From assembly GCF_006345805.1 (NCBI RefSeq), contig NC_043000.1, forward strand, positions 21,266,001 through 21,330,000: a DNA stretch of 64,000 nucleotides. Reading direction: 5' to 3'. The position numbers and the translations under genes were made by a program. The notes beneath the pieces are model-generated. The model saw nothing but the letters and a program-made list of their open reading frames with translations, searched no databases and was not told the DNA's origin. The first letter of the stretch is position 1; each line of letters begins with the position of its first letter. Source of the stretch: Octopus sinensis. Its lineage: Eukaryota. Below, piece by piece: positions 1 to 64,000 of the stretch.

Positions 1-389
1 TTTTGAATGTTATTTTCACTTTTTCGGAAAGTCTGTGGTACCACAGATGCATAATTTTGCGTCTTAACTATTTATTTAATTTTCGAAGCACGGTAATGAA
101 TTTTAGTTCATCTTCATTCTCTTTCCTTTTCTACATTATTTTTCTGTGGAGGTGGGGTTCATTGTAGTTAAGAAGTTTCCTTTTCACTATTTCTATAGTT
201 TCGTGTTGAATCTTCTTTTTCTGTGATTTTTTTTCTACTTCTTCCTTCATATTTTCATCTTTAATTATTATTTCTTCCTCATAGACAATAAAGGTGTTGT
301 AGTACAAATTGTCCCTATTAGGAGACAAAGTGTTTACTCATCTATATGTGATCAAAACGGATCACCGGTCCTTCCTGCACTATAGGCTC

Positions 390-585
390 TTATGGCCGGC
401 TTCCCAGATTCTGTGGCATATATATTCCTCGCCTGGATGGGACGTCGGTCTGTCGAAGGGTTACTCATTTTTGCCAGCTGAGTGGACTGGAGCAACGTGA
501 AATTCCTCGGTCCAGGAATCGAAACCACAATCGTACGATCAGGAGTGTAAGACCCTAGCCACTAAGTCACATTCCTCCACCTCTA
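390..585 (-). mobile_element. tRNA-derived SINE (family C, CORE-like middle)
   Basis: Minus strand reads gtggaggaatgtgacttagtggctagg...ggtttcgattcctgg (A/B-box-like), then ctccagtccactcagctggcaaaaatgagt, shared with 4855-5186 and 59020-59190. Confidence 0.75.
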
Positions 586-1626
586 TTTATGATACTGTGC
601 CAAGAAATATTTCATTTGACATCTCCAGAGTTTGGGCTGATGGTGCTCTGAAAAAATTTTTTTTCTTTTCTTGATAAAAATTTTTTTCATTATTTTCATT
701 GTGCTTAATCTTCCCAGAGCTTCTGGCGACACGGCTCTAAGGTTTGTTTTACTCTGAAAAATACATCAATATGGCTTTTAACCCTGTATTATTTATATCA
801 AGCTCTTTGTCTCAGAGTCTTCTACTGGTTACAGTTTCGTAATGGCTTTATAGCCTTCGGGTGCCGCAAGGACTTGAGGACAGATCCATTTGGACGTCCC
901 TTGACCACATACCACCTTTCGTTAGCATTGCTTAGTCCAATGTTCTTTGTCACAACTAGTGTCCGACATCTCTTATTGTGACTCTTATGTTTCTGTAACC
1001 TATGTATTGGGGCACAAGTATATAGTCAAGGTGTGTCTGACGATTTCAGCCTGTGTTTTGGCTGCGTCTTCAGTTCTAAAGATACAGCAGATTGTGCTAT
1101 AACCTCCACCTTTTTTTTTCGCCTGCGAGATATATACTTTTTATTTTTGCATTCTCCTGAATCAGCTGAAGACGGGTTAAGTATATTGACAATAAGTCAA
1201 CCAATTAAACGTTTGATAAATAAATAATTTATTAAGTATAACTTTAAGCATCTTAAAACCTGATAGATAGGTAGAGAGAGTGAGAGAGAGAAACAGACAG
1301 AAAGACAGATAGAAAAAGTGAGAGAATGAGAGATTCAGTCAATATAATTTTGCTAAATTATGTTTCCAGGCCAATTCCAAAAATATCAGCAATCAATTCA
1401 TCATTTGTCATTCCTTTGAAGATTTTCAAATGCGTACATCACTAACATTTTAAGCCACAAATTCTGATTATCCGTTAACGGATTAACTACCACGATGTGT
1501 CATGGCAAAGCAAAACATAAAAGTACAGCTTTTGGAGAAACCAGTGTGTGTATATGTATATGCGTATTTGTGTATGTGCGTGCGTGCGTGTACTCACTTA
1601 TACTGTAGGCCCTCGCTCAGAGTTAT

Positions 1627-1628
1627 AA

Positions 1629-1692
<64 letters not shown>

Positions 1693-1712
1693 CATTATTA
1701 TTATTATTATTA

Positions 1713-1758
<46 letters not shown>

Positions 1759-1808
1759 CATTATTATTATATTATTATTATATTATTATATTATTATTAT
1801 TATTATTA

Positions 1809-1869
<61 letters not shown>

Positions 1870-1872
1870 TAT
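1627..1872. repeat. (ATT)n/(TAA)n microsatellite
   Basis: Directly visible; further (ATT)n tracts at ~3221-3250, 3570-3623 and 3791-3905. Confidence 0.98.
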
Positions 1873-3220
1873 TGTCTTTAGACTGCTTCTAACGCTGGAG
1901 ATGTACTACGGTTCCAGCTGTTCACCACCAGTGAACTAAGGTATCACCCCTTATTTTTCGAGCACCATCCGGAATATTCCAGCGGTTCCAAGTAATGCTG
2001 TTTTCTGCAAGTATTCCACCCTTATTGCAGTCCCTATTTGTTCCACATACTTCTCGAGATTTTTGCTCACTGTTCCCAGGGCTCCAACAATTATTGGTAT
2101 TACTGCTACCTTTTTCATCGACCAAAACTGCTTAACTTCCCAAGTTAACCTGTCATATCTCTCAACTTGTCATATCTCTCGCACTAAATCACAAAATCCC
2201 ATAGGATCTTTGCATTTCTAGTTACGACGATACCGTCAGGTTTGTGGTCGTACCAATTTTTTGCTCTGTCAAGTATATGCTTGTTACAAAGTGTCCAATG
2301 GACAAGCCTGGCTATATTGTCGTGGCATCTCTTATATTCCCTCTGGGCTAGTGGCGTACATTGACTCGTAATATGCCACGGTTTCACAGTTTTGTCCACA
2401 GATTCTGCACTTATCACTTTCTTCTGTGTTGTCTAATCTGTATTTTATATAGTTTGTTCTTAGTGCTTGCTCTTAGGCAGCACAGATTAGAGCCTCCGTT
2501 TCCGGTTTTATATCACTTTTAGTCATCCACAGCCATCTTTTTTCTCCGTCTTCTTATCTTCAACCCATCTATTTTCAGTTTCATTCGTTTTCAATTCCTT
2601 GTATAGTGCTTTATCTTTGCAATCTTTCATCCTACACAAGTCTGACCTTCTTACTTCTAATAATAGCGGTTCTGTGGCATTTTTTACATACCATGCTATG
2701 TTGTTTTCCTCTGCTCTAATGCTGTATTCGCATCCAATAAGTCCTCTTATCCCTCTTTTTCTTTGTACATTCAGTCTGTCTGTCACTTTTTTGGTGGAGT
2801 GACCCATATCTAGTTAGCAACTTCTTGTCTTTTTGTCTAAGCTGTTTAGTTCGTTTACTGTCCATGCGATTACCCCTGCTCCATATCTAAGGAGTGAAAC
2901 CGCCCAGGTGTTGATAGCTTCGATCTTATTCCGTCCCTTTAATTTCGACTTCAGGATCAGTCTCAGTCTGCACAAGTACTCTACTTTAAGTCAGTTTATC
3001 CATTTCCAAAATCCCCAAGTACTTATAGCTCGTTTCTTCTATCTGCTTCTTGACCTCCCCCGACGGTATCGTTTGCCCGTCTATAAATTTGATTTTGCCT
3101 CTCTTCAAGACAAACACGCCACACTTTCTCAGTTCTAACTCCATTCTGATATCAGCACTGAAGGTATACACCGTATCAACGAGGGAACTGGGGTAATCCA
3201 TGAATAAGAAATGGTCGACT
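1873..3220 (-). mobile_element. R4/Dong-clade non-LTR retrotransposon, 5'-truncated and decayed
   Basis: RT end (FSADIRMELELRKC...YKYLGILE), HDNIARLVHW...KILWDFVI and RLE C-terminus (IPIIVGALGTV...LQKTALLGTAGIFRMVLEK*). The 3' end runs into (TAA)n. Confidence 0.85.
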
Positions 3221-3250
3221 TATTATCATTATTATTATTATTATCATTCA

Positions 3251-3569
3251 GTAGTTTTATTTTTATAGCGTGCTTTCACTTCACTACCGAGCGCAGCTCT
3301 GTATGCCTTAGGTATGTGCTGTGATTTGTTGTGATGCTCTGATGGTTATTGTATGGAAAGTGTTCTGCGTAGGATGTGTGCAGTGCCTAGTAGTGCAATT
3401 TTCTGTATGTTATATGTGTTTGTAAGTCCTGGTGTTTTTGTTATGTATTTGTCTGAATATTTTTTTATCATGCCTAATGCACCTACTATGATAGGAATTG
3501 TTTCTGTTTTTAGATTCCACATTCTGGTTACTTCTATTTCCAGGTCTTTGTATTTTGAAAGTTTCTCAT
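3251..3569 (-). mobile_element. Second R4/Dong-like 3' fragment
   Basis: Translates EKLSKYKDLEIEVTRMWNLKTETIPIIVGALGMIKK...QKIALLGTAHILRRTLSI; flanked by (TAA)n on both sides. Confidence 0.85.
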
Positions 3570-3588
3570 ATTATTATTATTATTATTA

Positions 3589-3623
<35 letters not shown>

Positions 3624-3625
<2 letters not shown>

Positions 3626-3790
3626 GTTTGACTTTTGCTTTACATTTGTACAAGTTGGCTCCAAGTCTCACCCAGAGACCCCAAGAGACAACAAGTTGGA
3701 AGTTCATGTTGGTGTTATGCCTAGGGTGTCATATATTTGCTTTTGTACTTAGTGTTGTACTAGTGAATGTTTAAGAAACCATAAGAAATA
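3624..3790 (-). mobile_element. Probable third R4/Dong-like 3' UTR fragment
   Basis: Non-coding 165-bp island between (TAA)n tracts, ending in a TAA tail in the same polarity as its neighbours. Confidence 0.5.
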
Positions 3791-3793
3791 TTA

Positions 3794-3840
<47 letters not shown>

Positions 3841-4347
3841 TATTATTATTATTATTATTATTACTGTTGTTGTTGTTGTTATAAATTATGATTATTATTA
3901 TTATTTTGAGGATGGACTAGGTCTACATAGTTGAATGTTCTTTTTCTCGAACACAAAAATGTAATTTAAGAATATTTTCCTGCTATTTCTAGTAGCTTGG
4001 GCAATCAAGTAGACTGATGTTTCCTTGTTGACTCTCTTTCTGCCATATTGTTTTCGTATTTTGTAAGTTAGAATGAAGCAAATGTTTTTCAGTCACAGAG
4101 GTATATTCATATATCATGGGCCTATGTTATAACTAACGGATGCTTCTTCCTAGACCTGCTTAGAAGTTCTGGGACATGCATCCTTTGCGCGCCTACCCCA
4201 CGCCTTCCAGAATATGTAACAAGCTTATTACTGGTTGTACCGGGTTTAAGTGGAGACTGCATTTTATTTTTCGAACAGACCCCTCTACACATGATGCAAA
4301 GGTACCCCTAATTAACCCGAACGATGCGGTATGGTTATTCTTTCGAA

Positions 4348-4578
4348 GGTGGCGAGCTGGCAGAAACGTTAGCACGCCGAGCGAAATGCGTAGCCGTATT
4401 TCGTCTGCCGTTACGTTCTCAGTTTAAATTCCGCCGAGGTCGACTTTGCTTTTCATCCTTTCGGGGTCGATGAATTAAGTACCAGTTACGCACTGGCGTC
4501 GATGTAATCGACTTAATCCATTTGTCTGTCCTTGTTTGTCCCCTCTGTGTTTAGCCCCTTCTGGGTAGTAAAGAAATA
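4348..4578 (+). mobile_element. tRNA-derived SINE (family A), full length
   Basis: ggtggcgagctggcagaaacgttagc...gtaaagaaata, flanked by a 20-bp TSD ggtatggttattctttcgaa (4328-4347 and 4579-4598). Confidence 0.92.
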
Positions 4579-4854
4579 GGTATGGTTATTCTTTCGAATC
4601 CTTTTATATTGTAGTTTTGATTGTAATATTCGCACCAGGCACCAAGCTAAGATCTGTACTGGGACCGTGAAAGTGTTATGACGTGTGCTTCTAACAGGAC
4701 CCTATGGTGGTAGTACCTGAGGACACTACTCACATGACCTTCCGGAAATAGTGAAGGAAATGGCTGGAGGGAGAGGTCTATATCAAATGATTATTTATGA
4801 TTGAAACAGGTCAAGTTAAGCGCATTTCTGTATATTAAGCCTAAATATCAGATA

Positions 4855-5186
4855 AGTAACGGGCACTCCATCGGTTACGACGACGTGGGTTCCAGTTGAT
4901 CCAATCAACGGAACAGGCCTGTTCGTGAAATTAGCGTTCAAGTGACTGAGCACTCTACAGACACGCGGGCCCTTAACGTAGTTCTCGAGGAGATTCAACG
5001 TGAAACAGAATGTGACAAAGCTGACCCCTTTGAATTACAGGTACAACTCATTTTTGCCAGCTGAGTAAACTGGATCAACATGAAATAATGTGTCTTGCTC
5101 AAAGACACAGCATACCGCCGGGAATCGAACTTACGACATTACGATCTTGAGCCAAATACCTTAACCACTAAGCTACGCGCCATCAC
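4855..5186 (-). mobile_element. SINE family C
   Basis: tRNA-like head, CORE-like middle, and a tail shared with 54385-54769 (ggatcaactggaacc...gtaaccgatggagtgc). Confidence 0.8.
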
Positions 5187-5268
5187 GTATGAGATAAGAA
5201 TGGAAAAAGTAAAAGTGTGTTGTGTGTGAGTGATTGTATGCTTGATATGTATGCGTGCGTGTGTATGT

Positions 5269-5318
<50 letters not shown>

Positions 5319-5591
5319 CGTGCGTGCGTGTATGTGTGGCGGTGTGGATTGATGTAGAAGTTTCATAGTAGATCAACACCAATAGAGAGAACAGAAAAAC
5401 AACGAAAATATTGGAAGAACCAAACGGTAATTGAAACATGATTTAGAAGCCTTCAAAAATCGATAAGCAATCCTTATACTAGGATGAACTAATGAAAGGG
5501 TATCTACGCTGTTGCTCGACCTCTTAGAAATAACAAGGAAATATTCCCCCAAACCATATAAAACGAAGGACACATTGGACTAATGTTGTCG

Positions 5592-5620
5592 TAGATAGAT
5601 AGGCAGACAGACAGACAAAC

Positions 5621-5706
<86 letters not shown>

Positions 5707-5782
5707 CAAGATAGATAGATAGCAAGATAGATAGACAGGTAGACAGAAAGATAGACGGGCAGACAGACAGACAGACAAACAA

Positions 5783-5861
<79 letters not shown>

Positions 5862-6025
5862 TAGATAGATAGATAGATAGATAGATAGGCAGACAGGCAG
5901 ACGGCCAGACGGACAGGCAGACAGATAGATAGATACATATATACATACATACATACACGCATGCATACATATATACATACATGCATACATACATACATAC
6001 ATACATACATACATACATACATAGA
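5592..6025. repeat. Compound (GATA)n/(GACA)n/(CATA)n microsatellite
   Basis: Directly visible. Confidence 0.98.
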
Positions 6026-6082
6026 CATGATAGTCACGGCTGGAGCAACTTCGATCATAGCTGTTTGAAATTAACTGCTACA

Positions 6083-6161
<79 letters not shown>

Positions 6162-6699
6162 TTTCGACCTCAGATTTCTCACCAATTTTCAATCTCATTT
6201 ATTGATTTACATGCACATGGTCAGACATGTTTCATTGCTATGAGAAACTTACCAATTAAATTACATACAGGCAACAGATATCATCAGACTTCGCTGATAT
6301 TGGATATCTCCTCTTTACAGGTAGGTCAGCGAGGTCAGAGCTATGTAGAACTCCCAACAAAAATTCGGCAAAATCTATGATTTGCACCAACACAACCACA
6401 GTGAAAAACTGAGACCAGCAATAGGGTATAAGATATGCGTGTGAGCGCTTGTGTATTATATATATATATATATATATTCATAATTAATCAATATAGGGTG
6501 GCAAAAAAATTTTGTAGAATTTTTTTGCCACCAGCGGCCTAGTGGGAAAAAATTAAATAGTCATAGACCATTTTTAAGTTCAACATCACAATCAAGGAAC
6601 GGCCATAATAGGCCATTCACCCACTAGAAATAATGGGTGAATAGTGGGTGAATGGCCTATTATGGCCGTTCCTTGATTGTGATGATATATATATATATA

Positions 6700-6960
6700 G
6701 GTATAAAAATTATAAATAAAAAAACAAGAACGTGAAATACACAAAGAGACGAACACAAAAAACGGACGGGTCATTCGAAGCCTTTAATCTTCAGTCAGAA
6801 ACCGGATCATCATAGCAAATTTCGGCTGATTAATCCTGATATTGCTCCGACACGGCCAGCCCCAATGAAAAACTAAGCTGCGAGCATTAGATTGCTTGGA
6901 AAAAGGATCGAATGTAAACGAAACAAATACAGAAAAACGGACGAAGCCACACGAATATAA
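6700..6960 (-). mobile_element. Penelope-like terminal (pLTR-like) fragment
   Basis: Reverse complement of ~6770-6890 aligns with ~24538-24650 (gcttagttttt...gattaatcagccgaaat...gatgatccgg...gactgaaga); bounded by (TA)n. The PLE assignment is inference. Confidence 0.5.
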
Positions 6961-7032
6961 ATACAAAAAACAAAAACAAAAATAAAAATAAAAACAAAAA
7001 CAAGAATGGTAATAACAGGATAACAGCAGGTG

Positions 7033-7066
<34 letters not shown>

Positions 7067-7069
<3 letters not shown>

Positions 7070-7322
7070 TGCGTGTGAGGCTGTGTGGTAAGAAGCTTGC
7101 TTCCCAACCACATGGTTCCGGGTTCAGTCCCACTGCGTAACACCTTGGGCAAGTGTCTTCCACTATATCCTTGGACCGACCAAAACCTTCTGAGTGAATT
7201 TGATAGACACGGATAGAATAAGTACTAGGCTTACAAAAGAATGAGTCCTGGGGTCGAATGTTTCGACTAAAAGTAGTGTTCCAGTTTGGCCGCAGTCAAG
7301 TGACTGAAGCAAGTAAATGAAT
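7067..7322 (+). mobile_element. SINE family B (internally deleted)
   Basis: gctgtgtggtaagaagcttgcttcccaaccacatggttccgggttcagtccc head, ccttgggcaagtgtc, and tail gactgaagcaagtaa. Confidence 0.85.
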
Positions 7323-7328
7323 ATATGA

Positions 7329-7731
<403 letters not shown>

Positions 7732-7992
7732 ATATATATATACATTGGTTCAGAAAAGACATGTATGCGCGTGAGTGTATTATATATATATAGTTAACAT
7801 TTATAGAAAATCAAAAAACGAAGACAGGTGTATGAACAACAAACAAGTGTATTAGTTTGATGCTGGGGAAAAATGAAAAAGTCTTTTATGTTTCGAGCCT
7901 ATGCTCTTCAACACAAAGGAATAAGAGCAAATAAACAGAGCAAGAATGAAAAATACGAGTAGAGTTCAGCGGTCGAGCATGGTGAATGTATG

Positions 7993-8069
<77 letters not shown>

Positions 8070-8289
8070 TTACATATAAGAGACCAAAGTGTACGTACGC
8101 CGCTATATTTTTATATATAAAATACAAAAATGGGACAAGAACGCAAAACTCCTTGTTTTCTTTGTATCGTCTGTCTGGATGTTTTGCGTTCTTGTCCTGT
8201 TTTTGCATTTTTATACATACATACATACATACATACATACATACATACATACATACATACATACATACATACAGATATATATATATATG

Positions 8290-8356
<67 letters not shown>

Positions 8357-8365
8357 CATTATTAT

Positions 8366-8830
8366 ATGACACCATCAAATAGTTCGTCACTATGCGACTT
8401 TTTTACTCAGGCTAATTCTTTACTGATCAATTGTATTTTCCTCGCATGTCTGATAAAATCTAGGTCCATAGGGTCAGTATCAGCATATGATTTAGCAAAT
8501 TCAATTGCTTTATCAAGGATCGATCTAGATATAGCGGGATAAAGTCTATAATATCAAACTGGGTAAATTTAGCCTTATTCTTATTCTTGATGCCCTTAAA
8601 CCAATCTATTACAATTATTCCATTGTTGAAGCCCAGTAATTTCCCCTAATTCTAATGTTAATATTTCTAGGTAATTTTTAGCTACTATCCCAATTTCAGA
8701 TCTCGCTGGATTGAACAATCTACAAGGAGGATTATCATGAAAATTGGGCTTATGGTCTCTTAAAGTAATAAACTCTTCTCTTTTAGCTAAGCATTCTAAT
8801 CTATCATCGATATTATTACGTTTCATAATA
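8366..8830 (-). mobile_element. Penelope-like element reverse transcriptase fragment
   Basis: FITLRDHKPNFHDNPPCRLFNPARSEIG... and, after a frameshift, [29 protein letters not shown] (PLE RT DFYPxI motif). Confidence 0.8.
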
Positions 8831-8842
8831 TATCATAGTATA

Positions 8843-9108
8843 AGGCGCAGCCATGGTTCTGTGGTAAGAAGCTTGCTTCCCAGCCACAAGGTTCCGGGTT
8901 CAGTCCTCCTATGTGACACCTTGAGCAAGTGTCTTCTACTATAGCCTCGGGTCGACCAAAGCTTTGTGAGTGAATTTGGTAGACGGAAACTGTGTGTGCG
9001 TGTCTTTGTGCCTGTGTTTTTCCCCCAACCAGCATCACTTGACAAGCGATGTCGGTGTGTTTACGTCCCCGTAACTTAGCAGTTCGAAAAGAGAAACCGA
9101 TAGAATCA
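8843..9108 (+). mobile_element. SINE family B
   Basis: Same head and middle as 7067 and 45685. Confidence 0.85.
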
Positions 9109-9322
9109 TTCCGATTTTCAAATGTTCCAGCGTTTAAGATTACACGTTTAACAACCATAGAGTAAGGTGGATACAACCACGGCTTGATGCATCATGAGTT
9201 TGGCTTATAATTTTAGGTTTTTGTTCCCGAAGATACGCTAATAGTTTTCCCTGGTAAAGGTGAATTACTTTTTCTATGGCCGACTCTACTATCAGTCCAT
9301 CGACCACAAAGTCTGACTAACA

Positions 9323-10065
9323 ATACTCATTTCTGAGCTACAACATGTTTCACAAGTACATTCACCCGAAGAGATGCCGGAATCGGTTAACAACTTCAAA
9401 ACTGTATATGACCGCTTCGGTCTTACAGTCAATATCTAGAAGACCAAAATGCACAAACCACTCTAAACTCATTCCCTCCAGATTTTCACGTTCCCATCTC
9501 CAAAACACAACTGGAACAAGAGAATTAGTTCCCTTATGTCGGAAGCATCCTTTCCACACATTCCAACACCAGAAAGATGTCGAGAACAGGATCCGAACTG
9601 GTCGTGTGTGTGTGTGTGTGTGTGTGTGTGTCTAGGGAAAACCTCTTGATTTAGGCAATGATTGGATATATGTCTATGTTCTATGAAGGCGGCGAGCTGG
9701 CAGAAACGTTAGCACGCCGGGCGAAATGCTTAGCAGTATTTCGTTTGTCGCTACGTTCTGAGTTCAAATTCCGCCGAGGTCGACTTTGCCTTTCATTCTT
9801 TCGGGGTCGATAAATCAAGTACCAGTTACGCACTGGGGTCGATGTAATCGACTTAGTTCGTTTGTCTGTCCTTGCTTATCCCCTCTGTGTTTAGCCCCCT
9901 GTGGGTGATAAAATAAGAAAGAAGAGATATGTCTCTGTTCTAATATAATGCATTTTATCAAGGATTTTTGCTCGAGTTCCTTGTTTTTCATTTGAAACAA
10001 TAAAGTTTCAAAATCCGACATTAACGTTTGTAGGCGTTCATGGTCATGTGTCCAGGGGAAAGTGA
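9323..10065 (+). repeat. Inverted duplication arm 1 (RTE fragment + (GT)n + SINE A at ~9688-9922)
   Basis: Reverse complement of 11402-12176. I found only ~5 substitutions plus a length difference in the (CA)n tract. Confidence 0.95.
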
Positions 10066-10599
10066 TGTTGTCGTGTGTTGCTCCCGGTTCACGGTTAACA
10101 AGGCCAATGTGATTGGTGGAGATGTTATCGCTTGAATTTGAAATTTTGATTGCCAGATTATACCTGACTGATGGCATTGTATAATTAACGGTCAAGATTA
10201 AAATTCCGACGGTAGGATACACATCAATCATATTGGCTATATTATCAATAATTGATTGATCAAATAAATGAAATAATGACATAAATTCAGTTATTCATCA
10301 AACCAACAGTTCATTAATAATGGCCACCTTACTGACGTTCTTCTCTTTTACACATATTATAGAGAAGACATAAAGATACGGTGCTATGAGTGTGAATAAA
10401 CGAATTTATCGCATTTTTATTTGACAAGTGAACAGACGAATGTGTGAAGCAGTTTCTAATTATATTTCGATGTCTTAACTTGGTAAATCAATTTCCTCCG
10501 AAGATCCGCAAGGTGTAAGAGTTTCGTCAATCTATACGGAAACGATTAATGTGTGTGTGTGGCGTGTGTATCTGTGTATATATGAATGCGTAGGGGTAA

Positions 10600-10829
10600 G
10601 GCGACGAGCTGGCAGAAACGTTAGCACGCCGGGCGAAATGCGTAGCTGTATTTCGTCTGCCGTTACGTTCTGAGTTCAAATTCGCCAAGGTCGACTTTGC
10701 CTTTCAGCCTTTCGGGGTCGATAAATTAAGTACCAGCTACGCACTGGGTTCGATATAATCGACTTAATTCGTTTGTCTGTCCTTGTTTGTCTCCTCTGTG
10801 TTTAGCCCCTTGTGGGTTGTAAAGAAATA
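10600..10829 (+). mobile_element. SINE family A
   Basis: Full head-to-tail match to 4348-4578. Confidence 0.9.
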
Positions 10830-11059
10830 GGTAAGCGCGCGTGTACATATGATTGACTGTTTGTCTCAAATATGATGACCGAGTAACTGTCAATAGATAA
10901 CTAGCTGAATAAACGGAGAGAGAAATAAACAAAGCAGAAAGATAAGTGTGGGAACGAAATTTGCTTAATCGGTGCAAATTTGAATGGGTGTAAATTTGCT
11001 AAGTGAGTACAAATTTTAGCAAGAAAAACCGCACTTCCTTCCTCCTCTATTCCTGAGCC

Positions 11060-11844
11060 TACGAACAGAAAATGCCTAAGGATACCATGTCCATTCAATG
11101 GTGATCAACAAAGACAATGACTTTAAACATGCGGCACCTCATCTGCAGGGGACCAGAGAATCACAACTGCTCCTGCCTGTAATGCATCTGTACTATAAGT
11201 GGAAGCTACAGAAGAGATGGTATTTCATTGTCACAAATGTGAGGCAGCTCGACTGCCGTCATAAAAGGTTCATTATCGATGGCTCGTAAAAGTTCCTGCC
11301 ATCATTAATCAATGAAGACCAAGACTAACTACGCGGCACTTCAACAAATGTCAATGTCACGTGGAGAAGATAGAAAAGTAATCCTGCTCCAGTCTATGTT
11401 CTCACTTTCCCCTGGACACATGACCATGAACGCCTACAAACGTTAATGTCGGATTTTGAAACTTTATTGTTTCAAATGAAAAACAAGGAACTCGAGCAAA
11501 AATCCTTGATAAAATGCATTATATTAGAACAGAGACATATCTCTTCTTTTTTATTTTATCACCCACAGGGGGCTAAACACAGAGGGGATAAACAAGGTCA
11601 GACAAACGAACTAAGTCGATTATATCGACCCCAGTGCGTAACTGGTACTTAATTTATCGACCCCGAAAGAATGAAAGGCAAAGTCGACCTCGGCGGAATT
11701 TGAACTCAGAACGTAGCGACAAACGAAATACTGCTAAGCATTTCGCCCGGCGTGCTAACGTTTCTGCCAGCTCGCCGCCTTCATAGAACATAGACATATA
11801 TCCAATCATTGCCTAAATCAAGAGGTTTTCCCTAGACATACACA

Positions 11845-11897
<53 letters not shown>

Positions 11898-12600
11898 CCA
11901 GTTCGGATCCTGTTCTCGACATCTTTCTGGTGTTGGAATGTGTGGAAAGGATGCTTCCGACATAAGGGAACTAATTCTCTTGTTCCAGTTGTGTTTTGGA
12001 GATGGGAACGTGAAAATCTGGAGGGAATGAGTTTAGAGTGGTTTGTGCATTTTGGTCTTCTAGATATTGACTGTAAGACCGAAGCGGTCATATACAGTTT
12101 TGAAGTTGTTAACCGATTCCGGCATCTCTTCGGGTGAATGTACTTGTGAAACATGTTGTAGCTCAGAAATGAGTATGTGCTGGAAACTACAGAAATGGCA
12201 GTATTTCATTGTTGCAGATGTGCGGAGTTCTCCAATTACCTGAAAAAGACTATTTGGCACTTAGATGGAGATTTGTGCCACAAACCTTTGCTCGCTAGAC
12301 ACGGATGCCAGATGTGTAGGTTTTGCTTTGTTTTTGTTATAAGTGAGAAAGAACTGTGCGCACACCAGGCTCATCCACTCGGTCTTACACAACTTTCCCA
12401 GTGGCAATATAAAATTAAAACAATTGAGCTTATATGAGAATACAAGAGACTGCCAAATTGGTTGAAGAGATCTCCAGATCTCGTAGTAACACTGAACTTG
12501 GTGCATGTCCAAATTATAAAACTGTGTCCAGAAAATTCGCCGTAAAGGAAAATTCACATATGACAAATTTGCCGTATGATCGTTGATAAAGTGCATTATA
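11060..12600 (-). mobile_element. Decayed RTE-clade LINE with nested SINE A (~11545-11780)
   Basis: HSPEEMPESVNNFKTVYDRFGLTVNI*KTKM (RT after the YADD region) and a downstream GHVSR motif. Outer limits are approximate. Confidence 0.7.
11402..12176 (-). repeat. Inverted duplication arm 2 (probable donor)
   Basis: RTE homology appears to continue past both ends of this arm but not past arm 1. Confidence 0.9.
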
Positions 12601-12842
12601 TCAGCATTTTTTTAAATATAAAAGAAGAAAGAATGATAACAAGTTTTATCAAAGCGTTAAGTAATTCTTAATTCAAAATTAAACATTAAAAAAAGCATGC
12701 TGAGATCATTTAAAAACAAAATTTCTTACGGCAAAAATGCTCATGGCAAAATTTCCTGTAACCCATGAAATTTTGATTCTGGTGTGAAGATGAAGGCTAC
12801 TTATTTCTCCATCTGAATAAAATGGAAACATACAGCTAAACG

Positions 12843-12893
<51 letters not shown>

Positions 12894-13186
12894 GCAAATG
12901 TAAATGTCAGTGGAGATGAACGTTGACTGCCCTGAGTTCATCTACCCTTTGACATATTTTCCCTTTCATCTTGCTGGATGCCCAAAATTACTCTCTTCTC
13001 CAAGCAAACTTGAAGAGCTTGGCGGTTTAATCGACGATAACCCGGCCATGCAACAGGCTATAGTGAGTTGCATATTATTAGTAGTACTCAAGAACAACCT
13101 CACTCTCCCTCTCCCCTCTCTCTCTCCCCCTCATACACACAAAGACACTCACACACACACATACACACACATTTATAAAAATGCAT

Positions 13187-13373
13187 GATTGCCTCCGCCT
13201 TAGCGAAGGTATTGTTTTCAGTTGTGTTTGTTTGTCCGTGAACAAGATATCTCAAGAACTACTGGATGGATTCTGATGAAACTTTCAGGGATGTTTGCCC
13301 TCGTGACTGGCACGAACTGATTAGATTTTTGGATCGATCCGGTACCGGACAAGGATTCTAGATTACAGGTCGA
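13187..13373 (+). mobile_element. Helentron-associated (HINE/DINE-1-like) non-autonomous element
   Basis: gattgcctccgccttagcgaagg...ttgtgtttgtttgtccgtg...ggattctgatgaaactt, with a 3' palindrome tccggtaccgga. Confidence 0.55.
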
Positions 13374-14549
13374 TCTGTAAAAAAACCGGCAGTAATTGAG
13401 TTTATTTTGCTTACCACATAACTGCTGACATGTGCTGTTTAGCAGATAGAAAGGTTGAGCCTAAAGATATGACATAAAGAGAAATAGTATGTTTACCTGC
13501 TGTTTTGTTGGGTTGTAAGTCGAACTATGCGTTGTGCTGCATTCTATGCAGCTGAGGAAGCATCTCTTGTAAGTCGATCTACGCGTTGTGCTGCATCCCC
13601 TGAATCTCGTGCAGTGGCAGTAGAGGAGGCATTTCTTTTTTGGCGTGCTGAACGTTGCTCGTTGCTCTGGGCGGCTCGTTGTACAGCACTACGTGCTAAC
13701 CGATCACAACGCTGCTCTTCACATTCCCTTCTTCGCGCTGAAGCCATCCTAAGTGCATTGAGAGAGTTCCTCCTGGCGACGTCCTCGACAGATTCATTTA
13801 CACGCATACGTTTACTTTTCTTTGCAGCATTTGTTTACCGACCTATATTGGATCTTTGCGTCCAGGCATGGTGGAAAATTATCAGTTTACGCAATAGAAA
13901 AAGTCCTAAGGAAAAAGCGGTTAATGCGTAGTACCCAAAAAATAGTAAAATGCAGTTGGCAAAAATGTTAATCAAACAGACCGAATTAAGGATTTTTAAT
14001 TTTGGATAAGAGATTTGAAGCGGCTAGTTTAAGTTGGAATAATTATATGAAAAAGAGCGCTCGCCTGAAAACAGAGGCAAATCGTAACTCGCAAATGAAT
14101 ACTGCTGGCAGTACTGTGCAAGCAGTCGGTAAGAGCTCGCCACCTAGCCCCTTGTGGGTAGTAAAGAAATAGATAAGAGCTCGCCACAGCTAACAAAGTA
14201 AAGTATTGATTTTTTCCAGCTCGGTGTGTGTCACATTTTTCGCTGGCTCAAGCCAAATCCTAGGCGAATTGAGAATAGTCTATTTATGTTAGGGGCGCGG
14301 AATTTCGAGGAGAAAATTATAAGAAAAATCGTTCTAAGTTAAAGAGAGCACACATGTCAAATTTGGTGAAATTCAGTTAAAAATTGTAGGAGTAGAAGTG
14401 GTTCAAACAAGACACACATAGACAACCTGCCTTTTGATATATAAGATCAAACACGTACCATTGCATAGTGGGTTCAAATCCTAGTCGAATTGAAGCGTAG
14501 AAGTGGTTCAAACAACACACACACACAACTTGTCTTTTACTATATAAGA
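13374..14549 (-). mobile_element. 5' remnant of an autonomous-type Helitron
   Basis: Two A|TCTTATATA 5' ends (14549, 14446). Frameshifted MPGRKRSNIGR*TNAAKKSKRMRVNESVE... with an R/A/E-rich low-complexity tract typical of Helitron RepHel N-termini. Confidence 0.7.
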
Positions 14550-14697
14550 TTGTTACTATTGTTGTTGTTGATTGTGGTAAAATATATGTAACATGCCGAG
14601 AATATGAAATAGGCAGTAAATAGGTAGAATATTTTGTATTTCAAGACGCAGAAGTTTCTCACAGCTTATCCACTCAACATGCTTGTTTTTACAAACT

Positions 14698-14743
<46 letters not shown>

Positions 14744-15656
14744 ACGTGCGCACGCACTCAGCTACGTACACACATCTCGTCTTCGTGTTTTCTTCAAATT
14801 AACTCTCAAATAAGTGTAAAGGCACGTTCTCCAACCCAGAAAAAAATGTGTGTACATCTAAAAGTAAGCGTGTATGTGTGTGTATACGCAAGTATGCTTT
14901 GTGTGCATTTACGTATATTTGTGCGTGTATATGTGTGGTGTGTGCGTGTGCGCGCGTGCGAGTGCGTGCATGTGCGTGCGTGTGTATATGTTAGACTAGA
15001 CTGAAAGCATTTACAAGCAGATATCAGTTCCTGTAGGCGACTATTCGAAAATACTGCAATTCTAAAATAGTCTTTTTTAATTCCTTACACTGATTGAGCA
15101 TATTTTATTGACATAAATGTACTTTAAAGCTACATTTGTACATAAATTCATACATAGAAATCTTCTTGGTAGACAGAGCTAAGTTCTATTGACAGATTAA
15201 ATTGGTCTCGGACGCCATTTGCATAAGAATTATACAGTTAGGAGAGCGAAAGTATATTTACCGATTAGAATATTAGACAGCTGAAATATATTCACATATA
15301 CAGCAGAAAAAAAAGGAAAATAATGTTGGATGATTCTTAATATCATTTATATCTTTTTATCGGCAAGTATAGGATAAAAACTTTGGGCAAATTTTCGTTC
15401 TTTTTTAAGGCTTTTCGCTGAAACGTAGCCTTTCTGTAATATGCGGGGTGTCAGCAAAGAGTAACTCGTTTGTGATTTGCTGAAGCATTAGCTAGCAAGC
15501 AGATATGGCCAATGTATCAGAGAGTTACCTTCCCTTGACTTAAGAGCTTTTATAACAAAGTGAAATTCGTGCGGTGTTGTACTTGCCAATAAAAAAGAAA
15601 TCCAGAAATATTATTTATTGACTACATTTTGTTTTCTTTTGCCAAACATACAAATG

Positions 15657-16090
15657 GGATCTTTTCGGTTTGAACTACAGTTTTTTTCTAGCGGTATCAT
15701 ATGAAATTGTCACCCATAATTATGACCCTGGTATCGATCTATTGCATTTCAATCTCTTTTAGTGTTAGGGTTAGTTAGGGTTAGGGTTAGGGGTGGGGGA
15801 AGGGTATTTTTTTTCTTCACAAATGTAAATAAACCCAATCTGTTTCTTAAACGAGGGACATATTCATACGGCACAGAATGTTTTTTACCTCTATATACGT
15901 CAGTGATTGATTGAAATTGCAGAAATTGAAGAAGAAAAAAACAACAAATATCTTACAAACTATAGAATTTTCTTAATAAAGCCAAGAGAAAAAGATGTTT
16001 TATAAACACATTCTACCAGTATACGAAGTTTAAAATTTTTTAGTTACGTGGGAATTATGTTAAAAACTGCCGTTCAAGCCGAAAAGATCC
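15657..16090. mobile_element. MITE with ~29-bp TIR (GGATCTTTTCGG...), copy 1
   Basis: TIRs at both ends; inverted homolog of 22315-22754; flanked by a 30-bp direct repeat. Confidence 0.9.
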
Positions 16091-16597
16091 TTTTGTTTTC
16101 TTTTGCCAAACATACAAATGTACATTAGCGTGTGCAAGAGAAAGAGAGAGAAAGAGAAAGGAGAGAGTGAAAAAAGAGAAAGAGAAAATGTGTGTGTGCA
16201 TGTGTGTGTACGAACAAATGAATACCATGTGAGCAGGGTTTTTTTCCCACACTCTCCTATACACAAACTTATATCAAACCGTTGTATTCATTCGATTATG
16301 TATTGTTAGTAATGTTGTTAGTATTGTTATCATAAGGTATTATCCAACCCATCCGTAAGTTCTAGGACATAAATTATGACATCATGCTACTTGAAGCGTG
16401 ACGTAAATGTTAAAATCAAGCTAGTTTAAGTACAATATAAATGGTTAATATTACACTCTTTTAAGTGCGATATAAATGGTTAGCATTAAGTTAAAGTGCG
16501 GCTGTTATTTAATTATTTATGCAGTTGGGGTACTAATTACACAGTTTTCTAAAGACTCATCAGAGACATGTAAACAGAAATATTTTCAATAATGTAC

Positions 16598-16662
16598 CAT
16601 TAAGCAATCACTAAAGATAAGGACATGGATTTCTATGTCGTTGCCAAAGCTGCATTGTAACC
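16598..16662 (-). CDS. Candidate exon of unidentified gene (LQCSFGNDIEIHVLIFSDCLM)
   Basis: cag| acceptor and |gtacat donor, phase 1 to 0; PH-domain-like HVLIFSDCL motif. No transcript evidence. Confidence 0.4.
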
Positions 16663-16890
16663 CTGACAATGTTACACACACACACAAATATACACAAACA
16701 CACACATACACACACACATACATACATACACACACACATACATACACACACACATACATACATACATACATACATACATACATACATACATACATACATG
16801 CATACATACACACACACATACATACATACATACATACATACATACATACATACATACATACACACACACATACATACATACATACATACA

Positions 16891-16917
<27 letters not shown>

Positions 16918-16921
<4 letters not shown>

Positions 16922-16991
16922 GGTGGCTGCCCCCTCGTTATCGAGTATGGCCATTGCACGAAGCTTAATCAATGTTGTTATCATGCAATGC
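16918..16991 (-). CDS. Candidate exon (HCMITTLIKLRAMAILDNEGAATI)
   Basis: tcttcttgtacag| acceptor and |gtatgt donor, phase 2 to 1; the donor overlaps a microsatellite. Confidence 0.3.
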
Positions 16992-17104
16992 CTGTACAAG
17001 AAGATTTTTTTTAAAGTGAGGAAAGGCTGTGCACTGATTCAATCCCACTCACTAAGCAACAACAGCCATAATCCGAAAAGAAGAACAAGTCAACATCATC
17101 GGTA

Positions 17105-17480
17105 ACCACTGAGCCGCAGGTTTTATGTCGGAGTTATCCCAGTTACCTGAGTTACCTTCTCCTAGAAGGATGCCCTAACAAAGGCTAGGAGTCCTTCACT
17201 CCCAATGGTTTAACCGCGCGATCGGGTATTCAGTCCGATTATTTCTATGTCCCCGCGCATGATACAGCCTTAAGACATTTATTGGATGGCCGTTGACTTT
17301 CAAGAGTTCCTCCGCCCTTTGACGACTTTTATTTTTTCATCCCTCAGGGTGCCCAATAAACACCCTCCTCACCAAGCAAGCTTGGTGGGGTTGCCGGTTT
17401 AGTCGCCGACGACCCGACCATGCAACAGGTTGTACTGGGCTACATGTTACCAGTAGCACTCGAAAGTGACCTGACATCAC
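17105..17480 (-). mobile_element. RTE-type 5' leader fragment
   Basis: Contains ctagcctttgttagggcatccttctaggagaaggtaactc, an RTE 5' UTR-like motif. An older copy lies at ~12908-13080, upstream of the RTE RT remnant. Confidence 0.55.
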
Positions 17481-17509
17481 ATACATACATACATACATAC
17501 ATACATACA

Positions 17510-17542
<33 letters not shown>

Positions 17543-17739
17543 TTGAGCGGGTACCAGACAAAACATTAATTGTATGCATGGCAATAAAGGTTTGTTTTCT
17601 AGCTATATGATTTCGTTTTTTCAATCCTACAACGAGACGCCTTTGGCATGTCTAGGAACAACCTGTGGGTAAAATTTAGTGCACGGAAGCAGTGTAGAAG
17701 CCCGTTGGAAGGAGCATTCATGCTTTAGGAATGGCAGAT

Positions 17740-18063
17740 TTAACATGATTACGGAGATGTACTTGCATAGCAAGTGACCTATCTGAGATCGTGTGCTGGA
17801 ACGAAAACAATTGCAGCGTGGAAGGTATTTATAAGCCATTTAAGAAACACACAAAAACCGTTAGATTTACTTCAACATTTAAATTTAATTTGTCAAAATA
17901 TTTTCGTCGCTTTCAGACTGACAAAATTTTGTGCTGCTTTTGTCAGTGAACAGGTCGCGATCTCAAAGCGACAAATATATTTTGACAATTTAAATTTAAA
18001 TGTTGAAGTGAATCTAACGGTTTTTGTGTGTTTCTTAAATGGCTTATAAGCACCTTCCACGCT
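17740..18063. mobile_element. Foldback/long-TIR MITE, copy 1
   Basis: ~100-bp inverted arms at 17816-17912 and 17964-18063; homologous to 32928-33240. Confidence 0.8.
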
Positions 18064-18689
18064 GAGATATAATATGTTATTTAGCTTAACTACCACCACA
18101 TGGCCTTTGAATGTCCTTGGAGAAGTCCACTTGTTACAAGCATTTAGAGCTAGTCTCTGATCTGAGGGTAACTTTTTTCCTTTCTTCCACTGGTCTCGTG
18201 ACCCCTGAAAAGCTAACAGCTCTAACTTTTCCACTCTTCTATCTAAAAAAATATTGTAAATTATATGCAATGATATACACAGCACAAGTACTGCGTAATA
18301 GCCATGATATATATGGAGAATGTTTCGATATATCATAGTGGCGATTTTAAGATAGAATGATAGAGATGTGTTTCTTATCCACCTTTCTCCCTACCATCTA
18401 ATACAAAATAACAGACGTAAGCTCTAATATACCATAGAATATCAAACAAAATGCCTTGCGATATTTAGTTACGGTTTTTAAGCTCTGAGTTCAAATCCAA
18501 CTGTGGTTAATGTTTCCTGTCATCCTTCCGATTTCGGTAAAATATAGTACCAGTAAAACATTGCGATTGATATACCCGACTGCTCCCTGCCGACAATTGT
18601 GTAGCCATTATCTACGTAAGAAATCTATATATTTCTTGAGCTTGGATGTTCTGAATCAGTAGATCGTTTTTTAATTTATGAGATACATA

Positions 18690-18890
18690 AAGCGGCGAGC
18701 TGGAAAAATCGTTAGCGCACCGGACAAAAATGCTTAGTGGCATTTTGTCTACCTTTACGTTCTGAGTTCAAATTCCGCCACGGTTGACTTTGCCTTTCAT
18801 CTTTTCGGCGTCGATAAAATAAGTACCTGTTGAGGACTGGGATTGATGTAATCGACTCACCCCTTTTATACCAAAAATTTGAAACCAATA
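18690..18890 (+). mobile_element. SINE family A variant
   Basis: gcggcgagctgg...gttctgagttcaaattccgcc...gtcgataaaataagtacc. Confidence 0.8.
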
Positions 18891-19449
18891 TATGAGATAT
18901 ATTTTGGCTTTCTTGTTAACAATGATTGCTACACAAATTATAAAAGAAAGAACGGTTGTACATTTAACGAGGAATAGACAAACAAACATCTATTTGGAAA
19001 TGTTAAAAATAAAGCAGTGTGTCTAATAACCAAGACAATGTTTGTTTTGAGAAATATTATTCGAAGAGAACTTTTCAAACTATAACCAAGAACCTTTATG
19101 AAAATGTGAATTCCAGCGAAAAGTCAATGATACATGTTAAGAAGTTTAAAACAACAAACATTTTTGTAAAAGAAACAACCGCACAAGAAGCCGCCATAAA
19201 GACCAGATTTATGCTTGTTTATTAAATTGTAAGATCACAACAAATTGGTTTCTGAAACAGAATTTTAAAAATATTTTTTAGCTTAATGCTGTTGATATTG
19301 TGGATTCAGAATTTAAACTATATATTTTCTATGGAGAACTGTAATTCATCGTATCCGTGCTTAGCCACTGAACGACGTCGATAAAAAAAAAGTAACGGTC
19401 AAGTTCTGGTGTCCTTCAAATATCTCCCGTCAAAAGTATTGACTGGGTG

Positions 19450-19880
19450 CTAGGCGAACTGGTAGAATCATTAGTGTGTCGAACAAAATGATTAGGGACT
19501 TAGTAGTATTTCGTCTGCCGCTACGTTCTGAGTTCAAATTCCGCTGAGGTCAACTTTGCTTTTCACCCTTTCGGGGTCGATTAAATAAGTACCAGTTACG
19601 CACTGGGATCGATATAATCGACTTAATCCGTTTGTCTGTCCTTGTTTGTCCTCTCTGTATTTAGCCCCTTGTGGGTAGTAAATAAATAGAAATAGGTATT
19701 TCGTCTGCTGTTACGTTCTGAGTTCAAATTCCGCCGAGGTCGACTTTGCCTTTCATCCTTTCGAGGTCGATAAATTAAGTACCAGTTATTCACTGGCGTC
19801 GATGTAATCGACTTAATCCATTTGTCTGTCCCTGTTTGTCCCCTCTATGTTTAGCCCCTTGTGGGCAATAAAGAAATAAG
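19450..19880 (+). mobile_element. SINE family A with tandemly repeated 3' body
   Basis: The tail gaaata is joined to the internal ggtatttcgtct at ~19695. Confidence 0.85.
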
Positions 19881-20193
19881 AATAAAGTACCAGGCTGAAA
19901 AAAATATAAGTTTTAGGATCGATCCGTTCGGCTAAATATACTCCAAGGTGGTGCTGCAGAATCGCCGCAGTCTAATGAATGAAACAAACGATAAAAGATG
20001 CAAGAATAGAGCTATAAAAAATGACATATTTTTCATCTTAAATCAAATGACAAAGGAAAGGATTGAAATGAATAAGAAAGAACGAATGAATTTATCTAAC
20101 AACACAATATATGCGCGAATTGCGTAGGTGATATTCCATTTATAACATCAAATCCCTTAGAAACATCACACACGTCACTAGATCCAGCCTCAC

Positions 20194-20217
20194 CTATTTA
20201 CGACATCATGATGAGAC
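20194..20217 (-). CDS. Candidate 24-nt micro-exon (W-SHHDVVN)
   Basis: Pyrimidine-rich acceptor ttcttcatactacctataag| and donor |gtgagg; phase 2 to 2, fits the upstream exon. Confidence 0.4.
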
Positions 20218-20407
20218 CTTATAGGTAGTATGAAGAATATGAAGAGATCGACATTTTGATAAACGTGAGAGAAAAGTTAAAAGTTATCTTGTAATAAGTA
20301 AGTACTATAGCGGTCATTTTGTAGAAATCATAATAGTGGCGACTAGACTGCGAGAGATAACAATACCGTTTGATTCAAATATGAGAGAAATTAAGAATGA
20401 TAGAGTG

Positions 20408-20454
<47 letters not shown>

Positions 20455-21149
20455 AGAAGAAGAGAAGAAGAAGAAGAAGAAGAAGAAGAAGAAGAGAAGA
20501 AGAAGAAGAAATGAACTAAAGATAAATTATTGACGGGTCCATAAATAACTACAGTAAATATTCGTTTTCCAAACAAAAACGTTACAAGATAATGGACGTA
20601 AATAGTTCTACATTGTCCTATATATATTGTGGAATAGAAGCCATCCCAGAAGAGAAAAACTAATCAATGAAATTGGCTTCTAAAGTCTTGGATTTACAAG
20701 AATATAGTAAAATGGACACGGGTTGAACGAAAGCTATATTAGTTAGGTCAATAGTATAAAGTGCAATTATGGCCAGTCACGAACGATGGTCAAGATGTGA
20801 GCATTAATTATTCAAAACTGAAAAGGGATAGGGATCTGGGCATTTTCTTCGACGTAGGTATAATACAGAAGAATAAGAAATGTGTGCAGTGAAATATTTG
20901 TTATATTGCAAAATTGTTTAAGGTCAAGGGGTCCATTTATTTACACTTTGGGAAAGGAATGTGTGTTACAACTACTTATTTCAACGTTTCTTCAAAAATC
21001 TCAAGTTTAATGTCTACGTGGAACAATCAATACTTGTAATTAGAAAACATAAACTCCCCATTTCTATTTAAACATCACATAAATTTCGGGTGCGGTCCCA
21101 GGAATTTTTTCGAAGGGAAGGTACAAGGTCAGATAGGAATACATATTTC

Positions 21150-21368
21150 TTTACTACCGACAAGGGGCCAAACATAGAGAGGACAAACAAGGACAGACAA
21201 ACGGATTAAGTCGATTATATCGACCCCCAGTGCGTAACTGGTACTTATTTAATTGACCCCGAAAGGCAAAGTCGACCTCGGCGGAATTTGAACTCAGAAC
21301 GTAGCGGCAGACGAAATACTGCTAAGCATTTCGCCCGGCGTGCTAACGTTTCTGCCAGCTCGCCGCCT
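21150..21368 (-). mobile_element. SINE family A inserted in a MITE-like element (~21085-21500, related to 29659-29790)
   Basis: ~14-bp imperfect TSD cagat(a/g)ggaataca. The host sequence matches the reverse complement of ~29700-29790. Confidence 0.85.
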
Positions 21369-22080
21369 TTGCCAGATGGGAATACAATTCCAGGAGAAAA
21401 GGGCGTAATAACATTATTTAGAAGGGTGCACTTCTTTTCTTGAGGGAGTAGGGCACGTTCCCCTCAACCACCCCTCTTGAGTTCACCCCCACCCCCGAGT
21501 TTTTATTATTTAGTTGCGACAAATGACTTCACTGACATACTGTATATCTTGAACATTTTTATGTAAACTTGACGGGGCCCCACTGAAGTTGTACTGCCCG
21601 GGGCAGCCTTTGAGTTTGCTCAAGCCTCCGGGAGCCCCAAGCTTATACAGATCTAAAAGCGGAGCCCATCCCTTTCTGGATCTAACTACAGACGATTTCT
21701 TCCAAAAAGAAGTAGAGTGACAAAGCGAAAAGAAGAACTAACACCCGTTCCGGATTGGTAGTTTATTTATCGGCCCTAAAATAATGAAAACTAAAGCTGA
21801 CTCGGAGAAATTTGAACGTATAACGCCGGCAGCCGGAATAAATAATGCAACGTTTCTCTGTACGATGCCCGATTAAACTCAGCAAGCTAGATATAATGAC
21901 AAAATGATGGCAAACTCAGTAAGTTAGACATGATGACAAAATGTGATATATTGATGGGTGAGGAAGAAAAGGGAATTGTAATGGTGTTCATTCCTTTTGT
22001 AAGAGTACTAAAGGTTTAATCGACATGGTTTCAGTTGAAAATCGAAACCGGATTACAGGATCGTTTTTCCCTAAACTTAC

Positions 22081-22151
22081 CACTGCACTACGGCCCCTTC
22101 CAGAATTACCTCACGCGTGACATCCACAGATTCCATATAGTCGACTAAATG
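22081..22151 (-). CDS. Duplicated 71-nt exon, distal copy (HLVDYMESVDVTREVILEGAVVQ)
   Basis: ctcttaattccag| acceptor and |gtaagt donor; open only in frame 0. Confidence 0.55.
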
Positions 22152-22314
22152 CTGGAATTAAGAGATTGTAAAATGATGAATTTAAATTCTGCTTAATAAC
22201 GGTTCTTACTACAGAAAATGAATCCCACATAGCTTATTGAATCTTGTTCTTGAAAATTAGATATTTTCAATTCACGTGGTTTCAGCTGAAAATCGAAACC
22301 GGATTACAGGATCG

Positions 22315-22754
22315 GGATCTTTTCGGTTTGAACGGCAGTTTTTAGCATAATTTCTAGGTAACTAAAAAATTTTAAACTTCGTATACTGGTAGAATGTGTT
22401 TATAAAACATCTTTTTCTCTTGGCTTTATTGAGAAAATTCTATAGTTTGTAAGATATTTGTGTTTTTTTTTCTTCAATTTCTGCAAGTTCAACCAATCAC
22501 TGACGTCCATTGAGGTAAACAACATTCTGTGCCGTATGAATATGTCCCTCGTTTAAGAAACAGATTGGGTTTATTTACATTTGTGAAGAAAAAAAAGATA
22601 CCCTTCCCCCCACCCCTAACCCTAACCCTAACCCTAACTAACCCTAACCCTAAAATAGATTGAAATGCAATAGATCGATACTAGCGTCATAATTATGGGT
22701 GACAATTTCATATGACACCGCTAGAAAAAACTGCCGTTCAAACCGAAAAGATCC
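22315..22754. mobile_element. MITE copy 2, perfect 29-bp TIR, 8-bp TSD (Merlin- or hAT-like)
   Basis: TSD caggatcg at 22307-22314 and 22755-22762. GG termini with an 8-bp TSD fit Merlin/IS1016; internal (CCCTAA)n. Confidence 0.9.
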
Positions 22755-22779
22755 CAGGATCGTTTTCCCATAAACTTAC

Positions 22780-22850
22780 CACTGCACTACGGCCCCTTCA
22801 AGAATTACCTCACGCGTGACATCCACAGATTTCATATAGTCGACGAAATG
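22780..22850 (-). CDS. Duplicated 71-nt exon, proximal copy (HFVDYMKSVDVTREVILEGAVVQ)
   Basis: Same acceptor and |gtaagt donor as the distal copy; phase 0 to 2. Confidence 0.55.
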
Positions 22851-23090
22851 CTGGAATTAAGAGATTGTAAAATGATGAATTTAAATTCTGCTTAATAACT
22901 GTTCTTACTACAGAAAATGAATCCCACACAGCTTATTGAATCTTGTTCTTGAAAATTAGATATTTGTTCAGCAGAGATCGATACAAGCAGCAACATATTC
23001 TTCTCGTGCTCTACAACAAAACGGAGGCTCCGATGACGACGACCGACTATAAATGGCGACCGTCCTATCTTTCAAAATAGATATAATTAC

Positions 23091-23209
23091 TTTCATGTAA
23101 CGAATTAGGGTACGATCTTGAAACGGATATAAATCAAAACTATGCTTCAAAATATTCTTTCTATATTCATTCATCATGGCCGCCAGTTTCTTTGAATCAT
23201 CTGCTACAT
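23091..23209 (-). CDS. Candidate exon (VADDSKKLAAMMNEYRKNILKHSFDLYPFQDRTLIRYMK)
   Basis: Open frame ending at aaa|gtaatt. The acceptor is weak (aataag| or gtagcag|), or this is a first exon starting at gcggccATG. Confidence 0.5.
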
Positions 23210-23861
23210 CTTATTCAGCAAATAACTCCACTGATAGTTAGCTATTGATTAATGCCTTATCTCTCACTCATTTTATTTTATTTTATATTTATCCACCCAA
23301 TATATTATTTCTCTCTCTCTCTCTCTCTCCCTCTCTCACCCTTTCCGTCTCTCTCTCCCTCTCTCACGTTTCACTTTATTTCTATCCTTTATCATCGACT
23401 ACTACATTATTATGCCTTGTGAAATAGGTTAAAGAGTATTTTATTTATATGTTATGCATGCATACATACATACATACATACATACATACATACATACATA
23501 CATACATACATACATACATACATACATACATACATACATACATACATACGCACACATACACACGCGCTCATTGGCGAATTTGTAGAATCCTTATTTCGAA
23601 TTATAGGAAAATAAGAAGTCTACCGACTATGGAGCCAGAATAATCGTGTCGTGATAATTATTCCGGCTTTATGTTCTGTGTTCGAACCTTGCTGAGGTTA
23701 CCTTTGCTTTTTCGGAAACGATAAAATAAGTACCATCCCAATGCGGTTGATTGAGAAAATTGACCTTCTGAGTGCGGAAACACTCTTGTATAAAAAAAAA
23801 AATACCGGAAAGTAACGGGTACAAAGCTTAGTATTCTTCCAAGAAAATTCCATGACATTTA

Positions 23862-24018
23862 TAGGCGCAGGAGTGGCTGTGTGGTAAGTAGCCTGCTTAC
23901 CAACCACATGTTTCCGGATTCAGTCTCACTGTGTGGCACCTTGGGCAAGTGTCTTCTATTATAGCCTCGAGCCGACCAAAGCCGTGTGAGTGGATTTGGT
24001 AGACGGAAACTGAAAGAA
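23862..24018 (+). mobile_element. SINE family B 5' half
   Basis: ggcgcaggagtggctgtgtggtaag...ggtagacggaaactgaaagaa. Confidence 0.85.
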
Positions 24019-24499
24019 TCTTCTCTTTCCTCTGATCCTTTGGTCTAGTCTTCCACTACCCTCCTATTTCTTTGTCTCGCTCTGCACTCACAGGTCATTC
24101 TTCGACACCCATCCCTTCTCCTCTCTGATTCCTTCTTTCTCTCTCTTCTCTCTCTTTGTTGCGTTTTGTTCCCCTTTCTCTCTCTCTCTCTTCCTTTGCT
24201 TCTCTTTCTTTTCTTTTCCCTCTTCTCTGTCACGTGACTGTTGGCCGAAATCTGCCTTTCAGCTCCTGACCCTCGTCGTGTTAACATCGTTGTTTTTCGT
24301 CCGCCGCTATAAAGGCTTTTTCCAATGCGCCAGAGAAAAAATTTGTTTGCTTGTTATCAGTCGTAAGACACTTGTTGTTTTCACCGTTAATGCTTCTGTA
24401 TTTCATGTTTCTGTATTCCATTATTGTTTTTTGTTTTTTTTTTTATATCTGTCCCTTTTGCTGTCCTGGTGTTCGTATGCATTCGATCCTTCTTCCAGG

Positions 24500-24716
24500 A
24501 AATCTACGCTTCCAGCTTAGTTTTTCTAATGCTCGTTGCTTAGTTTTTCTTGGAGGGCTGGCCGTGATCTAGTAATCTCAAGATTAATCAGCCGAAATTA
24601 CTACGATGATCCGGTTCTTGACTGAAGACTGAGGGGTTCGAATGTCCTGTCCATGTTTATTGTATCGTCTTCTAAGAGTTATACGTTCTTGTCCATGTTG
24701 TATTTTTCTACATACC

Positions 24717-24720
<4 letters not shown>
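24500..24720 (+). mobile_element. Penelope-like terminal fragment
   Basis: Homologous to 6700-6960 (minus) and to the small inverted element at ~8118-8205; abuts (TA)n. Confidence 0.5.
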
Positions 24721-24795
<75 letters not shown>

Positions 24796-24798
<3 letters not shown>

Positions 24799-26070
24799 GG
24801 ATTGGACAAAATAATGGAAACACCTTGAAATTTCAAATAAATTTATTTTAATATGGGGTAGGACCGCCTTTGGTAGTAATTACAGCTTGAAATCTTCGAA
24901 GTATGAACTCGTACAAAGTTTAAATTGTTTCCGAAGGAATTTTTGTCCATTCTTCAGCTAAAACAGTCTACAGTTCTTGTAGTGATGATGGTGGAGGATT
25001 TCGACTCCTTAATTGTTTTTTTAAATGCACCATAAATGTTCAATAATATTGAGATCTGAGGACTGTGGTGGCCAGGTAAGATGTTCAACTTCACTAGAGT
25101 GTTCCTCGTGCCATTCAGTAATAACTTTACCTGTGTGAATTGGTGCATTATCATCCTGAAAGATTGCGTTTCCCTCCGAAAACAGTTCCGCAACCATATG
25201 ATGAATTTGATTAGATAAAATGCTTAAACAGTCTTGACTATTAATTCTGCCATGAAGGGAAACCATTGGGCCGGCGGATTTCCAAGATATAGCCCCCAAA
25301 TCATCACAGATCCTCCTCCATCTTTAACAGTTGGAATAAGGCAGTCCGGGTCAAATGCTGCTTTTGTCTTTTTCCACACATACACTCGGCCGATGGTTGG
25401 AAATAAAGTAAAAAATGACTCGTCCGAGAAAGTAACTCTCTTCCACTGCTCTAGGGACCAATTCTGTAGGTTTTTACTCCACTCTTTGCAACGTTTGTTT
25501 TTGAAAGCAGTGGTTTTCTGATTGCAACCCTCCCATGAAATCCGACTTTGTGCTGCTCCCACTGAACAGCTTTTGTGGAAACTGGGTTCTCAAGGTAGTC
25601 ATTAAGCTCTGCAGTCATTTTAGGATCTATACTTTTGTGATCCTTTCTAACAATTAGCGTAAGATTCCGACGATCGCTATCTGAAAGTTTTGGTTTTCCT
25701 CCGGAGTTTTGTTTCAACGAGGAGGTTCTTTTCCTTCTTTCTCAAAGGCTGTCATTACTTTCGAGACAGTACGTCTTGATACAGCAAACATTTCGGCTGT
25801 TTTCGTTGCGCTAGCGCCTACCATACGAGCATCAACAATTTGACCTCTTTGAAAGTCTGATAGATCTGTCATTTTAATGAATTTTAATTACCTTTTTCTG
25901 ATGATATCTGAAAAGAAACATCAATTTTAGCAAAACGTATACAACGTTATTAGCAACACTAATAACAAATCAAAAACCATAAAAATAAACAAGCTTTTGA
26001 CGGTTTTCTAGATATATCAAAATTATGATATTATGATGCCAGGTGTTTCCATTATTTTGTCCAACCCCTG
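24796..26070 (-). mobile_element. Tc1-family (DD34E-type) transposon, full length, frameshifted
   Basis: TIR caggg(g)(a/t)tggacaaaataatggaaacacct, TA flanks. Transposase 25872-24848 with FSDES, GGSVMIWG, FQDDNAPIH and WPPQSSDLNIIEHLW. Confidence 0.95.
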
Positions 26071-26089
26071 TAAATATATATATATATAG

Positions 26090-26148
<59 letters not shown>

Positions 26149-26156
26149 AATGATAA

Positions 26157-26369
26157 TAATGGTACTTTACAAGTTTGAAGCTTATAATATCACTATTATA
26201 TCACTATTAGACTAAGGAAAATAGTCTAATAATGCGGCATATAAGTCCTCGACATGAAAAAGTTGGTTTACCCATTCGCGTCACATGCGTAACAGGAATG
26301 CCATTAGACGACTTCCCTTAGTCATTGCACGGTGATCGCTATAAGCTTCAAACTTATAAAATACCATTA
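26157..26369. mobile_element. Small MITE with ~30-bp TIR
   Basis: taatggtactttacaagtttgaagcttata versus tataagcttcaaacttataaaataccatta. Confidence 0.75.
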
Positions 26370-26454
26370 ATATTATTTACAGGATTGTAAAACTCGACGT
26401 CGCTTGACAAAACCATTCGCACCGAAAGCATATATATGTGTGCGTGTGTGTATG

Positions 26455-26489
<35 letters not shown>

Positions 26490-26500
26490 GCATATATCTA

Positions 26501-26552
<52 letters not shown>

Positions 26553-26556
<4 letters not shown>

Positions 26557-27812
26557 GTTGGTGCAAAAGTAATGCCCGATTTCTAGAAAAAATGTTTCAG
26601 AGAGAGAATTTATCAATTTTTTTACCTTTTGTTATAGTTTTAAGATATCTCTGTTTCTAATTTGTACTATTTTCTTTCAGATTATCTAACTTCTGGCCAT
26701 AATTCTCAGAAAATGTTACCACCTTGTTTCTCCCATCTAAATATCACATAAGAAATATTTTACTCTACGAGTTTCATAAAGGTTTTAATGCAAGTGCGGC
26801 AGCAAGATCCATTCAGAGCACTTATGAGGATGATGTAGTGAATGAAAGAAGTTGTAGGAGGTGGTTTTCCCGTCCCCAAAGTGGTGGTTTCACTTTGAAA
26901 GTAGAGCCAAAAGAGTATCGTCCAAAAAAAAATTGATTCCGAAATGTTGGAACTCTTGTTTCAGAGAACCCTATCGTTACCACTAGGGAACTTGCAGAAC
27001 AGTTAAACGTGGCCCATACAACCGTGGTACGCCAGCTAAAACACATTGGAAAGGTTTCAGTGGCTGGGAAACGGGTCCCTCATGAGCTGTCTCCAGAGAA
27101 ACGACTACAGCGTGCTGCTTGTTGTCAATCATCAAACAACATTTTTAGACAGGCTTGTTACAAGTGATGTGAAATAGATTCGTTACCATAATATTAAACG
27201 CCGCCGTTCTTGGATGAGTCGAGGAGGATGGCCAGTTCAACAACAGAGAGCAGGATTTCATCCAAAGAAAATCATATTGAGTGTATGGTGGGATATTAAA
27301 GGAGTAATCCATTATGAACTGTGGACAACAACCAAGCAATTAATGCTAATCTTTACTGTGAGCAACTTCGTCCTTTGAAAACAGTTCTGAGCCAAAAGCG
27401 AGCGTCCTTGGTTAACAGAAAAGGTGCCATCTTCCATCGCGATAATGCTCGTCTTCACACAGCTCGACTGATCAAAACTCTCTTGGAAGAACTTAATTGG
27501 GAAATACTGCCTCATCCTCCATATTCTCCTGACCTTACTCCTTCTGATTACCATTTGTTCCGAGGACTACAGAACCATTTTGATGGACTTAGGTTAACAA
27601 CAAGAGAAAAGAATGAAAATGAGTTGGATTCATATTTTGGTTCTAAATCTACAGAATTTTACAAGCGAGGCATTTATAAGGTTGTTGAAAGATGGAATGG
27701 GGTGATTGAAAGCAATGGAGAGTATGTTAATGAATAGATATTTCCATAGTCATTGGTTTATTCCTTTTTGCCTTAGATCTTTAAATCGGACATTACTTTT
27801 TCACCAACCTGA
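26553..27812 (+). mobile_element. mariner (DD34D) transposon, full length, decayed
   Basis: TIR tcaggttggtg(c/a)aaaagtaatg(c/t)ccgattt; HIRNILLYEF...WVPHEL...FHRDNARLH...HPPYSPDLTPSDYHLF. Confidence 0.95.
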
Positions 27813-27877
27813 TGTGTGTGTATGTGTATACATATTATATTGCCCTCCACATATACATATGTGTGTGTGTGGAGGTG

Positions 27878-28590
27878 TGAAGGCGCATGGCTCAGTGGTT
27901 AGAGCGTCGAGCTTACGATCGTGTGGTTGTGAGTTCGATTCCCGGAGCGGGCTGCGTGTTGTGTTCTTGAGCAAGACACTTTATTTCACGTGGCTCCAGT
28001 TAACTCAGCTGTAGAAATGAGTTGCAACATCACTGGTACCAAGCTGTATCGGCTTTTGTCTTTCCCTTGGATAACATCAGTGGTGTGGAGAGGGTAGGCT
28101 GGTATACATGGGCGACTGCTGGTCTTCCATAAAAAATCTTGCCCAAACTTTACCTCAGAAGGTAACTTTCTAGGTGCAATCCCATGGTCATTCATGACCG
28201 AAGAGGGTCTCCCCCTGTGTGGAGGTACAATGGCCCAGTGGTTAGGGCAGCGATCTCGCGATCATAGGATCGCGGTTTCGATTCCCAAACCGGGCATTGT
28301 GAGAGTTTATTGAGCGAAAACACGAGGCTCCGGCAGGATGTGGTGACGAACCCTGCTGTACTCTTTCACTACAAATTCCTCTCACTCTGTCTTCCTGTTT
28401 CTGTTGTGTCTGTATTTCAAAGAGCACTGAATCTCCCTATGTTAAGGGTACACGTGACTGTGGAGTGTTCAACCACTTGCACGTTAATTTCACGAGTAGG
28501 CTATGCCGTTGATTGGATCAACTGGAAACCTCGTCGTATCCGACGGAGTGCCGTAGTAATATGCGTGTATGTGTGTGTGTGTGTGTGTGT

Positions 28591-28638
<48 letters not shown>

Positions 28639-29110
28639 TCCCCACCAACATAGCTTGACAACCAATGTTGGTGTGTTTATATCCCAGTTGTCTAGCGGTT
28701 CGGCAAAAGAGACCGAGAGAATAAGTACTAGGCTTACAAAGAATAAGTCTTGGAGTCGATTTGCTCAACTAAAAGCGGTGCTCCAGCATGGCCGCAGTCA
28801 AACGACTCAAACTAATAAAAGAATAAAGGAATTTCATAACGTTGGTCAAGGAAGTTACCAGGGATTCGTCTGGAAGAACCTTACTATTTTTCATCGCTTA
28901 GATATAGAAGAAAGTGAAGACGTGTGGTTCAGTGGTTTGGGCGTTGCACTCCCGATCGCTAGAATGTGATTTCGGTTCTTGAACCGGGTGGTGTTTTGTG
29001 TTCTTGAGCAAAACGCTTCTTTTCACGTTGCTACTCTTCCTCCTCCTCAATTGTAAATAAGGAACCCTGCAACGTACTAGCGTCCCGTTTAGAAAGAAAG
29101 TTGTGATCTT
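27878..29110 (+). mobile_element. Chain of SINEs (C-type heads at ~27878, 28215, 28905; B-type tail ~28635-28815)
   Basis: Repeated ggc(t/c)cagtggttag...ttcgattccc heads, and a family B tail after (GT)n. Confidence 0.8.
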
Positions 29111-29901
29111 GGTTACTTGTACGCCATCGGAACCGGGTAAGTGTCCCTCTGAATCCTAGGACTCGAGACAGTACTTACTTTCTTTTTTTTTTTCTTTTTC
29201 TTTTTTTGGCATAGAAAAAAATGGCAAATCATCACCATTACTGAGTCTCCGAGACATGTGAGGAGGAAAGCAAAAGTTATTTTCAAATCGGAGTCTTCGT
29301 TCAAATGCTTACAATAGCGGTCACCATAGGAGACCTGATATGCGCAGTGACGGTGATAGTTTGGTAAAGGTCACATTTTGTGGTGAGAAAGAGTACAAGA
29401 TATTTGAAGTGTCCGTGTGTCGGTTAAGGATGCGTGCAGCGGATGAAATAAATTGATGTAAAGAATAGGGAAATTGTAAGAGATTCGGTTACTACATTAG
29501 CGACACCAGTTCGAAAGGAGTATGGAAGCTGTGAGCATTAAAAGGGGCTGTGAGCATTAAAATTACTGAAGGGTAACTTCAGGTGGTAACTTCACGCCTC
29601 AATGGCAGTGAATTAAAGTAGTTGTCCTTGATGCAGAAAGTGATATAGTTGAACATCCCAGGGGCGGACCCAAGGAGGAGCCTGAGGGGCATGTTCCCCT
29701 GCCTCAAGAATAATGTTATTACGCCCTTTTCTCCTGGAATTGTATTCCCTTCTAACCTTGTGCCCTTCCATCGAAAAATTCCTGGTGATTGCAGAAGTTG
29801 GCGATTGTGTTTGTCCCCCCAACATTTCTTGACAATCGATGTTGGTGTGTTTACGTCAAAAGAGACCGATAGAATAGGTACTAGGCTTACAAAGAATAAG
29901 T

Positions 29902-30379
29902 CCTCACACAAACCTATAAACAATACCTTCACTAACATGTCAACCAGCTAACACGTCAACCAGTTTCCTTTTAGGAGAAACATAACAAAAGCAATATAAA
30001 ACCACACACACACACACAAACTTCCCACTGCACCCCTCAGTCCTCCCCATCCCCCGACACAGACTGAAACAGACACTCACACGTCCTCTTTGCATTCGTC
30101 TTACACACACACACATGACCGTGCTACTATGTGCAAATCAAAAACCTAAATGAACATGACTGGAAAAAAATTCATGCTCTGATACACAATACACACACAC
30201 ACATGACCGTGCTACTATGTGCAAATCAAAAACCTAAATGAACATGACTGGAAAAAAATTCATGCTCTGATACACAATACACACACACACATGACCGTGC
30301 TACTATGTGCAAATCAAAAACCTAAATGAACATGACTGGAAAAAAATTCATGCTCTGATACACAATACACACACACACA
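29902..30379 (+). repeat. (CA)n-separated modular repeat A-B-C-C-C
   Basis: Module C (88-bp period) occurs three times; modules shared with 37590-38915. Confidence 0.92.
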
Positions 30380-30474
30380 AAAGAATACGTGCGTGAGTTG
30401 TTTAGTGCGAAACCTATTGGTAAGATCAGCCGTGATGCATATATGATACTGTACTTTTTGAATAATATATGTAA

Positions 30475-30706
30475 GGCGGCGAGATGGCCGAAACGTTAGC
30501 ACGCCGGGCGAAATACTTAGCGGCATTTCGTCTGCTGTTGCGTTCTGAGTTCAAATTCCGCCAAGGTTGACTTTGCCTTTCATCCTTTCAGGGTCGATAA
30601 ATTAAGTACCACTTAATTACTGGGGGTCGATGTAATCGACTTAATCTCCTTATCTGTCCTTGTTTGTTCCCTCTATGTTTAGCACCCTGTGGGCAATAAG
30701 AAAATA
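30475..30706 (+). mobile_element. SINE family A
   Basis: Full head-to-tail match. Confidence 0.9.
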
Positions 30707-30813
30707 AATATATATGTGTGTGTGTGTGTGCGTGCGTGTGAGTGAGTGAAATAAAATGAGACTACAAAGCCAAGGCTGTGAGGAATTTTCAGGAAATTTA
30801 TAAAGAGAAAGTT

Positions 30814-30864
30814 AGTCTTACAGCTGTTTCTGTGATATTAGGGATATCCCTTCATCAGAGAGGC
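30814..30864 (-). ncRNA. Minimal type I hammerhead-like motif (decayed helix II)
   Basis: tct-CTGATGA-agggatatccctaatatcaca-GAAAC-AGCT-GT-A-aga, with palindromic helix III ACAGCTGT. It lies at the end of a probable PLE terminal region (~30770-31400). Confidence 0.55.
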
Positions 30865-31654
30865 TGTGAGATGGTTATACTGAGGGAAATAGTAGAGTTC
30901 AATATAAGGAGTTATTTTGGAAAGAGAAGAAAATAAGGAGTATAAAGAGAAATAGGAGAATGAATGTGGAAATAAAAGTAAAAATAAAAAATATGTATAA
31001 AGATGTAATAGTTGCAGTTCCATTATCCAAGGGAAGTGGTGTGTAGAAGTGGTAGAAATGCTTCTTGTCCGTGAAATGTAAATTCCAATAGTTCATATTT
31101 TGTCGTTACAAATAGAAAGTGTGGAGATGTGGATTCCATGTGCTGTTCATTCAAAGGGTCTTGAAGTGTGAATGAAAATTTGAGAATGTAGCCGTAGTAT
31201 TAAGTGGATTGAGATGGGAGATGTGTATGTTAAAATGAGGAGAGAGGTCAGAAGGAAAAGGTGAGGTAAGAAGAAGGAAAGATAGAGGAAGAGAAAATGA
31301 GAAAAAAGTGAGTGGAAGAAAGTAAAAAAGGAGTGTTTGTTGGTGGCCAAGATATTATGAGGGGAGATGGGAGAGGATTTCAGGAGGTGTCAGAAGGGAT
31401 AAGGATGTAAGTAATGAATATGTATGAGGTGTGTGAGGTGGGGTGATATGTTAGAATGGCACTAAGAGATGGGTACAGAAAAAGTATAGGAGGGAGGGGT
31501 GTTTCTAAAGTGAGTAGTAAACCTCAAAACGGAAGGGAAGAATACTAAGAATGGTCAAGTTTCTATAAATAGACATATATGTTTATTGTACTGGCTAATG
31601 TGGGTTGCGGAATCAGAGAGAAAGAAAAAAAGAAATGTATATTGATATGCGAAC

Positions 31655-32185
31655 GCTGTTGCAGTAACTGGTCCTGAAGCATGATAGCATTGCAGGGATC
31701 TTTGGCACTATGCAATGTCATCCCGTTCTGGCATTGGTGTAGCTTTCAATGCCAAAATTTGGCACAATTCCTTCCAGATATATATTACTGCATACCTCTC
31801 CCGTCTTCTCTCGAAGGAGTAGAGTCTTAGCTGTTTCAACCTTTCCCAGTAACTGAGCTGTTGCAAAGAGACGATCTTCTTTGTGAATCTTCTCTGGATT
31901 GCTTCCAGGTCCGCTGTTAATTTCACACTGGTGGGTGACCATAGCTGTGAGCAGTAATCCAGGCGGCTGAGGACGAATGTCCGCCAGAGGACCATCATGG
32001 TTTCCTTATCTCTGGTTCTGAATGTTCTTAGGATCCATCCAGCCAGTCATCTGCACTTTGTCGCCATCCTGGTAATGTGCACTTGGAAAGAGGTATCATC
32101 ACTCATGTCGATACCTAGGTCCCTCACTGACTTAGGCTCTGGGATTTAAATTCCCTGTGGACCGGTGTACCCTGTAAGTTTCATA
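31655..32185 (-). mobile_element. CR1-clade LINE 3' fragment
   Basis: SVRDLGIDMSDD...TFVLSRLDYCSQLWSP...LEAIQRRFTK...LSYWERLKQLRLYSFERRRER. Confidence 0.9.
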
Positions 32186-32355
32186 TATATATATATATAT
32201 CAAAGTGCTGGGATCGGTAGGTTACACGAAGATTAGTTACCTACATTTTATTACACTGGTATTTCAGTAAAAATTCATGTAGGCTGATAGGTTTATCTTG
32301 TAACGTTGATTTATCTCAACAGTTAAACACTGTGAAACCAATGATTCCTGCTTAC

Positions 32356-32436
32356 TGTGCAGAACAATTCTCGGGAGCAAATGACATATAAAGTTGGTAA
32401 TCACCAGAACGACTTCCACTTCGTCTTCGATGTGTG
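32356..32436 (-). CDS. Candidate exon (HIEDEVEVVLVITNFICHLLPRIVLH)
   Basis: Acceptor ttttgcgtttcctgtgattcaatcag| and donor |gtaagc; 81 nt, phase 1 to 1. Confidence 0.5.
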
Positions 32437-32927
32437 CTGATTGAATCACAGGAAACGCAAAGATGATATAAATCAATGTTTTGAATAATCGATACTAAAT
32501 TTACTCTTGAGGGAAATTACGAGGAAATCTGCTTATTCCACATTGAACTTTAAAACGATGATTATTCTTCTAGGGTGCTAATGTCACTTAGCCCCCCACC
32601 ACCACTAGATCGTCTCTGTTGGAGTAAATCCATGATTTAAGACATTCCAGCAATGACTATCCCATCTTTTAGAGATATCTAGGAAAGACTACATTTTTCT
32701 GTCTGCTATTCAAATTCCATGCAACTGTACGATGTAATTTGGTCTTGTCCAGGCGACCCTGCAGAGGTTGATTGAGCCTAGATCTATATTCAAGTGGCAT
32801 TTTACTGACCGACCCCTTTTGCAGGATTTCCACAGCCAAGTATTAGTGATGCACATTAAATGAGTATGTATTGTATACAAATGGCTACAGTATTTTAATT
32901 TTAGAGAGAAAAAAAAACTAAGCAATT

Positions 32928-33240
32928 GCAGCGTGGAGGGTGTTTGTAAGCCATTTAAGAAACACACAAAAGCTGTTCGATTCACTTCAACATTTAAGTT
33001 TAATTTGTCAAAATATTTTCGTCGCTAAAATCCGCGACCTGTTCGCTGACAAAAATCCATGCTGTCAGTGAACAGGTCGCGGTCTTAAAGCGACGATAAT
33101 ATTTTGACAAATTAAAACTTAAATGTTGAAGTGAATCGAACGGCTTTTGTGTGTTTCTTAAATGGCTTACAAACACCTTCTACGCTGCAATTGTTTTCGT
33201 TTCAGCACACGATCAAATCACTTGCTATGCAAGTACATCT
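32928..33240. mobile_element. Foldback/long-TIR MITE, copy 2
   Basis: Long inverted arms around a short loop near 33055; homologous to 17740-18063. Confidence 0.8.
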
Positions 33241-33439
33241 CCATAATTAAAAAAAAAACTAAAAAAAAACACAAAAGATAAAAAACACATGGGGTTCTTT
33301 TCTTGCGCTATGTCACAGCAGAAAAACATGTTCATTTAATTTTGTAGTTAGGAGAATTAGTTTTAAGCTTCTTGATGTTTTACACAGATACAAATAAAAT
33401 GAAATCATGAGATTTAACCGGTTTATTCAAATCACCTGT

Positions 33440-33860
33440 TTGTTGAAACTAGATACCATTTTGGCTTCTAAGGCCACAAGGCTGCTCATTTTACTGGAGT
33501 TAAATGTACCCTAAAAGAAAGGATCTATGAGGCACAAGAGATAAAGTGGGTGAAGTGCCATGAGTTGGTGGAGAACTGCTGCAAGAATGAATAGAGGATC
33601 AGGTACATGCCAGTGGAGGTAGACAATCAGAGATTTGCAAATTGTTCCCTTAGTAAGGCCTATGGATCCCTGGGCATTGTGGGAATGAGCAAAAAGTCAA
33701 TAACAAGATCATAGAAGCAACAACAAATGTAGCTAGATGACTTGAGCTTAAGAGGTGGCTACAGGATCAATAGAACCCCATTTGAATACAGACTTGTTTG
33801 GCCTCTGTGGAGTCACCTGTACAAGAACCAAAACATCCAGTGACACCAGGACATAATATA
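33440..33860 (+). mobile_element. HERO-like RLE non-LTR retrotransposon 3' fragment
   Basis: LDTILASKATRLLILLELNVP*..RIYEAQEIK...MPVEV...AYGSLGIVG (PD..ELTVPWE-type RLE), followed by a 3' UTR. Confidence 0.7.
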
Positions 33861-33949
33861 AGTGTCCAGTCCTCAGTCAAACTGTCTAACCCATGCCAGC
33901 ATGGAAAGCAGACGTTAAACAACAATGATGATGACTGATGTATCATAAA

Positions 33950-34660
33950 ATCATGCACTTTAAAAGTTTTTCTTTCTCGCCAGCCAATTTCTGGAAAGAC
34001 TGTTTGCAAAGTTTTGCCATGATATTCATTTCCTGTTATTATTGACTAATTTCTGAGTTCACATGTCTGTTTGTAGCAATTTTGTGATTCTAGGTTAACC
34101 GACTGTACCATTGGCTTCTCTAACACTGTACTGTCACTTAGGCAGACGGGCCCTGTTCAAAGTGAACAATCAACATTACTTATATTAGTTGGACCTTCCC
34201 AGTGATGGACAAAGATATAACCTGAAGGGTTTCGTTTCATCTTGAAAACCAGTGGAATGTTCTGATACTACATTCAAAGAAAGAGACAAGACTGTTAATC
34301 TTGTAGATTTCAGGTGGAATGACATCAGATCCAAGACCTTTGCCATTGGTTAAAGTACCTATGGACTGTTAGATCTCATCCGCAGTAGGAAAGGTTAGCA
34401 AATGACATGTTGATCCTTACATACAGCATGTAAGATAGTGCTGCTTCACTGATAATTGAGGAGCAGCTTAGGACAATCAAATACTTTTATCTGACTTTCA
34501 AGGATTATCTCTTTGCCTATGAGCAGTGTCTATCAATTTACACCAAGGAATAGAACTCAAAGCCTGTTGGAAGTAGGAAGCTCTCAAAGCACAATAGGAA
34601 TATCTCCAATTGTTGCAACTTGTTAATAAAATAAAATAAAATAAAATTTGAAGTACAGTA
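33950..34660 (-). mobile_element. Decayed RTE-clade LINE fragment
   Basis: PTADEI*QSIGTLTNGKGLGSDVIPPEIYK, the pre-RT GKAPGxDxIP motif. Confidence 0.65.
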
Positions 34661-35188
34661 ACAATTAAAAGCAGTCAATAAAATATTCGTTTCTACTCTA
34701 GGCACAAGGCTTGAAATTTTGGGGGAGGTGGCCAGTCGATTAGATCGACTCCAGTACACAATTGGTACTTAATTTATCAACCCTGAAAGGATGAAAGGCA
34801 AAGCTGACTTTAGTGGAATTTGAACTCAGAATGTAAAGACTGACGAAATACCACTAAGCACTTCGCCCGGTATGCTAACATTTCTGCCAGCTCACCTTAA
34901 GCAGTCAATAAAATATTAACTAAAACAAAACAACAGAATTTCCAAAAATTTCAGTCTTAAATGAAACTAAATAAAAACAATTTAATGCATTCTTTTGAAA
35001 TCCAGTACATGCAGTTAAAGCAGTATTTGATTATAATAGCCATTTGTGTATCATATTTAATGTATGTACATGGTTAATAAGCCAATTACTGTAGTATTTG
35101 ACACCGAGATAACATCTCTATTCATTCTTGCCTTTTTGTGTCTTTTCAGAGGTGTGTACTCAGAGCCAGCAACATTTTCAAACAAGAA

Positions 35189-35194
35189 TTTATT
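35189..35194 (-). promoter_or_regulatory. SSR4: Candidate SSR4 polyadenylation signal AATAAA (another at 35286-35291)
   Basis: TTTATT on the plus strand, downstream of the stop codon. Confidence 0.45.
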
Positions 35195-35299
35195 ATCTCT
35201 AATATCAGAAAAGGTTAAAAAATAAAAACTTTACAAATTGCAAAATAAAAACACAAAAAAAAAATTTTAATTTTTCATACAAAATTTTATTTTCTGAAG

Positions 35300-35410
35300 C
35301 TAATTAGGGACATGAAGTTGACTTTTGGCATTGTAAGCAAAGTACCACACAAGAATGGCAACCACAGCAGCCACAAATTCACTTTGAATGTAGGCACCTT
35401 TCCAAACACC
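35300..35410 (-). CDS. SSR4: TRAP-delta exon 6 (GVWKGAYIQSEFVAAVVAILVWYFAYNAKSQLHVPN*)
   Basis: ttccag| acceptor; matches the C-terminal TM segment of SSR4 (human [34 protein letters not shown]). Confidence 0.95.
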   Translation of the reverse strand, partial: GVWKGAYIQSEFVAAVVAILVWYFAYNAKSQLHVPN

Positions 35411-36144
35411 CTGGAAATATAATGAAAAAAATATAAATAATGGCTAATTAAGTATGTTTACAATAGATAAATTATAAAAGGTAGGAACAGACATCCTTCT
35501 TAATTTAACTACACATCTCAAATAATCAAATGGAATATACTATCACATAAGCATAATAATAATTATAATAGATGCTTGGCAAGTATACAGTAATTGTCTC
35601 ATCAATCAAGCTGGGGTCAAATACATTGCAAGAATTTCTAAATTATGGAAAATCAAGGAATGAAAAGAGATTGTTGTAAGAGAGACAAATAACAGGCATC
35701 TATATTGTATGCATTTTGTTGCATCATTATAACTTGTAGTAACTAGTATATATGGCACTAACTTGAATTGTACATCATCATCATCAATCAACGTCCACTT
35801 TCCTTGCTAACATGGGTTGGATGATTTGACTGAGGACTGGTGAGCCAGAAGGCTGCACCAGGCTCCAATCTGATCTGGCAGAGTTTCTACAGCTGGATGC
35901 CCTTCCTAACGCCAACTACTCCAAGTGTAGTGGGTGCTTTTTACGTGCCACCAGCACGAGGGCCAGTCAGGCAGTACTGGCAACAGCCACGCTCAAATGG
36001 TGTTTTTTACATGCCACCTGCACAGGAGCCTTTTTAGCTTCATACAAACCAAAAAATGCTAAAACAGGTCAGTTCATCTCAAATTCTTTGTAAACTCCTA
36101 AATATATCTCCTTCTGTGTATGACTATTTTTGAACTAATGCCTT

Positions 36145-36184
<40 letters not shown>

Positions 36185-36448
36185 TACTTCCAAACAAACA
36201 TGATCTTTAATGAAATCCTAATATATTTTTTTGAAATTTTTGTTTAATATTTTCTCAATGTTTTTAACATTTTCTTATTATTATCAAAGAATGTATAACT
36301 GTTTTCTGATACTTTTGTGACAACCAGTACTTAACACAACAAAGCTTATATAAAGCTTTACATTTTACTTTTGACAATCTTTTTCTAAAAAAGTGAAACT
36401 GGTCAAGTGAATAAACATCTTTAAAATTGCATTTTCAAACCTTCTTTC

Positions 36449-36457
36449 ATATATATA

Positions 36458-36495
<38 letters not shown>

Positions 36496-36628
36496 TATAT
36501 ATATATAATATATATAGATATATTATATATATAGATAATATATATATATAGATAGATATATAATATATATATATATATATAGATTATATATATATATATA
36601 TATATAATAGATAGATATATATATAGAT

Positions 36629-36679
<51 letters not shown>

Positions 36680-36807
36680 TATATATATAGATATATATAT
36701 ATAGATATATATATAGATAGATATATATATAGATAGATATATATAGATATATATATATATAGATATAGATATATATATAATATATATATATATAGATATA
36801 TATAGAT

Positions 36808-36883
<76 letters not shown>

Positions 36884-36902
36884 GATAGATGATAGATGAT
36901 AG

Positions 36903-36955
<53 letters not shown>

Positions 36956-36962
36956 GATAGAT

Positions 36963-37018
<56 letters not shown>

Positions 37019-37020
37019 TG
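36449..37020. repeat. Long (TA)n/(TAGA)n compound microsatellite
   Basis: Directly visible. Confidence 0.98.
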
Positions 37021-37181
37021 TACATATCCATGTGTGTGTATTTGCATTTGTCTCCCACCACTTCTTAACTGGGGTTGGTTCGTTTCCATCCCTGTAAGTT
37101 GGCGGTACAGCAGAGAGAGAAAGTACCAAGTTTTTAAAAAAACGATACTGGGGTTGACTTTTTTAATTAAAAATCCTTTAA

Positions 37182-37396
37182 CCCTTTCGTTACCAACCCG
37201 GCTGAATCTGGCTCTGTAGTACAAAAGTCTTGTTTTCATAAGTTCTGAATTAAAATCTTCCACCAAACCTTAATCCCAATTTATATTCCCAACACTAGCT
37301 TAATGATAACGAAGTTATTTTACTAAGTTCTTTGTTATATTTAAAATAATTGAAAGGAACACAGAACATCTCAAAATAAATACAGTAACAAAAGGG
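37182..37396. mobile_element. piggyBac-like MITE inside a SINE B tail
   Basis: TTAA|ccctttcgttac...gtaacaaaaggg|TTAA. Confidence 0.85.
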
Positions 37397-37589
37397 TTAA
37401 GGTGGTGCCCCAGTATGACCACAGCCCAATGACTGAAACAAGTCAAAGATAAATACACATACACATGTACGTCCACGGTCAAGACAAATGCATACTTTCT
37501 GCACATCTTATGCTTACTTCAACCACACACGCACAAATACTACATTCTCCCTCCCCACCTCACACACACACAGACACACACACACACAC

Positions 37590-37700
37590 GCATGAAATAT
37601 TCCCCCTCACACAAACCTATAAACAATACCTTCACTAACATGTCAACCAGCTAACACGTCAACCAGTTTCCTTTTAGGAGAAACATAACAAAAGCAACAT

Positions 37701-37771
<71 letters not shown>

Positions 37772-37889
37772 CACGCATGAAATATTCCCCCTCACACAAA
37801 CCTATAAACAATACCTTCACTAACATGTCAACCAGCTAACACCTCAACCAGTTTCCTTTTAGGAGAAACATAACAAAAGCAACATAAAA

Positions 37890-37946
<57 letters not shown>

Positions 37947-38058
37947 TGAAATATTCCCCCTCACACAAACCTATAAACAATACCTTCACTAACATGTCAA
38001 CCAGCTAACACGTCAACCAGTTTCCTTTTAGGAGAAACATAACAAAAGCAACATAAAA

Positions 38059-38105
<47 letters not shown>

Positions 38106-38363
38106 AAATATTCCCCCTCACACAAACCTATAAACAATACCTTCACTAACATGTCAACCAGCTAACATGTCAACCAGTTTCCTTTTAGGAGAAACATAAC
38201 AAAAGCAACATAAAACCACACACACACACCACACACACCACACACACACACACACGCATGAAATATTCCCCCTCACACAACCTATAACAATACCTTCACT
38301 AACATGTCAACCAGCTAACACATCAACCAGTTTCCTTTTAGGAGAACATAACAAAAGCAACAT

Positions 38364-38431
<68 letters not shown>

Positions 38432-38543
38432 TGAAATATTCCCCCTCACACAAACCTATAAACAATACCTTCACTAACATGTCAACCAGCTAACACGTCA
38501 ACCAGTTTCCTTTTAGGAGAAACATAACAAAAGCAACATAAAA

Positions 38544-38590
<47 letters not shown>

Positions 38591-38690
38591 TGAAATATTC
38601 CCCCTCACACAAACCTATAAACAATACCTTCACTAACATGTCAACCAGCTAACACCTCAACCAGTTTCCTGTAACAAAAGCAACATAAAA

Positions 38691-38727
<37 letters not shown>

Positions 38728-38915
38728 TCCCACTGCACCCCTCAGTCCTCCCCCATCCCCCGACACACACTGAAACAGACTCACACATCCTCTTTGCATT
38801 CGTCTTACACACACACACACACACACATGACCGTGCTACTATGTGCAAATCAAAAACCTAAATGAAATTGACTGGAAAAAAATTCATGCTCTGTACACAA
38901 TATACACACACACAC
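37590..38915 (+). repeat. (CA)n-separated modular repeat A x7-B-C
   Basis: Seven ~115-bp A units (gcatgaaatattccccctcac...gcaacataaaac) at ~37590, 37775, 37944, 38102, 38256, 38429 and 38588, separated by variable (CA)n. Confidence 0.95.
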
Positions 38916-38919
38916 ACTT

Positions 38920-40086
38920 CCAATCTTTACTCTATTACTTGTTTCAGTCATTTGACTGTGGCCATGCTGGAGCACCGCCTTTAGACTAGCAAATCGACCC
39001 CAGGACTTATTCTTTGCAAGCCTAGTACTTATTCTAGTGGTCTCTTTTGCCAAACTGCTAAGTTACGGAGACGTAAACACACCAGCATCAGTTGTCAAGC
39101 AATGTTGGGGGGACAAACATATACACATTCACATACATATATACGACGGGCTTTGGTCGGCCCGAATCTATAGTAGAAGACACTTGCCCAAGGTGTCATG
39201 TAGTGGGACTGAACCCGGAACCATGAGGTTGGTAAGCAAGCATAAGTACCACACAGCCACTCCTTTTGACCCAACAATACATTAGAATCCTTTCTACTAT
39301 AGGCACACGGTCTGAAATTTGGGGGATGGGGAGGATAGTTGATTACATCGACCCCAGTGTGTAACTGGCACTTATTTTATCGACCATGAAAGGATGACAG
39401 GCAAAACCGACCTCGGCGGAATTTGAACTCAGAATGTAACAGCAGACGAAGCACTGTTAAGCATTTTTGCATGATGTGCTAACAATTCTTATTTCTTTAT
39501 TGCCCACAAGGGGCTAAACATAGAGGGGACAAAGGACAAAGGGATTAAGTCAATTACATCGACCCCAGTGCATAACTGGTACTTAATTTATCGACCCCGA
39601 AAGGATGAAAGGCAAAGTCGACCTCGGCAGAATTTGAACTCAAAACGTAACAGCAGACAAAATACTGCTAAGCATTTCACTCGGCATGCTGACAATTCTG
39701 CCAGCTTGCCACAGTCGACCCAACAATACATTAACCTACTCACAAGCACGTATGTTAAGAAGTACACACATATATATACATGCAAAACTACTTCTACACA
39801 TATACATCTCTAACTGCACAGTACATGCATTTCTAAGGAATATACATACACACACACACACACATACTATCAAGTCCTTTCCTCCAATCACAAACATTTG
39901 TCTCTTATTTTTCTTGTTTCAGTCATTAGACTGTGGCCATGCTGGGGCACTGCCTTGAAGAATTTTTAGTCGAATGAATCAAACCCCAGTACTTCTTTTT
40001 TAAGCCCAGTATGTATTCTATTGGTCTCTTTTGCTGAACCGCCAAGTTATGGGGATGTAAACAAACCAACACAGGTTCTTAAGCAG

Positions 40087-40128
<42 letters not shown>

Positions 40129-40686
40129 GTATATATATATATATATACACATATATAGGACGGGCTTCTTTCAGTTTCCATCTACCAAATCCACTCACAT
40201 GGCTTTGGTCGTCCCGAGGCTATAGTAGAAGACACTTGCCCAAGGTGCCACGCAGTGGGACAAACACACACACATATCATATATACGTCACTAAAGCGAT
40301 TGAGGGCATTATTCAGTACCTGTATCGCTAGAAATAAGAGTCAAAACAACACATAGCCACAATAACACACCTTCTTATTTACTGACAGGGGAAGCGAGCT
40401 CCCTAAGCGTAGCTTAGTACTTTTGCCTTTCGGTCGAAAAATTGCTAACAATCCACCCTTGTTATTTACATTCTTTTCTCCTTTTATTCTTTTACTGGTT
40501 TCTCATTTGATTGCGGCCATGCAGGAGCACTGCCTTTTAGGTGAGCAAACCGCCCCCCAGGACTTATTCTTTGTAAGCCTAGTACTTATTCTATCAGTAT
40601 GTTTTGCTGAACTGCTAAGTTACAGGGACATAAACACACCAGCATCGGTTGTCAAGCGATGGTGGGGGAACAAACACAGACACACA

Positions 40687-40726
<40 letters not shown>

Positions 40727-41100
40727 TACACAATGGGCTTCTTTCAGTTTCCATCTACCAAATACACTCACATGGCTTTGGTTGGCCCGAGGCTATAGTA
40801 GAAGACACTTGCCCAAGGTGCCACACAGTGGGACTGAACCCGGAACCATGTAGTTGGTAAGCAAGCTAATTACCAAACAGCCACTCCTGTGCTTATAATA
40901 CATACATATATATATATATATATATATGCACACACACACACACACACAACAGGCTTGTTTCAGTTTACATCAACCAAATCCACTCACAAGCTTTGGTTGG
41001 CCCAAGGCTATAGTAAAAGACATTTGCCTAAGGTACTACACAATGGGACTGAACTCGGAACCATATGGCTGCAAAGCAAACTTCTTACCACACAGCCACT
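38920..41100 (-). mobile_element. Cluster of minus-strand SINEs (B: ~38920-39262, 39895-40260, 40478-40890, 40945-41100; A: ~39290-39712)
   Basis: Repeated family A and B consensus blocks. Confidence 0.85.
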
Positions 41101-41432
41101 CACACACACACACACATCAAGAAGCAAGCACTCACACAGAGGCACTTACATGGACATAGTAATACATGTAAATACATACACCCGGAATTATCAGAACAAT
41201 AAATACATCCATCCACAGCAACATATACTTCACTGCCAACTCCACGACTCCTTTGCTTTTTGCATTGTAGTTCCAGGTGAAAAATGCTACTTGCTTTGGA
41301 ATTTGTTCACTAAACACCAAACTGCTTAATGACACAAATATATACCCATACCTTGTACAATTAAAGCACATATATCCGCAAATACACACACACACACACA
41401 CAATCTGGCAGACACCGCTACTTCTACAAATA

Positions 41433-41902
41433 CCATAAATCCTCGAGTACAATCCGCATTTTTTTCCCCAAAATTTAAAGGTCAAAATCCCTAGTGCATA
41501 CTATATATGAGGTTGAAAATGAAAATTATTTTCTAAGCAATTTCCGAGTCTCTATTTGCTGTCCGGAAATGTTTATTCACACACATTTTGTGATGTCAGG
41601 TGCGAAAATACCTTAAATCATCCATAACTTGCAGTAAGCAACATTTATTAAACATTATTACTGTTATTTCTTTATTTTCTGCAAACAAAATGCACAAAAA
41701 AGCTACACGTTTGCATTATGTTATATATACAATAATAATAAAGGACGTTACCATATACATTTTTACAAACCAAGGATGTTATATAGACCTCCCTGACTCA
41801 AGTTAGAGAAGGGGTACGTATTATATACAAGGTTTAGGTTTTTCAGAGGTATAGCCCCCTGCGTATTATACTCAAGGGCAGACTATACTCGAGGATTTAC
41901 GG
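41433..41902. mobile_element. pogo/Tigger-like MITE
   Basis: TA|cc(a/g)taaatcctcgagta TIRs|TA. Confidence 0.8.
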
Positions 41903-42542
41903 TATCTTTAAATGGTCCTCAACATAGTGGAACCATTTGTGTCACAGTGTGTGTGTTGTGTCAGTGTAAATACCAAACATGTACACAAGAACATACCGTA
42001 TACCTATTACTGCTTCTAGTAATGCAGATCAAATCAGTCTACCCTGACCTATTGGAACAGGAAGAGTTCTGCCATCAGGTTGACCGAAAACAAATCTTTT
42101 TTAATACATTGTATATAAAAGTGCATACTTCAAAGCCATGTTTTGACTGTAATTGTAAAAATCAGTTTAATCTTTTATTTCCTCTTAAATAGAGAAATAT
42201 AAACTAGAGAAATCAAGAAGAAAATGTTGTCATTTTCACAACAGAAATTTCTTACATACAGAACTGTATTTTATATACTAAGCTCATAAGTACTGTGAAA
42301 AGCACTGCTGCTGGTCCCCTATAAAAGTAAAAGGCACTGATGATGGTACCATGTAAAAAGCACCAGTACACTCTGCAAAGTGGTTGGCATTAAGGATATC
42401 CAGCAGTAGAAATCAAGCCAAAACAGACAATAGAACCCAGAGCAGCTTCTGGCCTTGCCAGCTCCTGTCAAGCACTCCAACCCATGCCAGCTGAGAAAGC
42501 GGACGTTAAATGATGATGAAGTTTTATTACTGTGCGACCAAA

Positions 42543-42931
42543 TCTCTATCTCTCTCTATATAAACGGCAGTTTGTCTGTGCGTGTTTCTGTGTGTCTGTT
42601 TGCTTGTACCCTCACCCTGACCACGGCTTTCAACCGATTCTGATGAAACTTGACACACACATAGCCCAATGTCATAATTCAAAACTAACGCAGCGAAAAT
42701 TTTGAAAAGTTCACCCAGTTCTGAAAAATATCGCTAAATTCGACATGGGGTCGAGAATCAGAAACACAAACCACAAACTGTCTAGGGGACGCAACTCCAC
42801 CTTTTTTAACTCTCAAAAAAATTTACCCTCATTTTTTTCCATTTTTTTGCTATTTTTTGGCTATAACTCTCTACAAATGCTTTATAGTTATTTCCCTTAC
42901 AAACCTGAGCAACGCCGGGCGATACTGCTAG
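42543..42931 (+). mobile_element. Non-autonomous Helitron
   Basis: A|TC 5' end; 3' hairpin ctgagcaacgccggg followed by CTAG|T. Confidence 0.85.
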
Positions 42932-43319
42932 TATATATATAAAGCTGAAGTTGTCTGTGTATGGCAGGATTGGCAGCGTTCAACTAACACTATCTCCTCC
43001 AAGACCCTGTGGCGCAAGTTGACCAAAATTGAGAGAATGATAGAAGAAGGCTTGCTCTTCCTTCTGTAGAAGAATAAATTCAAATCGGACCATGGTAACA
43101 GCAAAAATTATTTACATCAAAAAGGTGCTTTTTTTCTATGAAAATCCCTATTTTTTACGATTTTTTGACTGCTGTGTCGCCACCTTTCGGTGTATTTCAA
43201 CCAGAAAAATGTTCACTTAGAGAGAATAACAAGCTACATAATGCAAAATTTTTACTTTTCAAAAATTCCAATTCTAAAGGGTCGAAACAAACCCGAGCAA
43301 TGCCGGGCGATACTGCTAG
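42932..43319 (+). mobile_element. Second non-autonomous Helitron, directly abutting
   Basis: Different body, same 3' end cccgagcaatgccgggcgatactgCTAG|T. Confidence 0.8.
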
Positions 43320-44224
43320 TTAACTGATAAACGTACATATCTATTCAAGGGAAATAACTCGAGGCTTCTTTAACGTTTACAATTACAAAGCAAGATAATT
43401 TCTGAATGTCAACATGGATTCAAATTTTTACACTCGTGAAACTTTACTTATACAATAGCAAAAAAATATTAACTAAACGTTTCCTTTCATTTTACAGAAT
43501 TTTATTTCCCCTTGAACAATACATAAGACATCTTCATGATTTTACACCCACTTTTCTAAAGCTTACATGAATTTTGGCTGATGTGGACCATTGTCATCTT
43601 CATCATCTGATCCTTCTTGGGACCAGTATCAACCCCTTCTTCCCATGACTTTCCTCACTCTTTATCTTCTGCAGGTTCCTTCCACTTAGACCCCCCTCGA
43701 CTCTTCTTTACTCACATGCTATTCTCCAGACATTCACATGTCCAGGACAGTTCAATCTTTCTTCATACAGTACTACATCTGATTTCTCTTATACTCCATT
43801 TTACTCAGTTTAATTATGTTCTACCATTGTCATTACATTAACATCACACAGCTTGTAGAGCATTTTTTCCTTCATAATTTTCAAGCCTTCACACATCTAC
43901 CTTCAGTGTTTGTGTTTCCCTACTGTACACCACAAAACATCTTACACAAAGATACAATCTGCCTTTCACTAGCAGAGAATCTCCTTATCTTAGAAGTAAT
44001 AGTCTCCCTGCATTTTGTCCACTCCTAGTTACCCTGTTGTAACTCTCTATTTATTTACTCTTTCTTTTCCTCATACACTTATTTGTATCTACATCCAATC
44101 AAGGGAATCTCAGCTTCCATGCCTTCCTCCTTCAGATTATCTTGCATCCCTAAATTCATCTTGCTCCAATAAGTTAATTGATCCCCAGTCTGTGTTGAGT
44201 GATATGTTTGTTCTTCATTGGGAA

Positions 44225-44816
44225 AATATCCTATTTCTTTACTACCCACAAGGGGCTAAACACAGAGAGGACAAACAAGGACAGACAAACGGATTAAGTC
44301 GATTATATCGACCCCAGTGCGTAACTGGTACTTATTTAATCGACCCCCGAAAGAATGAAAGGCGAAGTCGACCTCGGCAGAATTTAAACTCAGAATGTAG
44401 CGGCAGACGAAATACCTATTTTTTTACTACCCACAAGGGGCTAAACACAGAGGGGACAAACAAGGACAGACAAATGGATTAAGTCAATTACATCGACCCC
44501 AGTGCATAACTGGTACTTATTTAATCGACCCTGAAAGAATGAAAGGCAAAGTCGACCTCGGCAGATTTGAACTCAGAATGTAGCGGCAGATGAAATATCT
44601 ACTTCCTTACTACCCACAAGGGACTAAACACAAAGGGGACAAACAAGGACAGACAAATGGATTAAGTTGATTATATCGACCCAAGTGCATAACTGGTACT
44701 TATTTAATCGACCCCGAAAGGATGAAAAGCAAAGTCGACCTCGGCAGAATTTGAACTCAGAACGTAGTGGCAGACGAAATACCACTAAGCATTTCACTCG
44801 GTGCGTTAACGTTTCT
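44225..44816 (-). mobile_element. SINE family A trimer
   Basis: Three bodies joined tail-to-internal-g(g/a)tattt site at ~44415 and ~44597, with a single head. Confidence 0.88.
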
Positions 44817-44964
44817 ATCCAATATTTGCAACTAGTAACATATTCTCTTTCCCAAGTAGTATGAAGTCTATTTGGCTTTCGTGTCTGCCTGGAATAGCCA
44901 TCATGGTGTTGCCCATCATGTCCATCAAAGTCATCAGCAGTGATAACAAGGTCACTGTAATTTA

Positions 44965-45131
44965 TAAGGTACACTCTCAGAGTGGTTGGTGTTAGGAAGG
45001 GCATCCAACTGTAGAAACTCTGCCAAATCAAGATTGGAGCCTGGTACAACCATCTGGTTCGCCAGCCCTCAGTCAAAATCGTCCAACCCATGCTGGCATG
45101 GAAAGCGGACATTAAACGATGATGATGATGT
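44965..45131 (+). mobile_element. Family D retroposon tail ending in (GAT)n
   Basis: gagtggttggtgttaggaagggcatcc...catggaaagcggacattaaacgatgatgatg. Similar copies at ~35775-36030, 42340-42520, 50170-50330, 50605-50745, 53050-53200, 55360-55630, 55745-56010 and 56560-56712. Confidence 0.8.
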
Positions 45132-45684
45132 AGTCTACAAGAGGGACACACACAAACATGGTCCTTTTGCTTGCCTGTCAGTCCTGATCATCATAAAATG
45201 TAGAGAGATAAAAAAAAGATGCTTTTATGTTGTCCATTATTTGCCAACAATTAATCACATACTTTCACTATCTCAATTACTTTGTCCAATTTTCTCTACA
45301 TAAAAAAAAAAAAAAGTTTACTCCACTCACTTCAGCACTGATACCATCTGGAAGAATTTGTGTATGCATTGCTTTCTGAAGAGGCTAGCTGAGGCTCCAT
45401 TCCATCTTACCTCTTATACTCAGTATCTCTACAATCTCTCAAGGCCTATCTTTCCCCATGTCAGATTTTACCTCATCATTTGAGAAGATTATCATCATTT
45501 CTTTTTGTCCTCTTTTCAATCCTAATTTTGACTGATCATCACAGTCTGAGTTGGTTCTTATTCAGAGTTACTCTCCTCCTCAACAAGTTGCAGACCACAG
45601 CTTATTCAATAATTTTTTTTAATCTTCCATCAACGAGACACATATAAAACTGTATATGAATATTTGTATGTTTTATATGTAATA

Positions 45685-45849
45685 GGCGCAGGAGTGGCTG
45701 TATGGTAAGTAGCTTGCTTACGAACCACATGGTTCCAGGTTCAGTTCCACTGCATGACACCTTGGGCAAGTGTCTTCTACTATAGCTTCGGGCCGACCAA
45801 AGCTTTGTGAGTGGATTTGGTAGACGAAAACTAAAAGAAGCCTGTCGTG

Positions 45850-45927
<78 letters not shown>

Positions 45928-46128
45928 TGTGTCTGTTTTGTCCCCCATCCAACATTACTTAACAACCATTGCTGGTGTGTTTACGTCCCCATAACTTAGC
46001 TGTTCAGCAAAAGAGACCGATAGTATAAGTACTAGGCTTACAAAGAATATGTCCTGGAGTGGGTTTGCTCAACTAAAGGCGCTGCTCCAGCATGGCCACA
46101 GTCAAATGACTGAAACAAGTAAAAGAGT
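45685..46128 (+). mobile_element. SINE family B, full length
   Basis: Head, (TA)(TG)n middle and tail gactgaaacaagtaaaagagta; ends ~16 bp from the SSR4 exon 5 donor. Confidence 0.92.
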
Positions 46129-46144
46129 ATTAAATTATACTTAC

Positions 46145-46210
46145 GCGATGGTCAATATCAATGGTGAAGATTGGTTTAATACTCTCAATGTCCTCATTAT
46201 TTCTCTGAGC
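46145..46210 (-). CDS. SSR4: TRAP-delta exon 5 ([22 protein letters not shown])
   Basis: 66 nt, cag| and |gtaagt; matches human [22 protein letters not shown]. Confidence 0.97.
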
Positions 46211-46639
46211 CTGAATAATACCAAATAAAAGAAATCACGGGCATGGTTTACTTAAAATATATTTTGGTTCAAATATCAAATAATAGACATTTCCTTTTAC
46301 TCTGTCATTTTTCCAAAGATTTTCCATGATTTTCATAAATTTCTGGTAATTTACAACACTTTCTCAGATACATCTTTCAATAAGTTCTAAAACTCCCCAC
46401 ACCATTCACTTGCTCATAACCAAGAGCTGCTTACTTATTCAGAATTTATATCAATTCACTTATTGCTAGAGTGCGTATTTCTAGCATCAATACAGATGAG
46501 TTTTAATTTTCAAAATTCATAAATCAGTTGTTCTCTTTGTTTCCATTTATGAATTCTCTTCACCCTTTTAGTAAAGCAAACTTATTTTGTAATTCCATAA
46601 TTTCTACGATTTTCTAAAAATTGTTAGGCCTTTCATTAT

Positions 46640-47030
46640 CATCATCATTTAACGTCCATTTTTCATGCTGGCAGCCCACGCTAGCATGGGTTGGATGGTT
46701 TGACTGAGGACTGGCAAGCCAGCAGGCTGCACCAGGCTCCAATATGATCTGGCAAGGTTTCTACAGCTGGATGCCCTTTCTAACACCAAGCACTCCGTGA
46801 GTGTAGAGGGTGCATTTTACGTGCTACTGGCACAGGTTCCAGGGGAGGCTGGCAACGGCCATGATTGGTTGGTGCTTTTTACGTGCCACCAGCACGAAAG
46901 CCAGTCAAGGCGGCGCTGGCATTCAGATGGTGCTTTTTACGTGCCAACAGCACGGGTATCACAGCTACAATTTCCATTTGATTTTTATTTTGATGTACTT
47001 GACTCAATAGGTCTCCTCAAGCACAAGTCA
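46640..47030 (-). mobile_element. Family D long copy
   Basis: Close match to 48645-49080. Confidence 0.8.
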
Positions 47031-47199
47031 ATGCATATTATACATAAAATGCTTTTTGCATGATTTTGTGATCCAAAATTAGTGGCGCACATTAAACAAA
47101 ATATATTTCAAAATATATACAGTATTATTTTAGAGGAAGGAAAAACGAGAAACACAATGACAAAGACTAAACTTTTGAATATGAAAATATTTCATTTAC

Positions 47200-47289
47200 C
47201 TTTCTGAGAGCAGAGTAACCTTCTTCATCATAGAATTTAGCCACATATGTACCTGCTGGAAGCTGGCTATGACTGTCACTAAATGTTAC
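47200..47289 (-). CDS. SSR4: TRAP-delta exon 4 (VTFSDSHSQLPAGTYVAKFYDEEGYSALRK)
   Basis: 90 nt, tag| and |gtaaat; matches human AGTYEVRFFDEESYSLLRK. Confidence 0.97.
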
Positions 47290-47379
47290 CTATGAAGAAG
47301 AAAAACAGTAGTAAAAAAAAGACCCAATTGTACCCTGTGTTATCTGAAACTATCTCAATCAGGGTTTTTTGCTCCTTAA

Positions 47380-47599
47380 CTCTTTAGCATTCAGATTACT
47401 TTGTCAAATGTAATGCTTATTTATTCACATATTCTAAAATTCAACATGTATTACTTTGTAACTTTGAGATTTCAAGGATGTGACTGCTTATATTTTGAAT
47501 GACATTACAGGCTAGGTGTGAGAGGCATCATTTGGCCAGTTTGAACATAGACTGTTTGGAATTTTTGGGGTGGATATGGCCAGTTTAAATGCTAAAGAG
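47380..47599. mobile_element. piggyBac-like MITE
   Basis: TTAA|ctctttagcatt...aatgctaaagag|TTAA. Confidence 0.85.
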
Positions 47600-47685
47600 T
47601 TAAAACGCAGCACTCTTCCTAGTCTCTCTCTCTCTCTCTTTTTGTCACTCTCTGTCTTCTAACAAAAACACACATGCATGTACAA

Positions 47686-47722
<37 letters not shown>

Positions 47723-48314
47723 TGGAATCTCAACTCTTGCTCCATGAAAAAAAACCCACCTTTACATCACCTAAATGATAATGTATAATTGATTGGATCT
47801 GCTCTAGATTATTATTGATATTTATTTTCCTACCTGCTCCCAGGAGGAACATGCTAAATAAAAATGAACCATGATAAGGTTTAAAACTAAAGGGAAGAAA
47901 CTAAATGCTACAGAGCATACATTATTTGAGTAGCAATACAGTGTCAGTTATCAATAAACAAGTATAGAGTCTCATTCATATAATATTAGTGTCACAGAAA
48001 TTTGGCCCATGAGGGTCTTTATTTGGTAGCTTGGGATGAGGACCAAAATTAGCTAGTTTTGTTGATGTTTAACAATTCATCAGGATTCACTCAACCTTCA
48101 TCTGTTGAAGATAATAAATAGAAGGTTCCTTATCAAAATGTAAACAGCTCATTTACATAATGGCACAAAGTTAAGAGCTAACAATAATATTTTGATTTCT
48201 ACTTTCCTAAACATAATTAATTGATGCTAATTTCAGTATCACTCAATAAAAAAGTCAAGCATCAAACATGCAATGAGCTAGACATGAATATTTACAAAAA
48301 AATAGATAATTTAC

Positions 48315-48389
48315 CTGATATTGGTTAGCTATAGTGGTTTTCGTAGCAGGAACTGGTTTACCATTAATGTCAGCATACAGATTAATGTT
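48315..48389 (-). CDS. SSR4: TRAP-delta exon 3 (NINLYADINGKPVPATKTTIANQYQ)
   Basis: 75 nt, tag| and |gtaaat; matches human [25 protein letters not shown]. Confidence 0.97.
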
Positions 48390-48644
48390 CTACAATAAAA
48401 TAATATTCATATCTGATCAATGAGTTCCATTTTCACATCGTAATACAAACTTAATCTGAAAAGTTGACAAGAGCCTACAGCCAATTCAAAATATAAAGAA
48501 TGTATGAAGACAGTTATACCAATTGTGGAAAGATCAAGAATTATGAAATAGGAGGATGTGCAACCAATGCACAATGGAGAAGTCTGTATGTGGTTGCTCA
48601 AAAACTAGGAATAGCAACTGAAACTTTGAATTACACTTTACTAC

Positions 48645-49080
48645 ATCATCATCATCGTTCAATGTCCATTTTTCCATGCTAGCATGGGTTGGACAGTTCA
48701 ACCGGGGTCTGGGAAGCCAGCACGCTGCACCAGGCTCCTGTTTGATCTGGCAGTGTTTCTACAGCTGGATGCCCTTCCTAATGCCAACCACTCCGTGAAT
48801 GTAGTGGGTGCTTTTTACGTGCCACCGGCACAGGTGCCAGGGGAGGCTGGCAATGGCCACGATCAGTTGGTGCTTTTTACATGCCACCAGCACAGAAGCC
48901 AGTCAATGCAGCGCTGGCATCGGCCACGTTCGGATGGTGCTTTTTACTTGCCACCAGCATAGGTATCACAACCACAATTTCCATTTGATTTTTATTTTGA
49001 TGTACTTGACTCAATAGGTCTCCTCAAGCACAGCAGGTCGCCCTACGATCCAAGGTTAGCACAGCAGGCCGTCGGGGCAC
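48645..49080 (-). mobile_element. Family D long copy
   Basis: (CAT)n tail at ~48645 and family D consensus. Confidence 0.8.
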
Positions 49081-49254
49081 ATTAAATAATGTCATCCAAG
49101 ATACTTCCAATAAAATGCTGGAAAGCCTTTGTAAATTTGTTCCATCAAAGCTCACTTACTATAGACGTCAACAACAACCATTTCTCATTAAATAACAACA
49201 GCGTATTCAAAGAGGTCATCTCCCTCCTCCTACCATCAACTGCATCATCATTAT

Positions 49255-49472
49255 CCTACTTTTTTACTTGTTTCAGTCATTTGACTGTGGCCATACTGGA
49301 GCATCAACTTTAGTTGAGCAAATCAACGCCAGGACTTATTCTTTGGAAGCCTAGTACTTATTTTATCGGTCTCTTTTGCTGAACCGCTAAGTTACGGGGA
49401 TGTAAACACACCACCACCGGTTGTCAAGCGATGTTGAGGGGGTCAAACAGACACCCAAACATACACACACAC

Positions 49473-49525
<53 letters not shown>

Positions 49526-49690
49526 TATGACAGGCTTCTTTCAGTTTCCGTCTACAAAATCCACTCACAAGGCTTTGGTCGGCCCAATTCTACAGTAGAA
49601 AACACTTGCCCAAGGTGCCACACAGTGGGAATGAACCTGGAACCATGTGGTTGGTAAGTAAGCTACTTACCACACAGCCACTTCTGTGCC
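49255..49690 (-). mobile_element. SINE family B, full length
   Basis: Reverse complement of the 45685-46128 structure. Confidence 0.88.
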
Positions 49691-50929
49691 TACTGCTAAG
49701 ATCCTTCTCCCTTCCCTGACTTGTGCACCAATGGCCATCTCCCACCCTTGTATCCCTCACTCCCTCCATTCGCCCTTCAACCCTATCCAATTTGTATAGA
49801 TGTTGCTCACCTCCCACTATCCCATTTCCCTATCTCTTCCCCCACCATACACTCTTACAAACCCCTACTCACACACACTCCAAGCTTCTCTCTCCCATTC
49901 ATTACTACTCATCCCCATACCCTGAGGTTCCACCTGGACACCCCATCACCACTATGAATCTCATTGGAGATACCACCAATTTATTGTCATTCTCTCTTCT
50001 AAATGCAAGTAGCCATGTAGCTCCCCTACAAGTACCTGCTCTAATTAAACCTTTTCTCAAATACTTTACCCACCCTTCATCTAACATAAAGACACACTCC
50101 CCACTCCTTGGGTTTTGTAGATGTGTGAGCTACAAGGCAACCTCAATAGTGTCAGTGACACACAAAAAAAAAACATTGTAAAGTGGTTGTCATTAGGAAG
50201 GGCGCCAAGTCATAGAAACCTTGTCAAAGTAGATACTGGAGCACTAAGTAGTCCTTGGACCCATTAGATCCTGTCAAATCATCGAACCCATGCCATCACA
50301 GAACATGGACATTGAATGATAATGATGCGACATGATACGCACGTACGCACGCATGTGTGTGTGTGTGTGTATTGTAGATTTAATATTTTAACAAAGATAT
50401 TTTGCCTTTGCTAATTCAATAGCTCATCTGAAGTAATCATTTTGAATCTGTAAACACAACTGAGATATTTCAAAATATTCTCTTGTGGTTCCTCTAATTC
50501 TTTGAAATATTTGACATCATACACTGTGGAGAGATTATTTTGACTTATGAATTAAATTTAATCCAAAGGTTGACATCACAAAGAAATATCTTGAAATAAC
50601 TGTGTTTCATCATCATCATCATCATCATTTAGCGTCCGCTTTCCATGCTAGCATGGGTTGGACGGCTCAACTGGGGTCTGGGAGGCCAGAAGGCTGCACC
50701 AAGCCCAGTCTGATCTGGCAATGCTTCTATGGCTGGATGCCCTTCCAGATTCAAATGCATGTACATATATATGAGTAGAAAGACAGAAAAATAACAACAT
50801 GTATAAAGAACGTATTTACATGAAAATTTGCATGTTGAAAAAATTCCATTTGCTGCACCCAATGTAAAGTATAGACACATAAGAGGTGCAGTGGAGTCAC
50901 AGGTAGATTAACAGATAAAGACGTCTTTG

Positions 50930-51575
50930 TATGTGGCAGATGTGCAGGAACAATAAGCGCTAAGAGTACATGGGACTTAGATTCTCTCAAATGCCCAGGA
51001 GGCTCGCTTGAAGTTGTAGATAGTTTCTGTTACCTAGGTGACCAAATTAGCTCTGAAAGTATTGTTTCTAGAGTGGAGGAAGTTCAGAGAGCTACTACCT
51101 CTGTCAGCAGCAAAAGGACTCCCTCTCAGAGTGAAAGGTGGACTGTATAATGCTTGTGTGCAAACAGCTATACTTCATGGTAGTGAGACATGGGCTCTGA
51201 ATACAGAAGACATGCATAGACTGGAGGGAAAAGAATGCATTTGGATATGCTCTGTTGGATATGCAACATCAGTGTGCATGTACGACAAAGTGCAAATGTA
51301 TTGAGAAAAAGTTGGGCATAAGAGGAATAAAATGTAGCATGCAAGAGAGAAGGCTACATTGGTGAAGACACGTGATGCATACGAATAAGGACGGCTGCAT
51401 AAAGTGCTGATCACTGAAAGTGGATGGTACCTGCTGAAGAGGAAGACCCAGGAAGACATGGGATGAAGTGGTAAGGACCGATCTCAGGATGTTGGGCCTC
51501 ACAGAGGAAATGACAATGGACCGAGATGTCTGGTGATATGAGATTCTTGAGAAGACCTATCCACATCAGCAAAAT
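50930..51575 (+). mobile_element. RTE-clade LINE 3' fragment
   Basis: LEVVDSFCYLGDQI...WRKFRELLPL...VKGGLYNACVQTAILHGSETWAL. Confidence 0.88.
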
Positions 51576-51603
51576 TGAGTTCTAGAAGTGCTGTGTGTCC
51601 CAC

Positions 51604-54103
51604 CAGTAGAAGGTCAGTTGCATACTGGACATTTGCATCCCTGTGTACCAGACAATTGCATCCCTGAACAAATGTGTACCTCGGGTAATATTTTTATCAT
51701 AAAAAAAAAATGTTTTACATGTTTACTTTCTCTAAATACACTTATTTTTTTCAGAAGTATACTTTCCAACAGTTGCTCATTACAGCTCGTTAATCAAATA
51801 CATAGTTACCATAATTACACACCAACACAAACGGTATGTTCTTTGTTAAAGCAAAAGAAATTTAAGCTAGCAATTTTAATTAAATCAAGCAGTGTGAACT
51901 GTGAACGTCTAATACATTACTCTTTACTCTCTTTTACTCTTTTACTTGTTTCAGTCATTTGATTGTGGCCATGCTGGAGCACCGCCTTTAGTCGAGCAAA
52001 TCGACCTCAGGACTTATTCTTTGGAAGCCTAGTACTTGTGCTATCGGCCTCTTTTGCTGAACCCCTAAGTTACGGGGATGTAAACATACCAGCATCAGTT
52101 GTCAAGCGATGTTGAGGGGGACAAACAGGCACACAAACATATACACACACATATATACACATATATGACGGGCTTCTTTCAGTTTCTGTAAACCAAATCC
52201 ACTCACAAGGCTTTGGTCACCCGAGGCTATAGTAAAAGACACTTGCCCAAAGTTTTATTTGAAACCCATGGCTAAGTTTAGAAAATCTAACACTGGTGGA
52301 AAGATATTTGTTGACGAGGAAAGTTACAGCTACCACTATCATGAGAAAAATGCTGATGAAACAAAAACATACTAGAGACATGTAGAGTGATCTTGCGAAG
52401 CAAGAAAAAGTACAGTGAATGACTCAGTCATGACACAATGTAATGAACATAACCATGGATCCTCAGCTGCCAAAGTCAGACCACAAGAAGTTATGTCCGA
52501 GTTAAAAACTACTTCAATTTCAGTATGTGGACCAGCAAGAAGTCTTATTGGATCTATGATTACTAATGAAGATCAGTTTTCAATTACCCACATGCCCTCT
52601 TTATCATCAATGGGAAGAAATGTACATCGATGGAGACAAAAAGCACAAAAACGCACCAATTCCACAGCAAAGAAATAATTTCAAGACACCGGAATCCTAT
52701 TGTTTTCTTACAACTGGAGAGAAATTCCTTGCATTTGATTCTGGCATCAATGATGAGAATAGAATACTAATATTTGCAATGGAAGATGGCTTAGAAAATT
52801 TGATAAATTTCACTAACTGGGCAGCAGATGGTACCTTTAAAATCAGTCCATCAATATATTATCAGCTCTATTGTACCCACATCCAAGAAGGTACATTTAG
52901 TATTCCCAGAGTTTTTGCCCTTATTCCAAGTAAGACAAAGGAAATATGTTCATCTATTCACATATTTGTTGCAACCCAAACCGTAACTTAATCCAAAATC
53001 TTTTCTGACTAACTTTGAAATAGGAGCTCAGAAAGGTTTTGTAGAAAAGTTTCGGAGTGGTTGGCGCTAGGAAAGGCATCCAGCTGTAGAAACTCTGCCA
53101 GATTAGATTGGAGCCTGGTGCAGCCATCTGGTTTGCTAGACCTTAGTCAAATCGTCCAACCCATGCTAGCATGGAAAGCGGACATTAAACGATCATGATT
53201 TCCAGAAGTAACAATAAGTTCATGTCTCTTTCATTTATCTTAAGTCTATTTTTAACACAATCTGTGACCTAGGATTAAGACAATGGTACAGAGAAGATGA
53301 AGTATTCAATTTGAAAATTAAATGTTTTTCCACATTATCATTTCTTCCTTTTATTGACTTGTCCGATGACTGTGATTTGACTCCAGAATTTACTGCCTAT
53401 TTTGAAACGGCATACACTGACCAAGCAAGAAGCCAGAAAGGGATAAGGATGGAATCAATTTTTTCTATAGAGTCTTGGAATGTTCAAGAAAGGGTTATAA
53501 GTCAGTTGCCTAGATCTAATAACAGCTTAAGATTGCACAATGCTTTGCAATATTCTTTATCATGTTAACACCCTTCAATTTGGAAATTGATTGAGACACT
53601 GAAAAAGGAGGTGGCTATTGCCTTAAAGAAAAATAGGGACTGTGAAAGAGGAATTCTAGTACAACAAAAAGTAAAACTGCATCTAAGAGAATCATGGCAT
53701 TATTAGATAAGTATACTCCTGAAAACAAGATAAATTTCTTGAAAGGAATAGCTCACAACATTCATACCTTTTGGTTTATTTGTGAAATTACAATAAATTT
53801 TAAATCTTGAAATGTTTTGTAAGAATGTTAATCTGTTTCAATTTTTTTATCAAAAATAAACTTGTAAATTTTGAACTCCTTTATTTCTTTTATTCCTTTT
53901 TTTATTATTTATTACCTATTCTCTTGTTTAGATTTAGTAAATGTGTTTATTTACAATTAGCTTTGATAATCAACTGTTCCAAATAAACAAAATATACACC
54001 TGAAAAAAAGATAAATAAAATTTCAAAATAATACAAGGACACAACTGTCCAGGGATGCAATTGTCTGGGATGCAAATGCCCAGTACGCAACTGTCCTAGA
54101 ACC
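51604..54103 (+). mobile_element. MULE (Mutator-like) transposon, full length and decayed, with nested SINE B (~51925-52250) and family D (~53050-53200)
   Basis: 9-bp TSD gtgtcccac (51595-51603, 54104-54112); ~70-bp imperfect TIRs; N-terminal HNH motif and WAADGTFKISPSIYYQLYCTH...PRVFALIPSK. Confidence 0.92.
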
Positions 54104-54384
54104 GTGTCCCACTTACACATAAGAAAACTTGTCACACATCCTACCACAACAAACCAAACTACAACTCTTCTCTTCCTCACTTTTCCACTTCATGCACTAT
54201 GCTTACCTCCCCATCCCCAATCCTGTCCTCTTGGCCCTCTCTCTACATCATTGCTATCCATTAGCCCTCAATCTGTATGTGCCACCCACATGTAACAAGA
54301 AAACTTTTCACACACCCTACCTCAACAAACCAATCTGCATCTCTTCTCTTCCTCACATTTCCTCCAGTATGCACTATACCAACC

Positions 54385-54769
54385 ATGGAGGCGCAATGGC
54401 CCAGTGGTTAGGGCAGCGGACTCGCGGTCATAGGATCGCGGTTTCGATTCCCAGACCGGGCGTTGTGAGTGTTTATTGATCGAAAACACCTAAAAGCTCC
54501 ACGAGGCTCCGGCAGAGGATGGTGGTGATCCCTGCTGTACTCTTTCACCACAACTTTCTCTCACTCTTACTTCCTGTTTCTGTTGTACCTGTATTTCAAG
54601 GGACTGGCCTTGTCACTCTCTGTGTCACGCTGAATATCCCCGAGAACTACATTAAGGGTGCACGTGTCTGTCGAGTGCTCAGCCACTTACATGTTAATTT
54701 CATGAGCAGGCTGTTCCGTTGATTCGGATCAACCGGAACCCTCATCATTGTAACCGATGGAGTGCTTCC
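54385..54769 (+). mobile_element. SINE family C, full length
   Basis: 13-bp TSD cactataccaacc (54372-54384, 54770-54782); tRNA-like head. Confidence 0.92.
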
Positions 54770-56106
54770 CACTATACCAACCTCTCACTCCCCAATCCTG
54801 TCCTCACAGCCCAGTTTTTCTATATCGTTGCTATTCGGTAGCCAAACCCCCTACTCTATATACCCAGGTTTTCACCACTTACTTTTCCTCCCCACTCTCT
54901 AATCACGCTTCTTTGGCAATATCCTGCCTCTTATATTATGCCCTTCGAACCTCAAAGAACTTGCCACCATCTATATCTCTCTCTCTGCCTTTACTTAACC
55001 ATCCCATTTTTATTCTGATCCCCGTCCTTTGTGAGTATACCTGGCACTTTGCCACCATCTCTATCCTGCTATCTCTCACTCTCTCTCTCTCTCTCTCCCC
55101 TTCTCCTGCACTTCCCTCAGGTTGGATAACCATGTATTTCCTTTACAGTAGCACACTTGTTTCTGTCCTCATTCCTTCTTTCTCTCTGGCCAGGTAATCT
55201 TGTACCTCCTCTACAGCAAGACACCTGTTTCTGTCTCTCTGTCTCACTATAACCTTTCATCATCTGATATGAGATCACCTCCTCCAATGCCCCCTCCCCT
55301 CTCAAAAGATTTTTGTCTTGCAGGTTACTTGATGACCCTATCAGTGCAGGTGCCACTTTAAAAACATCCCGTCCACACTGTAAAGTGGTTGACGTTAGGA
55401 AGGGCATCCAGCTGTAAAAACCTTGTCAAAACTGACCTCACTTGTGCTCGTGCCATGTAAAAAGCACTAAGTCCACTCTGCTGAGTGGTTAGTGTTAGGA
55501 AGAGCATCCAGCTATAAAAATCCTGCCAAAACAGTCAAAGTCTGGTGCAGGCTTCTGCTTGGCCGGCTCCTGTCAAACTGTCCCACCCATGGCAGCAAAG
55601 GAGGCAGATGTTAAACGATGATGATGATAATGATGGTGAATCAAGCCTCATCTTTACAGCTGTTTTGGATAATTGATGACTGGTTGATATATCCAATATT
55701 AAGCTGATATTGTTATACATAAAAGCAAAGGAACAGTATTAACACCATCATCATCATCATCATCATTTAACATCCGTCTTCCATGCTAAAATGGGTTGGA
55801 TGGTTTGACCGGAGTCTGGGAATCCAGGAGGCTGCACCAGGCTCCAGTCTGATCTGGCAGTGTTTCTACAGCTTGATGCCCTTCCTAACACCAACCACTC
55901 CGTGAGTGTAGTAGGTACTTTTTACATGCCACCAGCACAGGTGCCAGAGGAGGCTGGCAATGGCCACGATCGATTGGTGCTTTTTACATGTCACCAGCAC
56001 GGATGCCAGAAGCATAGATTTTGATAGCTCTGGGCAGCAAAGTCTATAATGGATTCATATAATATTTAGTCAATAATTTTAGTAGATGCATACAAATAAA
56101 ACTTAC

Positions 56107-56225
56107 TGTCAAATCATTTTTACAAGTCAATGAGAACTGTACAATGAAAATGGTTTCTGAGGAAGTTGTTGCCTCAGGAGTTGTGTACACTTGAGGAGTG
56201 ACTGTTGGTCCAAGACATGTATCCC
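56107..56225 (-). CDS. SSR4: TRAP-delta exon 2 (G-DTCLGPTVTPQVYTTPEATTSSETIFIVQFSLTCKNDLT)
   Basis: 119 nt, tag| and |gtaagt; matches human [36 protein letters not shown]. Confidence 0.97.
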
Positions 56226-57466
56226 CTACAAAAGACAAAATACGTAATAAAAGTTGTAGAAAAAAAACAATATAAAGAACAAAATTGTGGCTATGTAATC
56301 AATAAATAAAGCTAAACACAAATGTGTAATCTGGCAAAGAATCTAATTTTCATTTTATTCATCATGGAAACTTTCTTTTGTCTTTCGGGTTGCAAGGAGA
56401 CCCCAGAAATGTTGGTGTCACAAAATGTACTCAGGACACTCTGTAAGTGATTGGTAAATTGAAGTGAACAGCAATACTGTAGGGCTTGAGAGGAATCTTT
56501 GGTCTTACTGACAGCAAGACAACCTCTGTACTGTTGATGCCACAAAAAAATGCACCCAGTATACACTGTAAAGTGGTTCCAAAGGGCATCCGGTCATAGA
56601 AACCATGATGAAACTAAGATATTGGAGCAAGATGTGGTCCTCCAATTCACTGGATCTTGCTGAACCATCCAGCCCTTGCCACCATGAAAAACAGACACAA
56701 AATGATGATCATGATAATATTTTAATATGGGATTAACAAAAGAACAGAGGAGGATTAACTCTGTTAATTAATGAGAAATTTCTCTTTTTATTAATTGTTT
56801 AGCCCTTGAAAGGACAATGCCTCTAGATTTCTCAAGCTTCATCAGTATTGCAGTAGCACATCACCTCCCTTTCATTTCAGCTTGGTTTCTCTAAGGGCAT
56901 TCTTCACTAAATGTCTGAGGTGGCTAGAATGTTCACTATGAAAAAATTAGAGCTCAGAGTGAAACCCATCAACATACTTATGAAATGCATAGAATGATGG
57001 TAAATGACCCTTGTTACAACTTTTACTTCCTCAAGCAATGTTTAACATGTTGGTTCCAGTAGGGGAAATATAAGCTAAACTAAACTATTCTGTATAATTG
57101 TTCAACTTGTGAGAAATAGCAGGCAAATCTCCCTCATATCACACAACCATCTTAAAAATTGGGAAGACACATTGGATAATGAAGTCTTTTATGTAGATAA
57201 CGTACAGTATGCTTAAAAAAATGTGCAGAGATAATTCTAGAGGATTGCAACTCAGAGTAGGGACTAAATAAAACATCAGGAATAAAGTTTTGTAGGACAT
57301 AAAAGGAATGAGAAGAGGGAGAGAAAAAGTGTAGAGCTATCACAATTGCTCCAAAAATTGGGCCCCACTAACACCAAGGGTCTCTTCTGGTAAAAAAAAT
57401 ATACTTAATATAGCTAATACCACATTCCAAAGGGTGGGTGGTCCATCTCTTCAGTGCCAGAACATA

Positions 57467-58725
57467 CAAGGGGTGTTTGTTAAAGATTTCCCCTGACCCA
57501 CTTCCAGTTATTGAAGGTATAACCATGTCTCTACAGGTCACATTGTATTTTTTTGGATTTCCACTAGTATTCATTTGTCTTTTACAGCTGCTGAAGTCAA
57601 CTAATGTGTTATAAGGGAGGCAGTTCAGATCAGTGATCAAGTTCTTATATTTAAAAGGTTGTATACCAAAAGAGACTTTCAATGAGATGAAAGAAGCTTA
57701 TTGGTGATGATGCACCATCATATGACGTAGTTAAGCACTGGCATCACCAGTTCAAATGTGGTCGGACATTGATGAAAACTACTCCTATTCCTGGATGACC
57801 ACAATCCACCATTATGCCCTTCCATAAAGTGGAAGCTGACATATTGGAGAATCACCACATAACTATTCAGCAACTAGCCCAAGAAGTGAAGATAAGTGTA
57901 GAGTCTGTGGGAAAAAAAAATCCTCCATGACACATGCAGAAATTGTCTGCACAATGGATTCCCTGGATGCTCACACCATTTCAAAAGCAGGAACGAGTCA
58001 ATTGCTCCCAGGCTCTTTTGGCAATATGCCAAGAAAACGAGGAGGTCTTTTTTGGTAGACTTATCACACAGGATGAAACATAGGTCCGTCACTATGATCC
58101 TAAGACTAAAGTCCAGTTGAAGCAATGGAAGCATGATAACTCACCACCTCCAAAAAAGGCTCGTGTCCAATCTACAGAAGGCAAGATGATGCTCAGTCTT
58201 TTGGGACCAGTGTGGAGTAGTGATGATAGAATTTCTGGCAAAGGGCACCACAATTAATGGGGCATATTATGCTGCTCTGCTGCATAAATTGCAGGATGCC
58301 ATCAAAGCAGAGAGGCGTAGTATGCTGACCAAAGGAGTCCACCTCCTCTAAGACAATGTCCCAGTTCACAATGCTTACGCTGCCCAGATGAAAGCACACT
58401 CCAGTGGCTATGAAATCCTTCCTCATCCCTTTACTCTCCAGACCTCGCACCATCTGGCTTACACTTCTTTCCAACCTGAAGTTTTTTTTTTTTTTGAAGG
58501 GGAAGCACATTTTGGATGATGATGAACTTATTTCCATAATAAAGTCTTGGCTCCAGAACAACCTGCCAATTTCTACAGATGAGATCTTCACAGCTGCATA
58601 AAGCAATGGGAGAAGTGTGTCATCATTGGTGGTAGCTATAAAGAAGGCTAATAATTATGCCAAGTTTCATTTATCCCAGTCCTTGGGAAATGGATCAGGG
58701 GAAATCTTTAATGACTGCACCTCAG
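57467..58725 (+). mobile_element. mariner (DD34D-type) transposon, decayed
   Basis: Imperfect TIRs sharing ttaaagatttcccctga(c/t)cca; VIKFLYLKG, LITQDET, QWKH..SPPPKK, YEILPHP and SPDLAPS motifs. Confidence 0.9.
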
Positions 58726-58744
58726 ACTTCATCTCCCAGCAATT

Positions 58745-59010
58745 ATTAACACTCTACATAGCTCAGTTGCTGACTACAACAGAGTATTGTTCCCACATCT
58801 GGGACAATGCTGTTGCTGTACACAAAGACAATTTAAATCCATTCAGAAAAGGTCACTGAAATGATTGGGGTAAAGTCATTCACAGATATGCCCCAACCTC
58901 TGGCCCACAGACAAAATATAGCTTCTCTCTACTTTTCAACAGCTACTACAATGGCTTCTACTCCACAAAATTGCCACATCCACTCAGGCTTTCCTACCTC
59001 ATTTATTGCT
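58745..59010 (+). mobile_element. CR1-like LINE 3' fragment
   Basis: LLTLYIAQ...EYCSHIWD...QPLAHRQNIASL. Confidence 0.7.
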
Positions 59011-59206
59011 CTTCCTCTGTGGAAGAGTATGGCTTAGTGGTTAGCGTGTTGGACTCATGATCATAAGATCATGGTTTTGGTTCCTGGACTGGGCAATGCA
59101 TTGTGTTCTTGAGCAAAACACTTCATTTCACATTGCTTCAGTCCACTGAGCTGGTAAAATTGAGTATCCCTGCGACAGACCAGCACCCCATCCAGTGGCG
59201 AATGTA

Positions 59207-59975
59207 CAGGGTGCAATAGGTAAACTGTTGCCATTTTATACTTTTAATTTTGCGCATGCGCATGGTTTTTGATTTTGTCAACTACACAGTATAGTAAAGT
59301 CAGTTGGGCACCATCTGTGAGAAAAACAGCACCATGAAGCAATTCACTCTACTAGAAATTTGGAAATGACATGCTGTACTGCTTGGCATTCACGTCAGAA
59401 GCTCCAATATGAACATTTCAAAGTGTTTGGGTATCATTCTGGGGACATGTACTGAGAGTGATAAAAGCCAAACATCCAGTTTGTCATGGTGTTTGGAGTG
59501 ATCACTAGTGATGGCAACATTATACCCCCATTCATCTTCCCACATGACCTTAGACTCAACACAAAGGCCTACATCAAGTACATGGAGGAGGTAGTGTTGC
59601 CCTGGGTGAAGAGGGTGGCTGCTGGAAGAACCTATCTTTGGCAACAGGACTCAGCACCGTGCCACAAAAGCAGGTGAACCCAGTCATGGCTGTCAGAAAA
59701 TTTCTGCAACCACATCACTCCTAATATCTGGCCACCTAACTCCCTAGACTGCAACCCCCTTGATTATAATGTGTGTAGCACATATGAATGAGACCAACAA
59801 AACGCCTTGTAATACTAAAAATGAACTGATGGCAAAGATTATGACAACATTCACCAACTTAAACATGGAGACTGCCCGAAAGAGTTGCAGGAGATTCCGA
59901 ATTTGTCCGGAGGCCATGGTTGAAGCAAATGGTGATTTTATTGAATAAATTCACTCTTTATTATTTTAAGCACAT
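59207..59975 (+). mobile_element. maT (DD37D) transposon, internally deleted
   Basis: TA|cagggtg left end; VMVFGVITSDG...WQQDSAPCH...WPPNSLDCNPLDY, with 37 residues between the last two Asp. Confidence 0.88.
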
Positions 59976-60291
59976 CAATACATAACTCTACAGAGCAATA
60001 TGTGACAATTCTGCAAACATATTGGGTTCATTACAGCATAATCCCAACGATGCAAAAAAATTAATTGCACTTTCATTAATCATCATATTAATAGAAATTT
60101 CCTGTACGACACAATTCCCCTCAATCAACTCATCAATATTAACTATGACCATCCCAACTTCCTTTATAGATATCCAGATCTACATTATTTAATGTCCATT
60201 GTAGAGCAGTGGGTTCTCAACTGTTTTTAAAAACATAATTCAAGGACTGAAATACACATTATTCATAATGAAGAAAAGCAAGTTTTGTATG

Positions 60292-60354
<63 letters not shown>

Positions 60355-60583
60355 CGTTTTTGTTTTTTCTTTTAGAAAAACATAAATCCAGAGAAGAAAC
60401 ACACTCCAAGAAGTAGAGTAGTCTATATTTATTACTGGTGAAGGCCGGTTTACAGGTAGATCCTAAGACTGTTGGCTTATGGCCGCTTTAAAATATGGAT
60501 GGGGAAACGTGGGAGATAATCTCCATTTTTTATATCTATCGTTTCCCTTCCATATTTTAAAGAGTCCATAGGCCAACAAGTCT

Positions 60584-60643
60584 TAGGGTCTGAAGATACG
60601 CTATGAAGGTACCCTCTATGGCGAGAAACCCAGGGTAACCCTA
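60584..60643 (+). ncRNA. Type I hammerhead ribozyme candidate
   Basis: Helix I tagggt/acccta; CTGAAGA (60590-60596); ~12-bp imperfect helix II; GAAA (60625-60628); helix III ACCC-A-GGGT; predicted cleavage after GUA at 60637. Confidence 0.75.
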
Positions 60644-60680
60644 TAAACCGGCCTACACCAGTAATATACATATATATATA

Positions 60681-60774
60681 GGCGGGCCTGGCGCACAGTC
60701 ACCCCACACACACACATACTGACCTTTCCGATTTTTTTTTCACCGGATTCCTATCTTTCTGCGCCAGATCTGCC
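60681..60774. mobile_element. Small TA-flanked MITE
   Basis: ggcgggcctggcgca versus tgcgccagatctgcc, inside (TA)n. Confidence 0.65.
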
Positions 60775-61856
60775 TATATATATATATATAGTCGTCTAAG
60801 AACCCATAAGTCAGAAAAAACAAGCACCCGTATATTTGTCAACAGTGGGTGTGTTCATTATAACCAATCGATTTCATACACGAGCTTGGACAAAATTGGT
60901 TGAAAAGGAACTATAATGTTAGATCGAACAAAAATTACAGATATACATACAGGTGTGAATGCATACATTTTCATGTATGCATGTATGTGTGTAATTTTTA
61001 TTCAATGTAATATATACATAAAAAGAAAATTACTCTCCCCAGACACAACAGAATATGCTTCAACACACGAACTCATTTAAAGAATCTTGCAAACCAAATC
61101 CCAAAACGAAATATCGTATCAGTATATTTTTCCTTTTATCATCAGTACAATTTTTTTTTTTAATATTAGAATCACAATGGTAAAATACTTCATAGTAGGT
61201 TAAGTAATCACACAGAGGCCTGTATATAATAATAATAACAATAATAATAATAATAATAATAATGATGATGAAATTATTGTATACAGTGCTAATGTGCACC
61301 ACAAGTATATAGATATGCAATTAAAATACGAGTATTTTTTTACAGAATATTAGAGAAATAAAATGCTTTAATATAAATCGGATCAATAAAATATAACAAA
61401 CATTTGAGTCAGGTTATAAAAATTAGAATTTCCAAGACGAAAAACCTAGATTAAAACTGATCACTAAGCTTAATCTCATTTCATCCCCATTTTTTAAATT
61501 CAATTATTTAAAAAGCTATTCTAAGTCTGTTACGTTATCTTCATTGATTTGTAGGCGTAAAGATAAATTAAATTCTAAATGTTCCAGCCAGAGATCACTT
61601 ATAATTAGATTTATGTTATATTAAATTGGCAATAAATCCCGCATCCTAAGCGATGTTTGAAACTAGCAGACAGCTGCCACCAAACAAATATTTCAGGGAG
61701 TTTAGAAAACGCCACGTCAACAATCATCGTCTGGTTAAGACAGTTTTACTTTCAAACAATCTGTAATGAAATAATCATCATTCCCTTTTTTTTTTTTTTT
61801 TACCTTTTTCTAAATAGAAATATCTCTTAATATGTAAATAAATAAATTCAACGAAC

Positions 61857-61932
61857 CTGAAGCGAATAAAGGTAGAAGCAGAAGCAAAGAAAAGATTGAG
61901 ACGGTCATCGTTGAGGGAAGTTGAGAAGCCAT
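61857..61932 (-). CDS. SSR4: TRAP-delta exon 1, signal peptide (MASQLPSTMTVSIFSLLLLLPLFAS-G)
   Basis: aagATGG start, hydrophobic signal peptide, phase-1 donor |gttcgt. The six exons join to 537 nt (178 aa). Confidence 0.88.
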
Positions 61933-62139
61933 CTTGATGCGAAAGGAAGGGGAACAAATGGTTTTTCACTTTTATACAGCAAATACTACAGGCAAGTCAG
62001 GGTAGATAACTGTGGATTTATCAGATTGTCTCCTCTTGAAAATATATTAATTTATTTGTTTGTTTCTTTCTTTGTTTGTTTGTTTATTTATTTATGTATT
62101 TATTTATGTATTTATTTATGTATTTATTTATCAAATGCA

Positions 62140-64000
62140 AAGCAAATTACTCTAGTCAACAGCCAATTTTCATCAGGGATATTATATGGTGTTTTATATG
62201 TAGTTTTGTCAGCAGATTTCAAAAATGTAATCGGTTTCCTTCTATCGGGCACAGTTTTTCGGATGAGATAAGAGAGAGGTATATAACTCCCATCAGCAGT
62301 ATCGCTACACGTAAACGTCTTATACAGGTAAATTCTGATTTTTGTTTTATAACTATTTGTATTCATTTTGTAATTTTATGTTTTCATAAGCTTTTCTTTT
62401 CATAAATTTTACTTTCTGTTTAAGGTGCCAAATCATCATCATCATCATCAAATTCTACTCAGAATATCAAGGCATTGCAAGAACAGTCCGGATATATTTT
62501 GTCATGTCTGTGGTTCATTTACCACCAAAACCCAGCAACGTGCCATCACAAGTGAGATCAAGAAGATCTACCAGTTATATTTTGGCTGCTCTCTTGGGGA
62601 TCAAGATAAGGGTCCCGCACATCATCTGCTCAGCTTGTTCAAATGGACTAAGGGATTGGCTAAATAAGAGGAAGAGAGCAATGCCGTTTGTAATGCCTAT
62701 GATATGGAGAGAGCCAAAGGATCATTTCTTGGACTGTTATTTCTGCAACGATAATGTTTGTGAGTTTACTGTAAAGACAAAGCATAAGATTGTGTATCCG
62801 AACTTGGAATCAGCAAGAAGACCAGTATCACACAACGATGATGATCTTCCTATTCCAATACCACCAGAAAATGACGTTCAGATGTCTGACGAAGATGTAT
62901 TTCCTGAAGAAAATACTACTACTGTGGAAGACACCGAAGTGGATGCAGATTTCACGATTGAAAATGAAGACGTACCACAGAAATTTTCTCAAGGAGAGTT
63001 AAATGATTTAGTTAGAAACTTGTCATTGTCGAAGGATAAAGCTGAACTATTACCATCTCGCCTAGAAGAAAAGTGTTTGCTTAAGCAAGATGTTTGTATT
63101 ACTTATTTCAGGAAGAGAAATAGGGATCTGATTTCATGCTTCTCTGTTGATGGACCACTTTGTTTCAGTAATAACACTGATGAGTTATTTCGCTGTTTGT
63201 TCTAAGAGCATGTTCCAGCTGAATGGCGCTTATTCATTGATTCATCTAAGAGAAGCCTCAAGGCAGTACTACTACACAATAAGAAACCATCCATTCCCAT
63301 AGGACATTCGATGCACATGAAGGGTTGTTACAAAAACATGCAAGTACCCCTCAATGCCTTAAAGTATACAAACTACAGCTGGAAAATATGTGGAGACTTT
63401 AAAGGTGATTGGAATGTTGATGGTAATGCAATCTGGGTTCACAAAATATTGTTGCTTTTTTATGCCCATGGGACAGCCGTGCAACTAACAAGCACTATGT
63501 GCAATCAGAGTGGCCTTTGCGAAAATCATATGAGCCGGGCATATTCATAGGTCCACAGATAAAAGAACTCCTGAAGGGCAACCACTTCCTCACAGCACTG
63601 GATGAGACTGAGCTTAAAGTCTGGCAATCCTTCAAATGTCTCTGTGAAAATTTCCTAAGCAACAAGAGATCTCTAGAGTTTAGAAATGGAGTGAAATGTC
63701 TTCTAGACTCCTACGCTGCAATGGGCTGTCGGATGTCCATTTCCTTGATTCACTTCTGGACATTTTTGCAGAGAACCTTGGAGCAGTGTCTGATGAGCAA
63801 GGGGAACGCTTTCATCAAGATATTGCATCGATGGAACAACGATATCAAGGGTTTTGGAATGCAGGAATGTTAGCTGACTACTGTTGGATGTCATACAGGG
63901 ATGAACCTGAGACAAAACACCATAGAAAGTCCAAATCCCAAAGATTTTAAGTTGTTATGCATTTGAATGTATTCTAACTTATATGTAGACAATAATTTTA
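62140..64000 (+). mobile_element. Chapaev (CMC superfamily) transposon, decayed, with internal deletion
   Basis: CKNSPDIFCHVCG...GDQDK..PHIIC...PMIWREPKDH..DCYFC, LSKDKAELL, WRLFIDSSKRSLKAVLLH and ENLGAVSDEQGERFHQDI...RYQG...MLADYCW. The left boundary is uncertain. Confidence 0.88.

What the first reader, a model, noticed from the sequence alone, without database searches (positions are those of the whole stretch)
22026..22965. Tandemly duplicated 71-nt exon, candidate nascent mutually exclusive pair
A ~250-bp unit is duplicated, and both copies keep the acceptor, the GTAAGT donor and an open frame. They differ at F/L and K/E plus one silent site. Since 71 is not divisible by 3, including both shifts the frame, so productive mRNAs should use only one. 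A MITE later inserted ~25 bp from the proximal donor and stretched the intervening intron from ~190 to 628 nt.
Basis: partly seen in the sequence, partly recalled or inferred. Interest (0 to 1): 0.7.

Follow-up and report, generated by a model that had tools for sequence, protein, structure and literature searches.

The report
Duplicated 251-bp segment with transposon insertion
A 251-bp stretch of transposon-rich, octopus-like DNA was duplicated in tandem and one copy was later hit by a small transposon; the "exon" seen in each copy has no support beyond what chance gives, so this is most likely ordinary non-coding structural change and not a new pair of alternative exons.

Summary
The sequence description is correct. 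A 251-bp unit lies head to tail (22015-22265; 22266-22314 plus 22763-22965). A 440-bp element with 29-nt perfect inverted ends and an 8-bp target duplication sits in the second copy. The first copy preserves the empty site, and a 93% identical element lies at 15657-16090. On the minus strand each copy carries a 71-nt open frame between CAG and GTAAGT. The copies differ by F/L, K/E and one silent change, and joining both gives an immediate stop.

The exon reading failed every test I could run:
- The segment diverged as fast as its flanks (3/71 vs 10/180, p=1.0), with the neutral ratio of amino-acid changes.
- Neutral drift keeps all the signals in both copies 59% of the time.
- Equally exon-like segments occur 9 times in the window, against 10.8±3 in shuffled sequence.
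- The frame is only 26 codons from stop to stop.
- Neither the peptide nor any nearby minus-strand ORF of 33 aa or more (16.1-24.7 kb) matches any of 5.8 billion proteins, although Octopus bimaculoides RefSeq proteins are in that set.

The only point in favour is higher GC (48-49% vs 31%). I rate a real mutually exclusive pair at about 4%. RNA-seq would settle it.

The parts
22015..22265 (.). Copy 1 of the 251-bp tandem unit, without the insert; it preserves the empty target site CAGGATCG at 22056-22063
22266..22314 (.). Copy 2, left part (unit positions 1-49), ending in the left target-site duplication CAGGATCG (22307-22314)
22315..22754 (.). 440-bp non-coding TIR element (MITE-like). It has 29-nt perfect terminal inverted repeats (22315-22343 and 22726-22754) and an internal (CCCTAA)n tract at 22614-22653
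22755..22965 (.). Copy 2, right part (unit positions 42-251), starting with the right target-site duplication CAGGATCG (22755-22762)
22081..22151 (-). Exon-like 71-nt open frame in copy 1 (HLVDYMESVDVTREVILEGAVVQ). AG at 22152-22153 and GTAAGT at 22075-22080, minus strand. Most likely a pseudo-exon
22780..22850 (-). Exon-like 71-nt open frame in copy 2 (HFVDYMKSVDVTREVILEGAVVQ). AG at 22851-22852 and GTAAGT at 22774-22779, minus strand. Most likely a pseudo-exon
15657..16090 (.). Second copy of the same TIR element, in opposite orientation and about 93% identical. It shows that the insert is a mobile repeat family

Best explanation
This is a short tandem duplication of non-coding DNA followed by a transposon insertion, in a transposon-rich, octopus-like genomic region.

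Step 1 (shown). A 251-bp segment was copied head to tail. The junction has only a few bases of shared sequence (TTT) and about 11 poorly matched bases, as expected from replication slippage or end-joining (inferred mechanism).

Step 2 (shown). After the duplication, a 440-bp non-autonomous element with 29-nt inverted ends inserted into unit position 42-49 of one copy and duplicated 8 bp of target. The other copy is the untouched empty site.

Step 3 (inferred). The 71-nt open frame flanked by CAG and GTAAGT on the minus strand is a pseudo-exon, a chance combination of splice-like signals. It was carried along by the duplication and has since drifted neutrally in both copies. No mutually exclusive splicing takes place because the segments are not used as exons.
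For: Duplication and insert.

Neutral drift: 3/71 differences in the segment against 10/180 in the rest of the unit, Fisher p=1.0. Two amino-acid changes to one silent change, where 75% amino-acid changes are expected without selection.

Retention of AG, GTAAGT and the open frame in both copies occurs in 59% of neutral simulations at the observed divergence.

Background: 9 segments in the window meet the same criteria (pyrimidine-rich tract, AG, 50-200 nt open, GTAAGT), and 3 of them are at this locus. Shuffled sequence gives 10.75±3.0.

The open frame is bounded by TAA three codons upstream and TAA two codons downstream, 26 codons in all (read).

No homologue:
- no candidate protein shares even three 5-residue words with the query.
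- 1.84 billion representatives read by phmmer gave one hit. It is a tandem-repeat protein matching 14 residues of my own tentative upstream ORF five times, not the duplicated segment.
- all minus-strand ORFs of 33 aa or more from 16.1 to 24.7 kb, plus both exon-like ORFs, gave nothing at E≤0.001.
- no meaningful Pfam hit; the one match is far below the curated cut-off (E=0.07, 13.8 vs 27.3 bits).
- The protein set does contain Octopus bimaculoides RefSeq proteins, so the absence carries weight.

Surroundings: SINE copies, Tc1/mariner remnants and microsatellites. No recognisable cellular gene appears in any long ORF.
Against: The 71-nt segment has 48-49% GC against 31% in the rest of the unit. 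That puts it in the top 11% of 71-nt windows. Its CpG observed/expected ratio is 1.08 against 0.60 for the window. This is the kind of contrast real exons show against AT-rich introns.

The donor is a perfect G|GTAAGT and the acceptor has a reasonable pyrimidine tract.

An upstream ORF starts at GCGGCCATGATG and can end at AAA|GTAATT in phase 0, which fits the segment's frame. I found it by looking for it, and its GC is only 28%.

I had no transcript data. The species and its annotation status are inferred, not known. Lineage-specific or non-coding exons would escape every protein search.
Confidence: 0.85

Rival explanations
1. The segments are real exons of an unannotated, lineage-specific gene on the minus strand. 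A tandem exon duplication created a young mutually exclusive pair. Because 71 is not a multiple of 3, transcripts with both copies hit a stop (TGC ATT TAG) and are removed by nonsense-mediated decay.
For: Both copies keep CAG, G|GTAAGT and one open frame. Double inclusion gives an immediate stop (read). GC and CpG are raised relative to the flanks. A phase-compatible upstream ORF with an ATG exists. Frame incongruity with NMD is a recognised way to enforce exclusivity (PMC7969005, section 29).
Against: There is no excess conservation and the ratio of amino-acid to silent changes is neutral. Retention of the signals is expected by default. Such segments occur at the chance rate. No homologous or annotated protein was found, although octopus proteins are in the set. 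No single-copy sequence of 10 nt or more is complementary to a duplicated intronic arm, as a docking/selector structure would require. Folding energy is ordinary, z=0.18.
Confidence: 0.04
2. One or both segments are spliced, but as part of a non-coding or nonsense transcript (lncRNA exon, UTR exon or poison exon). The duplication then has no protein-level consequence and exclusivity does not arise.
For: The splice-like signals are strong and GC is raised. No protein homology exists, which fits a non-coding exon as well as no exon.
Against: The same background argument applies: the signals occur at the chance rate. There is no extra conservation and no Rfam family in the window.
Confidence: 0.08
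3. The duplication is an assembly artefact, such as two haplotypes laid side by side or a mis-join, and is not present in the genome.
For: None found. It cannot be excluded without reads.
Against: The window has no N. The copies differ at 13 positions and by a 448-bp insertion with a clean 8-bp target duplication. The junction lies inside continuous unique sequence. Haplotype duplication usually involves whole contigs, not 251 bp (my own knowledge).
Confidence: 0.03

Closest known systems
Mutually exclusive exon pairs that arose by tandem exon duplication (for example OGDH 4a/4b, PMC7969005; ATE1 7a/7b, PMC7797038; the competing RNA-structure model of PMC6071210)
   Same: Two adjacent, equal-length (71 nt), about 96% identical segments with the same splice-like borders. 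The length is not a multiple of 3, so joint inclusion breaks the frame. The duplicated unit includes flanking 'intron', as in the model where duplication creates selector sequences.
   Different: There is no evidence that the segments are exons at all. There is no conservation above the flanks, no homologous protein and no docking/selector complementarity. Established pairs are ancient, conserved and lie within recognisable genes.
Pseudo-exons: intronic or intergenic segments with good splice-site matches that are never spliced (described for human genes; my own knowledge, not checked here)
   Same: Good AG and GTAAGT matches around a short open frame. The frequency equals that in shuffled sequence. 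Evolution is neutral.
   Different: It happens to be duplicated, and its GC and CpG content are above the local background.
MITE-type non-autonomous DNA transposons with 8-bp target duplications (hAT, P and Merlin superfamilies make 8-bp duplications; my own knowledge)
   Same: 440 bp, no coding capacity, 29-nt perfect terminal inverted repeats, an 8-bp target duplication verified against an empty paralogous site, and a second copy in the window.
   Different: The ends (GGATCTTTTCGG...) do not resemble the hAT termini I know. The second copy is flanked by a perfect 30-bp direct repeat, not 8 bp, so the superfamily is open.

Membership tests
Mutually exclusive exon pair from tandem exon duplication | Both units are real exons, spliced into transcripts of a gene | not testable with these tools
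   No transcript data were available. Indirect tests are negative: no protein contains the peptide, and the signals occur at the chance rate.
Mutually exclusive exon pair from tandem exon duplication | Adjacent homologous units of equal length and the same phase | tested here: met
   71 nt each, the same open frame, 3 differences.
Mutually exclusive exon pair from tandem exon duplication | A mechanism that enforces exclusivity (frame break with NMD, short intron or steric block, competing RNA structures, U2/U12 incompatibility) | tested here: inconclusive
   The frame break is present: 142 nt, with an immediate TAG. The intron of 180 nt (now 628 nt) is too long for a steric block. No docking/selector complementarity of 10 nt or more. 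Both donors are U2-type GTAAGT.
Mutually exclusive exon pair from tandem exon duplication | Coding sequence under purifying selection relative to the flanking intron | tested here: not met
   3/71 vs 10/180 differences, p=1.0. Two amino-acid changes to one silent change, which is the neutral expectation. The counts are small, so power is low.
MITE / non-autonomous TIR DNA transposon | Terminal inverted repeats | tested here: met
   29-30 nt, 100% complementary.
MITE / non-autonomous TIR DNA transposon | Target-site duplication, with an empty site for comparison | tested here: met
   CAGGATCG lies on both sides of the insert and once in copy 1.
MITE / non-autonomous TIR DNA transposon | Multiple dispersed copies, small size, no transposase | tested here: met
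   A second copy at 15657-16090, 93% identical. The element is 440 bp and contains only short ORFs.
hAT superfamily (as the source of the MITE) | A constant 8-bp target duplication and hAT-type termini | tested here: inconclusive
   8 bp at this copy, but a 30-bp flanking repeat at the other copy. No autonomous partner was found in the window.

The most novel reading that the evidence does not exclude
An unannotated, octopus-lineage-specific gene starts near 23172 (minus strand). Its second coding exon was duplicated recently enough that the two copies still differ by only two amino acids. That would be a mutually exclusive pair caught at birth, policed only by frame-shift and NMD, with a MITE already lengthening the intervening intron and placing a 29-bp perfect RNA duplex 25 nt from the upstream donor.
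Probability: 0.04. Interest if true: 0.55.

Novelty: already known. Interest (0 to 1): 0.1.

Why it matters
As it stands it matters little. Short tandem duplications and MITE insertions are routine in transposon-rich animal genomes.

It is a useful caution for the scan. At 5% divergence a duplicated pseudo-exon keeps its splice-like signals and open frame more often than not, so "both copies kept them" is not evidence of function.

If RNA data showed both copies spliced, it would be one of the youngest mutually exclusive pairs known. It would be a natural test of whether frame-shift plus NMD alone can carry a pair through its first stage.

Tried and rejected
1. Building a gene model. I found an upstream minus-strand ORF (ATG about 23172, possible donor AAA|GTAATT about 23092, phase 0) and joined it to the segment. 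Pfam, the word-index search and exhaustive phmmer gave nothing real. The single phmmer hit, P0001, is a tandem-repeat protein matching 14 residues five times. I reject it as a chance match inflated by the repeats.

2. Exact look-up of the 69-aa read-through ORF and of a 233-aa ORF, to locate the source contig and its gene calls. Neither is on record.

3. Pfam on whole translated frames by DNA reference. I scanned selected ORFs instead and found no family near the locus.

4. A scan of metagenome contigs for a 26-nt core of the segment: 0 matches.

5. RNA-level explanations. No Rfam family or tRNA in the window. The fold of the unit is ordinary, z=0.18. No docking/selector arms.

6. The idea that the whole 251-bp duplication is an oversized target duplication of the insert. 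Rejected, because the 49 nt left of the insert match the start of copy 1 (90%) and not the sequence that follows copy 2.

7. The idea that the unit is a dispersed repeat. No other copy exists in the window. The rest of the genome could not be searched.

Full report
**What is in the sequence**

The window is AT-rich (38% GC) and full of repeats. It carries a SINE family with 14 or more copies, Tc1/mariner remnants and many microsatellites. It has no Rfam family, no tRNA and no N.

A transposon-like ORF at 62504-63205 is 89% identical over part of its length to an Octopus bimaculoides RefSeq protein. The DNA is therefore most likely from an octopus. This is an inference, not a known fact.

**The duplication**

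At 22015-22965 a 251-bp unit is repeated head to tail.
- Copy 1 is 22015-22265.
- Copy 2 is 22266-22314 and 22763-22965, interrupted by an insert.
- With the insert and one target duplication removed, the copies align end to end with 12 substitutions and one 1-nt indel.
- Five of the 13 differences fall in the first 21 nt, so the junction is slightly ragged. The only clear shared sequence at the breakpoints is TTT.
- The unit has no other copy in the window.

**The insert**

The insert at 22315-22754 is 440 bp.
- It has 29-nt perfect inverted ends and an internal telomere-like (CCCTAA)n tract.
- The 8-bp CAGGATCG flanks it on both sides.
- Copy 1 carries CAGGATCG once at the homologous place (22056-22063). 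It is the empty site, so the insertion came after the duplication.
- A second element, about 93% identical and in the opposite orientation, lies at 15657-16090. The insert therefore belongs to a mobile family of MITE type.

**The exon-like segments**

These are on the minus strand, at 22081-22151 and 22780-22850.
- Each is 71 nt, preceded by ...CTCTTAATTCCAG and followed by GTAAGT.
- One frame is open. The three differences give L/F, E/K and a silent CTG/CTT.
- Reading both copies in series gives ...CAG TGC ATT TAG.
- The insert begins 25 nt beyond the GT of the upstream copy.

**Is it an exon? Tests within the sequence**

*Selection.* There are 3 differences in 71 nt of the segment and 10 in the other 180 nt of the unit (4.2% vs 5.6%, Fisher p=1.0). 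Two of the three are amino-acid changes, and 75% is expected with no selection.

*Retention.* I scattered the observed number of substitutions at random over two copies of the unit. AG, GTAAGT and the open frame survived in both copies in 59% of 20,000 runs, or 72% if only GT is required. That both copies "keep" the signals is therefore uninformative.

*Background.* I counted segments with a pyrimidine-rich tract, AG, 50-200 open nucleotides and GTAAGT.
- The window has 9 on both strands, and 3 of them are at this locus.
- Shuffled sequence gives 10.75±3.0.

*Length of the frame.* It runs only 26 codons, from a TAA three codons before the segment to a TAA two codons after it. At this base composition about one frame in six stays open that long (my own calculation).

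*In favour.* The segment has 48-49% GC against 31% for the rest of the unit, which is the top 11% of 71-nt windows. Its CpG observed/expected ratio is 1.08 against 0.60. This is the only intrinsic feature that leans towards an exon.

**Is it an exon? Tests against protein databases**

I looked for a gene around the segment. Upstream on the minus strand an ORF starts at GCGGCCATGATG (about 23172). It can end in phase 0 at AAA|GTAATT (about 23092), which would join in frame to the segment. Its GC is only 28%.

Searches with the joined 52-aa product:
- No meaningful Pfam match; the only one, for the copy-1 version, is DUF6376 at E=0.07, well below its curated cut-off.
- No protein among 5.8 billion shares even three 5-residue words with it.
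- Only one hit among 1.84 billion representatives read in full by phmmer. That hit is a 355-aa tandem-repeat protein. A 14-residue stretch of it (NILKHRFEIYTFWD) resembles the upstream ORF, not the duplicated segment, and it scores only because it recurs five times.

A second search used all 23 minus-strand ORFs of 33 aa or more between 16.1 and 24.7 kb, together with both exon-like ORFs. Nothing reached E≤0.001.

Octopus bimaculoides RefSeq proteins are in that database. An annotated exon of this or a closely related species should therefore have been found.

Exact look-ups of two window ORFs found no recorded gene call, so I could not retrieve an annotated contig.

**Mechanisms of exclusivity, if they were exons**

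- The frame break is real.
- The pre-insertion interval of 180 nt is too long for a steric block.
- Both donors are U2-type.
- I found no sequence outside the duplication that is complementary to a duplicated arm. The model in which tandem duplication creates competing selector sequences would predict one (PMC6071210).
- The unit folds no better than shuffled sequence (z=0.18).
- The recognised enforcing mechanisms are listed in PMC7969005.

**Conclusion**

The best-supported account is a microhomology-type tandem duplication of 251 bp of non-coding DNA. It was later hit by a 440-bp TIR element, and a chance pseudo-exon was carried along.

My rough weighing for a real coding exon runs as follows:
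- The chance background is about ten look-alikes per 64 kb, against fewer than one real exon expected to meet the same strict criteria. That expectation is my own estimate from general octopus gene density.
- The GC contrast raises the odds.
- The absence from protein sets and the neutral divergence lower them again.
- The result is about 5% for a real coding exon.

My probabilities for the alternatives:
- functioning mutually exclusive pair: about 4%;
- non-coding spliced exon: about 8%;
- assembly artefact: about 3%.

None of this can be closed without transcript data.

**Novelty and interest**

Tandem duplications, MITE insertions and pseudo-exons are all familiar. Interest is low (0.1).

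Noticed in passing
window 15627-15656 and 16091-16120 (flanking the element at 15657-16090): The second copy of the TIR element is flanked by a perfect 30-bp direct repeat (TTTTGTTTTCTTTTGCCAAACATACAAATG). The copy at 22315-22754 has an 8-bp target duplication. Two such different lengths for one element family are unusual for cut-and-paste transposons.
   Followed up: partly
window 22614-22653 and about 15760-15795: Both copies of the TIR element carry an internal telomere-like (CCCTAA)n tract next to a C-rich run.
   Followed up: no
window 62504-63205 (+), continuing in shifted frames to about 63950: A 233-aa ORF of a transposon-like protein with no Pfam domain. It is 74% identical to a protein of the prawn Macrobrachium rosenbergii and 89% (partial) to an Octopus bimaculoides protein. 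Relatives also occur in a sponge, aphids, spiders and a mantis shrimp. The patchy, high-identity spread suggests horizontal transfer of a mobile element.
   Followed up: partly
window 19453-19987, 21130-21369, 44229-44816 and at least 10 other places: A roughly 190-240-bp SINE-like repeat is present in 14 or more copies at 77-93% identity, including head-to-tail dimers at 19499-19884 and 44229-44816. ARAGORN and Rfam do not recognise a tRNA-like head.
   Followed up: no
window 25024-25887 (-) and 26703-27734 (+): Two decayed Tc1/mariner transposase remnants lie side by side in opposite orientation. Pfam gives DDE_3 (E=9e-11 and 1e-5) and the Mos1 HTH_48 domain (E=3e-16).
   Followed up: yes
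window 21374-21418 and 29709-29753: A 45-bp stretch is 98% identical in inverted orientation, next to SINE copies at both places. It is probably part of a longer composite repeat.
   Followed up: no
window 22039-22063 vs 22740-22762: The target region of the insertion (AATCGAAACCGGATTACAGGATCG) resembles the element's own terminus plus target duplication (AAACCGAAAAGATCCCAGGATCG). BLAST extends the copy 1 / copy 2 alignment 15 nt into the element end. This could be target preference or chance.
   Followed up: no
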